A DNA stretch of 63,683 nt, counting the filler, from Octopus bimaculoides (lineage: Eukaryota): NCBI RefSeq assembly GCF_001194135.2. It is 5 parts of 4 records of this genome, joined end to end, with 100 filler letters (N's around TTAATTAATTAA, not from the genome) between each part and the next. Parts side by side here need not be neighbours in the genome. Positions count along the whole stretch, not along the records: positions 18,653 to 50,067 come from NC_068988.1; 4 more parts are not named here. One strand, given 5' to 3'. The translations under genes were made by a program, and so were the position numbers. How positions within the stretch are numbered: position 1 is the first letter of the stretch; each line of letters starts with the position of its first letter. Below are positions 1-63,683 of this stretch, piece after piece. The notes beneath the pieces were generated by a model. The model saw only the letters and a program-made list of their open reading frames with translations. It was not told where the DNA came from and did not search any database.

Positions 1-54
1 TAATTGAGTTTTTACCTGTGATTTTGGATTTTGTCCCTATATATTATTAATAAT

Positions 55-113
<59 letters not shown>

Positions 114-663
114 CACTCACGGAGCGAAAGACCTGCAGAACCCACCGCTTGCCTACTTATAGATATTCCTAAAACACAAGACGAAGGTATACATTTAATG
201 ATGTGATAATGTTTTAATAGCTATCTTTTCACACACACACACGGACGCACAAATGTAACAATGCAAGTAGGAAAATTGCTCATGTACATTGAGGTATTTA
301 TACCTGTGTGACGACGTATGTCAGTGTGTATGTATGTATGTACACACACATATACACACGAACTCACACATGAACATTGAGAGAGAGAGAGAGCAATGGA
401 GATAGATTAATAGAGACTTGTGGCTATACCAGTCTGAAGTGTGTGTTAGTTTGTCTATACATATTAAGGGGGGAGGGGGAGAGAAAGAATAATGCCTGCA
501 TATACATCTATTGCCTTAGATACACACATATGTGAGTGTGTTTATGCATGTATGTATACATATATATACATATAAATGTTTATATGTGTATATGAATTAC
601 AAATACATATACACATGTGTACACATACACACATATGTATAGATTAAAGACAGGTATTCTCTG

Positions 664-880
664 TATAGAATACACTTCGTAGTGCTCAAGAGATTTGAAC
701 TTGAACAGACTCCCCTATATATACATCAATTTTTTTTCTCCGTGTTTTTCTCCTTGTCTCCGTATTCTTTCTGTTGAAGAGCGTAGCTCGAAACGTCAAA
801 GACTTTCCGTATTCCCGAGCGTCATACTAATATATACTTTTGTTATTTACACCACCTGTCCTCGTCTGTTGTTATTATTT
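664..880 (+). mobile_element. Penelope-like pLTR / retrozyme-type repeat fragment
   Basis: Contains a minimal hammerhead motif (766-802). A related copy lies at ~59820-59945. The 5' part (TLRSAQEI) resembles the end of a GIY-YIG ORF. Confidence 0.55.
766..802 (+). ncRNA. Minimal type I hammerhead ribozyme motif, variant core CUGUUGA
   Basis: TCTTT-CTGTTGA-A-GAGC gta GCTC-GAAAC-GTC-AAAGA: stem I TCTTT/AAAGA, stem II GAGC/GCTC, palindromic loopless stem III (ACGT), GUC cleavage triplet. This layout is typical of PLE minimal hammerheads. Confidence 0.6.
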
Positions 881-892
881 GTATATTCTCCC

Positions 893-944
<52 letters not shown>

Positions 945-1301
945 ATCCACATTGTGTACATATACACATAACGTACGCACACACACAAATATATACGCAT
1001 TCACATATGCATTTATGTATGAATACATGCAATACACACGCATATACACGTACATGTTTTTAGTCATAGGCACAAACGGAAGCACACACATACGCAAGAA
1101 ATGACATTTGAGTCTATTTTTGTGTGCATATATACGTATCCACTGTTATATATATGTGTGTGTCTGTTTTTGCCTGTTCGTGTGTGTGTGTGGTACAAAT
1201 TCTGACTCGACTCTGTTACAGAGAAGCAATTCTTAAATACTTTATTCACTATTTATGCAAACATTTCTGCAGAGTGTAAATAGTTCGATAGCTGGATACA
1301 C

Positions 1302-1332
<31 letters not shown>

Positions 1333-1427
1333 GATATAATCGACTTTTCTCTATGAATTTAATTTTAATTGTAGAGAGTTTTCTCAATGACACTGAATAT
1401 GGAAATGAATGTGTTGTGCGTGCGTGT

Positions 1428-1726
1428 CTTTTACTTGTTTTATTCATTTGACAACGGCTATGCCGATTTGCGGTCTTTGAAGGGTTTACTCGGACAAATC
1501 GATCTCAATACTGGTAGTTTGGCGTAGCGCTAAGTTACTAGGAAATAAAGCGATACTGCTTCTGAAGCCATACGACGGACTTCTTTAAGTTTCCTTCTGC
1601 CAAATGTATTCATCATTAGGTTTTTGTTGGTCAGAAGCCAAAGTAGAGGAAAAGTGCCTCAGGTGCCATGCAGTGGGACTGACCTCGGCACATGTGGCTG
1701 AGAAAGAAACTTCTTACCACGCAGCC
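1428..1726 (-). mobile_element. tRNA-derived SINE, family B, decayed
   Basis: Head GGCTGCGTGGTAAGAAG...CAGTCCCACTGCATGGCACC with A/B-box-like segments. Shares body and tail with copies at 15381-15725 and 21148-21512. Confidence 0.75.
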
Positions 1727-2274
1727 TTGTCTCTCTGAGTGTGTGTGTGTGTGTGTATTGTTGTGTCTGAGGGGACTCATACTGCTTTCATGCCTTATTA
1801 CATAACACACTCATCGGTTTAATGAGAGTCAACATCCACTGACAAGGATGCAAAAGCAACTAAAATTTTGGGAAAGAAAAATATATAAACATTGAGTGGA
1901 AATTGAACCCGTGAGTGTGTTAGATAATAAGGCGTTAAGATATTAACACACACACATATTCGGCAGTGAATCCACAAGACATTGTCCGACCTGGCCCTCT
2001 TGCCGAAGACTGTCGGTCGTTAAGTGATGAATTTTATTTCTGGTTTTAGAAAGTAGAAATACTGTGTAGGCTCTTGTCACCTTTATAGCATTACAGTACT
2101 GGTAAGCTTCTTCTTCGTCTTTACTAAAACAAGGCTACAACATTTCAGTTTAAATGGTTAGACCTTACCAGCCTAGGGATGACTAAATCTTTCATAAAAA
2201 AACAAAAAACAGATGGAAACTCTGCAGGAAGTCAACGTACACACACACACACATAATATTAAATACATGATAAT

Positions 2275-2332
<58 letters not shown>

Positions 2333-4725
2333 GTTACGTCCTGCTGGGTATAACCCGAATTTATACAACCAACAATGATGGGGTGAACCCAAAACAACAC
2401 ACCACGAAGTTTTTTGTGAAATATTATTGTCGAACCTTGGACCTAAACATAAATCTGATGTCAAAGCAACCATTTAAACTAAAAGTTCATGACACAAATC
2501 GGCTTCCAGACTACCTCAATAATTATCGTTAAAAAAACTAAATAGTCAAACAACAAATCTAGTTTGCTTTAAATTCTCACAAAACTGCTTTATACAAGCA
2601 TGCTGAGTAACCATTAGACAAAATTTACAGTTAATTGTCTAATACAAAAAATTGGCTACATGAAAAATTAAATTCATACATCCTGTAGCTATTTATATAA
2701 TTTTTTTAACAGAAAATAGCTAGCAAAATTAATACACAACCTGCCACAAATGCAGGTTTCAAAATTCACACAAATATTACAATAATATATCTTAAGAGAT
2801 TTTTGTACACATCCAGATGTGACACAGAAATTATTTTAAAACTGACAAAAAGTTTCGGCGAATTACGAGAACATCAAATAAATCCATAAATGCCCAACAC
2901 AAAGCATATAAACTAAACAGGTAATCAAAGCCTCCAGAATCCAATTGAACAACCCTGTCTCACAGAAAAAAAAAGAGTATCTCTGCTTATAAAGGTTTGG
3001 TAAGGTCTAGCCAATTTGTTAGAGTTTCACAGTTTGGCTATTAACACCTAACTTCCCCCATTTTGGCAATGGACTTCCTCCTGACCTTACAGTGCAGCAT
3101 GCAAAACTGTCTGTTTAACTGTTAACATACAATAAAACATTTCCACATGATACAGCGGCTACTGCCGCGAACTTTTTCGCTGGCTCATCCAGCGGTTTTG
3201 CTAGTTGAATTATTTCGACCGGCATACTCGGTCGAAATTAATTCTTACACACATACATTTTCAATTATTTTCCCTAAAAATGGGAAACCTATGTTTTTTT
3301 TTTACCTCTTAAAGAGGATACCGGTTCAAATCCTACCCTCCACTAGCGGTGGGTGGGTGGGAAGGGAAGCAATAAAGCCGGTAAGGAGCTTACTTTTTCT
3401 AATACGGGAAACCTATGTTTTTTTTTCCTCTTAACGAGGATAAAAGTTCAAAAATAAATAACAGTTCATATCCCCTTCCCCGGACTCGTGCCTCGGATGG
3501 AAACTTTCTAGGTGCAATCCCAAGGTCATTAATCACCGAAGGAGCTCTTTAGTGTGTGTGTAGGGAGTAAGAATGTGAGGGGTCAAGAAGTGTGCTGGGT
3601 ATCAGAAAATTAGGGTGATAAATGAATAACGTGTCCTTCGTTTTAAGATAATAGGATGTGTTTGGTGGGATATTTGGCTGCCATCTCAAGCTGATCACCT
3701 GTCCACTGATCCTGTAAATATCGTCCTATTATCAAACAACGTTCTTGCCATGGCCATCCCCTATTACATCATTTAATGTCTTTTTAAATAATATTACGCT
3801 GATTTGAGGGAGATATAACTGTTACTTTATTAGTTCGATATATCAGGAAAAACTACTCCCAGAGCTCTTTCCCATCGTGTGAGTAAGTGTGAGTGTGCGT
3901 GTGCACGTGTGTTTCATTATTCAGCCTTATTTAGCATTATTAAAGCTGTCCTAACTTTTTGTATGCTGTCAACCTAATCCTGCTTTGCCCAGGGTTTCCT
4001 GTTTTAGGCTGCGATTTGGAGTGCCTACTATTTCTGGCAGGCTACTTGGCCATGAATATTTCAATTCGTTCGATGATGAGTGATTATGTGAAGTGTGTGT
4101 GTGTGTGTGTGTGTAATGCGCGTATGTTAGAAGAAAGAAGAATCCAGTGAAGTTAACGATCCAAGTTCAAATAGAAGCCAAGGCAGCGGTTTAAAAGATA
4201 AAGCGGGAAATAAAGAATGTTTGGAGATGGAGTAGATGAAAGTGTGTGTGTGTGTGTGGGGGGGCATTGTTAATGAAATACCATTAAAATGGTGAATCGG
4301 TAGCAGATCCTAGTAATAACTGGTAGTTCCACAAACCCCTCCAACTCGCTCCCCTCTCAACACTCCTCACACCTAACAATAATTTATTCTATGCTAAAGT
4401 GTTATTTTATTGTTGTTCTTTTCGTTGGTCTTGGTGGTGGTGGTGATGATGATGATGATGGTATAGTGCTGTCTGTCTGTTTGTCGTTATAGGTTTAATG
4501 CATAATAAAATACGAAAAAGCGATCATTGAAAACAAAATTCTACAGATATAAATTGACAAGTGATTAGAGCACCCATCCGACTCCTTACCCGCAATTCAC
4601 CCGTTGCCCACATCCAAAATCAGAAAAGAAAAAGAAAAGAAAATGTTATTAAAAAAGTATAAAAAGAAAAAAAAAATGAGGAAAACAGTTTTTCAACTTT
4701 GATGAGTTAAAAATGTTTTAATACT

Positions 4726-4870
4726 CCTCTCTCTCTCTCCCTCGCTTTTTTTTCTCTCTCTCTCTCCCTTGCTTTTTCTCTCTCTCTCTCCCTCGCTTTT
4801 TCTCTCTCTCTCTCCCTCGCTTTCTCTCTCTCTCTCTCCCTCGCTTTTTCTCTCTCTCTCTCCATCTCTC
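4726..4870. repeat. CT-rich minisatellite, ~24-bp unit (CT)nCCCTCGCTTTT, about five copies
   Basis: Tandem units directly visible. Confidence 0.9.
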
Positions 4871-5889
4871 TAATCAGCTCGGACGCTCTCGCTATTATCT
4901 CTATATCTGTCATTTCCTGCCTCTCGTACACATAACACATGCATGCACATACATGCACGCATGCTTAAATATATGCCTGGAAACATACACAAACAAAGAC
5001 ACACACACGAGCACACACAAACAAGCACAAAAACAAACACACGTGCACACACACACAAATACAAGCACACACAGACATGGCCTGTCATAAAAAACTGTTT
5101 TGAGTTTTCGTTCTTCTGAGAGAAAGAATGAAATTATTTTGATTTTATTTTGATTTTATTTTGTTATTCATTTCTTAGAGCGCAGTGTGAATATGTTGAC
5201 GACAGTGGCGTTACAAGGTGTCAGCATGGCTATGGTTTCAGATAAACGAGACACAGAAAACAAACTCCTTCCATAAATGGTAAACGCAGAAAGTTACGAA
5301 TAAGACACACTACGCCAGTAAAGCTTGCAATGGGGTCGTTCAACCTGCTAGAAATAACAACTAAATTTTCCTCGTTTCAAACACTGGCGTAATGAATATT
5401 TTTATTTAAATAAGAAACTCATAGAGAGTTGGCCCGCTAGAATTCCTTTAAGCATTAGGTATACTCAACCTAGTATTAAGCAACAACTTCAACACCAACT
5501 CAATAGAAGAATGAAGAGTCAATAGGGATATTCTTTGTTGCTGAAATAATAACCAAATATCATATAATGAAGTCCAAAATTTCAGAAGATAGTCAAATTT
5601 TTGTGTGAATAATGTTCTGTTTAATAGAATCTGAGGTTTAACAGAATGTGTAATAGAATCTGTTTAACAGTATCAAAGTTATGATAAGGTTATTACGGAT
5701 TGTGTAAGGCTTGAAGATGGACACTCGACATCCCGTCTGATACAAATGGGCGTGCAAGGGAAGAAAAATAAAGAAACAATGTCCCCCATCAATTTGTCTG
5801 AAAAGAAAATGTTTACCTCATAACAAAATTAGTAGAATCCTTAAAACATCCGCTAGAGGGCAATGCTGTGTTTGTTTTAGCAGTCTGTG

Positions 5890-6005
5890 ATCTGCGTAGA
5901 CATTCCACTCTGGTAAAACCTAACTTTCATCCTCTCCAAGTCAATAAATACAAGTTGTGAGCCGAAGTTGATCCTTCCTTCTCTTTATCTCTCCATCACC
6001 AGTCC
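5890..6005 (-). mobile_element. Short RTE-like reverse transcriptase remnant
   Basis: Reads roughly MER*REG...LVFIDLE across frameshifts, resembling the RTE motif LMEKYREG...VFVDLEKA. Confidence 0.35.
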
Positions 6006-6094
6006 GTCTCTTTCTCTTTCCCAGTCTCTAAATTATATCATTTAATAGAAAGGAAACTGATATAAATTTAATTAAAAATGAAGCTTTAATTACA

Positions 6095-6810
6095 TTATTC
6101 TACCTCAGATACATTTCTACCTCTCCTCTGGAGCCGGTCAGTTTCTCTGATTTGGTATCACCTAACAGTATTCAGGTAAACCTAAACGGGCTTTTGATAT
6201 ATTACACCCTTTTGGTCTCCCTCTCTTTCCTCCGCTTCTGGCTGCTTTCCATCCTTCTAAGCCTGCTCAGACGTTCATGGAACTAACTTGTCAGGTGTTC
6301 TTTTATACTGCTTATTGAGGGACTTGATTTCTCCCTTCAGACGGTGCATCCCTCTTACTCCTCTGCTACGCTTCTTTTCGATTGTTGAAGTAACCAATCT
6401 GTCCGCTGTCCCAAAGCCATCTTTCGTCAGACTCAAAGCGTTAATTACAGGGCATTCACTTTCTGTTCAGCTGTTCCTGCAAGCGATCATTTTAATATTT
6501 TATCGAGGTCTTGGTCTAGTTGTTGTCATTCCTTCATTTCATTCATCTTGGGCCATTTGATTCGATCTGTTACTGGGTGGGATTGGCCCTCTGGGGTGGT
6601 GTTGGGTGAGGTGACCCTTTTGAGGACTTGAGGTCACACAGATGCTGGGATACTTCCAGTGCTGTGGAGTGCTTGCTGCCTGAACTTCTCTTGCATCTTA
6701 CCAGGTATCACCACTCTGCGCTGCACATGTGGCTTCTCTTTTACAAAGTCAGACATGGCTCAGTGTATCTTGAGCCCTTTTAAATTCTTGCGAAATCATT
6801 CCTAATCGCT
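6095..6810 (-). mobile_element. Hero-clade (REL-endonuclease) non-LTR retrotransposon, N-terminal remnant
   Basis: Decayed translation KGLKIH...IPGKMQE, RIKWPKMNEMKE*QQLDQDLDKILK*SLAGTAEQKV, KSPFRFT..LLGDTKS..L.GSR.EVE matches the recalled pre-RT region of Hero elements; multiple stops and frameshifts. Confidence 0.65.
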
Positions 6811-7129
6811 ACCATTGAATCCGTCCTGTTCTTCTCTCATCCGCCACTACTCGTATATATAGTGCATACATGCACAAAAAACAAACGCCACACACCTAAA
6901 CACACACATACATATACACACACAGATACACACTCACACAAACAGACAGACACACACACTTAGTCTTGTATACATGTGTGGAGCAAATTTAAAATCATGT
7001 ATATATGTATTTGTGATTTCAGATCTCTGTACTTATGTGAATACATAGAATACATATAGATATCTACACACACGCGCACACACGCACAAACGCACAAACA
7101 CACACACACACACAAACACACACACGCAC

Positions 7130-7196
<67 letters not shown>

Positions 7197-7559
7197 GTAT
7201 TATTTATCTAAAAATATTCCAGTGTGAGAGAAGCTCAAAGAAGTTCTGTCTCGCAATTTAGAATAAGAAACTTAAAGATAAGTCTGTGAAAGATTATTTA
7301 CCCATAATCATTAGTTCAACAAAAATATTTTATAACGCCTGAGGCCCTTCGATAACCAAACAATACTTAGGAAGTGTAATGTATAAGCTCAGTATGGAAA
7401 GAAGGAAATTATTCACACACACACACACACGCTCATGTGTATGTGTGTATATATATATATGTGTGTATTTGTGTGTGTGTGTAGATGGTTAAAAAGTAAC
7501 AAACAAGTTGATATGCAGAAGGTAAATAAAACAAGGTAGAACATGCTGAAATAATTTTA

Positions 7560-8270
7560 TCATGAAGAACATTTAAGTACCGGTTTCAGTTTTAGAGTAA
7601 AGCATGAAAGACAAATTGTGGAAAAATTAAATGTAATGTTGTTTTAAAATATTTCCATAATTTTCAATTACAAAGGAAATTTTCGTTTTTCTGTGTTTCT
7701 CTTTCTCTTTTACTCTTGTGAAGGTTTGGTAGAAGGTAGTAGTAGTAGTAGATCTAAAAGAATAGTTCATATGAGAGACGTGAGTTCTTGATTTTCATTG
7801 TTTAGGGAGTAGCAGTAGCCGAGGAAGGAGGAGAAGAGAAAGAATAAGAAAACTACGTTAGTGGTTAGGGTTAGGAGGAGGATGCCGGTGGAATCCTCTT
7901 AAATGGTCAAGTGACCTAAAAGTGACCTGTTGTGGTTGTAATAGTAGTGACTGGAATTGTTCTGAATAAATTCATGGATAGTGACTGTTCTGAATATATC
8001 GTTTTTAATAGTTGCGTGGGCATTATTCAAAGATCCTTGTAGTAGTGTCTTTTGTGGTGGACACATTCAAAAGGGGTTTATATTTTGTGATAAAATATGC
8101 CTCTTTGCTAATGCACTGATTATAGGTTGCATCGTCCCTGAATTTATAGAGGGGGAAAAGATTCTGAAGTTCGGTTTTTCTTTAGTGCCGCAAATGTCGA
8201 TGTGTTCGCTCAATGCTATTTTTCGGCAATCTCGAATTTTAATCTGGGATCAATGTATTTGAAAACTATG
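7560..8270 (-). mobile_element. Penelope-like element 3' end (GIY-YIG C-terminus plus decayed pLTR)
   Basis: Translation LSEHIDICGTKEKPNFRIF.PLYKFRDDATYNQCISKEAYFITKYKP.LN is a PLE endonuclease C-terminus; a residual GAAACCGGT hammerhead-like motif lies near 7580-7590. Confidence 0.7.
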
Positions 8271-9187
8271 GAAATATTTAAAACAAAAACAAACACAAAA
8301 AAACCCCAAAAAACAAAACAAACAAACATTTCATTTAATTATTTTTCTTGATTTACTCCAAATTAAAATAGTCGCAAAGACAGAAAGCGGTACTTATTCT
8401 TCACGATAAAATTCTTCATGAAATATTCATGATAAAATTATTTTAGCATTTTCTACCTTGTCTTATTTTTGGTATCTCCAGCTCTTGGTTATCTAAAATC
8501 GAATGTGCAATCTGTGTGGATGTCTTTTCAGAAGATTTTCTGGTTTAAAAAGCCACATCAGATACCATAATGGTTCTAAGGTGTAGGTACAGGAGGTGAT
8601 CAAACCCTGCATAAGGAATAGATAACTACTATATANNNNNNNNNNNNNNNNNNNNNNNNNNNNNNNNNNNNNNNNNNNNNNNNNNNNNNNNNNNNNNNNN
8701 NNNNNNNNNNNNNNNNNNNNNNNNNNNNNNNNNNNNNNNNNNNNNNNNNNNNNNNNNNNNNNNNNNNNNNNNNNNNNNNNNNNNNNNNNNNNNNNNNNNN
8801 NNNNNNNNNNNNNNNNNNNNNNNNNNNNNNNNNNNNNNNNNNNNNNNNNNNNNNNNNNNNNNNNNNNNNNNNNNNNNNNNNNNNNNNNNNNNNNNNNNNN
8901 NNNNNNNNNNNNNNNNNNNNNNNNNNNNNNNNNNNNNNNNNNNNNNNNNNNNNNNNNNNNNNNNNNNNNNNNNNNNNNNNNNNNNNNNNNNNNNNNNNNN
9001 NNNNNNNNNNNNNNNNNNNNNNNNNNNNNNNNNNNNNNNNNNNNNNNNNNNNNNNNNNNTATATATATATCATATATACCTACATATATATTATATATAC
9101 AACATATATACATTATATATACATATATATATTTACACAAATACATATTCACACAATATACACAGACACATACACACATATACATAA

Positions 9188-9400
9188 TTTTTTGACTTGT
9201 TTCAGCTGGAAGATGGCGGCGGCCATGCTGGGACATCACCCTGAAGAGATGAGTCAAAGAAATCAATCCCAGTAATTCGTTAGTAGATCTGGTACTTATT
9301 CTATTGGGGCCCTTTGCTGAACCGTGCTAAGAAATGGGACCAAAACAAAACAATGCACTTTCTCCAGTGATAATCGGAGACAAACACTTAGACTCACACA
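9188..9400 (-). mobile_element. SINE family B, 3' portion
   Basis: CCATGCTGG...GGTACTTATTCTAT...TTTGCTGAACCG matches the other family B copies. Confidence 0.65.
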
Positions 9401-12101
9401 CGCCCGCGCGCGCACACACACGCAAACATACACACNNNNNNNNNNNNNNNNNNNNNNNNNNNNNNNNNNNNNNNNNNNNNNNNNNNNNNNNNNNNNNNNN
9501 NNNNNNNNNNNNNNNNNNNNNNNNNNNNNNNNNNNTATATATAAATGTATGTTGAGTTATCTACGTGGCTCTAGCAATATCTAATTATATATCATTGGTT
9601 GTACTCTGACATGACTACATATAAATACTTTTACACATACACCTGTAATCAGTGTGTGGGAGAGAGAAAGAGAGAAATATTATTGTAAGTTTAATCAGTG
9701 AACGTTTGCATTGTTTGGCAAACATTTTCCAGTAAATCAAATCATCGAAGGTCATAAAGTATTACAATTATTAGTCTAGACTAATGTTTACCTAACGGTG
9801 ACAGCAAACAATATCATTTGGGGGTCACTAGGGGCTAAGATAAGGGTCATAACTTTCCTAAAATTATAGCTCTAAGTTTCCTAGCTCCACTTATCTTTAA
9901 CTGACATTATGGACAGCTTAGGCACCAATATCACACTGGTACCCGTGAATGCAAACATTTGGAAGTTTTAATGCATGCAGATACATTACAATATCGCCTT
10001 TTCGTAGCGATAGAAAGACATTTTTTTCTTTTCATTTGTTGAAATATCATTGGAAAGATAAGAATAAAATACTTAACATAGAAAATGAGGATGTGAAATC
10101 AGGTACTTGGGGACGAGTCGCTAGTATGCAACAGTATAAATTAATATAGCCATATTAACGGATGTTTCCACCAACAGACAAGACATCCTTTATGCGGTGG
10201 ATAGACCCATTAGAAATAGCAGCCAAATTACATCAAATCACACAATAACATACAGTCGTATAAGCAGAAAATCGCACTGGACAACGTAGATGGAAGTTCT
10301 AACAGAGATAGGCCTTTTCCCTTACCATGGATTTGATTTAATATTCGTTTGTTAAGCAAAATTCCGCTGAAATTCAACATGCATAGAGGGTGTGACTATT
10401 TTAAGTAGAGCCATCACATGATTGGTCTTTTTGATACCAGCAATACAAATACTGTTTTTCAGTCCTTTTGAGCCCAACATTCTTTTGCACAGATGTGGTA
10501 ACAATAGCACCTTTATTCCATCATGGACTTTTTCATTGAGTGTTTTGCCTTCCTCGGCTGCTACCAGCCATAATATGCAACACGAAAAGGATGTTATTAA
10601 AAAAGTAAAAAAATCGAGCGTTTCCTTTGCCTGAAGATTTATAATGTGAGAAACGCCATGAACTTCAAAGATGTTTAAATGAAGGTTGCCAGCCGATATG
10701 CAAATGAGGCCACTCTTTAGAAATGAGCCGTGGTGGATGTGGCGACAGAACCACACCTCGCAAGCTGCTTGTTTTCTCTCTGGTTCCGTGAATTCTGGTA
10801 GTCGACTCTAGATAGGTTCTTTCACAAATCTAGATATGTATCCATCACTCCGAAGCATTTGTCTTTCACATAGATATTAGTCTCCATAAGGTTTTCATCA
10901 AGTCCCGTTGTGAATATCCGTCTGGTCTATTTTAAACTTATATCTACATCAAATGCAGTACACGCGGAAGATGCTAATAGCAGCTCTTACTTAATTAATA
11001 TCTATGGAATGATATTTATCTCTCACTTGATGGAGTACTTTTGTTGACCCGACAAATAATGAAACACTAAACTCTGTGTGTGTGTGTATGTGTGAGTGAG
11101 AGAGAGAGAGAGAGAGAGAGAGGGTATTTGTAAGGAGTGCATATTTTGAAAGTCTTCATTCCGTGGGTAGAAGTTATTGAATTACTTTGTACTAAACACT
11201 AACAGTAATCTTTAACTCAAAACCTTAATTTCTAATCGATCTTTAATCAATTAAATGTTGCTTTAAGTGCACTATTTTTTGCTGCCTAATAAGTCAGTAA
11301 CATTTAAAAATATAATTGAGTGAAACAAAGGTGGCACTTAAAAGTATTTTCACAGTCTCCAAAACTTGTACATAGAAGAAAGAAGGGTATTCTGAGACCA
11401 GAGACCTGGATTGTCAGATTCTAACAAAGCAGGTTTCTGTCAATGATAGCCAATTGTCTGGTTGTTGTGTGAAACCAAACGACCCCAAGCAAAGACAGGG
11501 TGGGTTTCTACACGTTTACCGTTGAAGGCGGTTACGTTGGTGCCGTGCGGGAGAATCACATCTGAACACAAAAATACGAAAGAAGCTACATCCTGTACAT
11601 AGTAATGCCAACGATATAAATTAAGTTCCGGTCTTGTAAAATAATATAACTTCTAGGAAGGGTCTAACCCACTAACCGAAATATTTAAGATATAAAAGAA
11701 ACAGAAATAAAGAAAAAAAAATGAAAAGCAGCACTTGGAAAATCTGTATTCTTTATTGGTTATTTCTCTTCAACAGTTTCAAAAGAGACAGAAAATATAA
11801 AAATATACAAAACACACTAAAATTGAACAAATATCTTAGCAATTCTTAGATTGCATCTTTTATAGAAATTTTATTCGGTGCTAGAGCTAAGCACCAAATA
11901 ATCAGCTTCAGCTAATTTGATTAACGCTCAAATAACATACACCAAGACACAACTCTAACATACACAAAGATAAAGTTTAAAAAATGTCCAGCAATGTATG
12001 TTTTTATTGCTATTGGCTAGATTTTACTCTCTACTTGTCATAGCTGACATCTAAGGAAATCATTAAATATATAATAAAAAAGGAATAACGACTAGAGATT
12101 T

Positions 12102-12133
<32 letters not shown>

Positions 12134-12640
12134 GGAGAAGACACTAAATAAAGGTTAACAAAATATTTTAAATATATTAAAAAAAACAAAATTACGTGTA
12201 AGCAAAAAATAAAATAAAATAATTTTATTATTGATTAGAATAAAAAAAAATATCGGTAAGGAAATATGTAATTGACGAATAAATTACACCAAATCACACA
12301 CAACCTCTCACAGATATATATATATATATATATAGTTACACACATGCATACGCACACGCTCTCTCTCTCTCTAACGTACACACATATAGGTATCTATGTA
12401 TATATCTAGAATTATATATTCTTATACATACGTATATAAATGCATGCAGACACATGTATACATACAGTTATACACTTTAGTTGTCAGGAGAGATGAGGCA
12501 ACTATCTAATGCTAAATACATAATAAAATTACAGACATATTTACACTGTTGAATTTGTTTGTTCGCCTCGGTGTTTCATTTGTATATATATTATATTCAT
12601 ACATTTTGCCAATTGCTTATGTACACACACACACACGCTC

Positions 12641-12671
<31 letters not shown>

Positions 12672-12691
12672 TGTATATATAAACAAGGATA

Positions 12692-12821
12692 CAAAATTGT
12701 ACCAGCATAACTAGAAACAAGAGTTAAACACAATTCAAAATGCCACAAACGCAACAAGTGACATTTTGCGGATTTTGAGTCGTTTTTGGCTCTTGTTTCT
12801 AGTAATGTTGGTACCATTTTG
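12692..12821. repeat. Imperfect 130-bp foldback (MITE-like or hairpin)
   Basis: Outer arms CAAAATTGTACCAGCATAACTAGAAACAAGAG / CTCTTGTTTCTAGTAATGTTGGTACCATTTTG (29 of 32 paired); inner stem CAAAATGCCAC/GTGACATTTTG. Confidence 0.8.
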
Positions 12822-12873
12822 CACACTGTTTATAAATTTGCCTTTACGTTTCAGTTGTTAACAGGATACCTAT

Positions 12874-12917
<44 letters not shown>

Positions 12918-12918
<1 letters not shown>

Positions 12919-14000
12919 AGTCGGTCAGGAATAGGCGGAATTTTGCAATTCTTCAAAATATATTTATACTTATGCGTGCAACCACTGAAAATGTCCGACC
13001 TGGAGTTCAATAGAGAGTTAGGGATCTTAGATCTGAATAGGATCTACGCTCTTTCAGCCAAACAAAGTCTATATTCACATAAGGTATAGATTTCTCAATT
13101 CCTTTCTACTTAATCACATGTGATGTTTGGTTATCTTTCAAAATCCATACGTTGCTAGCCAACTTAGTAGTTTTACATTTGTCCCTATGTCAGAACGAGG
13201 CTGAGCTTGGCATAGCGGTTTTTAAATTCACCTTCGGATAATCCAATATAGGTCTTCTCATCAGTTGTATTATTATTTAAGATTGCAGTAAGTTCTGCCT
13301 CATATATCATAGATCCAGTCATACATCGTTGGTCACGTGGACAGGATCCTGGCTCGCGACAGTTGCAACTGGATTCAGGTTCTTGGTATTGATTGCGTGT
13401 AATGATATTCTTCACATTGGGGCAGCAAATATATGATAGTTTCACAGAACGCCTTTTAAATGTTTTCCTCTATCAGTGAGAGGCTGGAAAGTGTTCTCCT
13501 AACAGAGACAGGAAAATTTTACTAATGTTAGTTTTTATATTAATAATTTTCCTTGCCCTATTTTTAGGTTTCTTATTATCCTGATTAATACTAGAGTGGT
13601 TATGTACGACTTTATCATTGATGCCACTAGATCTATTATTAATATTTTGATTATCATTAGAGGGATTATATATCAATTTATCTTTGAAGCCATTATTGGC
13701 TAAGGTCTTGTNNNNNNNNNNNNNNNNNNNNNNNNNNNNNNNNNNNNNNNNNNNNNNNNNNNNNNNNNNNNNNNNNNNNNNNNNNNNNNNNNNNNNNNNN
13801 NNNNNNNNNNNNNNNNNNNNNNNNNNNNNNNNNNNNNNNNNNNNNNNNNNNNNNNNNNNNNNNNNNNNNNNNNNNNNNNNNNNNNNNNNNNNNNNNNNNN
13901 NNNNNNCGTGTTGTCTTTTCAAATTTCTCTACTTCATTGTAACGTGTTGAACACGTTACAATGAAGTAGAGAAATTTGAAAAGACAACACGAAACCGGTT
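12918..14000 (-). mobile_element. Penelope-like element (linker plus GIY-YIG endonuclease), interrupted by a gap
   Basis: ORFs 13473-13922 and 13185-13445: KTNISKIFLSLLGEHFP...SYICCPNVKNII...CNCREPGSC...MIYEAELTAILNNNTTDEKTYIGLSEGEFKNRY. Frameshifted continuation ...IKWK...CLAE...LNSRSDIFSGC.H; the 3' end abuts (TA)n. Confidence 0.9.
13907..13991. repeat. Perfect 85-bp palindrome (42-bp arms, 1-nt spacer)
   Basis: CGTGTTGTCTTTTCAAATTTCTCTACTTCATTGTAACGTGTT-G-AACACGTTACAATGAAGTAGAGAAATTTGAAAAGACAACACG, checked base by base; it starts at a gap edge. Confidence 0.9.
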
Positions 14001-14889
14001 ATTTCTCAAAATACAATGTTTATATACCAAAAAGATTTTATAACATTTTTCTAACATTTTTCTGACATAATTTAAATATATACTTTAACCATGTAACACA
14101 AGCCTTCTGTAGTTTTTTCACTCTTATTATCTTTTATATATATATATATATATATGCAGACATGCAAGAAATGAAAAGAAAAACTGTTGATGTACAAGTG
14201 TTAATGCAAATAGGACAAAAATTGCGAAAATTAATTGAAAAAAATCATGATTATGACAAGGTTTTCCACTTTCGCTTCTTTAGGTACTTGGGGCTTAACA
14301 ATAATCCTACATTGATTTTATAGCTGAATCAGCTTACCATTCAGAAGTCGAAACTATTTTCATAATAAACTGCTAATATGGCTTTCGAGATGGAAGTTAC
14401 CTTTGATGCAATGAGCACAAATGAATTATTATGGATGTAAAGTGTGATAAATGAAAGAGGTGCATATTGAAGAACTTAAAAAGTTCAAGAAAAGTAAAAA
14501 TAAAATGAAATGTAAAAAGCATTCGAGATATAAAATGAAGGGAACATAAAGGCCGGGCGACAGAAAAGTAAACAATAAGAAGAGAAATGTTTAGGAGTAA
14601 CTCTGAGATAGAGTTTTACGAAACTGTGTTAACGATATAATTGAAGAATAAAGGAAAGAGAAAGAGATATAATTATAGAAAAGGAGAAGGAAAAGCGTCC
14701 GATTATTTCAGATGGAATTTTAGATGAAAATGATATCAACGGTGTAGGGGAGAAAGTGAGAGTGAGAGAGAAAGAGAGAGCGAGAGAGAAAGAAAGAGAG
14801 AGCAAGAGAGAGCGAACGGGAATGTGTAAGAGTGCACGAATAAGGAGAGCGAAAACGTGTGAGAGCAGAAGAACAAGGGACAGAGCTAA

Positions 14890-14922
<33 letters not shown>

Positions 14923-15277
14923 AGGAGGGTGGGAGAGAGAGAGAGAGAGAGAAGGAGGGTGGGAGAGAAAGAGAGAGAAGGAGGGTGGGAGAGAAAGAGA
15001 GAGAGAGAGAAAAAGAGAGCAAGAGGGAGACAGACAGAGAGAAAGTGAGTGACAGTAAACTTAAATAAGATTGTGAGTGATAGGAAATATGATTGATGCG
15101 ATCATTTGAAAGTATTAAATATATTAAAATGTAATGACATCAAATTAGATATAATATAAGAACAGTAGTATGGTGTAATGGAGCGAAAATATGGGAGAAA
15201 TACCTGCATGGGATTCCTTCCTGTAGTTAATTCTATTTAATACAGCTAAATGATGGCATTACATATTCGCTATATGC

Positions 15278-15360
<83 letters not shown>

Positions 15361-15380
15361 ACATATATATATATATATAA

Positions 15381-15725
15381 ATCTTTTATCTTTCATTGTT
15401 TACGTTTCAGTCATTCGACTGCAGCCATCCAGCACGGACTCGAAGAATTTTAGTTGAACAAATTGACCACAGTACTTATTTTTACCTTAAGCCTGGTACT
15501 TATTCTATCGGTTCTTTTTGCTGAACCGATAAGTTACAGATACGCAAACACACAAACAGATTGTCAAGCGACAGTAGAGAACACACACACGACGGGCTTC
15601 TGAGTTTCCGTTTACTAAATCCATTCACAAGGCTATAACAAAAAGCACACGCCCAAGGTGACATGCAGTGGGACTGCACCCGCAGCCATGTAGTTGGGAA
15701 ACGTCTTACCCCACAGCCACACCTA
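15381..15725 (-). mobile_element. tRNA-derived SINE family B, near full length
   Basis: Head GTGGCTGTGGGGTAAGACG...CAGTCCCACTGCATGTCACCTTGGG, body GAATGGATTTAGTAAACGGAAACT, tail GTCGAATGACTGAAACG...AAAGATAAAAGAT. Confidence 0.85.
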
Positions 15726-15728
15726 TAT

Positions 15729-16010
15729 ATCATGGCTCTCCGTCGGTTACGACGACCAGGGTTCCAGCTGATTTGATCAACGGAACAGCCTGCTCGTGAC
15801 ACAGAGTGTGACAAGGCTGGCCCCTTTGAATTACAGGTACAACAGAAGCAAGAAGAAAGTGAGAGAATGTTGTGGTGAAAGAGTACAGCAGGGTTCGCCA
15901 CTCCCCGCTGCCGGAGCCTCATGGTGCTTTAGGTGTTTTCGCGCAAACACTCTGGGAATCGAAACCGTGATTTTACGACCACGAGTCCACTGGGCCATTG
16001 CGACTCCACA
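15729..16010 (-). mobile_element. Second SINE family (C), decayed
   Basis: tRNA-like head with B-box-like GGTTTCGATTCCC and tail GAGCAGGCTGTTCCGTTGATC...CGTCGTAACCGACGG; assigned from recalled family sequence. Confidence 0.55.
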
Positions 16011-16836
16011 CACATATATATTAAGTTGCGGGATTTGCTGTAAACTGTAAAGCTGTACTACCATCACAAAAGTATCATCACAAGTTTTGGTTGCTTAAAT
16101 TAATACATTTAAATAGCAACAATTNNNNNNNNNNNNNNNNNNNNNNNNNNNNNNNNNNNNNNNNNNNNNNNNNNNNNNNNNNNNNNNNNNNNNNNNNNNN
16201 NNNNNNNNNNNNNNNNNNNNNNNNNNNNNNNNNNNNNNNNNNNNNNNNNNNNNNNNNNNNNNNNNNNNNNNNNNNNNNNNNNNNNNNNNNNNNNNNNNNN
16301 NNNNNNNNNNNNNNNNNNNNNNNNNNNNNNNNNNNNNNNNNNNNNNNNNNNNNNNNNNNNNNNNNNNNNNNNNNNNNNNNNNNNNNNNNNNNNNNNNNNN
16401 NNNNNNNNNNNNNNNNNNNNNNNNNNNNNNNNNNNNNNNNNNNNNNNNNNNNNNNNNNNNNNNNNNNNNNNNNNNNNNNNNNNNNNNNNNNNNNNNNNNN
16501 NNNNNNNAACAAACATAAAATCGGGCAACTAAAAATTACAAAAGCGAATGATAATTGTAGAAGAAAAATTAAAATAAAATGATAATGCGCAAGAATGAAA
16601 AAATGAGGCGCAATGTCCACTCGACCCCCGAAGTCGGGTGGTTACATTTATCCAGTTTTTCACTTTTACTTTAACGGTTTTGCAACTAAAAAAATTGAAA
16701 TATTCTCGTTATTTTTTTCCCCCATTAAACACTGTTACTTCCGTTAGTGCGAGTCAGTTTGTGTGTTCGTGAAGAAGGCAAATATTATTGTTGAAGCGTC
16801 TCGCCCGTGCTGCTGTTGTTGTTCTTTTTTCCCCAG

Positions 16837-16953
16837 GTTGGGTGAAAGGAGGTCCCTCCGATATGGAGAACTACGCAAGGGCCGCTGCGGCGAAAACAGC
16901 CGCGTCACTTGAAGCTAAGCAAATTGATGTTAATATGGAGGAGGTTTTGAGAA
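16837..16953 (+). CDS. Internal coding exon (117 nt, phase 1-1) of an unidentified host gene: (G)WVKGGPSDMENYARAAAAKTAASLEAKQIDVNMEEVLR
   Basis: Strong acceptor GTTCTTTTTTCCCCAG|G, consensus donor AA|GTGAGT, open frame, length a multiple of 3, GC-rich non-repetitive island in AT-rich DNA. Confidence 0.72.
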
Positions 16954-17032
16954 GTGAGTAATGAATAAGAAAGGTGCTCCTCCAGCATGGTCGCTGTCAA
17001 ATAACTGAAACAAGTAAATGAATATGCATGTG

Positions 17033-17074
<42 letters not shown>

Positions 17075-17304
17075 AGAATATATACACACATATATGAGCA
17101 TATATACTTTCACTCACATATGTGTAGGTACACACACGCGTGCATACACAGAGGAGAAAGACTTCAACAAAGAGGCAGAGATTTGCATTGCGGAACACAT
17201 GAATATTTTAGCAGAAAACTCTCACAGATCTAACGAATGAATATTTCAACATCTATGAAGAGTTAGGGGGAAATATAGAGATAGATACATAGGGAACGAG
17301 AGAG

Positions 17305-17340
<36 letters not shown>

Positions 17341-18216
17341 CGAAAGAGGAAGGTGGTAAGAGAGAGAGAAAGCGAGAGAAGAGAGCGAAGTGTGTAAGTT
17401 AGAGATACAGAAAGAGAATGGATGCTTATCTTCTGCATGTAATCTTGAAATCGTGCATAACACTACAGACAACAAATATAAAGAAACATCCGTAAATAGA
17501 TTCCTAGGTGGACTTGCATCATAGGTAATAATTGCACAACGATCTCTGACATATTCTTAAATTTATGGCACACTCTCATGACCAAAGAGAATTTGGTTTA
17601 CAGTTTATATTTCTTCTAATAGTTTTACTTTGTTGGTGCAAGTGTGTGTGCGTGTGTGTGGATGCTTCCAAAGCGATGCACGCTTCATTTTGTGCAGCTA
17701 GAAAGATCAATGCATATGTAAATTTGAATGCACATTTCATTGCAATTCATTTGAAGCAGAACGACACACTGTTAAACTGATAAAGCGTACACTTTATTGC
17801 CGCAATCTATCGGGTGAGGTTTTTAGAGAACCTTTGAAATTCCCGCCCCACTCACGAAAATGGAAAAGCTTTCAGATAATAAATCTTCAATCTCTCTGTC
17901 CAATAAGCACTTGCTAGATGGACAGACGTGGTAACTAAATGTTGCTTGAATCAAGCTTCACGAAGAAGTTCAACATAATAGATGCTGTCGGTAACAGTGC
18001 TGAGTTAAGGGATAAGTAAAACCCTTAACTTGGAACGGTACTTAGAAAAATGTATACATAGCCAAATGTTATACATGACTTTACAAGTTTCTTAGAAGCA
18101 GAAAGTCTACCTCAAATTCATAAAATATTATAACACTTGCAAATGAAGTAGGATTTGAAAAAACCATAGCAAGATATGTTATCGTGAAAGTGCAGATAAT
18201 TTTTGACTCTTCCTCG

Positions 18217-18252
<36 letters not shown>

Positions 18253-18674
18253 CAATGTTAATTCTCTAAATGAAGTATTAACAGTAACTGCACGATAAAG
18301 TGTAGTATATTGCCACTTAAGTGTGGCTGACCCCTAGGGGTGGATGTTACTGTTGCTTTTAGCCCCAGGAGGACATCTCCTCCAGCTGGCTTATCGACAC
18401 ACGACTGTGTCCTGTTTGCCAAGGGAGTTATCCCTCTCACCACGACCAGCAGCACGAACGTATCCGGATTTCAGGGTTATTTCCCTTCTTCGGCGTTCGA
18501 CAGCTGATGACCTTGGTGAGAGAGAAAAACCTGGCAAAATCTTATATATATGNNNNNNNNNNNNNNNNNNNNNNNNNNNNNNNNNNNNNNNNNNNNTTAA
18601 TTAATTAANNNNNNNNNNNNNNNNNNNNNNNNNNNNNNNNNNNNNNNNNNNNGAAGAAAATTTGAAGAAAGAAG

Positions 18675-18744
<70 letters not shown>

Positions 18745-18746
<2 letters not shown>

Positions 18747-18960
18747 GTCCTGATGAAAAACAAGGCAGAGGCTCCCATGACTTCTGGTCTTAACTGATTG
18801 GAAGTGCTAATCTGTGCATGCTTTGTCTTGGTGTAAAAGATGGGCTACAGCAAATATTCGGCTCAATACACATTCTGCGTAATGCTTAACTGATTAAGGT
18901 CAAGCAATTAACATTACGCCTAACTTTTCCCTGAATTGTTTGGTTTACATTTGAAGTCTG
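18745..18960 (+). mobile_element. Interspersed repeat starting directly after (TAA)n, possibly an R4/Dong-type UTR
   Basis: AATGTCCTGATG...GGCAGAGGCTCCCATG...GATGGGCTACAGCAAATATT follows a TAA run; assignment recalled only. Confidence 0.3.
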
Positions 18961-19138
18961 CGAAGAAGCTTGTTTTCTGGTCTTTCAATGTGATAGCGGC
19001 TTATTATTACGTTAGGTATTGTGCTCTCTTTTCTTCTAAATTTGTTGCTAATTAATGTGTCACCCTGTTGGTTGGTTTGTATATGTCCAGGATTTCTTTT
19101 ACACACGCGCGTGTTCGCGCACACATCACACACACACA

Positions 19139-19192
<54 letters not shown>

Positions 19193-19358
19193 TCAACTAT
19201 ACTCGTTAGCAGGAGTGGTTGTTGTTAGGTGTAATTTTGTGTAGCATACAGATTTTGCGTTTTGTCTTGGTAATATGACATCTCTTTGGATTTTAAGACT
19301 TTATGTAGTTCAATCTGGAAGCTTTTTGTATAATTACAATTTTTTTAATCACGCCTAT

Positions 19359-20772
19359 TGTTATATCCTTACGCCTCCAATATCGTTGTATGGTTGATAT
19401 TGTGATGATAGATAAAGAATATACTGTAATAGTGTTATAATAATACAGAAGAGAAACAGTAGCAAACGCGTAACTAACCAACAATCAATATTTCCAACGC
19501 ACTAACTCGAACTGTAAATTGTACCTGGACTTCGAAGACCAAACTACGTACGAACTGCCGACTACGTAAAACCGCTACTATTTATATGTTGTGGTCCCAT
19601 CTATTCTCATCAGAGGGTGTCGTACTCTCGCCACAACATCTCCGCTTTTGAGATTTCGAGTTTCGAAGGAATACAGAAATTTTATTTATTATCATTATTT
19701 TTTAGTCCCTTTTTCACTTGGGCCTTATCTCAAGCTGTTCGGTCTGCTTCCGTTTTCTCATGCTGGCTCTACGGGACTCCATTACTGTCGGTGCTGGGAG
19801 ATCGAATACATAAAAAAATACTTCCATAGGAATTTCTCTCCGTTCTTCGCTATGTTACTTCTTTAGCTGATTTATGTGTCTCTTATTTTCCCAGCGTGGT
19901 CCTTTAATTTGATACATCATACTTCCTATTTTTTTGGTTACAAGGCCAACTTCCCAGCCTTCTTTACCATTTCTGTAGGTTTCAAAATGCATTTTATCTC
20001 CTTCGATATATTTCGTTGCATCTTTCGCATTTCCTTTACATCTTTTTTTTCTCTGGCAATAATTATCGAAGATCGATTTTATTCTTTTCACGAACATCAA
20101 CTCTGCGGGTGACTATCCTGAATTTGTACTTTGATTGGAGGTTACTCTATATACCGATAAGAATTTTGTTAGTGCTTCGTCATTAGTTAATTTGTTCCTA
20201 GCTTTTCTTAACGCTCTTTTGAAGATGTCCAGGAATCTCTCTACCTCCTCATTTGACCTCGGGTAGTAGGGTGGAGTGAAAATATGCTTTATCGCATGCA
20301 TTTTACAGAAGTTCTTATAGTAAGTGTCGTTCACCGGCCCAGCATAGTCGATATAAAACCTAGACCATGGGTACTCAGTCTCCGGTCACGGTTGATAATT
20401 TATCGGTGGGGCTTTGGTCGCGAGCGCACAACCGCGACAAGTTCTCACCAAATTTTCGATATCTTTGTCCATAGTCGGCCAATAGAGGTAGCTCCTCATC
20501 AGGTCATCAGGGCTTTCATCCTTGACATTGCCGTGTGTCCACTTTGGAACTGGTGCAATACACGTCTTTATAATGTAGTCGGCACTACAACTCATTGCGC
20601 ATACATCAGAATATCGTCGCATATTGAGAAACTACTCAACAGTTGTTGTTGTTGTAATATTTGCTTCTGCAACTCCTGTACCTGGAATTCGAAGACAAAT
20701 CTACGAATTGCGGACTACGTCAGACCGCTCTATTTGCATGTAGTGGTCCCGTCTATTCTCGTCGCTACAACA
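19359..20772 (-). mobile_element. Internally deleted Ty3/Gypsy LTR retrotransposon (partial 5' LTR, integrase remnant, PPT, 3' LTR)
   Basis: Integrase fragments MRSYLYWPTMDKDIENLVRTCRGC (Zn-binding), HIFTPPYYPRSNEEVERF (core) and a C-terminal segment. LTR copies 20677-20772 and 19359-19638 both start TGTTGT, with a PPT-like AAAAGCGGAGA, an ACA end and flanks CCTAT/CCTTT (5-bp TSD, one mismatch). Confidence 0.88.
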
Positions 20773-21002
20773 CCTTTGAAGTTTGCTTTGAAATTATTCT
20801 AGATCTTTAAGTTGATGCGGGTAAATGCTGGTAATAAACCCATTCGGGTACATCACTAATATCTGTCAAGGGTGGCATGCTTTTTGTTGCATACAGTTGA
20901 ATACATCTTCAATTTTTGGCACAGTCATTTCTAATTGCAATTGTAATATTTTTTGTCATGTTTATACATATGCGTGTGTCTGCGTGTGTATCTGTGTGTA
21001 AA

Positions 21003-21041
<39 letters not shown>

Positions 21042-21044
21042 GTG

Positions 21045-21092
<48 letters not shown>

Positions 21093-21147
21093 TTGAGCTA
21101 GTATTTCCTTGGATGAAACCATCCCTTCATGAGGTTAACACAACCTC

Positions 21148-21310
21148 TAATCGACCCCAGTATTTATATTTTTTAAAGCCTTATATTTATTCTATCAATC
21201 TTTTTCGCCGAACAGTTTGGCAAATGGTGATGAGCCACACACGCAAACACATGCACACACGCACACACACACACACACACAGATACACACACATATATAT
21301 ATAGTGTGTG

Positions 21311-21351
<41 letters not shown>

Positions 21352-21512
21352 GACAGGTTTCTTTCAGTTTCCGTCTACCAAATCCACTCACAGGGCTTTG
21401 GTTGACCCGAGGCTATAGTAAATAAAAGGCACTCACTCAAAGTGTTACGCAGTGGGACTGAACCCGGAACCATGTGGGTGGGAAATAAATTTCTTACCAC
21501 GCAGTCACGTCC
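21148..21512 (-). mobile_element. tRNA-derived SINE family B with internal microsatellite
   Basis: Head GTGACTGCGTGGTAAGAA...CCGGGTTCAGTCCCACTGCG; GAGTGGATTTGGTAGACGGAAACTGAAAGAA; internal (TA)n/(CA)n. Confidence 0.85.
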
Positions 21513-21900
21513 CTGCTTAAAATATGAATGTATATTAGATGTGAATCATTTGACAAACTGGAACACCTGGAGGCATCAGTAATTGCTAATAGATGAGGCC
21601 AGACTATGAACCTCGAACAATGTGAATGATAAGATAAGAAAAGATAAAACTCTGGCAGGAACAGCATAGAAATATTCAATTTTCCCTTCTATTAGTTTAT
21701 TTTAATTCACTTTTACTCTTCATATTTATTTTATATTCATATACACTTTTTGTTTATGTGTATAGCGAGTTACTTTTTATCAAATAGATTCCTATGAATT
21801 ATGAAATGATCAAAGATGATAGAGATGATTGATATATTTCGAAAATATGGCAGAAAAATAAACAGAATATAGGACGTGTGTGTGTGTGTGNNNNNNNNNN

Positions 21901-21943
<43 letters not shown>

Positions 21944-22209
21944 GGAGAAGGAAAGGAAGAAAATAGCTGAAACATCAAACCGCATTCCCTTCAAGGTTTG
22001 GTATTATTTAATTCATTATCTACACTGTTTTTTCTTCCTTCTAATTAGTAATTGATTTATTTCATTTGGAGTAGGCTAGGAATTCTGGAATCTGAAGTTT
22101 TGAAATGTTTCCCAAGCAAACTTAGAAGTGCTGTGTAAAAAAAAAATTATACTGTGATACATGTCATTATAAGCATCTCGTCCGACATATACACATATAT
22201 ACGTCTGCG

Positions 22210-22272
<63 letters not shown>

Positions 22273-23108
22273 GTCTGTCTGTCTGTCTGTCTGTCTATCC
22301 ATACATACACATATACTTGCACACATATATACAAACACACATACATACATGCATACATACATACATACATATACATACATATATGTATGAATGTATGTAT
22401 ACATGCATATATATATACACCACACACACACACACACACACACACATACATNNNNNNNNNNNNNNNNNNNNNNNNNNNNNNNNNNNNNNNNNNNNNNNNN
22501 NNNNNNNNNNNNNNNNNNNNNNNNNNNNNATATATATATGCATGTGTATGTGTGTACGTCTATATATGTATTCATTTTAAAGAGTGTATACCCATCCTTC
22601 TTAATCTTAACTTTCTTCGACAGCTTATATTCTTTATCATTTATGATCTAAATTATGTTATTTGCTCACGGTTAACTACAGCCAGCCCCATTAGCTGGTA
22701 CAACTCCAAACTTATCGTATCCTCTCTCAGTATACCAATGTACAACTAGCCTGAGCAAACATGCCAAGGAGGACTCAGTATATCTAGTATAATATCTTTT
22801 TCTACATGAAGTATCTGAAGTGACACAGGCTGCACTGATTGATGCAACACAACCAGATGCACAGTATCCAACCCCTATGCGACAGATGCAGGATGGGTTG
22901 AAACGATTGTCGTGCTGAGTAAAGATTCGAACTAAATCCATCTTTCGTTTCCTTTATCGACTATAAACTCAACAAACGCTACAGATTACCTAATTTAATG
23001 ACGTAAATCCTGTGAAAATTATATCGTTACTGCGGATGATATCAGGTAGACCAATCGGTGGAAGTTTTTTTAATTGATATACTAATAGGCATATGCCCAA
23101 AGTCCAAG

Positions 23109-23167
<59 letters not shown>

Positions 23168-24641
23168 ATATATGTATTGAATTTCTATACGTTGCTGTTC
23201 TCATATATTTTTATAAATTTTTCTCGCATAGTTTGCTTGTACATTAACATCCTAAATCCTTTAAGGGCATAGCAAGGCCTTAAAAGGGTCATCTTGAAGT
23301 TGAATGGTGTGTTCCGCTATTTTCTTTTTATTTTGGGAGGGGCGTAAATCCAATGTGAACTGATATAGATATTAACGCCAAAATCTGAATTTAACTGTTA
23401 TATTTATATTCTATCATTTAGGTGTTTGTATTTGTTTGCAACTAGCGTATCTTGTCCGTTTTTATTTTGAAATTGTGCTGTATTATAAGTATTGCATCCA
23501 TCATTTATCATCAGTTTCTGTAGGAAATTCTGTGGTATATAAGCGTGTTGTCTACTAATACTTTAATTGTATGGTTCTGGATGATGAATTTTAGTACGAA
23601 ATTGTTTTCGAGTTTTTCCTTTAATGCTCAATACGACGAGTAAGGCTATACGTCCACATATCTTGACTATAATGGAGCAATTCCAATACGCAACATTGCA
23701 CAACACAAAGCAAAATCACACAGGAAAACGTTAATGACAAACACACCTATACTTTAGATGTTATTCTGAATAATACTGCTTTTCGAATTGTTCGCACCAG
23801 ATAGTTTTCGCACTTAACCGTAGTCTCAAGTGACATACTTACGAAACACGAATTTTCTTTCTTCGAAACCTAGTCTTTATCCAGGCATCACCCTTTCTAA
23901 CTTTAGCAGTCGACTGATCAATGTCTTTTCAAAGAAACAGATCAAGACCTACATTATTTTGTTGTACAACATACATGTCTCTTCGAATGTTGCATTACTT
24001 TTCAGCTATTTATTTGATCGGATCTCACCAATTCTATACCAGCTACATCTATTGTTGTTCCTGTGTAGCCTATAATCGGCTCTTATTGAACAAATATCCT
24101 TTAATATCCTTTATTATTATTATTATTTATGTTTAACATCGACTAATTGCGTTTTTTAATAACGATCTTTTAGGATGGCTGGGTGTAATTTGAAGGAAAT
24201 TTGGCTGTTATTTTAAGGAGTTCTAACAACCATGCAGATACTGTTAGCAATAAATGTGATTCGATTCTAGTTCATCCGGGAGAGGCTATATTTGTGATCG
24301 AAACTATTCTCTTAGTCCTTTCCCTCTGCATAATCCGTATATTAAAATCCTACAACCTCAAACCCTGCACTGCTACCTTGGAGTTGTACTGCAGCAGTAC
24401 ATATAATAGTGACTACAACACAGAAGTGTTCGCATGAACAACAAGCCCAACTTGGGGGATTTTACTCTAAAGAGCCTTTGGTAAGAGGCTAATCAAACGA
24501 CTACCAATAAGTCAAAAGAAGCCGTCGTACATCACACAGCTTGCTGTCCAAATTGCACGAATACTTTGTCAAGATATTCTTCTTCAATACTGCTGAATAT
24601 TCTTATCAGTCAATCTTTAAATAATTTGTTTCTGTAACCCA

Positions 24642-25058
24642 TCAACAATGAGCAGTTCTGTGCATATAGTCACCCAATTCGCAGTTCGTTTTACTTTTAT
24701 CTTGGAACTCTATACACGCAAGCAACATAACTCGTTCCGAAATTGTCCTTTCCTTCACTTTACTTGTTTTAGATTCTAAGAAAGCAGCTACTCCGACTCC
24801 ACCAGTTGCTTGTTTATTTTTCACACTTCCAACTATTTTTGTCATCAAGTTTCTGTTGATGGAAACATCTTTTAAGAAACCTTTCGCTACATTGAGTCTA
24901 TTTTTATTCTCCATGACTACGTGTTTTATTTCCGAGTAACTAAGTACGTAAGAAACCAGTTCTTCGATGTCACACAGCCACGATGCCTCATCTTTAAGAA
25001 GTTCAATCAAAGCAATATTGTTCATGGCATCAACAAAACATTTGTTCATGTTTCGCAC
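24642..25058 (-). pseudogene. Unidentified 138-codon ORF within a decayed coding-like segment (~24230-25200)
   Basis: Stop-free, complex amino-acid composition, not microsatellite-derived; flanks give protein-like frames broken by stops and frameshifts. No family recognised. Confidence 0.4.
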
Positions 25059-25220
25059 AAGAACCTTTTAGTTAAATTGCTATCATAAGGTACTTTATCT
25101 TAGAGTGCAGGTTTTCTACCAGATCTTATGCAGTAGCCATTTTTCTCTTATTCAGATTCTGTCAAGTTTGGAGTACCCCAAGGTTTGTGCCTGTCACCCA
25201 CTCGCTTTCTTTTTTGCCTT

Positions 25221-25429
25221 GGTTGAAACGTTAGCACGCCGGACGAAATGCTTAGCGGTATTTCGTCGGTCTTTACGTTCTGAGTTCAAATTCTGCCGAG
25301 GTCAACTTTGCCTTTCATCCTTTAGGGGGGTCGATACATTAAGTACCAGTTGCGTACTGGGATCGATCTAATCGACTGGGCCCCCTTCCCCAAAATTTCG
25401 GGTCTTGTGCCTAGAGTAGAGAAGAATAT
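25221..25429 (+). mobile_element. tRNA-derived SINE family A
   Basis: GAAACGTTAGCACGCCGG...GAGTTCAAATTC (B-box)...TTGCCTTTCATCCTTT.GGGGTCGAT core; many copies in the window. Confidence 0.9.
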
Positions 25430-25430
25430 C

Positions 25431-25640
25431 GGTTTCAAATTATGGCACAAAGTCTGCAGCTTTGGAAAGAGGGTTAAGTCGATTAAATTGGCCCCAGTGT
25501 TTAACTGCTACATACTTTATCGAAACCAAAATGATGAAACGCAAAGTCGACCCCGTCGGAATTCGAACTTAGAACGTAAAGACGGACAAAATACCGCTAT
25601 GCATTTTGCCCAGCGCGCTAACTCGCTGCAAGCTCACTGC
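25431..25640 (-). mobile_element. SINE family A, inverted tail-to-tail with the preceding copy
   Basis: Reverse complement gives GTTAGCGCGCTGGGCAAAATGC...GTCTTTACGTTCTAAGTTCGAATTCC...GTCGACTTTGCG. Confidence 0.85.
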
Positions 25641-26325
25641 TCTGTTTCTTACATTAATATTGGGATCCTCTGAGCTATGAAATTGCATGTCCTTTCCTCC
25701 AAACCCAGCTCCCATTGTTACTACAATATTTAACAGTTCAGACCCGGCACTAAACATCGTGCCGAACCATTCATTCTAAGGTTACATTCAACCGGAATTT
25801 CCTATCTACAATGTTTCTCCGACGGACACTAATCTGCAAGATATTCAAACTAAATATCAACCATTTTGAAACCCCACAATCCAGGAATACTAACAAGGAT
25901 TATGGGCACTTTGTCTTCTTGAGTGAATAATAAAGAAAAAATTATTGACAAGCATTGAAGAATGTATATCTTTCTTGCCGTGATTTGTCACGTGACAAAG
26001 GGGAAGATAGATAGATAGATATACATAGAGAGAGAGTGCGAAAGAGAGTAAAAGAAAAAAATTGGATACACACACACACACACGCAGATACAAACACCCA
26101 TAACCTCCCTTGCTCATATTGATTTTTATCATAGCAGAACTTAGTAACAATGTGAAAGTATATTATCTCGTATTGGTTAAATATTCTATTCAATCGTATA
26201 TTTTTTTTTATAAATAACTGATTGATCGTTAGGGTGAGACTCTCAGTTTTTAAGATGGTTCTATCATTAACCGTCTAATCTTTAAAAACAAAATTTAAAA
26301 ATAAATATTAATAATATTTACAAGG

Positions 26326-26765
26326 AAGACGGCGAGCTGGTAGAATCGTTAGCATACCGGGTAAAACGCTAAACGGTATTTCGTCCGTCTATACGTTCTG
26401 AGTTTAAATTCCGCCTAGATCCATTTTGCCTTTCATCCTTTCGGAGGTACTGATAAAATAAGTACCGCTTGAGCACTGGTGTCGATGTAACCGATTTACC
26501 TCCTCCGTGATATTGCTGGCCTTGTACCAAGATTAGAAAGCGATAATTATATTTGCATGGAAGGCAGTGAGCTTGGCAGAATCGTAAGCACGCCGAGTTA
26601 AACACTCGGCAGCACTTCGTCCGTCTTTACATTCTTAGTTCAAATTCCACCGAGTTCGACTTTGTCTTTCATCCTTTCGGGGTCGAGGAAATAAGTACCA
26701 AGTAAGCACTGAGGTTAATGTAATCGACTTCCCCGAATATGCTGACCTTGTGCCAATATTTGCAT
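26326..26765 (+). mobile_element. Two head-to-tail SINE family A copies (26326-26550 and 26561-26765)
   Basis: Each starts GGC(G/A)G(T)GAGCT(T)GG(T/C)AGAATCGT and carries the TTTCATCCTTTCGG core. Confidence 0.9.
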
Positions 26766-27352
26766 ACGACAGCAGGGGATGTGGTTTTAATCCACACCAG
26801 TTTAATCCCACCATTGCTACGGGTTTGGAGTCAGATAACATCAGCATGAGCAAAATCAGAAACTGAACTTGCCTTCGACCTGATCAAACAATCTTGGTAT
26901 AAGTTGTATTTGAAGTGTATAAATGTCTAACTGAATATATATTGTATATATGTTACTAACAAGATTTGTGCCAACTCTAACCACCTTTTATATTTAATGA
27001 ATACTTAAGTGTTTTATAGAACATTTCGTACACAAGTGGAACACAGAGTAAAAGGTTGTATGTAGTTCCCTCTATGTACAAGTCTCCCATGACGTTTTAA
27101 TGTCACCATCAATAAATAAAGATTGGTGATAAAACTCGATTTCACATCAGTAGTTTTGTCAATGCATAGTGCCAGGAGATCGCTCTATTCTATATTTTTC
27201 TCTGATTCTTGAGAGACTTTCAGCCAATCTGAATTGTTGTTCTCGTTCATCTAATTAATCACTGTCTGCTGTGTAAAAACCGTTCACTACTTTTGGTTTT
27301 CGTGTAATGTTGATTGATATTGTAATACTATGCTGTCGCTGTTTTGTTATAG

Positions 27353-27400
27353 AGTTTAGTGGTGACAGCCGTACAGATGTAATGGCTGATTGGACAGATT
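27353..27400 (+). CDS. Candidate internal exon (48 nt, phase 1-1): (K)FSGDSRTDVMADWTD
   Basis: Acceptor CTGTTTTGTTATAG|A, donor TT|GTAAGA, open frame; phase-compatible with exon 16837-16953 (joins as VLR-K-FSGD). Confidence 0.45.
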
Positions 27401-28034
27401 GTAAGATTTACCATCTCAAAGATGAATTCGAATCAACAATACATAAGATATATATGTATATATATATANNNNNNNNNNNNNNNNNNNNNNNNNNNNNNNN
27501 NNNNNNNNNNNNNNNNNNNNNNNNNNNNNNNNNNNNNNNNNNNNNNNNNNNNNNNNNNNNNNNNNNNNNNNNNNNNNNNNNNNNNNNNNNNNNNNNNNNN
27601 NNNNNNNNNNNNNNNNNNNNNNNNNNNNNNNNNNNNNNNNNNNNNNNNNNNNNNNNNNNNNNNNNNNNNNNNNNNNNNNNNNNNNNNNNNNNNNNNNNNN
27701 NNNNNNNNNNNNNNNNNNNNNNNNNNNNNNNNNNNNNNNNNNNNNNNNNNNNNNNNNNNNNNNNNNNNNNNNNNNNNNNNNNNNNNNNNNNNNNNNNNNN
27801 NNNNNNNNNNNNNNNNNNNNNNNNNNNNNNNNNNNNNNNNNNNNNNNNNNNNNNNNNNNNNNNNNNNNNNNNNNNNNNNNNNNNNNNNNNNNNNNNNNNN
27901 NNNNNNNNNNNNNNNNNNNNNNNNNNNNNNNNNNNNNNNNNNNNNNNNNNNATATATATATATGAATAGACAGACCGACAAATAGATAGATAGATAGATA
28001 AATAGACACAGCAAACTTCTCTACAGTCAATATT

Positions 28035-28165
28035 TCAAATCCCTTCTCAAGGTGTTGGATAAACTCAGTGTTGTAGTATTAGGCACTTGCTAAAGGTACT
28101 GCGCAGCGGTACAGATTCCGAAACTTCATGGTTAGAAAACAAACGACTTGATCACACAGCCATTT
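28035..28165 (-). mobile_element. SINE family B 5' fragment
   Basis: ATGGCTGTGTGATCAAG...CCATGAAGTTTCGGAATC...CTGCGCAGTACCTTTAGCAAGTGCC, a decayed family B head. Confidence 0.55.
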
Positions 28166-28399
28166 GTTACTTTGTGGAATATTGGCAGTCTTGGTGTCGC
28201 TAAATGTTGCTCTAATAATCCTTTCTACTCTATGCACAAGGCCTGAAATTTTGGAGGAGGGGAATAGTTGATTATATCGCTTGAAAATACTCTTCAGAAC
28301 TAGTTTCAGAAGTTTTTTTCTTTTTATCTATCTCGCTAGCATCTTGTTCATCTCTTGCTCCTTCGAAAATGTCATCAACAACTGATTGCGAGCAGCCCA

Positions 28400-28760
28400 G
28401 AAATCCCTCGAGCAACTATTTCACAATCATGAGACTAGAATAAAAATGGTGTAACAGGCTGTTGCATTCTCCACAGTGCTCTACGACAGTGAGACTTAGC
28501 ATATAAAATTCGAATACCTTGATATGAGAGACTACATTGATTACATCAAAGAATGAGGTGATCGATCTTGAACGTCAGATGTTATGGCTGTCTAAAAAGA
28601 AAAAGAAAACAAAGCATCATTCAGTAGCGTTAAATTCCGATGGACAGGACTTGTAAAAAGGGTGCTAGACACCATAATTTTCCAGTATACCTTGTACTCA
28701 GAACTTCTGAGGGTCAATACTTCTGACAGAAAATGATGTACAACATCAGCAATTTTGCAA
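28400..28760 (+). mobile_element. RTE-clade LINE C-terminal remnant
   Basis: TRIKMV*QAVAFSTVLYDSET (cf. VYxAVVLSTLLYGSETW) and RWTGLVKR.LDT...LYSEL (cf. LRWxGHVxRM...LYGEL). Confidence 0.7.
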
Positions 28761-29582
28761 AATGGCAAATAAAGCATTACAAGAAAACTAAGGCTTTAAC
28801 AGGGATCATCTCTATGGTTTTAGTGACTGATTATTCTTAGACTTATGGAGGCCTTCATAAAGATTGAAATCATCAACAACATCGATGAAAAACACCTTGA
28901 AAACATCTCACAATGAGGACATATTGATAGAGAGAAAGAGAGAATATGCGTGAGAGAGAGAGGTTACGAGAAAGAGGAGAGAAAGAAAAGCACATAAACA
29001 TATATATGCATAATCTCTTTCTCTCTCTTTCTCTCTCTTTCTCTCTCTTTCTCTCTCTTTCTCTCTGCTTATGCCTCCATTTATCTCTTTGTATATATAT
29101 ATATATATATATGTATGCAATATGTACAACAATTAATGTAGAAATCAGAGACATTTAAATTCTTTGGCTTTTGCTTAGTTTATCATAAATAATAGTTAAA
29201 CTACCAAGGACAAAATAACACCCAGCAATGGTTTGAAAATTGATTTTATATATATNNNNNNNNNNNNNNNNNNNNNNNNNNNNNNNNNNNNNNNNNNNNN
29301 NNNNNNNNNNNNNNNNNNNNNNNNNNNNNNNNNNNNNNNNNNNNNNNNNNNNNNNNNNNNNNNNNNNNNNNNNNNNNNNNNNNNNNNNNNNNNNNNNNNN
29401 NNNNNNNNNTATATATAAAACGATACAACTTCAGTGACACTCTCCATATGAAGCAAACTAAATAATAAATTGAATAGATTTTTTATTTAAATATATTATT
29501 GCAATTAATATTAGTAGATATAAGCAATAAAGATCAAGCATTTTGAGAAGAAAAACAACAACAATATAATGGTAATAATAAT

Positions 29583-29641
<59 letters not shown>

Positions 29642-30867
29642 CAACAACAACAACGATATAATGAATTGAAAATTAAAATATTAATAAAGTATAAATACAA
29701 AATAATATTAAAAACATTAAATAATACTACTTTTACTAATAAAAAAATATAGATGATAAAAACTAATCGTAATAAAATGCAACAACAAAAATAACATACA
29801 TAAAATATTTTATTCTTGCTAATTTTCACATGATTTATGTAATTTATTTGATAATAAATTCAGTTAAAATCCATCTGGAAATATATCTTTCTTTTATCCA
29901 TTTATGAAAAATATATATTCATTTATTTTGCAATTCATTAATTTATATTTTTAATGCTTCACTGTCTGTCTTTTCTAACCTTTTCCTTTACATCACCACC
30001 GCATTCATTCTCTCTGTCTATCGCTCTCCATTTTACTTTATCTTTTTCTCGACACCACGCACATCACTCCACGTATTTGGCTGCCAAAACCATTTCATTT
30101 AGACTAATTACCATTTTGATGGAAATTTAATTAATTTCCTTTCGAAATTTAGAAGTATAATTTCGTATACACATACGTACGTAGTTCATACATACATACA
30201 TACATACATACATACATACATACATACATACATACATACGTACATACTTAAGTACGTATATATATATAATTATATATATATATATATATATGTACGTACG
30301 TATGTATGTATATAGGTATGTCTATGTATATATGCATGTATATGTATGTATGTATATGCATATATATATATATTTGTTTCTATATATGTATACAAATATG
30401 TATTTGTATGTATGAATATATATGTCTATATGTGTATATACACACATACGCACATACACACACATATCATTCTGATATTAAAAGAAATTATTCCACCACA
30501 CTTATCCTACCTCTTTCTTTTTCTTTTTCTCTCTTATTTCAAAGACTCAGTTTTCACACTTCATTATACAGCCCCAAACACACAGGTGTGCCAATATATT
30601 AGTTAGTGTGAAACTAGCAATAAAAGAAGTATTTAATTTACAAATCTTCATCTAACTTACAAAAATAATCATAAGACTTCGACTTCTAAAGGATGCTGCC
30701 ATATTATTGAAGTCATTGTCGCTTATTCGGATTCTTCATGGTGCCATCATAAAATGTCTCTTTCTGTTTCCTCTTTCAAGTGGTAAGTCGCAGTTTCATA
30801 TCATACCAATGCTATTACATTTTGTTGATTAGACAGAAAGTAAACAACCTTTCAAACACCTCATATG

Positions 30868-31068
30868 TTGGTTTCAAATTTTGGTACAAGACCAGCAAGT
30901 TAGGGTGAGGCGTAAGTCGATTACACTGACTCCAGTTCCTAACTGAATACTAAAAGGATGAAAGGCAAAATCAACTTCGGTGGAATTCGAACTCGGAACG
31001 TAAAGATGGTCGAAATATTGCAAAGCATTTTGTTTGGCGTGCCAACGATTCTTCCACCTTGCCGCCTT
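30868..31068 (-). mobile_element. SINE family A
   Basis: Reverse complement AAGGCGGCAAGGTGGAAGAATCGTTGGCACGCC...GAGTTCGAATTCC...TTGCCTTTCATCCTTT. Confidence 0.85.
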
Positions 31069-31329
31069 GAAACACCATATGTATTAACACGCAATCGTTG
31101 CACTTCAAAGAACATCTTGAGTTGAATAACTCAAAGTAAAAGAGTGAGTGATATATATATATATATATATATATAGTGAGAGAGGGAGAGAAATATATTG
31201 TGATAGTAGAAATAATTGTGATGTAGCTAATACGGTAATAATACCGGAAAATGAAGTCAGAGCTGCCATATATATACAAATAAGTATAATAAATGTTCAT
31301 GCAGAGAAAAATTAAAATGCCCATTGATG

Positions 31330-31640
31330 AGCCTCTGTATGAGTACAAATCGTGTATATAATTGTACCGTGCACACAAGGAAGGGCCGTATGTTTACATT
31401 GGGCAAACGGTTGATTCATTCAAGAATCCTTATCACAACCATGTCGCCAGGTTCAAGAGAATCAATAAGAGACATTCAACATCTTTAACCGGTCCATAGT
31501 ATAACACGCAAAACCATATAATATCATTTCCAGAAGATGCCGATTCTGCTCCGAGAAATCCCTGTCTATTCTGTAAACCAATGAGAAGAGCATTAATAGA
31601 ATTTTTGAAAGATCCTCAAGATGCCTACATGCATATAAAC
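31330..31640 (+). mobile_element. Penelope-like GIY-YIG remnant
   Basis: VYNCTVHT...GPYVYIGQTVDSFKNPYHNHVARFKRINKRHSTSLT and CLFC, across frameshifts. Confidence 0.7.
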
Positions 31641-32075
31641 GTACTTTCCCACAATACAGTGGGAATGAATTTGAGTAACTGTCAACATAACATACTTAAT
31701 GATATGGATGAATTAAGTTTAGCTTTAACTTCCCCATTCTTATAAACACCAAGTAGCTATTTAACTCGCTATGTGAACGTACGTGTACCAAACCACACGT
31801 GTGCGTATGCTTACATCTTCGTGGATCCTTGTATGAGCGAGTGTACACGCACCATACAACTTAGGCGAGTGCGTTTATATATCTATATCCGTTAACGACT
31901 TCTGCTGATACTTTTCTCGCCGTATTGCGTGTTCGTTTCTTTTTTGCATCTACTATTTTATTATTGATCTTCTATACAAATGAAGCTATATCCTTTAATT
32001 GGTTGCTTTTCTTTACACGAAATGAGAAGATGAATTGCGAAACTGTTATTTTATATCTATTTATCACCCGAAGAG

Positions 32076-32161
32076 ACACATCTGAACAGCCGGATACTCC
32101 TGAACCAGCTAAGTATCCCACCCATGAGGAATCGATGCTAGATGTGGCGAAACAATTGTAG
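32076..32161 (+). CDS. Weak candidate terminal exon: (Y)TSEQPDTPEPAKYPTHEESMLDVAKQL*
   Basis: Open PEST-like frame, phase-1 compatible, stop followed by AATAAA at 32167-32172; the acceptor (ATCACCCGAAGAG) is poor. Confidence 0.25.
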
Positions 32162-32232
32162 TGATTAATAAAAATTCTTGTATCTTCCGTCTTTCATTTA
32201 TCATGTATGTGTATATATACATATACACACAC

Positions 32233-32288
<56 letters not shown>

Positions 32289-32374
32289 NNNNNNNNNNNN
32301 NNNNNNNNNNNNNNNNNNNNNNNNNNNNNNNNNNNNNNNNNNNNNNNNNNNNNNNNNNNNNNNNNNNNNNNNNN

Positions 32375-32412
<38 letters not shown>

Positions 32413-32949
32413 TAGAAAGAGAGAGAGAGAAGGAGAAAGAGAGACAGAAAGAGTGAGAGAGAGAAATTACATATCTACACGCCGCTTAACATCACATTCG
32501 GAAAGTATGTTTATTCCATTTCCTACTAATGGAATATGAATTTTCCATTAAATGGTGTACCTTAAAAATCCATCATTTTGCTCTATTTTATACTTACATA
32601 ATCTAGTCTTGTCTCAAAGCATACACAAAACCTCGTAGGAAGATGGTATCCTATTGTTTATCTGAAGACTCCAGTCAAATCTACACAATTATTTCAGTCC
32701 TACATTAATCACCTGAAAAACTTTACTCTGAAATATCAGTCTTACAGGCACCACATTGGTTTAAAAATGAGGTAGCTACACCAGCGTAAAATGAATTATG
32801 CCACCTTCGTTTTTCTCCATCAAAGCACAATCCTAGATCATCTAAACAATGAAAACGCAACAACGACCATCAAAGAAACATAAACATCTACAAGACCCTA
32901 TTAACTAAAAGGAAAAAAATAAAAACAGCTAGCAAGGCAGCTTCACGCG

Positions 32950-34420
32950 GGCCTTAAGAAAAGTAATAACAAACTTCTTCTTTGGTCAGAAATGCCTGCA
33001 TTGATTAATCCCATTCTGGATGGCGTCTTAAGAACCTGTCTATGACGCCAGTAGTAGCACCTTTCATCTAGGGTTTTCGCTCAGCTCAAATACTAAGGAT
33101 GTGTTCCAGAATACCTCAGATGAAAAGCTGTTGACTCCACTTTTCTCCAACAGAACAATATGGACAAGCACAATAGAACATTCTAGATTGCCTGAAACAG
33201 GAATTTATTCTGATGGAACTCTGCTTTCCAAAGCATAAGCCATGCGACTCCGCGTTCCACCGCTTGCTTCATTCTTTACCAGATACCTTGTTGCTGAAAC
33301 TCAATGCTCTTGATGGTCAACTCCTCCTCAATTGATGCTCGCATTTCATTCCGGAACAGCAACCTCTTATCTTTCTCTTGCAACTTGTCATAGCAAGATA
33401 TTGTGCTAAAAACCGCCGTTCCTTAAAGTACTGCACCCACCAGTCCGTCATATTTTAGTAATGACCCTGCAACCTGAACTACCTCAAAGGTTCTCCACTC
33501 TGCCTTGTCTTAACTTCAATACCAACCTGAAAGACTTTGTGTCGCTATAGATTTGAAATGAAACCTATCGGAGATCAGATAGCGTACTCTGCTTTTCGGA
33601 CAAAGAAGCCTGAGTTTGATCTCGATTTTACTATCATGTCATTGGAGAAAGAGTCACCATATGTCGCACCCCAGATTTCAACCTTGCTACCTCGTAACGG
33701 GAAGATTCTGCTGCCATCGAGTCAGGTCTTTTTGTGTCCTTGCGATCAAGCCTTTCCGACTATTGTTGAGCTACAAAACTGGCTGCATCTAAACCAGCGT
33801 GGAGACAACATGACACTAGGTACAGTCCGCAAACGTCCATTGAACAACCGCAGTGAGAATTATGTAGCTGGTAGATCCGAATTCCAAGCTTCAATGTGAC
33901 GCCAGTTTTGAGAAAGGCTTTATCCAGCAGGTCATAATCGATTTTGTAGCTGTAGTATTTCAGCCTTACATCACTGTGGGACTGGAAGGCAGAGCTGAAA
34001 CACACTCGTCATCAATTGTGGTCAAGAGAAATTTACAAAACTATCTGAGACTTTATGGAAATATTCGAGATTGAGGCTGACTTGTGTCCAAGTTTGTCGG
34101 CCGCTTCGAATCACTTGATTGTTGAAGGTTCTGGATCTGAAATGAAACAATTCTTGGAAGGTATTTTAGCTGGTGCTTAGCTATTGAAGACCTTCTTTCA
34201 CAGAAGATTATCTAGTTGCTTGAAAAAGTGATATATGGTCAGAGAGAGGTCTGGAGAGCAAGCGTGACGAAATGGAATTTTGTAGCCCTGTTTAGTCAAT
34301 TCCAGGTATCATCTGCGATACAGGGCTTTCAGTTCGACCACAAATCCCCTTTTCTTCAAGAATTTCTTCTCCTCTAGATCACTTTTTAAAGCCAATGAGG
34401 AGATGTAATTGATTTGATGG
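32950..34420 (-). mobile_element. Probable DIRS-type (YR) retrotransposon RT/RNase H remnant
   Basis: Ordered decayed motifs LELTKQGYKIPF (cf. GYxIPF), SLNLEYFH (cf. SLDLKDAYFH), LKLGIRIYQ (cf. LRxxGIRIxxYLDD) and EELTIKSIEF (cf. HINxLEL). Confidence 0.5.
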
Positions 34421-35999
34421 TGCCTGCATGGATGATTTGCTGATCTTGAGAGAAGTTCCGCTCATCTGTGTTCTATTTGGAACTCACAATAAAATCACTC
34501 GAATTCATTTTTCCTATATTTAATTTGGACACCTAACATAGCAAGAATAAAGAATTAAAAGAAAACCATTACCAAAAATTGGTAATGCACTTCAGAATGG
34601 TGCATAAAACGAACATGGATAAATGAAAAGTTTATTCCAAAGTAAACATGACAGTTTAAGATTCAAAATAACGCAATTTATACATAGTTACACATAAATA
34701 TATATATATATATATATATACTGTAATATAACTTTTGTGCCCTTATACATGCAAAGGGATATACACAATTTGGCTAACACAGAAAATAAAGCCAGTGAGA
34801 ATACGCATATAGACGCAATTTTTACTGTGAACAATCGTTTGAAAAATTCACCCGTGACCTTTACTGCAATCTAAAAGCGAGATTGTTCTCGTTGCCTTCA
34901 TGAAGGAAAGTATACCTTGGCTAAGCAGTCGATTTCATCCTAGCAGAAGAGCTGACTTTTTGCTTATTTGAAGTAACTTTATACTGCTCAGATACTATAT
35001 ACCTTCTCTTTTCACTCCTCCAGTTTCTTTGTGGGCCCCAAATGCCCTCCTCTTATACATTTACCCTTCATTTTGTTTCCCGACTAATTTTTGTGATCAT
35101 CTTTTCTCTCCTTCTTTTCTTTCTTTATTTTGCTATCAAGAGCTGCACTCATAAAAAGCATTTATTTCTTCTACAGTCAACATAACATATCCACACATAT
35201 CTATCTCCACAACTTAGCTCTCTCTCCAATTTTTTTCTCTCTCTCACATACACAAATACACACATATACGCACACCTACTTACCCTTCCTTACTCACAAA
35301 TACAATGGATACGGTTTTCATTTTTTTTTAACCACTAGATGAAAATTGAGTTAACAGAGTAGCCTTTGGGCTCTACTTCTGGAGAGACTAAATCCAGCAT
35401 TACATTTGCTGGTTTCTGCCGCAACTTTGTGACTTGTCCGCCAGGCGTTTTCTTCTCAATTCTACAGTACAAGAGAGCGCAAACCATAACTTTCCAATTA
35501 ACTAATCTGATGAATATTTAATTCATTCCCACTGTAAGGATGGTGATTTTGTACGAATCCCCTCGGGAATATTGGCTGTGATAGGGCTAAATTTATGATA
35601 TACATAGTACAAACAAGATGAGTGTGTATGTATATGTGTGTATGTGTGTATGTGTATGTGTATATGTGTATGTGTATGTGTGTATGTGTGTGTGTACATA
35701 GATGTAAATACATTATGTGTTGTACATATAACACTTTACTGCATAGGAACATGTACATATACACTCAATTGTATATAGGTGCAAACATACATACGCGTAC
35801 ACTCACACGTGCGCGCACACACACACACATACACACATACACATACACACATACACATACACACATACACACATAGTGTGTTCGGGCTGAATTCGAGGAT
35901 GCACTGTGCTTCTTTTTTTCTGAAACAGCTCGATGTATTAGTGGACAATTAAAAGTGTTGGAGAGCATATAGATTAACGTTGTAGTTGAGAAAAAGTTA

Positions 36000-36660
36000 G
36001 CTGAAATGGAGGACCGGACGGCATCACAATACTGGAAAAGAGTTACCTGTATCATGATGATTTGTACCAGGTATCAAAATTTCATCTTCATGACTGCTGC
36101 TCAATGATCTGTGAACATTGTAAAGGCTATAAGACGCGACATGAATAGCTACAACGGAGACTTCGAATCCGTGGGCAGCTGCAAAGGACACAACAGGTGT
36201 TCTGACTGCGTACGCATGCCAGAGTTCATCCAACAACTGTAGGAACAGAGGAACAGGTCCTTAGACTCAATTCAAATGGCTACGTGTAGCTGCTAGAGAC
36301 TGTGGTCAATTCCTAGCTGAAGAAGTTTGCTACTGGAAAGCGAAATGTGTGGCAGCATGATTCGATTCCTTGTCGTACTTCAGAAAAACATTAGAATTAG
36401 TCGCCGGTGAATGTCTACGACTTCGCTAGCCCCAGTTTCTGGCCTCCTCGTTCCTCCGCTTGTAATCTCATGGATTAATATGTGTGGGTGCAATTGAGAA
36501 GCATACCAACTGATATGCCTCCAACACCAGACATGAGGTGGTGGCTAAGATGGAGAAGTTGTTCGAAGATCTCCTTAGCGAAACTGTGCTCTCGCCCCAG
36601 GTTCCGGAGCTGACTTGAGGCTGTAGTGCAAGCTGAGGGCAGCTACTTTAAATAAACTTA
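36000..36660 (+). mobile_element. Tc1/mariner transposase relic, probably maT/DD37D-like
   Basis: VWQHDSIPCRTS (cf. WQQDSAPCHTS), FWPPRSSACNLMD*YVW (cf. WPPNSPDCNPLDYYVW), RFRS*LEAVVQAEGSYFK*. Confidence 0.75.
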
Positions 36661-36831
36661 TCTCCTAGCAATAATCTAGTTGATTATATATATATATATN
36701 NNNNNNNNNNNNNNNNNNNNNNNNNNNNNNNNNNNNNNNNNNNNNNNNNNNNNNNNNNNNNNNNNNNNNNNNNNNNNNNNNNNNNNNNNNNNNNNNNNNN
36801 NNNNNNNNNNNNNNNATATATATAAGGTCGG

Positions 36832-36902
36832 TTTATGGGATTTCCCTAGGTTTCCCGTCCATAAAGTGTTTAGCTTTATGGCGTATCGTCAGATCCCAAA
36901 AA
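36832..36902 (-). ncRNA. Type I hammerhead ribozyme motif in the Penelope pLTR; this copy appears mutated at U16.1
   Basis: TTTTTGGGAT-CTGACGA-T(A)CG-CCATAAAG ctaaaca CTTTATGG(A)CGG-GAAA-CC tag GG-AA-ATCCCATAAA: stem I 9 of 10 bp, CUGACGA core, long stem II, short stem III; AA where UH is expected. Confidence 0.7.
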
Positions 36903-36999
36903 CCTGTTGGCCCATGACCTCTTAAAACTATAGAGAAGGAAATGCCCCACTGCTCAATGGTAACAATTGGGGATTATCTCCCTTTGCTAATGACTATCG

Positions 37000-37023
37000 A
37001 CTTCCGGTTGTGCCGCCATCTTG
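37000..37023 (-). promoter_or_regulatory. Adjacent YY1 (CAAGATGGCGGC) and ETS (CCGGAAGT) consensus motifs at the pLTR boundary
   Basis: Minus strand reads CAAGATGGCGGCACAACCGGAAGT; the inverted copy at 38588 begins AAGATGGTTGCACAGCCGGAAGT. Function is inferred. Confidence 0.45.
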
Positions 37024-38716
37024 CGGGCCACAGAAAGCTAGCAAGAACCTCATGAAATGTAAACATAAACCGAACATCTCTTTTCTGGAGTTAAGGATGT
37101 TCCCTGGCTCGAGTGAGTCTTTTACCATTCTCGTGCGTTCAGCTATGCACAACTGACAATGCTTCGTCCTGTTGATGCAGGGGCCTAAGCTCTCGACTAT
37201 TTTCCATGAGATCGAGAATGGAATCCCATCGTCTCTCAGTTCCCAGACGTGGCTGGCCAGTGACGTTATGTATCTCCTTTCCGGAACTTTGAAAGAGGAC
37301 TTGTGGTTGGAAAGACGTTATTTAAAAGAGTTTCTGGAATATCCAATGTATCTCCGTGGGCATGTGTTTTCGGTGTGGTATTTACTGTTGTTGTTGTTGT
37401 TGTTGTTATTGCTGTTGCCACCGACATTGTTGTTGTTGGAGCTGGGATTGATTATATTGGCGTCGCTGGAGGTGGTGGTGGCGTTGGTAACTGTATTACC
37501 ATTGCCGGTTATGGTGGAGGTACTGTTGCTGTTATGGTGGTCTTCGTCATTGGTGGGGGAGTTGCCATTGAGTCTAGAGGTGTCATTAGCTGTGGTTCCG
37601 CTGGTGTTTCCACTAGGACCACTGTCACTGCTGCTGCTGTTATTTCTGTTATAGCTGGTAGTGGCACAGGACCTGTGGCTGTTGCTATAGGGGTTGTCAC
37701 ATTTGGTACTGTAGAACTTAGAGAAACTGTTGGTATTACTAGTGCTGATGGCGATGCTGCTGCTGTTGTTGTTGTTGGTGATGTTGCCGTCGGGGGAACT
37801 GCCAATGCTGTCGCTGGTGTTGTTATTGTTATTGTTGCTAATGTTATCAACTGTGGCGATGGTGGCAGTGTTGCTGGTTCTGTTCTCGTATGTACGGCTG
37901 CTACTGCTTCTACAGGTGGTATTGCTTGGGCTTGCTAGTATTTCGGTTTCATAGACGATCCCTTTGGTTTCGCAGTGGCCTCCTACCGAGCATCAGTTAC
38001 AGTCCCTGCATGAACATACTGCGTCTTCCTGTGGCTTAGGGGTGATAACTAAGATGCTCTTAATATCGAAGGTACAGCTAAACGAGACTCTGACGTTGTG
38101 CCTATTGAAAATGGGCCCGTACTTATAAGAAAAAGTGAAATGCTTATCTATTGATTTAAGGAATATACTATCCACGAGTGATTTTGTGTTAAGGGAGAAG
38201 GGCGGCAAACCAAATGGTATTTTTGCGGCGCTTCCTTCTGCGGTTGTTGGGTTCCGGCATATAGGAGATGCTGTCCCTAAATTCGCTGGCAGCTTGGGCC
38301 TCGTTGAAAATCACTTGGTTGGAGGAAAGGTTCATGATACTCTTGCTAACACCCTTTAGCAAGTTTTTGAACACGATGGGTGGGTGGTAGAAGGCTGTGC
38401 TGGTGTATGTTAGCCTATCGTTTGGTTTGCATTAGGGCCTGTATGTACCGGAGCCCAAGTCGAGCATGACGTCTAATCAGTCCGCAGTTGTGAGGTTGGT
38501 CTCTATGGGGATTTTTAATCCCATGGAGGTAAGATGCTGATTAAATCTTATCTAAACCTGTCAAATGTATGCCCGCTTGCTCCCCGAAAGATGGTTGCAC
38601 AGCCGGAAGTCGATAGCCATTAGCAAAGGGAGATAATCTCCAATTGTTGCCTTTGCGTACTTTTAAGAGGTCATGGGCCAACATGCTTTTGGGATCTGAC
38701 GATACGCCATAAAGCT

Positions 38717-38765
<49 letters not shown>

Positions 38766-38941
38766 TATACATACATAGTACTGCAAATATCAATATATAT
38801 ACATACGCATGTATATCATATGTAGTCGGACATAACATAATTGAGGATTGTCTTCTGAATATACACATAAATGTATGTATACTTGTATGACATACGTAAA
38901 TACATATGCACATATATGTAAGCATATACGGATACACGTGC

Positions 38942-38977
<36 letters not shown>

Positions 38978-39675
38978 GTGTGTATGTGTTTGTGTGTGTT
39001 TGTGTGTGTGTGAGTGTCTCTATGTACACATGCGCATCTATATATGGGTATGATCTTGGGTACCTCTGTATATATGTTTATATGTTAAAATTAATCTTCA
39101 ATGTTAATATATTCTCTACAACTATGAGTATGTATGTATGTATGTATGTATCTATTTATCTATCCATTTACATATATGTGCATATATGTCTACACACACA
39201 CACATTTAATATATACATAATGCATATAATATATAAATAACACATATATATATAAAGGTTTTACATATTCGTTTATATTTAAGGAAATTGTAACTTTTTG
39301 TAAAAGTAAGCGTTCGCAAACGTCTCGGTGAACATACAGACGTGTATGCTTGCTTGTAAAGCGTATGTTTGTATATTCTTCTCTGAGCGTACGCTATTAT
39401 ACAATTATGTAGGATGTAACATTTTATACAATTATTTACAATTATATATAATTATACATATATGTAAAAACAGAATTTCACATTTACATATATCTGTCTG
39501 TGAGTGGATTTTTAAAATCACTTTTAGCGTGCGACAAATTAACGGCTTTTGAGAAAGAACACTTGAACGTTCATTTTTTGCTATATGTTATGTGAAAATT
39601 CAAAATACTGCTTAATTTTATAAGTGCTTTGGCACAAAAGTTTAGGCCGTTGCGTCACATAATAACTTGGAGAGC

Positions 39676-39726
<51 letters not shown>

Positions 39727-39736
39727 NNNNNNNNNN

Positions 39737-39768
<32 letters not shown>

Positions 39769-40064
39769 ATGATAGTGTCTCGTGATCTGAAATAGACGGT
39801 TCTGGAATTCCTTGCTGAAAAGCATGCACAAATGGTTTGTTTATAGTAATCAAATGTATGTGTTGTACGTTTTCTCCTTCCCTTCATCAATTCAACGTTG
39901 CCCGAATAGGTACACAACGTACCATCTATCAAGTGGTTAAGTGATCGCAGAGCAACGTAAGATAAAATATTTTGTCCGAGAGCACACCACATCATTCACT
40001 ATAGGAACTGAAACTACAATCTCGCATGCAACTCACTCATCACTCGGCTAAGCGTACTCATGCG

Positions 40065-40520
40065 CGCGTGTGTATTGCTATTTAGTTTTATTTCATGATT
40101 TCTTGCCAATAGAGAAAGAGTTAGTTTCTAACCTAGATTCAAGGCTCCGTTATTGGAATTTCAACATCAACGTAGTATTTTTGTATGTATGTACATGTGC
40201 AGTATTTTGAGTCGGTACATGCGCAGATTTGTATGTATGTATGTATGTATGTATTTATGTATGTATGTATGTATGTTATTATTCAGTTTTATTTCAAGAT
40301 TTCTTGCCAATTGCGAAAGAGCCGGATTCTAACCTAGATCCAAGGATCCTTCATTGGAATTTCAACAATATCAACAGGGTATATTTGTATGTATATGGTC
40401 AAACCGGTATGTTTTGTTTTATGTATGTATTCTCATGCATATAGTTGTGTGTCTAAATATGCTCATATATACTTAAATGATAAACTTCTGGTAAGTTTTA
40501 CAGATTTTACATTTCCAGTG

Positions 40521-40553
<33 letters not shown>

Positions 40554-40665
40554 TGTATTATTGATTGATTGATATACAGATTTTATCAGGAAAAGGAAGT
40601 AGTCAGAATTTTGGATAATCTTTTATTAGCGCTTTGGTCTCATTCATCGAGACTCCTCAGATATT
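40065..40665 (-). mobile_element. (GTAT)n-containing interspersed repeat with an internal ~100-bp duplication and a degenerate hammerhead-like motif
   Basis: ~40075-40172 is repeated at ~40275-40375; ~40410-40520 recurs at ~44255-44362; minus strand CTGAGGA-GTCTC gatgaat GAGAC-CAAAGC at 40660-40631 (GAAAC decayed). Confidence 0.5.
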
Positions 40666-40743
40666 AATTCTGGGGAGCAGAGCATGTTATCTGTAAGAAC
40701 TTTATTTTTTTCTCTCCTGTTAAACAACAAGGCAGTCATCACT

Positions 40744-41663
40744 TCACGTGGGTCTATTTCTGGTGGCATCTGTCACCTTTACACGGGAAGTGCGCCTCCT
40801 CATGTAGGTTGATAGAAGCCCCATCTCCTTTGTTTTCAGGGGGCTCACAGAGTACCCGTGGGCCTTCTCCTCGGTTGCGAATCTGACTTCGATTGTCGCA
40901 TATGCCTTTCTCCTTGCGATATATCCAATGTCCTTCCACTTAAGGGCCAAGCATTTTTCTATTATGTCCCTTTTGAAATGTTTGAACCGCTTGTTCTCGG
41001 GACAGTAGAATTTAAATATAACAGTTTTTCTTTGTATCTCTATTGCATTGGACGTGGGTGATATCTTAGTATCACTGTCCTCTTCCTTCATTCTTTCGAA
41101 GTATTCCTTCAGTTTTCCGACTGGGGTTTCAATGGTTTCAGTTGCCACTGCGGCAACTGCCGAAAATGTTTTTACAGTGTTGGCACCTCCACCAACATTA
41201 ACACCACTCTCTTCGAGAGTGCATTTTTCTTTAATAATTTCGACGGACATATTCAGTCGAAATTAATTCAATACAAAAATAGAGCCTACAACAGCTTTTC
41301 AAAGTTTACAAAAAAATGTTCAACAGAAGATATTGCTCTCAAAGTGGAAGCCTATAATAAATTTTCCTCTAATAGAGGATAATATCCAAAATCTCTCCTC
41401 CGCTAGGGGCGGGGAACAAAAACAAAGTCTGAAACGCCTTAAGTTCGAATTTATACACAAAATTCCCCCCCAAAAAGCAATGCCACAATGGCCACAGAAA
41501 TATATCAAACAGTTTCTATTTCCCGGTATACGGGGAGTAGTAAAAATAAATACAGTTCAACAAATACAACAACGATAACAATGCAAAAAAAAAAAAAAAA
41601 CAGAATCCAACAATAGCAAAACGCTTACCAACACAAAAAAAAACATGATCACGTCGTACGACC
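40744..41663 (-). mobile_element. Tx1/L1-like LINE 5' UTR plus ORF1 N-terminal fragment (ORF 40744-41250)
   Basis: ATIEVRFATEE.A...S..PL...LLSTYMRRRTSRVKV aligns by eye with ORF1 of the 52930-57847 LINE (VTIEVRFDSKE...PTYLGRRVTKIK). Confidence 0.7.
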
Positions 41664-41703
41664 GGAAGCAAGCTTCTTACCATGCAGCCACTCCTGCGCC
41701 TAT
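41664..41703 (-). mobile_element. SINE family B head only, fused to the LINE 5' end
   Basis: ATAGGCGCAGGAGTGGCTGCATGGTAAGAAGCTTGCTTCC then a switch to LINE sequence. Confidence 0.75.
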
Positions 41704-42589
41704 ACCGTGTGTATAAATTTAATTACTTTAATGCATAGAAATACATTCTTATATACATATACTCATCTACACACAAAGACATATGCATAGATACACACAT
41801 GCACGCACACACACATCAAAAATCTCCGATAGATAGCGGACCGTTATATATGTTATATATACATTATATACGCACATACATACATGGTGATAGCAATAAA
41901 TATTACATACATTATCAGTAAAAACAAAAAGATTGTTTTCATTGTCCGTTTCTCTTTTATATACTACACATTTTGTCTAAGTGTCGTATCAGAACCATGT
42001 AATAAATAATATCATGAGATATAACACTTAATAGACAGATCCTATCATTTTATTGTCCTCATATCAAATTTTAAATCTCTATGTATGAGGATTGTACATG
42101 CTTTTATGCATATAGGCGGATCTTGGTTTGTTTGCCGTTTTTGCCTTTAAGGTTTCGAATGAATGATATTAAAACATATAGGACTAAATATCTAACCACC
42201 ATCCATATATTATTTTATTTTGTGTTATCCTCTTAATGTTTTTACCATATATTTATATATCTGTTCGTAGTCAAAAATTTATGTATGTTTATGTGTGCAT
42301 GTCCATGTACACACATGAACTCATGCATATACTTATCTTCACCATATACTTATGCATATACTTATCTTCACCATATACACATGCATATAATTATCTTCAC
42401 GTGAAAGAAAGAGAGGTGGGAGAGAGAGAAAAAGTGTCTGCTGCTCTTTTACTGTTTTTCATTGGTTTCAGTCACTGACTACGGCCATACTTATTTCAAT
42501 CAGATACTTATTTTACCGATATTTTTATTGAGTGTCTACGCTGCATTTCAGATACAACGCCGTGAGATATACACAAATACAGACATACA

Positions 42590-42629
<40 letters not shown>

Positions 42630-43069
42630 NNNNNNNNNNNNNNNNNNNNNNNNNNNNNNNNNNNNNNNNNNNNNNNNNNNNNNNNNNNNNNNNNNNNNNN
42701 NNNNNNNNNNNNNNNNNNNNNNNNNNNNNNNNNNNNNNNNNNNNNNNNNNNNNNNNNNNNNNNNNNNNNNNNNNNNNNNNNNNNNNNNNNNNNNNNNNNN
42801 NNNNNNNNNNNNNNNNNNNNNNNNNNNNNNNNNNNNNNNNNNNNNNNNNNNNNNNNNNNNNNNNNNNNNNNNNNNNNNNNNNNNNNNNNNNNNNNNNNNN
42901 NNNNNNNNNNNNNNNNNNNNNNNNNNNNNNNNNNNNNNNNNNNNNNNNNNNNNNNNNNNNNNNNNNNNNNNNNNNNNNNNNNNNNNNNNNNNNNNNNNNN
43001 NNNNNNNNNNNNNNNNNNNNNNNTATATATATACATATGCATATATGGCTACAGAAGAACAAGAAATAC

Positions 43070-43605
43070 GAAAACAAATGAGTTCAATATGCAAACAACG
43101 AGAGAAACAAATGGAAAATAGGACAAGTAACACAAAGAATGACCCATCGTCAGTTGTCGCTTGTCTATCTACTCCTCATTTCAAGCATTGAACGACAATA
43201 TGGATTAATGGAGAGTCAAAGCTGGGAACAAATACAGGAGAGTGGAGACATACAAGGAAACCGAACGAAAACAAACATGGTGGGTCATTAGACCAAAACG
43301 AGGGTAGAATAGCGAACCCTGGAGAAATGTTTTCTTTGAAAAGAGAAAAAATAGAAGAGTGAGACAGAATAAGTCCAGTTCTTAGGACAGTCCTCAAGGA
43401 ATAGAAAGATAATCACGTGAGGAAAAGAAAGATGGACGATGGTATAGTGTAAGCAATGAGAGAGAGAAAGAGAGAGGAGAGAGAGACAGAAAACGGTGAA
43501 GTGAAGAGAAAGATGGGGAAAAACAGTATAGAATAGAGTCGCATCAAAAAGATTAAAATAAACTTACTTGGAAATGGATGCTTGGCGTTCAATCAAATAA
43601 TAATG

Positions 43606-43648
<43 letters not shown>

Positions 43649-43677
43649 TAACAATAATATATATTTATATACATACA

Positions 43678-43730
<53 letters not shown>

Positions 43731-43900
43731 GTGGGGTATGAGTACAGAACGCCCCTAACAGTAAACAATATGAAATATGAAAACAAATGAGAGAAAAACG
43801 AGAGAAACAAATGGAAAATAGGACAAGTAACACAAAAAGGACCCTTCATCAGTTGTCGGCTGTCTATCTAATCCTCATTTCGAGCATGGAACGACAAAAT
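43070..43900 (-). repeat. Two ~125-bp direct repeats (43070-43200 and 43780-43900), possibly pLTR-like
   Basis: AACGAGAGAAACAAATGGAAAATAGGACAAGTAACACAAA...TCAGTTGTCG..TGTCTATCTA.TCCTCATTTC.AGCAT.GAACGACAA is present twice; the minus strand has CTGACGATGGG / CTGATGAAGGG. Confidence 0.75.
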
Positions 43901-43949
43901 AAGTATCAAAATAAGTACCAAAAAATCTTTGGGATGTAGTTAACACAGA

Positions 43950-44160
43950 CAAATCCACATTTGGAACTTGAGGAAAGTCTTGCATATTTTTACTGTTGCA
44001 CACACAGATTGGGCTTGTAATGTACGAATCAGCCGATCTATGTATCTTTCTGAAAATCCCAGTTTATCCAGATTCTCCTTAACGCATATACTATCAAAAC
44101 CTAGTGTTCCAATTATTATTGTCATAAATATGAATTCATAGCCTGGATATAGAAGCTGGA
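43950..44160 (-). mobile_element. REL-endonuclease non-LTR retrotransposon C-terminal remnant
   Basis: LYPGYEFIFMTIIIGTLGFDSICVKENLDKLGF...RTLQAQSVCATVKICKTFLKF resembles the post-REL tail (PIIIGALG). Confidence 0.6.
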
Positions 44161-44978
44161 GGTTTCGATGCGGTTGTCCGTATGTATGTATGTATGTATG
44201 TATGTATGTATGTATGTATGTATGTATGTATACGTACAGTTTTGTATGCTTTGCTTTATGTATGTATTCTCATGCATATACTTGCATATCTAGACATGCA
44301 CATATATATTTAAATGATAAACTTCTGGAAAGTTTTACAGATTTTTTCTTGTTCCAGTGATGGCTTGGATATGTAGTGTTCGGTATGCATGCGTAACCAA
44401 AATTTCGAGCCACTCTAAAATAATACTAAAATCTTGAAAAGCACAATTTCTATACATTACAATAAAAATGTCGCTGTTATTGTTCGTTCTAAACACCATC
44501 CTTACCTAAAACTACACAACACTCCCNNNNNNNNNNNNNNNNNNNNNNNNNNNNNNNNNNNNNNNNNNNNNNNNNNNNNNNNNNNNNNNNNNNNNNNNNN
44601 NNNNNNNNNNNNNNNNNNNNNNNNNNNNNNNNNNNNNNNNNNNNNNNNNNNNNNNNNNNNNNNNNNNNNNNNNNNNNNNNNNNNNNNNNNNNNNNNNNNN
44701 NNNNNNNNNNNNNNNNNNNNNNNNNNNNNNNNNNNNNNNNNNNNNNNNNNNNNNNNNNNNNNNNNNNNNNNNNNNNNNNNNNNNNNAAGTAAATATTGTT
44801 TTGTCAATAAAAGCGAATTTAAATGATTTCCCATTTCGCTATTTTGTAGGTTCTGATATTTAAAATTTAATTTACTTCTTTATTTTTTGTTTCCTTTTCA
44901 TATTTTAGTGCGTTTAAGTTTCGTCCTTTCTTTAAAATTAAGGAAGGAAACACTGGAAACTGCTGTAGTCATTACATG

Positions 44979-45014
<36 letters not shown>

Positions 45015-45479
45015 TGAGTGTGTGCGTGTATGTGTGTGTGCTTGTATGAGTGTATGTGTGTGTGGTGTATGTTGTGTGTGTGTATGTTTGTATGTGTTGT
45101 GTTGTGTGTGTTTGTGTGTGCACGTGTGCATCCATGCGTGTGTGTTTGTGTGTGTGTGCTGTGTGTGTGTTGTGTGTATGTGTTTGTGTGTGTTTGTTGT
45201 GTGTGTGTTTGTTGCGTGTGTGTGTGTTTGTTTGAGTGTGAATGCGCACGCGCGTAAGCATGTGTGTGTGTGTATGTGTGTATGTGTGTGCATGTGTGTA
45301 TGTATGCATCTTGCTTGTACTTGTTTTAGTTTTTGGACTGCATCAATGCTGGGGCACCTCCCTGAAGGAGTTTTGTCGAATAAATCTGGACCAGTTCGTA
45401 TTCTTAAGCGTTTTACTTATTCTATACAAGGCTGTTACAACAAGCAAGTGAAAGACCACAACTTCTGAAGATTGTGAAA

Positions 45480-45615
45480 TCAGAAAAAAAAATAGCTCCT
45501 GTATTATGACCATATTCAAAGAAACAGTGGGGTTGGAAAACATTATCGTTGAAGGAAGAGTAGAAGGCATTCGATCAAGAGGTAGGCAAAGAAAGCAGTG
45601 GATGAAGCACTAGAT
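45480..45615 (+). mobile_element. RTE-like LINE 3' coding end
   Basis: LLYYDHIQRNSGLENIIVEGRVEGIRSRGRQRKQWM (cf. YFGHIMR...EGKVEGKRxRGRPRxRW). Confidence 0.7.
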
Positions 45616-46609
45616 TAACCCATTAAGCAAAATAAGCAGACGCTTAGGGCATCAAGGGAAGGAGGGGGCATCACAGAAATGAAAATGGTTTACGGTACGA
45701 AAGAAATCATTTTAAACTTGTTAAAATAATATTCGTAATGCATAAATAATACTAAATATAGAAGTAGAAGTATTAGGTAAAATTAATTATAACGATATAA
45801 TCGAATACTTTTGTAATTAAAAAAGAAAAAAAATCCAAGGAGAAAACTTTTCAGATATAAATAAAGTGGAAGCATACAAAAATAAACATTATTGTCCATC
45901 TTACTGTGAATTTTTTTTCATTTTGAAAAATAGATATTTATTTTATGGTTTATTATCGTTTACATTTTGAATTGTTTTTGTTTACATTTAAAACCATTTA
46001 CATATACCTGAGGGCACCAAAAACCTTTTAAGTGCTAAGGGCCTCTTTGGGTCTTAATCCGGCCCTGAGTGGATGGACAGTATCAAGAGCTGGTTGGACA
46101 AAAGTGGCAAGGTAACTGGAGACCTTGCACTTAATCGGGAAGACTTTCGTTATAGTGCCATCAATACGCTGCAGGCGTACGAGACATAACGAGGGGCTAA
46201 TTCTATCAGTCACTTTTTTGCCGAATCGTTATGTGTTGGGAACATAAGCAAACCAGCATCGGATGCTATGAAATGGTAAGGGACCGAAATTCGTCTGGGA
46301 GTAATGAAATGGCACATACTTGGAATCTTAGAATTTTTGTTTTAAATGTTTTATTCGTGAATATATTCATCCGAGAAAAGAAGGGTTTCTTTTTTTTTAC
46401 ATGATGTAGCGATTCTATTCAACAATAAAAAAAAAAACACGTCTGAAACAGCTGTGATAAGTGAACCACTATCTACCTGTTGTTATTTGTTTTATATATA
46501 TGTATAAATTGAGAATAATAAGGTAGTCAGAATGTTGGATGATCATATATATTTATATTTACATTTTCAGCGCTTTCTTCCGTTATCAGATTTATCAAAA
46601 AAGTGGTTT

Positions 46610-47289
46610 ATATTAAGTTTGGTTGGCCTTTTTATATAAAATTGAAAGTTTGCTTGTCCTTTTTATGTAGAAAGGCCAAGCGAACTTGCTATAAACAACG
46701 TTTTTGACAAATTCCATTACGGAAGAAAGCGCTAAAAATGTAAGGTTCTTCTTTCTATTTGGTGGGATTGCAAAGGAGTCATCCACTTTGAGTTGCTACC
46801 AACTAATGCAACAGTCACTGCTCAAATCTACTGTCAGCAATTAGAGTGTTTGAATGCTGCTCTGAAGAATAAAAGGCCTGCTTTAGTGAATCGAAAGGGA
46901 GAAATGTTTCATCAGGACAATGCAAGACCCCACACTGCAAAAATCACATCACAGAAGATCGAGGAACTTGGTGGGAGAAAATTGCTCATCTTCATTATTC
47001 TCCAGACCTTGCTCCTTCAGATTACCATTTTGTCCGTAGTTTACAGAATCATCTGGGTGAATTAACTCTCAAAACAACTTAAGAAGTCGAAACTGACCTT
47101 TCAGAATTCTTTTCTTCGAAACCGAAAGAGTCTTTTACTCATGAGATTAAAAAGCTAACGAGTAGATGGAAAGATGTCATAGATAATCATGGGAACTATA
47201 CCAACGATTAAGTTTCATTAAAATGTAAGATTTGATCACTTGTTTTCCTTATTTAAAATCCGGACATTACTTATGGGCGGACCTGATAT
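46610..47289 (+). mobile_element. Internally deleted mariner (DD34D-type) transposon
   Basis: KVLLSIWWDCKGVIHFELL...FHQDNARPHTA...YSPDLAPSDYHF (frameshifted); 3' TIR CGGACATTACTTATGGGCGGACCTGATA followed by TA; 5' TIR decayed. Confidence 0.88.
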
Positions 47290-47446
47290 ATGTTGCCTCC
47301 AATAGCAAAGAGCACGAGCCATATTTTTCTCACCAACCCCTCTGATGTGTGCTGAGAAGTTTTTGTAACAAATTCTCGTGTAAGAAAATGATTCGTAAAT
47401 AGACTGTTATGAGACTATTATGTTGTATTGTATAAATAATTAATAT

Positions 47447-47514
<68 letters not shown>

Positions 47515-48494
47515 CACACATACATCTTTAGAAGAACTGAATATTACCATTTGGGATATTTTACATACTTCGTTAAATTGAGCCTCTATTCTATATTATC
47601 TATATTCTATATTTTAATTTTCTTATCCAGTTGTCTGTTCTATGTTGGTTTATCTTTTATATGTGGCCGTTTATTTAAAGTCACATAGTCTGTTCTACAT
47701 ATATAAGTAATTTGTCATGAAATCTATTTAAATTTGTAATAGAAGTGTGTATCAGAATACTTTATTTTGTCAGGTGTTTTTGCATATTGCTTATAGCATC
47801 CCTTAATCTATGTTGGTTTTAAGCGAGATGCTTTTAAACCACTGCCTAACACTCATGAATAATTACTCTGCTCTGGTCTAAGCAATTCGTCAAGTTAATA
47901 TCATTCCTATCACCAACACTTTGTTTAGCTATTGTGGGATTTTACCGAATAGGTAGATTTGATGCCCCTGCAAAAAATTGTGACAATAATTAGAAATGTC
48001 TATGCTATTAACGTTGTTATCCTTACGTTGATAATGCTATAACTATTGTTTTTAATACTATCATTATTACTATTAATACCCCTACTATTACTTTTCTCTG
48101 TTTACACTATTTCTTAGTAAATTGTGACATATTCTATAGCCACGATTTCTAATTTCGTCAACTAATATGCTGTTATATATTTTGGTATTGTCTACATGGT
48201 TCAGTGTAAGATGTACTGTTTACATTTGTTTCCAGCATCATTTCATAGATCACCAATATCAGATCAAGAACAGCTTCGGATAACTTCAAATTTATTTATT
48301 TTGTGAATTGTATCTTTTGCTCTGTTGTTGTACTACGATCGTTTTTGTTTTACATATTTTAAAAAGACAAAAATAACTGTTCGTAGCTCTCTCTATATAT
48401 CTGTTAATAATTGTCCTAGAAAAGAACTCATCAAATAAAATATCAAATATCAAATTTGAGGAATCTTCTTATATTTTTCAAGATGGTAAACACA

Positions 48495-49232
<738 letters not shown>

Positions 49233-49267
49233 TGATTATAATAATTGTTGTTGTTGTTGTTGTTATT

Positions 49268-49690
49268 AAGAGGGCGAGCTGGCAGAAACATTAGCAAAAG
49301 GCGGCGAGTTGGCAGAAACGTTAGCACGCCGGGCGAAATGTTTAGCGGTATTTCGTTTGCCGTTACGTTTTGAGTTAAAATTTCGCCGAAGTCGACTTTG
49401 CCTTTCATCCTTTCGGGGTCGATAAATAAGGTACCAATTATGCACTGGGGTCGATATAATCGATTTAATCTCTTTGTCTGTCCTTGTCTGTCCCCTCTGT
49501 GTGTAGCCCCTTGTGGGCAGTAAAGAAATAGGTATTTCGTCTACCGCTACGTTCTGAGTTAAAATTTTGTCGAGGTTGACTTTGCCTTTCATCCTTTCAG
49601 GATCGCTGAATTAAGTACCAGTGAAACACTGGGGTCGATGTAGTCGACTAGTCCTCTCTCTCAAAATTTCAGGTGTTCTGCCTACAGCAG
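49268..49690 (+). mobile_element. Composite SINE family A locus: duplicated 30-bp head, full copy (to 49530), then a 5'-truncated copy with a different tail
   Basis: GGCGAGCTGGCAGAAACATTAGCA is followed directly by GGCGAGTTGGCAGAAACGTTAGCA; the core occurs twice with different 3' tails. Confidence 0.88.
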
Positions 49691-49740
49691 AAATGATTAT
49701 TATTATTATTATCATTAACAACATCAACAACAACAACAAC

Positions 49741-49816
<76 letters not shown>

Positions 49817-50067
49817 GCTCCTACTCTGCGAAACTTTTTATCTGTAAGTATGAGATCATGGAGAACCACACTGATGTTGAACAATGACAATGAATCTCTA
49901 AATGCTGGAGATGTAAGAATTTCATGTGGCATTTTCCAGGGTGACTCACTATCACCACTCCTCTTCTGTATAGCCCTAATACCACTCTCAAAATTGCTCA
50001 ATGATGCACAGTATGGTTATAAAATATTTGATAAAAATATAAATCATCTCATTTACATGGATGATTT
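49817..50067 (+). mobile_element. R4/Dong-like reverse transcriptase fragment, 5'-truncated after (AAT)n
   Basis: GIFQGDSLSPLLFCIALIPLSKLLN...INHLIYMDD (RT motifs 4-5); runs into a gap. Confidence 0.85.
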
Positions 50068-50689
50068 NNNNNNNNNNNNNNNNNNNNNNNNNNNNNNNNN
50101 NNNNNNNNNNNTTAATTAATTAANNNNNNNNNNNNNNNNNNNNNNNNNNNNNNNNNNNNNNNNNNNNAACAAGCATAAAGGCTGTACAGCCAGGTGTGAA
50201 GTGTGTACGTATTGAATGCTGTGAAGCACGAACAGGAGGGTCAAAGAAGTACGTGCGAGCTTGGGGAGTCCAAGAACGAAAAGAAATAAAAGAAATAGCA
50301 GCCGGACACACGTGACCAATGCTATGTAAAGAGAAAGAGTAGCAGAGGGAAAAGAAGGGGAGGAAGTAGAATAAAAGTGAGCAACGAGAGGTAGAGAGAG
50401 AGATAGTAGTAGTAACGGTGAGAGGCGAAGGACGAGTAACAAGAGATAGGGAGCGAGAGAGATAGTAGTGACAGGTAGAGGCGAAGAACAGTAGAGGGAA
50501 GAATGAGAGGGGGAGATAGATATAGAGATAGAGAGAGTCGCGTTAGAAAAATAGTTAAAACTTACTGTACAAAGGTTAATGCGTGCGTTCTGTCGTGATA
50601 CAAACAATATATGAGTATATGCATATATATAAATAAGATATATATATATATATAAGACTTATAACTCGAAGCCTTCGACGTAATAGAGG

Positions 50690-51530
50690 GGGATGTAGCT
50701 TCACACAATGTAGAGGACAACTGGACATTTCTACAGGACAACTTGGTGAGGGCCACCGACGAGATCTGTGGTTGGTGCAAGGCCCCTTCTCAACCGAAAA
50801 TAACGTGGTGGTGCAATAATGTTGTTGACAGGGCTATTAGAAAAAAGAAACAGGCTTGGAAAGACTGGAAAAATGCTGGTAGCAGGGAATTGTACCAATG
50901 TGCCAGAAGGGAGGCTAGGTGACAGGTTTATTTAGCCAGAGGGGAAGCAGATAGGAAAAAGTTTGCCAATGTTCAACGCCGTGAGGAACAAAGACTCGAG
51001 GTATTCCGTGTTGCAAGACACTGTGTGAGAGAGAATTGTGATGTCGTGGGAGAGAAATGTGTTCGCATGGATGATAGTACGCTTACACTAAATGTTTTGG
51101 AGACACCACTACGAAAGATTGCTCAATGAAGAGAATGAATGGGAGAAAGAGAGTCTGCCGAATGTCAACCCAACAGAGGGACCAGCTATCCGAGTTGACA
51201 GTACCATGGTAGATAAAGCAATTAAGAGTATGAAGACAGAGAAGGCCCCCGGCCCATCAGGAATGACTGCAGAGATGCTCAAAATATCTGGCAGTGTCGG
51301 CTATAGCCTAGTCACCCATATCGTTAACCAGGTGATACACGAAGGAGTCATACCCAATGACTGGTGTAGCAGCACCATAGTCAACTACTACAAAGGTAAA
51401 GGTGACGCTTTAGATACAAATAATTACAGAGGTATCAAGCTGTTAGATCAGGTAATGAAAGTCACGGAGAGGGTCATAGCCCAATTAATTGGGGAGTGAG
51501 TCAGTTTAGATGAGATGGCTCCTGAGCCCA
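50690..51530 (+). mobile_element. RTE-clade LINE ORF fragment (pre-RT and RT domains 0-2)
   Basis: WRHHYERLLNEE...KAPGPSGMTAEML...PNDWCSSTIV..YKGKGD....NYRGIKLL. Confidence 0.9.
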
Positions 51531-51980
51531 GCGTTGTCTTTCTAGCACTTGTGCCCGCAGCATGTGTAAGGACCTTCGAGTGAGATCGTTGCCAGTGCCC
51601 CTGGACTGGCTCTTGTGCGAGTGGCACATAAAATACACCATTTTGAGCGTGGCTGTTGCCAGTACCGCCTGACTGGCCTTCGTAGAGATCGTTGCCAGTG
51701 CCCCTGCATTGGCTCTTGTGCGGGTGGCACATAAAATACACCTTTTTGAGTGTGGCTATTTGCCAGTACTGCCTGACTGGCCTTCGTGCCAGTGGCAGGT
51801 AAAAGCACCCACTACACTCTCTGAGTGGTTAGCATTAGGAAGGGCATCCAGCTGTAGAAACTCTGCCAAATCCGATTGGAGCCTGGTGTAGCCATCTGGT
51901 TTCACCAATCCTCAGTCAAATTGCCCAGTCCATGCTAGCATGGAAAGCGGACGTGAAACGACGACGACGATGATGATGAT
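51531..51980 (+). repeat. RTE-associated 3' UTR/SINE tail with a ~103-bp tandem duplication and (GAC/GAT)n end
   Basis: GAGATCGTTGCCAGTGCCCCTG...GACTGGCCTTCGT at ~51581-51682 and ~51684-51787. Confidence 0.75.
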
Positions 51981-52599
51981 GATATATATGTATATATATA
52001 TATGTAACTTTCCTACATTGGACACTAAACTCCACTTGTGAAGACTTGTTGAGGCAAGTGAAATCGAACTAAATTCAACGACTGGCACCTGTGCCAACGT
52101 CGTCTCCTTCATTGGATACGAAACTCAGCTTGCGAAGACTTATTGGGGAAAGCGAAATCGGGATAGCACCTNNNNNNNNNNNNNNNNNNNNNNNNNNNNN
52201 NNNNNNNNNNNNNNNNNNNNNNNNNNNNNNNNNNNNNNNNNNNNNNNNNNNNNNNNNNNNNNNNNNNNNNNNNNNNNNNNNNNNNNNNNNNNNNNNNNNN
52301 NNNNNNNNNNNNNNNNNNNNNNNNNNNNNNNNNNNNNNNNNNNNNNNNNNNNNNNNNNNNNNNNNNNNNNNNNNNNNNNNNNNNNNNNNNNNNNNNNNNN
52401 NNNNNNNNNNNNNNNNNNNNNNNNNNNNNNNNNNNNNNNNNNNNNNNNNNNNNNNNNNNNNNNNNNNNNNNNNNNNNNNNNNNNNNNNNNNNNNNNNNNN
52501 NNNNNNNNNNNNNNNNNNNNNNNNNNNNNNNNNNNNNNNNNNNNNNNNNNNNNNNNNNNNNNNNNNNNNNNNNNNNNNNNNNNNNNNNNNNNNNNNNNN

Positions 52600-52645
<46 letters not shown>

Positions 52646-52929
52646 CATCCCTATTTTATTTATATATATTATATATATATATATTTCTCGATTGACGTGA
52701 TGTTGTATCGACTCTGAAGGTAATCAGTTTTTTGACCTTGTATTGCACACATTTTGTTTCAATTTTTGCATACAAGGTGTGTAAAGCACCTAGCTTTCGT
52801 ATGAGTAGTTTTTCAAGGGAGGAATTGACCCCTAGGAGTAGTTTCAAACCTATTTACATTTCTATTTTCTTCGGTTTACTAGCCATATTTCTTAACAAAT
52901 ATGGCTAGCCATATTTCTTAACAATTATG

Positions 52930-55900
52930 GCTAAGTGAAACCATGATGCCAACTTCCCGCCTCTACCGATGCCAGAGGCTAAGGAAGCTGAAAGCAGAGC
53001 CATTTTGCATGAACGCACACAGGTCTTAGAAGGCACGAATGCTTCTGATACTATAACCAGTGCCTCCACCATTGCTACTATCACCACCACAACCAACACG
53101 AATACCAATAACAATTTTGCCGCGGCTTTGGAGCGAAAGAAAAGATAATGCATTTTTCAAAGGAAGAACTACTTGCTTGCAAAGAAATGTTTACAAAAAA
53201 TGAAGTCACCATTCAATTACAGACACCTGAAAACATCACAAAAAATATCTCAAAAAAACAATCCTTTACAAAACACTCAATGTGAAAACAAAAGTACATG
53301 AAACCGCCACTCAAGAAAACATGGAAAAATGTTTAAGGCCCATATGAACCTTTAAAGACTACATAATGAGAGGAATCAGGTTTGTGACGATCGAAGTAAG
53401 ATTCGACAGCAAAGAGTGAGCCAAGGACCCCTCCACAAGGTCTTTCAACATGAAAATATACTCATGATCCCTACATACCTTGGTCGTAGGGTCACAAAAA
53501 TAAAAATAAAAATGTGCCCCCTGAAATTGAAATAAAATGCCTTGTGTCTGCCATTTGCTATGACATCGAGGACAAAATCCATATATTGGAAATTTCTGTC
53601 CTGGAACAGCAAAACTGGATTGGCCAGGAAGTTGAAATCCTTGCCCAAATCGATCCAGCGAACTTTGAAAAAATTCTCCACCAAATCCAATTGACAGAGG
53701 TTTCAAGCTTGCATGTAGCCGTCGAAGGCAGAAAGCCATGTTGCTACGTTTGTGGTAGCAAAACACACTTAAAAACTAACTGCCCACTAGCACAGAAACA
53801 ACAGCAACAACAATGACAACAACAAGACCACGAAAAACAACAACAACCGGAAGAAAACCAAAAACCGAGCAAGAAACCAGCACTACTACCAACACTGCCG
53901 TATGCACAACTAATTAAACAGCTCTACAAACAAATGAACGAACATCAGCAGCCAACAAGCCAGCCAAACCAAACAACACTACCATCAGCGCCACTAAGAA
54001 CAGAACCAACAACATCATCACCACCACCAACAACTCTAAAGGAATAGAGGAAACCAAAAAGACTCATACCCCACTCCCCAAAACCCAAACACCACATCCC
54101 AACCGTCACCAAACAGCACCAATACCACCAACAAAATCAACACACTCAGAAATAGACCCCAATATCCTTCCCCTCCCACCCTCTGATTCCTCCTACATGT
54201 CATCAGATGAACATGACACTGAGAATTGCCAAGTGGCCACAGGGAGAAAGAGAAAAAGGGGCAAAAAAAGAATAGAGAAGCAGACAAACAAAGCGGGAAG
54301 GTTTACAACTCCCAAAACCAAAACACCCACAGAGAACAAAAGCATCAACACAAACACACTAACACCAAACCCCCAACAACGTTGAAAGCTATAAACACAT
54401 TAGGTCAAACACCAACATAACAGAAAATGATACCAAAACAAAGAGTCACCCACGCACAACACCACCACAACACATTAAAATCATATACGGAACACAGAAC
54501 ACACACAGGGCACTGAAATCTCTCTTACCCGGATGCAGTAGGGAGATTTCAAAAATACTTCTGGGAGAAGACTGTGAGGTGAAGGACAAACAACTTTCGG
54601 ACAGTAAGTAACTCTCTCTCACTCTTTCTCTTTCATCTCCCTTTCGTGTGTAAAACACAACTTTCAATAGGAACATGCTCAAAATAGGAAGTATAAATGT
54701 ATGTGGCTTGGGGTTGCCTTGGAAACAAGGTTACCTGTTAAACAACATCAAGTCACAAAATCTGCATATCATAGCCATTAGTGAGACCAGACTCCACCAC
54801 CTGCGGGCCCTCCAACACATGTTCGGTGGACATTTCAACATTTATTTTTCTCTGTGTCTGCCGAGAATGAACGAAGGAGGCACCGTTGTGCTTCTTCGGA
54901 AAAGTCTGTACCTCAAACTAAGAGCAGTTTTCCTAGACCTGGAGGGTAGGCTGGTCGTCTTGGATGTCAATGGCAGCAATGGGTGTGCTTTCCAACTGAT
55001 AAAAGTTTATGCACTGTCCTTAACAGGCCGGCCAGATTTCTTTCGACATCTAGAGGTTTTCCTGGGAACATCTCGACCTTTACTTTTAGTGGGGGGGTTG
55101 GAACACTACCCTGGACATGCATCTAGACTATGTGGGCAGAGATGGTAATAGGAGGGGATGTAAATGCCTCAAAGACCTGCTCAGATGTTTCCAACTGTCT
55201 GACAGGTACCGACTGGACCACCAGAATGTGCCAATGTGGACATGGAGCAACTGCATCAGGTTATCCAGATCATATTTAGATTATTCAGTTGGATAGTGGA
55301 TAAGGATAGTGTAGGATGTCCACAATTCCATATAGTCAGCTACACAGACCACAAATTTGTGACACTTGACTTAGATAAGACACATAGGCAGGGTCCCGGT
55401 TACTGGAAGCTGAACGTGTCATTCATGGCATGCCAGGCTTACAATGACTGGATTAGCACATTAGTTAAGAAGGCATTGATGGGTGCTATCATCAACAACA
55501 GATGGTGGTATGCCCTAAAGAAAGCAATTAAAGCAGAATCAGTTATATACAGTAAGACCCTAGCATTAGACCGAAATAGAATAGAGGGAGACCTAGTTAA
55601 GAAATTAGAAGTGGCACTTAGAACTGGCATCACGTCCAACGTACTGTCGGCGAGGTTGGCCCTCAACCAACACTTCAACGCCAAACATGAAGGATGCGTT
55701 CTCTGAGGAACAAAGGAGTTAGAGCTGCCCGAGTGGCAGAGGCACAACATGGCAACAGAGCCACCAATAGGTCCTTGACAGATGAACAGGGACACGAATT
55801 TCTTGAGTCTGAAAGGATGTATGAGGCCTTTCAACAACACTTTGCCCGACTGTTCAGGACAACTGGTGGGTCAGAACGCAGAGTGGACTTTAGTGCCTAC

Positions 55901-57847
55901 CTGCATGGCCTGCCACGACTCTCAGCAAGAGAGGTGGAGTGTTGTAAAAGACCCATCACAGCCGTGGACGTACAGGATACGATGGCAGGCTACGCGAGAA
56001 ACAAGTCCTGCCCTACAAACTTTATTGTCATATGCCAGACTTGTTTGGAGGCATCTTGGCAGCTGTCTGCAACTGGCAGCAAAATGGGAGTATCCCTGTC
56101 TGTGTAAAGTGAGGAGCGGTGGCACTGCCAAAGAAAGATCCAAACAAGGGGAATGTCATAGATAACTTCAGGCCCATCACTCTGCTCAACGCAGATTTGA
56201 AAATTTTGGTCTAGGTGTTAACTGAGAGGTTGGTGCTTGTCATTGAGAAACTACTTGACAAGACACAAAAGTACACCTTACCGGGTAGGAGTATCCATGA
56301 CAATTTCCATCTGATGCGCTACATCATAGACAGGGTAGTTAAGGAACCTGGCATGGGTGGGGTGCTGATCAATTTGGATCAATCAAAAGCTTTCGGTAGG
56401 GTAGACCATCACTACTTGGAGGCTGTCCTTAGAGCAGCTGGTTTCGGTCCCATCTTTCACGGTTGGATCACTGCCTTATACAGTGGCATCCGCTCGGTAG
56501 TTCACATAAATGATTATCTATCCAAACCATTTAACATCATGTGTTTGGTTTGTGAAGGATGCCCCCTCTTGTTGCTTCTGTATGTATTGACTCTTGAGCC
56601 ACTGCTGCGGAAGCTGGCAACACTGAGGGGCATCCCATGAGAGTTGGGATGTGGGAGGAGTGTGTCTGCATACGCGGACGACGTCACCGTCATAGTGTCG
56701 ATCCACAAGCACATTGACCTGGTCGGCGAGACACTAAAAGAATACAAAGGGGTAACGGGAGCAAAAATTGACCAGGAAAAGTCAGTGGGCTTGCAGCTCA
56801 GCACCTGGAGAAGCAAGCCTCTGCTGTCCAACAGCGTCTCCATCGTGAGATGCTGGACCGACGGACTGGTTAAATTGCTCAGAGTCTGGTTCAGTCTGGA
56901 CCGCCAAATGGAGAAGAACTGGGGCAAAATAACGACTAGGATGGCCACTCTCACCCAGCAATGGGCTGAGAGGAAGCTATCCCTAAAAGGTCGGGTGGAG
57001 GTGGCGAGCGCATACATCACATCTGTCGTTGATTACTGTCTGACCGTCATGCCTTGTCCCAACTATACCATCACCAAACTGGAACGCACACTGTTCCGCT
57101 TCTTGTGGAAGGGAAGTGTTCCAATGGTTAGGTGATCCATTTGCTGTCAACACCCACTAAATGGAGGGCTAGGTATGCTGTGGTTGATGATGTGCTGAGA
57201 CTGCGACATCTCTGGCACTTCATAGACGACGGTGAACAGGTGTGGTCGCTGTTTGTATGGCGTGCTTTCACGCAGCTTGTCTCCTTGGCTGAACTGCAGT
57301 CGTGGAGACCAAGTCTAGGTGAATGGCACCGTGAGTGTCACATTGCTCTCAAGCAACTCTGCCGGCCGGGACCAAACTTGTGCGACTTCATCACAACAAA
57401 AGCGTTCTGTAGAGGATTAATGGAGGAGAGGTGCGATGACGTTCTCGGGCAGAATCTGGGCGTCCACAAGGAACACTGATCCATCTGTTCAGGACAAATT
57501 TCGGGCGGGGACCTATGGACAATCACCAAGGATCCATGGCCCAGCAGTGCTATTGAGAAGCATTACCCGTTCGGGATAAGCTCTACAGGCACAGTTCGAG
57601 ACGCACTGTACCGACTTGCCTGGGATGCAGTCAGAGCGATGAAACCATTCTGCATGCACTCGTGCAGTGTCCAACCATTTCGGACCTGTGGGCTTATGCC
57701 GAACAACTGCAGTCATGTTTTGGACGAGTTCACCTGTCGGCCGAGTCTGTCGTGACGATTGCTCTGCTACCTTCCCTCAACCGGGAAGGCAAGGCATTCT
57801 TCATCGTACTGGTGGCCATGGTGAAAGAATGTGTGTGGTGGACTCGA
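52930..57847 (+). mobile_element. Near full-length, inactivated Tx1/L1-group LINE (ORF1 with zinc knuckle; ORF2 APE-RT-zf)
   Basis: ORF1 CYVCGSKTHLKTNC (CX2CX4HX4C). ORF2 from 54675: MLKIGSINVCGL..AISETRL, TDHKFV, GYWKLN; RT FRPITLLNAD.KIL, LDQSKAFGRVDH, YADDVTV; C-terminal CLGC..SDETILHALVQC. Many frameshifts and stops; ends at a gap. Confidence 0.95.
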
Positions 57848-58070
57848 NNNNNNNNNNNNNNNNNNNNNNNNNNNNNNNNNNNNNNNNNNNNTTAATTAAT
57901 TAANNNNNNNNNNNNNNNNNNNNNNNNNNNNNNNNNNNNNNNNNNNNTGTGTGTATGAATGTATGTATGTATGTATATATATATGTATGTATGTATACAC
58001 ACAAATATATATACATAGTTTATATAGATAGAAAGATTATTATAATATATATATATATATGTATATATTC

Positions 58071-58255
58071 TTTTATTCTTTTATTTTTTCAACTTTTGAC
58101 TGTGGCCATGTAGGAGCACCGCTTTTAGTCGAACAAATCCACTCCAGGACTTATACTTTGTAAGCCTTGTATTAATTCTATCAGACTGTTGTGCCGAACC
58201 CACGTAAACACACCGACATCGATTGTCAAGTGGTGGTGGGGGACAACTCAAACAC
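58071..58255 (-). mobile_element. SINE family B 3' half
   Basis: GTGTTTACGTGGGTTCGGCAC...GGTGCTCCTACATGGCCACAGTCAAAAG...(AAAGAAT) tail. Confidence 0.75.
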
Positions 58256-59560
58256 ATAATCTCACACACATACATACATATACATATATATATACATACA
58301 TATATANNNNNNNNNNATATATATATACATCCACGTATATTCATATATACATGCACATGCATGCTTACAAATTTACTTACATATATATTTATATACATAC
58401 ATCGCTTAAAATCAATCACACTTATATATTATCGATACATACATATTATTGCATTATTGATAAAAGAACGAAACGATTGGCTAACTTAAATCCCATCTAA
58501 CTGTCTACTTTTGCAATAGTTTCTTGCTTTGCTTTTAAAGACTGGTTCATTCAGTTTAACTATTATGCCTATCTTTTGCAATATGTTATTTATACAGTCA
58601 ATGTCTTCTATAGTATATCAATACAAACATTGATGATCGCTTTACTTGGCCCATCGCATCTCTACTGCGTCGAACATTCATTTGCCGACAGCTATGCAAA
58701 GAATGGCGTAAACTCACTTCTAATTCTGTCTATCAATCGATTAAAGTACGACGAATAATAGCGCTCTGTGTATGTGTGTGTGTGTTTATATGTATATATA
58801 TATATATATATATNNNNNNNNNNNNNNNNNNNNNNNNNNNNNNNNNNNNNNNNNNNNNNNNNNNNNNNNNNNNNNNNNNNNNNNNNNNNNNNNNNNNNNN
58901 NNNNNNNNNNNNNNNNNNNNNNNNNNNNNNNNNNNNNNNNNNNNNNNNNNNNNNNNNNNNNNNNNNNNNNNNNNNNNNNNNNNNNNNNNNNNNNNNNNNN
59001 NNNNNNNNNNNNNNNNNNNNNNNNNNNNNNNNNNNNNNNNNNNNNNNNNNNNNNNNNNNNNNNNNNNNNNNNNNNNNNNNNNNNNNNNNNNNNNNNNNNN
59101 NNNNNNNNNNNNNNNNNNNNNNNNNNNNNNNNNNNNNNNNNNNNNNNNNNNNNNNNNNNNNNNNNNNNNNNNNNNNNNNNNNNNNNNNNNNNNNNNNNNN
59201 NNNNNNNNNNNNNNNNNNNNNNNNNNNNNNNNNNNNNNNNNNNNNNNNNNNNNNNNNNNNNNNNNNNNNNNNNNNNNNNNNNNNNNNNNNNNNNNNNNNN
59301 NNNNNNNNNNNNNNNNNNNNNNNNNNNNNNNNNNNNNNNNNNNNNNNNNNNNNNNNNNNNNNNNNNNNNNNNNNNNNNNNNNNNNNNNNNNNNNNNNNNN
59401 NNNNNNNNNNNNNNNNNNNNNNNNNNNNNNNNNNNNNNNNNNNNNNNNNNNNNNNNNNNNNNNNNNNNNNNNNNNNNNNNNNNNNNNNNNNNNNNNNNNN
59501 NNNNNNNNNNNNNNNNNNNNNNNNNNNNNNNNNNNNNNNNNNNNNNNNNNNNNNNNNNNN

Positions 59561-59630
<70 letters not shown>

Positions 59631-59905
59631 CATATATATCAACAGAGGAGTCCGGTGTAATCCATGGGCATGAGAGATGCAGCCGAAGTGTACGAGAGTA
59701 GAAAGTCCAAGTAGAAGAATCCGTAAAAGTTTGTTGGGTGATGAGAGGAGACAGGATCAACTGGTGCAACCACGTTAGCGTGTAATATATGGGGAGAATT
59801 CACAAAAAAAAAAAAAAAACGAAGACCGGTGGCGTAGACAACAAACAGATAGATCGTTAGCCACTACACATTCTTTATTTTCTCTCTTTGTTTCTTTCGG
59901 TGTTC

Positions 59906-59941
59906 CTTTCTGTGGAAGAGCGCAGGCTCGAAACGTTAAAG
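59906..59941 (+). ncRNA. Minimal type I hammerhead motif, variant core CUGUGGA (same family as 766-802)
   Basis: CTTT-CTGTGGA-A-GAGC gcag GCTC-GAAAC-GTT-AAAG. Confidence 0.55.
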
Positions 59942-60502
59942 TGAGTGCTATTTTATTTGTATGATGTAGAAAATATCCCAACGGCATTGCTCAAATGATG
60001 TTGGCGTCATCTTTAAAATTCACACAAGGCTTGGTAGTCTGCTCTTCCAATTTCTTGTATGAAAGAGAAACACGGACCAGATGCAAACCGCGTATAAACA
60101 CCCTGAAATCTTTTAATATCCTATGACCAAAAAGATCCTTTAAATCACCTAGAGATTTAGGACATAACATATACAGGGAACTCTTTCTCAAATCAACAAC
60201 ATCAGTATTCGATCAACGCTATACTAACCTCTATTAAGAGTGCGCATGTCTATTTCCTGCCTGGTTCATGTGACCTTCTGCACGTAGCTACACCATGTTC
60301 AATGCCTATTTTAAGGACCAAGGAAATTATTCAAACACCAGTTGAAGATCAATTTAAGATGAAGCAACGTTGCCTTTTCAAGTCGTTAACTGAACAATTA
60401 TTGAAGACACGGATGGGAAAAAACGCATTCGGCTCTTTAAGGAGAAGGGACAAAAGTGGCTAGTACTTAAAGTAATAAATAACCGTTAAAACTAAACATT
60501 AA

Positions 60503-60724
60503 CCCATTAAGTCCAAGAGGACTTAAATTTCTGAATATTATTTTAAAATTTTTACAGATGATTGAAAATAGGTTAAAATGAAAAAAATAATTATTAAAAC
60601 TCCTTTCCTCTAAGTAGAAATGGAAATACTCGGTGTCCTATAAATAGGACACTGAGACAATGGTATAGCTTATTTAAGGTTTTTTATTTAGTGTCCTATT
60701 TATAGGACAGTGGGACTTAATGGG
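60503..60724. mobile_element. 222-bp piggyBac-type MITE
   Basis: TTAA|CCCATTAAGTCC ... GGACTTAATGGG|TTAA: perfect 12-bp TIRs starting CCC and an intact TTAA TSD; internal palindromes at 60633-60652 and 60691-60709. Confidence 0.88.
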
Positions 60725-61761
60725 TTAAGAGTCTTGTCTGCAACCGAAACTGTCCATCATAGATTGGAATATATCGTTATTAAAGAAGCCTCTAATGAAG
60801 AAAAATATAGATATCATTAGATTTGAGAGACAATCAGAATCAAAGAAGATCAATCAGAGTTGACCTGAAACAGAAAGAACATCAATAAAAAGCAGTTGAC
60901 AGTGATTTATAATATACCCAGCATGAGATATTTCCACCCACATTGCAAAATAACTCTCATAACAATCGTATTGCACATTACGTTATGATATGACGCCTAT
61001 TTCATAGAGCACAGAAGCTCATGACTACGTACTTCTGTACGCATGCATATTATGTATCAATGCTTGTACGTATTTATATATGTGCATACATATTGTGTGT
61101 AGATGATTGTGTCTGAAGTGTCTGAATGTGTGTGTGTGTGGCCTTGTGTGTGGTTGTGTGTGTGTCCCTGTGCGTGTGTGTGTGCGTGTGTTTGTCGGTG
61201 GTAGTACATAAGTATGTTTGTGTTAATAATGTATGGGTTTGAATGTATATGCACGAATGCATTAGCTGTATATCTTCGACTACATCAACGAAACCATGCA
61301 AAAATGCAGACCACTGCGAAAGCATAGCATATTGTGTGTGTGTGTGCATTTGTGTGCGTGTATGCGTGTATGTGGTATGTATACATACATATGTGTGTGT
61401 GTGTGTGTGTGTGTGTACCTGTATGTGTGTACCTGTGTGTGTGTGTGTATAGATGTATACATACATACATACATACATACACACAGACACATGCATAATA
61501 TAGTTAGATTTTCGCAACGGTCTGCATTCTAAATGGTTTCGTTTGTTTATTCGTTTGTTTATCAGTCATAATGCATACATACGTATATGCATACATACAT
61601 GCATAAATACATACATACATACATACATACATACATACATACATGCATGCATGCACCAACANNNNNNNNNNNNNNNNNNNNNNNNNNNNNNNNNNNNNNN
61701 NNNNNTTAATTAATTAANNNNNNNNNNNNNNNNNNNNNNNNNNNNNNNNNNNNNNNNNNNN

Positions 61762-63683
61762 ACATCAATAACCACAACAACATCAATACCCACAACAACA
61801 TCAATACCCACCACAACATCGACACCGACAACAACATCAACACCCACCACAACATCAATTCCCACAAAAACATCAATACCCACAACAACATCAATACCCA
61901 CAACAACATCAATACCAAAAACTACATCTATACCCACAACATCACTACCAAAAACTACGTCAATACCCACAACAACATCAATATCCACAACAACATCTAT
62001 ACCAACATCAACATCAATACCCACAACAACATCAATACCCACAACAAAATTAATTCCCACAACATCAATACCCACAACAGCATCAATATCCACCACATCA
62101 ACACCCACCACAACATCAATGCCCAAAACAACATCAATACCCACCACAACATCAATACCCACAACAACATCAATACCAACACCAACATCAATACCCACAA
62201 CAACATCAATACCCACAACAACATCAATACCCACAACAACATCAATACCCACAACAACATCTATACCCACAATAACATCAATACCCACAACATCAATACC
62301 CACAACAACATCAATACCNNNNNNNNNNNNNNNNNNNNNNNNNNNNNNNNNNNNNNNNNNNNNNNNNNNNNNNNNNNNNNNNNNNNNNNNNNNNNNNNNN
62401 NNNNNNNNNNNNNNNNNNNNNNNNNNNNNNNNNNNNNNNNNNNNNNNNNNNNNNNNNNNNNNNNNNNNNNNNNNNNNNNNNNNNNNNNNNNNNNNNNNNN
62501 NNNNNNNNNNNNNNNNNNNNNNNNNNNNNNNNNNNNNNNNNNNNNNNNNNNNNNNNNNNNNNNNNNNNNNNNNNNNNNNNNNNNNNNNNNNNNNNNNNNN
62601 NNNNNNNNNNNNNNNNNNNNNNNNNNNNNNNNNNNNNNNNNNNNNNNNNNNNNNNNNNNNNNNNNNNNNNNNNNNNNNNNNNNNNNNNNNNNNNNNNNNN
62701 NNNNNNNNNNNNNNNNNNNNNNNNNNNNNNNNNNNNNNNNNNNNNNNNNNNNNNNNNNNNNNNNNNNNNNNNNNNNNNNNNNNNNNNNNNNNNNNNNNNN
62801 NNNNNNNNNNNNNNNNNNNNNNNNNNNNNNNNNNNNNNNNNNNNNNNNNNNNNNNNNNNNNNNNNNNNNNNNNNNNNNNNNNNNNNNNNNNNNNNNNNNN
62901 NNNNNNNNNNNNNNNNNNNNNNNNNNNNNNNNNNNNNNNNNNNNNNNNNNNNNNNNNNNNNNNNNNNNNNNNNNNNNNNNNNNNNNNNNNNNNNNNNNNN
63001 NNNNNNNNNNNNNNNNNNNNNNNNNNNNNNNNNNNNNNNNNNNNNNNNNNNNNNNNNNNNNNNNNNNNNNNNNNNNNNNNNNNNNNNNNNNNNNNNNNNN
63101 NNNNNNNNNNNNNNNNNNNNNNNNNNNNNNNNNNNNNNNNNNNNNNNNNNNNNNNNNNNNNNNNNNNNNNNNNNNNNNNNNNNNNNNNNNNNNNNNNNNN
63201 NNNNNNNNNACATCAATACCAACAACAACATCAACACCCACAACAACATCAATACCCACAACATCAATACCCACAAAAACATCAACACCCACAACAACAT
63301 CTATACCCACAACATCAATACCCACAACAACATCAATACCCACCACATCAATACCCACAACAACATCAATACCCACAAATACATCAATACCAACAACATC
63401 AATACCCACAACATTAATACCAAAGACAACATCAACACCAACAACAACATCAACACCAACAACGACATCAATATCCACAACCACATCAATACCCACAACA
63501 TCAATAACAACAGCAACACCCACAACAACTTCAATACCCACAAAAACATCAAGACCAACAACAACATCAACACCCACAACAACATCAATTCCCACAACAA
63601 CATCAATACACACAACAACGACAATACCCACAACAACATCAATACCTACAACAGCATCAACACCCACAACAACATCAATGCCA
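61762..63683. repeat. 18-bp (15-bp variant) minisatellite ACAACAACATCAATACCC, spanning a gap to the window end
   Basis: Tandem units directly visible; one + frame reads (PTTTSI)n and a - frame reads (VVGIDV)n. Confidence 0.95.

What the first reader, a model, noticed from the sequence alone, without database searches (positions are those of the whole stretch)
37342..37962. Penelope GIY-YIG endonuclease with a 200-codon, stop-free N/S/T-rich insert between its two signature motifs
Seen: on the - strand one frame runs GIVY (Y at 37953-37951), then exactly 600 nt (ETEILASPSNTTCRSSSS...NNNNNNNSKYHTENTCPRR) with no stop or frameshift, then YIG (37350-37342), and continues in frame through NHKSSF...CQLC to the ORF end. 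Two in-frame stops lie just outside the insert. The ORF track misses this frame. Known: canonical GIY-YIG spacing is about 10-11 residues; the other Penelope copy here (13185-13445) has 17, already containing NNNTT. Inference: this hairpin loop tolerates triplet-repeat-driven expansion, and the insert is diverged rather than a pure microsatellite. It may therefore be a family-level feature (a disordered, prion-like segment that could affect RNP condensation or targeting) rather than post-insertion decay.
Basis: partly seen in the sequence, partly recalled or inferred. Interest (0 to 1): 0.82.

Follow-up and report, generated by a model that had tools for sequence, protein, structure and literature searches.

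The report
Retrotransposon nuclease with shared low-complexity loop
A dead copy of an octopus-type Penelope-like retrotransposon carries a 200-codon Asn/Ser/Thr-rich stretch in the core hairpin of its DNA-cutting domain; other copies of the same family share this stretch, so it arose while the family was still active and is not local decay.

Summary
On the - strand GIVY is at 37951-37962 and YIG at 37342-37350. Exactly 600 nt with no stop lie between them, and stops sit just outside at 37993-95 and 37318-20.

The element is not Penelope proper. It is a 5'-truncated, dead copy of a Hydra-clade Penelope-like element (PLE): CxCX5C linker, no CCHH, CxxC..E..N..CxH, (TA)n at the 3' end, inverted partial copy at the 5' end.

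The missing stops prove little. A period-3 A-N-Y composition alone gives a stop-free frame 17% of the time.

Five further independent copies carry a collinear, homologous insert at the same place. One is in Octopus bimaculoides and four are in Logan assemblies of runs whose species I could not determine. They are 66-77% identical to the window in DNA and have different 5' truncation points.

Among insert-bearing copies the nuclease half downstream shows pN/pS 0.45 in the true frame, against 0.92 and 1.02 in shifted frames. So the lineage diversified under coding constraint after gaining the insert. The insert itself shows no residue-level constraint.

More distant relatives have 12-15 residues here, rarely 20-23 and once 76. 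Structure models place the site at the tip of the β1-β2 hairpin.

Any function of the insert (condensation, targeting) is untested. Verdict: new variant of a known kind.

The parts
36826..38590 (-). Main body of a dead, 5'-truncated Hydra-clade Penelope-like element: RT C-terminal remnant, linker, GIY-YIG endonuclease and 3' UTR. The 5' limit is approximate, because it abuts the inverted partial copy.
   Evidence: tblastn of intact homologs (P0027 residues 199-530, also P0115, P0264) covers 38545-37036. Translations. The 3' UTR is conserved in other copies.
38207..38560 (-). RT C-terminal (thumb-side) remnant: ..LDKI (the DKT-type motif, 38544-38552), FNQHLTSMGLKI, LDVMLDLGSGTYRP*CKPND...RRRKRRKNTIWF. 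It has stops at 38477-79 and 38432-34 and a frameshift near 38207-38220.
   Evidence: Aligns with P0001/P0027 'FLDVTLDL..G.Y.PYRKP...SNHPP...R.R.IIWFNPP'.
37990..38016 (-). CxCX5C zinc-finger-like linker (CSCRDCN*C). The TGA at 37993-37995 falls on a variable position that is Ser in homologs, not on a Cys.
   Evidence: The motif is defined for the Hydra clade in PMC8557442, section 11.
37951..37962 (-). GIVY motif, the β1 strand of the GIY-YIG core.
   Evidence: It aligns with the nearly invariant Tyr of the homologs.
37351..37950 (-). The 600-nt (200-codon) insert. Amino acids: 48 Asn, 42 Ser, 30 Thr. The composition is period-3 A-N-Y, with no stop, in register with the ORF.
   Evidence: It is homologous and collinear with the inserts of L001, L002, L004, L006 and L008.
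37342..37350 (-). YIG motif, the β2 strand.
36997..37317 (-). C-terminal half of the endonuclease, preceded by a TAA at 37318-37320. Catalytic-type residues: R 37315-17, H 37303-05, E 37138-40, N 37090-92. Also CxxC (CQLC) 37147-58 and CxH (CLH) 37057-65. The ORF stop is a TAG at 36994-96.
   Evidence: This region carries the coding-constraint signal among the copies.
36826..36993 (-). 3' UTR, conserved among copies. It holds an 8-bp hairpin (36859-36881) between a CTGAnGA box and a GAAA box, which makes it hammerhead-like but not canonical.
   Evidence: 3 pairs with compensatory changes in 4 copies. No Rfam hammerhead match.
36816..36825 (.). (TA)n at the 3' junction, followed by an assembly gap (N, 36700-36815).
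   Evidence: (TA)n targeting is described for the Hydra clade.
38583..38722 (+). Inverted partial copy of the element's 3' end, head-to-head with the main copy. It is followed by an (AC)n microsatellite at 38719-38765.
   Evidence: Inverted repeats I1 (73 nt, 89%) and I2 (65 nt, 95%). Also. TRF.

Best explanation
What the element is. The window holds a dead, 5'-truncated copy of a Hydra-clade Penelope-like retrotransposon. It inserted at a (TA)n tract and has the usual inverted partial copy at its 5' end.

What the insert is. The 200-codon Asn/Ser/Thr-rich segment is an expansion of the loop at the tip of the β1-β2 (GIY...YIG) hairpin of the endonuclease. In this clade that loop is already Asn/Thr/Ser-rich.

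How it arose (inferred). It most likely grew by slippage of A-N-Y triplets (AAC, AGC, ACC). That origin keeps length changes in threes and keeps the codons far from stop codons.

When it arose (shown). It arose once, in an ancestral active element of one octopus-lineage family, and was inherited by all descendant sublineages. Independently inserted copies share it.

Constraint after acquisition (shown as a statistical signature). After the insert was gained, the nuclease half downstream kept evolving under purifying selection.

Function (inferred, not tested). The enzyme with the insert was probably still functional. The insert behaves as a disordered loop tolerated because both ends of a hairpin loop sit side by side. 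Its residues are not individually constrained; at most its polar composition is. Whether it does anything useful, such as condensation or targeting, is unknown.

State of this copy. The window copy has decayed by about 4% per site since insertion. That accounts for the stops and frameshift outside the insert and for the lack of stops inside it.
For: Family assignment:
- CxCX5C linker, no Cys pair between GIY and YIG, CQLC..E..N..CLH, (TA)n at the 3' end, DKT-type motif (definition).
- Inverted partial copy at the 5' end.

The insert is shared:
- An exhaustive search with the window's C-terminal nuclease half found relatives at 49-65% identity.
- Wherever those relatives reach upstream of YIG, they read N/S/T-rich, or T/P/A-rich when the reading frame is shifted.
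- Their DNA is L001 (O. bimaculoides GCA_001194135.2), L002, L004, L006 and L008. It shows collinear blocks such as SSS.R.YENR..N.ATIA, DGNITNNN and NSSSIA..TS.TNSF.
- In L008 the insert is 471 nt, in frame between DVY and YIG.
- Flanks are unrelated and 5' truncation points differ, so these are separate insertions.

Where the insert stops in the family tree:
- Relatives at 45% identity or less have 12-15 residues at this position.
- A second Hydra-clade fragment in this piece has about 12.

Constraint after acquisition:
- Nuclease C-terminal half: pooled pS 0.639 and pN 0.290, ratio 0.45. The same alignment read in shifted frames gives 0.92 and 1.02.
- In the 20 of 28 pairs where synonymous change is not saturated, the corrected ratio is 0.13-0.68; in all 28 pairs pN is below pS.
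- Codon-position differences are 0.325 / 0.287 / 0.481.

Age:
- The inverted arms differ by about 8%, so roughly 4% per copy since insertion.
- Copies differ from each other by 23-34%.

The insert itself:
- Codon-position differences are 0.371 / 0.526 / 0.448, and pN/pS is not specific to one frame.
- Gaps between copies are multiples of 3 in 103 of 133 runs.
- Position 3 has a transition/transversion ratio of 2.23, against 1.19 in the 3' UTR.

Structure:
- An AF2 model of homolog P0100, which has a 76-residue insert, has confident strands at 232-242 and 310-319 and pLDDT below 50 for 251-302.
- The nuclease-only model (pLDDT 91.6) has the hairpin strands at 23-30 and 35-42. Its best PDB matches are T4 EndoII, I-TevI, Hpy188I and UvrC.
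Against: - No intact full-length ORF (RT plus nuclease with the insert) was found. All six copies examined are truncated or carry stops, so activity of the insert-bearing enzyme rests on the dN/dS signature alone.
- That signature comes from only about 90 codons and 8 sequences, with synonymous sites near saturation. Pairs are not independent.
- The species of the window and of the Logan runs is unknown.
- The period-3 pattern and the multiple-of-3 indels would arise from slippage alone, so they do not prove selection on the insert.
- The search meant to find more insert-bearing proteins was swamped by low-complexity words.
- Foldseek E-values for the GIY-YIG fold are weak (0.08 or higher).
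- No sequence match to PDB or Pfam was found.
- No canonical hammerhead ribozyme was found.
- The structure models are of homologs. The window's own translation could not be submitted because of its stops.
Confidence: 0.75

Rival explanations
1. Local decay: the insert is a microsatellite that expanded at this locus after the element died, and its open frame is an accident of composition.
For: The piece is packed with microsatellites. Composition alone gives a stop-free frame 17% of the time. The copy is dead.
Against: Five other independent copies carry a collinear homologous insert at the same position. The tract is far too heterogeneous for the roughly 4% divergence since insertion.
Confidence: 0.02
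2. Non-autonomous lineage: the insert broke the endonuclease, and insert-bearing RNAs were copied in trans by intact elements. The insert spread as a passenger, and its frame stayed open only because A-N-Y codons are far from stops.
For: No intact insert-bearing ORF was found. The insert shows no residue-level constraint. The stop-free state is explained by composition. Other Hydra-clade families with short spacers coexist in the same genome piece.
Against: The nuclease C-terminal half of insert-bearing copies shows pN/pS 0.45, against about 1 in control frames. That is not expected if the protein was useless. The catalytic-type residues Y, Y, R, H, E and N are all intact in the window copy. 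The model of P0100 keeps both strands despite its 76-residue insert.
Confidence: 0.13
3. Spread by recombination: the insert arose late in one lineage and moved into already diverged sublineages by template switching or gene conversion. In that case the coding constraint seen between copies predates the insert.
For: PLEs form tandem and inverted composite insertions, which could favour template switching. The sample of copies is small.
Against: The insert is at least as diverged between copies as the adjacent nuclease region. Per-position differences are 0.37-0.53 in the insert and 0.29-0.48 in the nuclease. So the insert is not younger than the flanks.
Confidence: 0.05
4. Captured sequence (origin only): the insert began as a piece of host or foreign low-complexity coding sequence taken up by the element, not as in-place slippage of loop codons.
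For: The tract is heterogeneous and another frame reads like a Thr/Pro/Ala-rich mucin-type segment. No test for a donor sequence succeeded.
Against: Loops at this same position are Asn/Thr/Ser-rich and variable in length in several unrelated lineages: P0120 has 23 residues with NNNNN, and P0100 has 76 residues. P0230 and P0232 read Thr/Asn-rich directly upstream of YIG, but their GIY strand was not located. The insert is in frame and in phase at both ends, roughly a 1-in-9 chance for a random block. Short pure (AAC)n runs persist inside it.
Confidence: 0.08

Closest known systems
Hydra clade of C-terminal EN+ Penelope-like elements (Craig, Yushenova, Rodriguez & Arkhipova 2021, PMC8557442)
   Same: CxCX5C linker before GIY. 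No CCHH inside the GIY-YIG core. [quoted passage not shown] DKT-type motif. Short single-ORF element. (TA)n target. 5' truncation and an inverted partial copy. Aquatic invertebrate (mollusc) host.
   Different: The described families are not reported to have a long insert between GIY and YIG. Here the spacer is 157-230 residues instead of 12-15. No canonical hammerhead ribozyme was detected, only a hammerhead-like hairpin.
[quoted passage not shown]
   Same: RT followed by a C-terminal GIY-YIG nuclease with the same catalytic-type residues. Complex tandem and inverted insertions.
   Different: They carry the CCHH motif, with two Cys between GIY and YIG. Penelope/Poseidon lacks the upstream Zn-finger linker. 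The window element lacks CCHH and has CxCX5C.
Endonucleases of Terminons (giant Athena-related elements of rotifers)
   Same: PLE-related GIY-YIG nucleases said to contain 'large unique insertions' (PMC8557442, section 12). This is a precedent for big insertions in this nuclease type.
   Different: [quoted passage not shown] The position and nature of their insertions were not compared here.
GIY-YIG homing and repair nucleases with solved structures (I-TevI 1ln0, T4 EndoII 2wsh, UvrC 1yd6, Hpy188I 3oqg)
   Same: The predicted fold of the clade's nuclease domain matches these best. GIY and YIG form a β-hairpin, followed by a helix carrying the Arg.
   Different: No detectable sequence similarity by HMMER. 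Foldseek E-values are weak (0.08-3). Those enzymes have short hairpin loops.

Membership tests
Hydra clade of Penelope-like elements | Linker with a CxCX5C motif upstream of GIY | tested here: met
   CSCRDCN*C at 37990-38016. It is CNCRxxxxC in the homologs. Definition.
Hydra clade of Penelope-like elements | No CCHH motif (no Cys pair between GIY and YIG) | tested here: met
   Homolog spacers have no CxxC. The window insert has four scattered Cys and no CxxC.
Hydra clade of Penelope-like elements | [quoted passage not shown] | tested here: met
   CQLC 37147-58, E 37138-40, N 37090-92, CLH 37057-65. They are invariant or nearly so in homologs.
Hydra clade of Penelope-like elements | Insertion into (TA)n | tested here: met
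   (TA)5 at 36816-36825 directly after the 3' end, then an assembly gap. The second fragment in the piece follows (TA)n at 31150-31176.
Hydra clade of Penelope-like elements | RT peculiarities: DKT in place of DKG, an RWK motif, a divergent RT4(B) | tested here: inconclusive
   A DKT-type remnant 'LDKI' lies at 38544-38552, and DKT is present in homologs P0027 and P0115. The rest of the RT is missing through 5' truncation.
Hydra clade of Penelope-like elements | Canonical hammerhead ribozyme in the terminal repeat | tested here: not met
   No Rfam hammerhead at gathering score or at E<=1. There is only a conserved hairpin between the CTGAnGA and GAAA boxes. This is a dead copy, so the weight of this result is low.
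Penelope-like elements in general | RT followed by a GIY-YIG nuclease in one ORF; 5' truncation; tandem or inverted partial copies | tested here: met
   The RT C-terminal remnant and the nuclease are collinear with intact homologs. The inverted partial copy is at 38583-38722. L006 is a head-to-head pair.
   CCHH is absent and a CxCX5C linker is present.
GIY-YIG nuclease superfamily | GIY and YIG strands plus the conserved Arg, His/Tyr, Glu and Asn | tested here: met
   GIVY, YIG, R, H, E and N are all present in the window. In 20 homologs Y, Y, G, R, H, E and N are invariant.
GIY-YIG nuclease superfamily | α/β GIY-YIG fold | tested here: inconclusive
   The AF2 nuclease-only model of a homolog (pLDDT 91.6) has as top PDB matches T4 EndoII (prob 0.91, E 0.08), I-TevI (TM 0.59-0.61), Hpy188I and UvrC. 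No E-value is at or below 0.001. There are no Pfam or PDB sequence hits.
Prion-like / condensate-forming low-complexity domains | Predicted prion-like composition and a demonstrated phase-separation or aggregation role | not testable with these tools
   Only composition is known: 60% N+S+T, no Q, 12.5% charged. Low model confidence was seen only in the analogous insert of P0100.

The most novel reading that the evidence does not exclude
The long Asn/Ser/Thr-rich disordered loop is not merely tolerated but selected. On this reading, an octopus-lineage retrotransposon endonuclease has kept a 150-230-residue prion-like segment at the tip of its catalytic hairpin through long diversification because the segment contributes to retrotransposition. 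It might, for example, concentrate the RNP, tether it to chromatin or to microsatellite targets, or regulate nicking.
Probability: 0.15. Interest if true: 0.75.

Novelty: new variant of a known kind. Interest (0 to 1): 0.5.

Why it matters
GIY-YIG nucleases are compact, and the GIY...YIG hairpin carries two active-site tyrosines. A family that kept a 150-230-residue low-complexity loop at that spot, while the rest of the domain stayed under purifying selection, shows how far the fold can be stretched. It marks a natural site for domain insertion, which is of interest for engineering these nickases.

For transposon biology the finding does three things. It adds an unrecorded structural variant to the recently defined Hydra clade. 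It extends that clade's documented presence in cephalopods. It also gives a clean diagnostic character for one octopus family. Finally, it is a worked example of triplet-repeat expansion inside a mobile-element ORF that the element survived.

If the insert has a function of its own, it would link low-complexity domains to retrotransposon RNP behaviour. That remains to be tested.

Tried and rejected
- Pfam scans of the conceptual translation, of the insert and of ten homologs gave nothing relevant.
- The first protein search, with the insert removed, found only one relative, because of the word index.
- The third and last protein search used an alignment that included the inserts. It was swamped by low-complexity words (8000 candidates, 1 hit) and was wasted.
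- Exact-sequence look-ups of two window ORFs found no record, so the source species is undetermined.
- A paper search for the SRA run numbers found nothing.
- Rfam at gathering score and at E<=1 found no hammerhead, only microsatellite artefacts.
- Profile searches of the PDB by sequence found no GIY-YIG protein.
- Foldseek with the full-length P0100 model was uninformative. The nuclease-only model was needed.
- The window's own translation could not be aligned or modelled because of its stops.
- Selenocysteine recoding of the TGA at 37993-95 was considered, since it is known in Naiad PLEs. I rejected it because the TGA falls on a variable Ser position, not on a conserved Cys.
- A fragment alignment meant for the exhaustive search was misaligned and dropped.
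- The dinucleotide-shuffle P of 0.0004 was rejected as the relevant null, because it ignores the period-3 structure.
Full report
**1. The observation**

On the - strand one frame reads ...CSCRDCN*CSVGGHCETKGIVY. It is followed by 200 codons rich in Asn (48), Ser (42) and Thr (30). It then reads YIGYSRNSFK*RLSNHKSSF...CQLC...ILNSR...CLH... and ends at a TAG.
- GIVY is at 37951-37962 and YIG at 37342-37350. The stretch between them is exactly 600 nt with no stop.
- The two stops just outside are a TGA at 37993-95 and a TAA at 37318-20.
- The ORF list misses the frame because it contains no ATG/GTG/TTG.

**2. Is the open frame remarkable?**

Not in itself.
- Dinucleotide shuffles rarely give a stop-free frame (0.04%). 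But the tract has a strong period-3 composition: position 1 is A in 131 of 200 codons, and position 3 is C or T in 171 of 200. The commonest codons are AAC 34, AGC 24, ACC 22, AAT 14 and AGT 10.
- Shuffling within codon positions gives no stop in 17% of trials.
- The insert's codons have 29 single-step routes to a stop, against 115 in the 298 flanking codons. The flanks carry 3 stops, so 0.76 are expected in the insert (P of none = 0.47).
- Three other frames are also nearly open.
- What needs explaining is the period-3 pattern itself. It keeps one phase through all ten 60-nt windows and is in register with the ORF on both sides. Yet the tract is too heterogeneous to be a young microsatellite: TRF finds only five short arrays.

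**3. What the element is**

*Homologs.* With the insert removed, the conceptual protein matched one database protein (P0001, 33-36% identity over 95% of its length). A profile of the two retrieved 232 proteins, of which the best 120 were listed. The longer ones continue upstream into a reverse transcriptase.

*Motifs.* The window shows these features:
- a CxCX5C linker;
- no Cys pair between GIY and YIG;
- CxxC and CxH around the conserved Glu and Asn;
- a DKT-type remnant;
- a (TA)n tract at its 3' end.

These are the features that Craig et al. 2021 give for the 'Hydra' clade of C-terminal EN+ Penelope-like elements. They differ from Penelope/Poseidon, which has CCHH and no linker (PMC8557442).

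*Structure of the insertion.*
- The copy is 5'-truncated inside the RT.
- Head-to-head with it, at 38583-38722, lies an inverted partial copy of its own 3' end. This is the classical PLE arrangement.
- The two arms differ by about 8%, so each has changed by roughly 4% since insertion. At that rate about 1.5 stops are expected in the flanks (3 are seen) and about 0.4 in the insert.
- Rfam finds no hammerhead ribozyme. However, the 3' UTR is conserved among copies and holds an 8-bp hairpin between CTGAnGA and GAAA boxes, with compensatory changes.

**4. The usual spacer**

In 119 homologs the distance from the Tyr of GIY to the Tyr of YIG is 12-15 residues in 108 and 10 in one. It is 20-23 in nine and 76 in one: P0100, an uninterrupted 420-residue ORF with a Thr/Asn/Gln/Pro-rich loop. 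P0120 has KATVTTNNNNNEDNNIEKEDEMV. P0230 and P0232 read Thr/Asn-rich directly upstream of YIG, but their GIY strand was not located. So this loop is naturally Asn/Thr/Ser-rich, and it has expanded more than once in the clade.

A second Hydra-clade fragment in this same piece (31276-31660, + strand) has about 12 residues.

**5. The decisive result: the insert is shared**

An exhaustive HMMER search with the window's stop-free nuclease C-terminal half (36997-37317) found 2022 relatives. The six closest are 49-65% identical. Five of them extend upstream of YIG, and all five read N/S/T-rich there, or T/P/A-rich where the frame has slipped.

| Locus | Source | State of the copy |
|---|---|---|
| L001 | Octopus bimaculoides GCA_001194135.2, chromosome CM046605.1 | Linker present; GIVY replaced by a small tandem repeat; insert of about 688 nt, open for about 230 codons in phase with YEG |
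| L008 | Logan run, species unknown | DVY, then 471 nt (157 codons, in frame), then YIG |
| L006 | Logan run, species unknown | Head-to-head inverted pair; both copies contain insert sequence |
| L002, L004 | Logan runs, species unknown | 5'-truncated inside the insert |
| L005 | Logan run, species unknown | 5'-truncated downstream of the insert |

- Protein and DNA alignments show collinear, non-repetitive blocks shared with the window.
- Flanking DNA is unrelated and the truncation points differ. These are therefore separate retrotransposition events from RNAs that already contained the insert.

**6. Did the element stay functional after gaining the insert?**

*Test on the nuclease half.* I aligned the nuclease C-terminal half of eight insert-family copies by DNA and counted synonymous and non-synonymous differences in the window's frame.
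- In the 20 of 28 pairs where synonymous change is not saturated, the corrected ratio is 0.13-0.68. In all 28 pairs pN is below pS.
- Pooled pS is 0.639 and pN is 0.290, a ratio of 0.45. The same alignment read in the two shifted frames gives 0.92 and 1.02.
- Codon-position differences are 0.325 / 0.287 / 0.481, the usual coding pattern.

Seven of these eight copies carry the insert. L005 is truncated downstream of it but belongs to the same family. The divergence among them therefore postdates the insert, and much of it happened under protein-coding constraint.

This fits the ages. The window copy has decayed by about 4% since insertion, yet differs from the other copies by 23-34%.

*The insert itself behaves differently.*
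- Position 2 is the most variable (0.371 / 0.526 / 0.448), and pN/pS is not specific to one frame.
- Length differences between copies are multiples of three in 103 of 133 gap runs, against 14 of 71 in the nuclease region.
- Position 3 changes are enriched in C/T transitions (2.23, against 1.19 in the 3' UTR).

That is what a disordered, compositionally polar loop evolving by triplet slippage looks like. It shows no selection on particular residues.

*One alternative addressed.* The insert is at least as diverged as its flanks. This argues against a late spread by recombination.

**7. Structure**

- A model of P0100 built on 60 homologs has confident strands at 232-242 (GIY) and 310-319 (YIG). 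Confidence is below 50 for residues 251-302.
- A nuclease-only model of a short-spacer homolog has pLDDT 91.6. Strands 23-30 and 35-42 form the hairpin.
- The best PDB matches of that model are all GIY-YIG enzymes: T4 EndoII, I-TevI, Hpy188I and UvrC. Their E-values are weak (0.08-3).
- Sequence searches of the PDB and Pfam find nothing.

The insert therefore sits at the tip of the β1-β2 hairpin, where the two ends of a loop lie side by side. That placement, not a test on the window's own protein, is the basis for calling it tolerable.

**8. Verdict**

Three points need correcting: the clade name, the canonical spacing for this clade, and the weight given to 'no stops'.

Two points remain open:
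- the functional speculation about condensation or targeting;
- whether any intact insert-bearing element still exists.

I found no description of such an insert in Hydra-clade or cephalopod PLEs in the searchable literature. The nearest precedent is the 'large unique insertions' noted for Terminon nucleases.

I rate it a new variant of a known kind, of moderate interest.

Noticed in passing
window 31276-31660 (+), with (TA)n at 31150-31176: A second, unrelated Hydra-clade PLE nuclease fragment. It is 5'-truncated just after a (TA)n/(GA)n tract and reads CSCREKLKCPLMSLCMSTNRVY..NCTVHTRKG..YVYIGQTVDSFK, with a frameshift and a short spacer of about 12 residues. It is a useful internal comparator.
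   Followed up: partly
window 38583-38722 (+): Inverted partial copy of the element's own 3' end, head-to-head with the main copy (arms 89% and 95% complementary). It has a 24-nt deletion and lacks the last 40 nt or so. The arm divergence dates the insertion at about 4% per copy.
   Followed up: yes
window 36836-36912 (-); L001 11200-11278; L005 2130-2212; L006 1618-1690: Conserved 3' UTR with CTGAnGA and GAAA boxes on either side of an 8-bp hairpin. Three of its pairs show compensatory changes among four copies. It is hammerhead-like, but with extra bases in the core and no Rfam match. It may be a degenerate or variant ribozyme.
   Followed up: partly
L006 (and L007), 250-1530: A head-to-head inverted pair of two copies of the same family. 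The left one is truncated inside the insert. The right one starts just before GIY and has lost YIG..HKSSF by deletion.
   Followed up: partly
proteins P0100, P0232, P0230, P0120 (from metagenome/ENA assemblies): Low-complexity expansions of the same hairpin loop in other Hydra-clade lineages: 76 residues in P0100 and 23 residues with NNNNN in P0120. P0230 and P0232 read Thr/Asn-rich directly upstream of YIG, but their GIY strand was not located. The hosts are unknown.
   Followed up: partly
window 40744-41250 (-): A 168-residue ATG ORF with only a faint resemblance to the first RNA-binding domain of ZCCHC3 (E 0.079, below the Pfam cut-off). It is not on record in the gene collection. It may be part of another mobile element.
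   Followed up: partly
window 36700-36815, 39727-39736 and seven other N runs in 18653-50067: Assembly gaps. The one at 36700-36815 begins right after the (TA)n at the element's 3' end, so the true 3' flank and the length of the target tract are unknown.
   Followed up: no
window 18653-50067: Very high microsatellite density: 48 TRF rows, mostly di-, tri- and tetranucleotide arrays, several of them 100% pure. This is a slippage-prone genomic background.
   Followed up: no
L001 10000-10030: In the O. bimaculoides copy the GIVYETEIL codons are replaced by three tandem copies of GGACATGCA. This shifts the frame by one base at the 5' edge of the insert.
   Followed up: no
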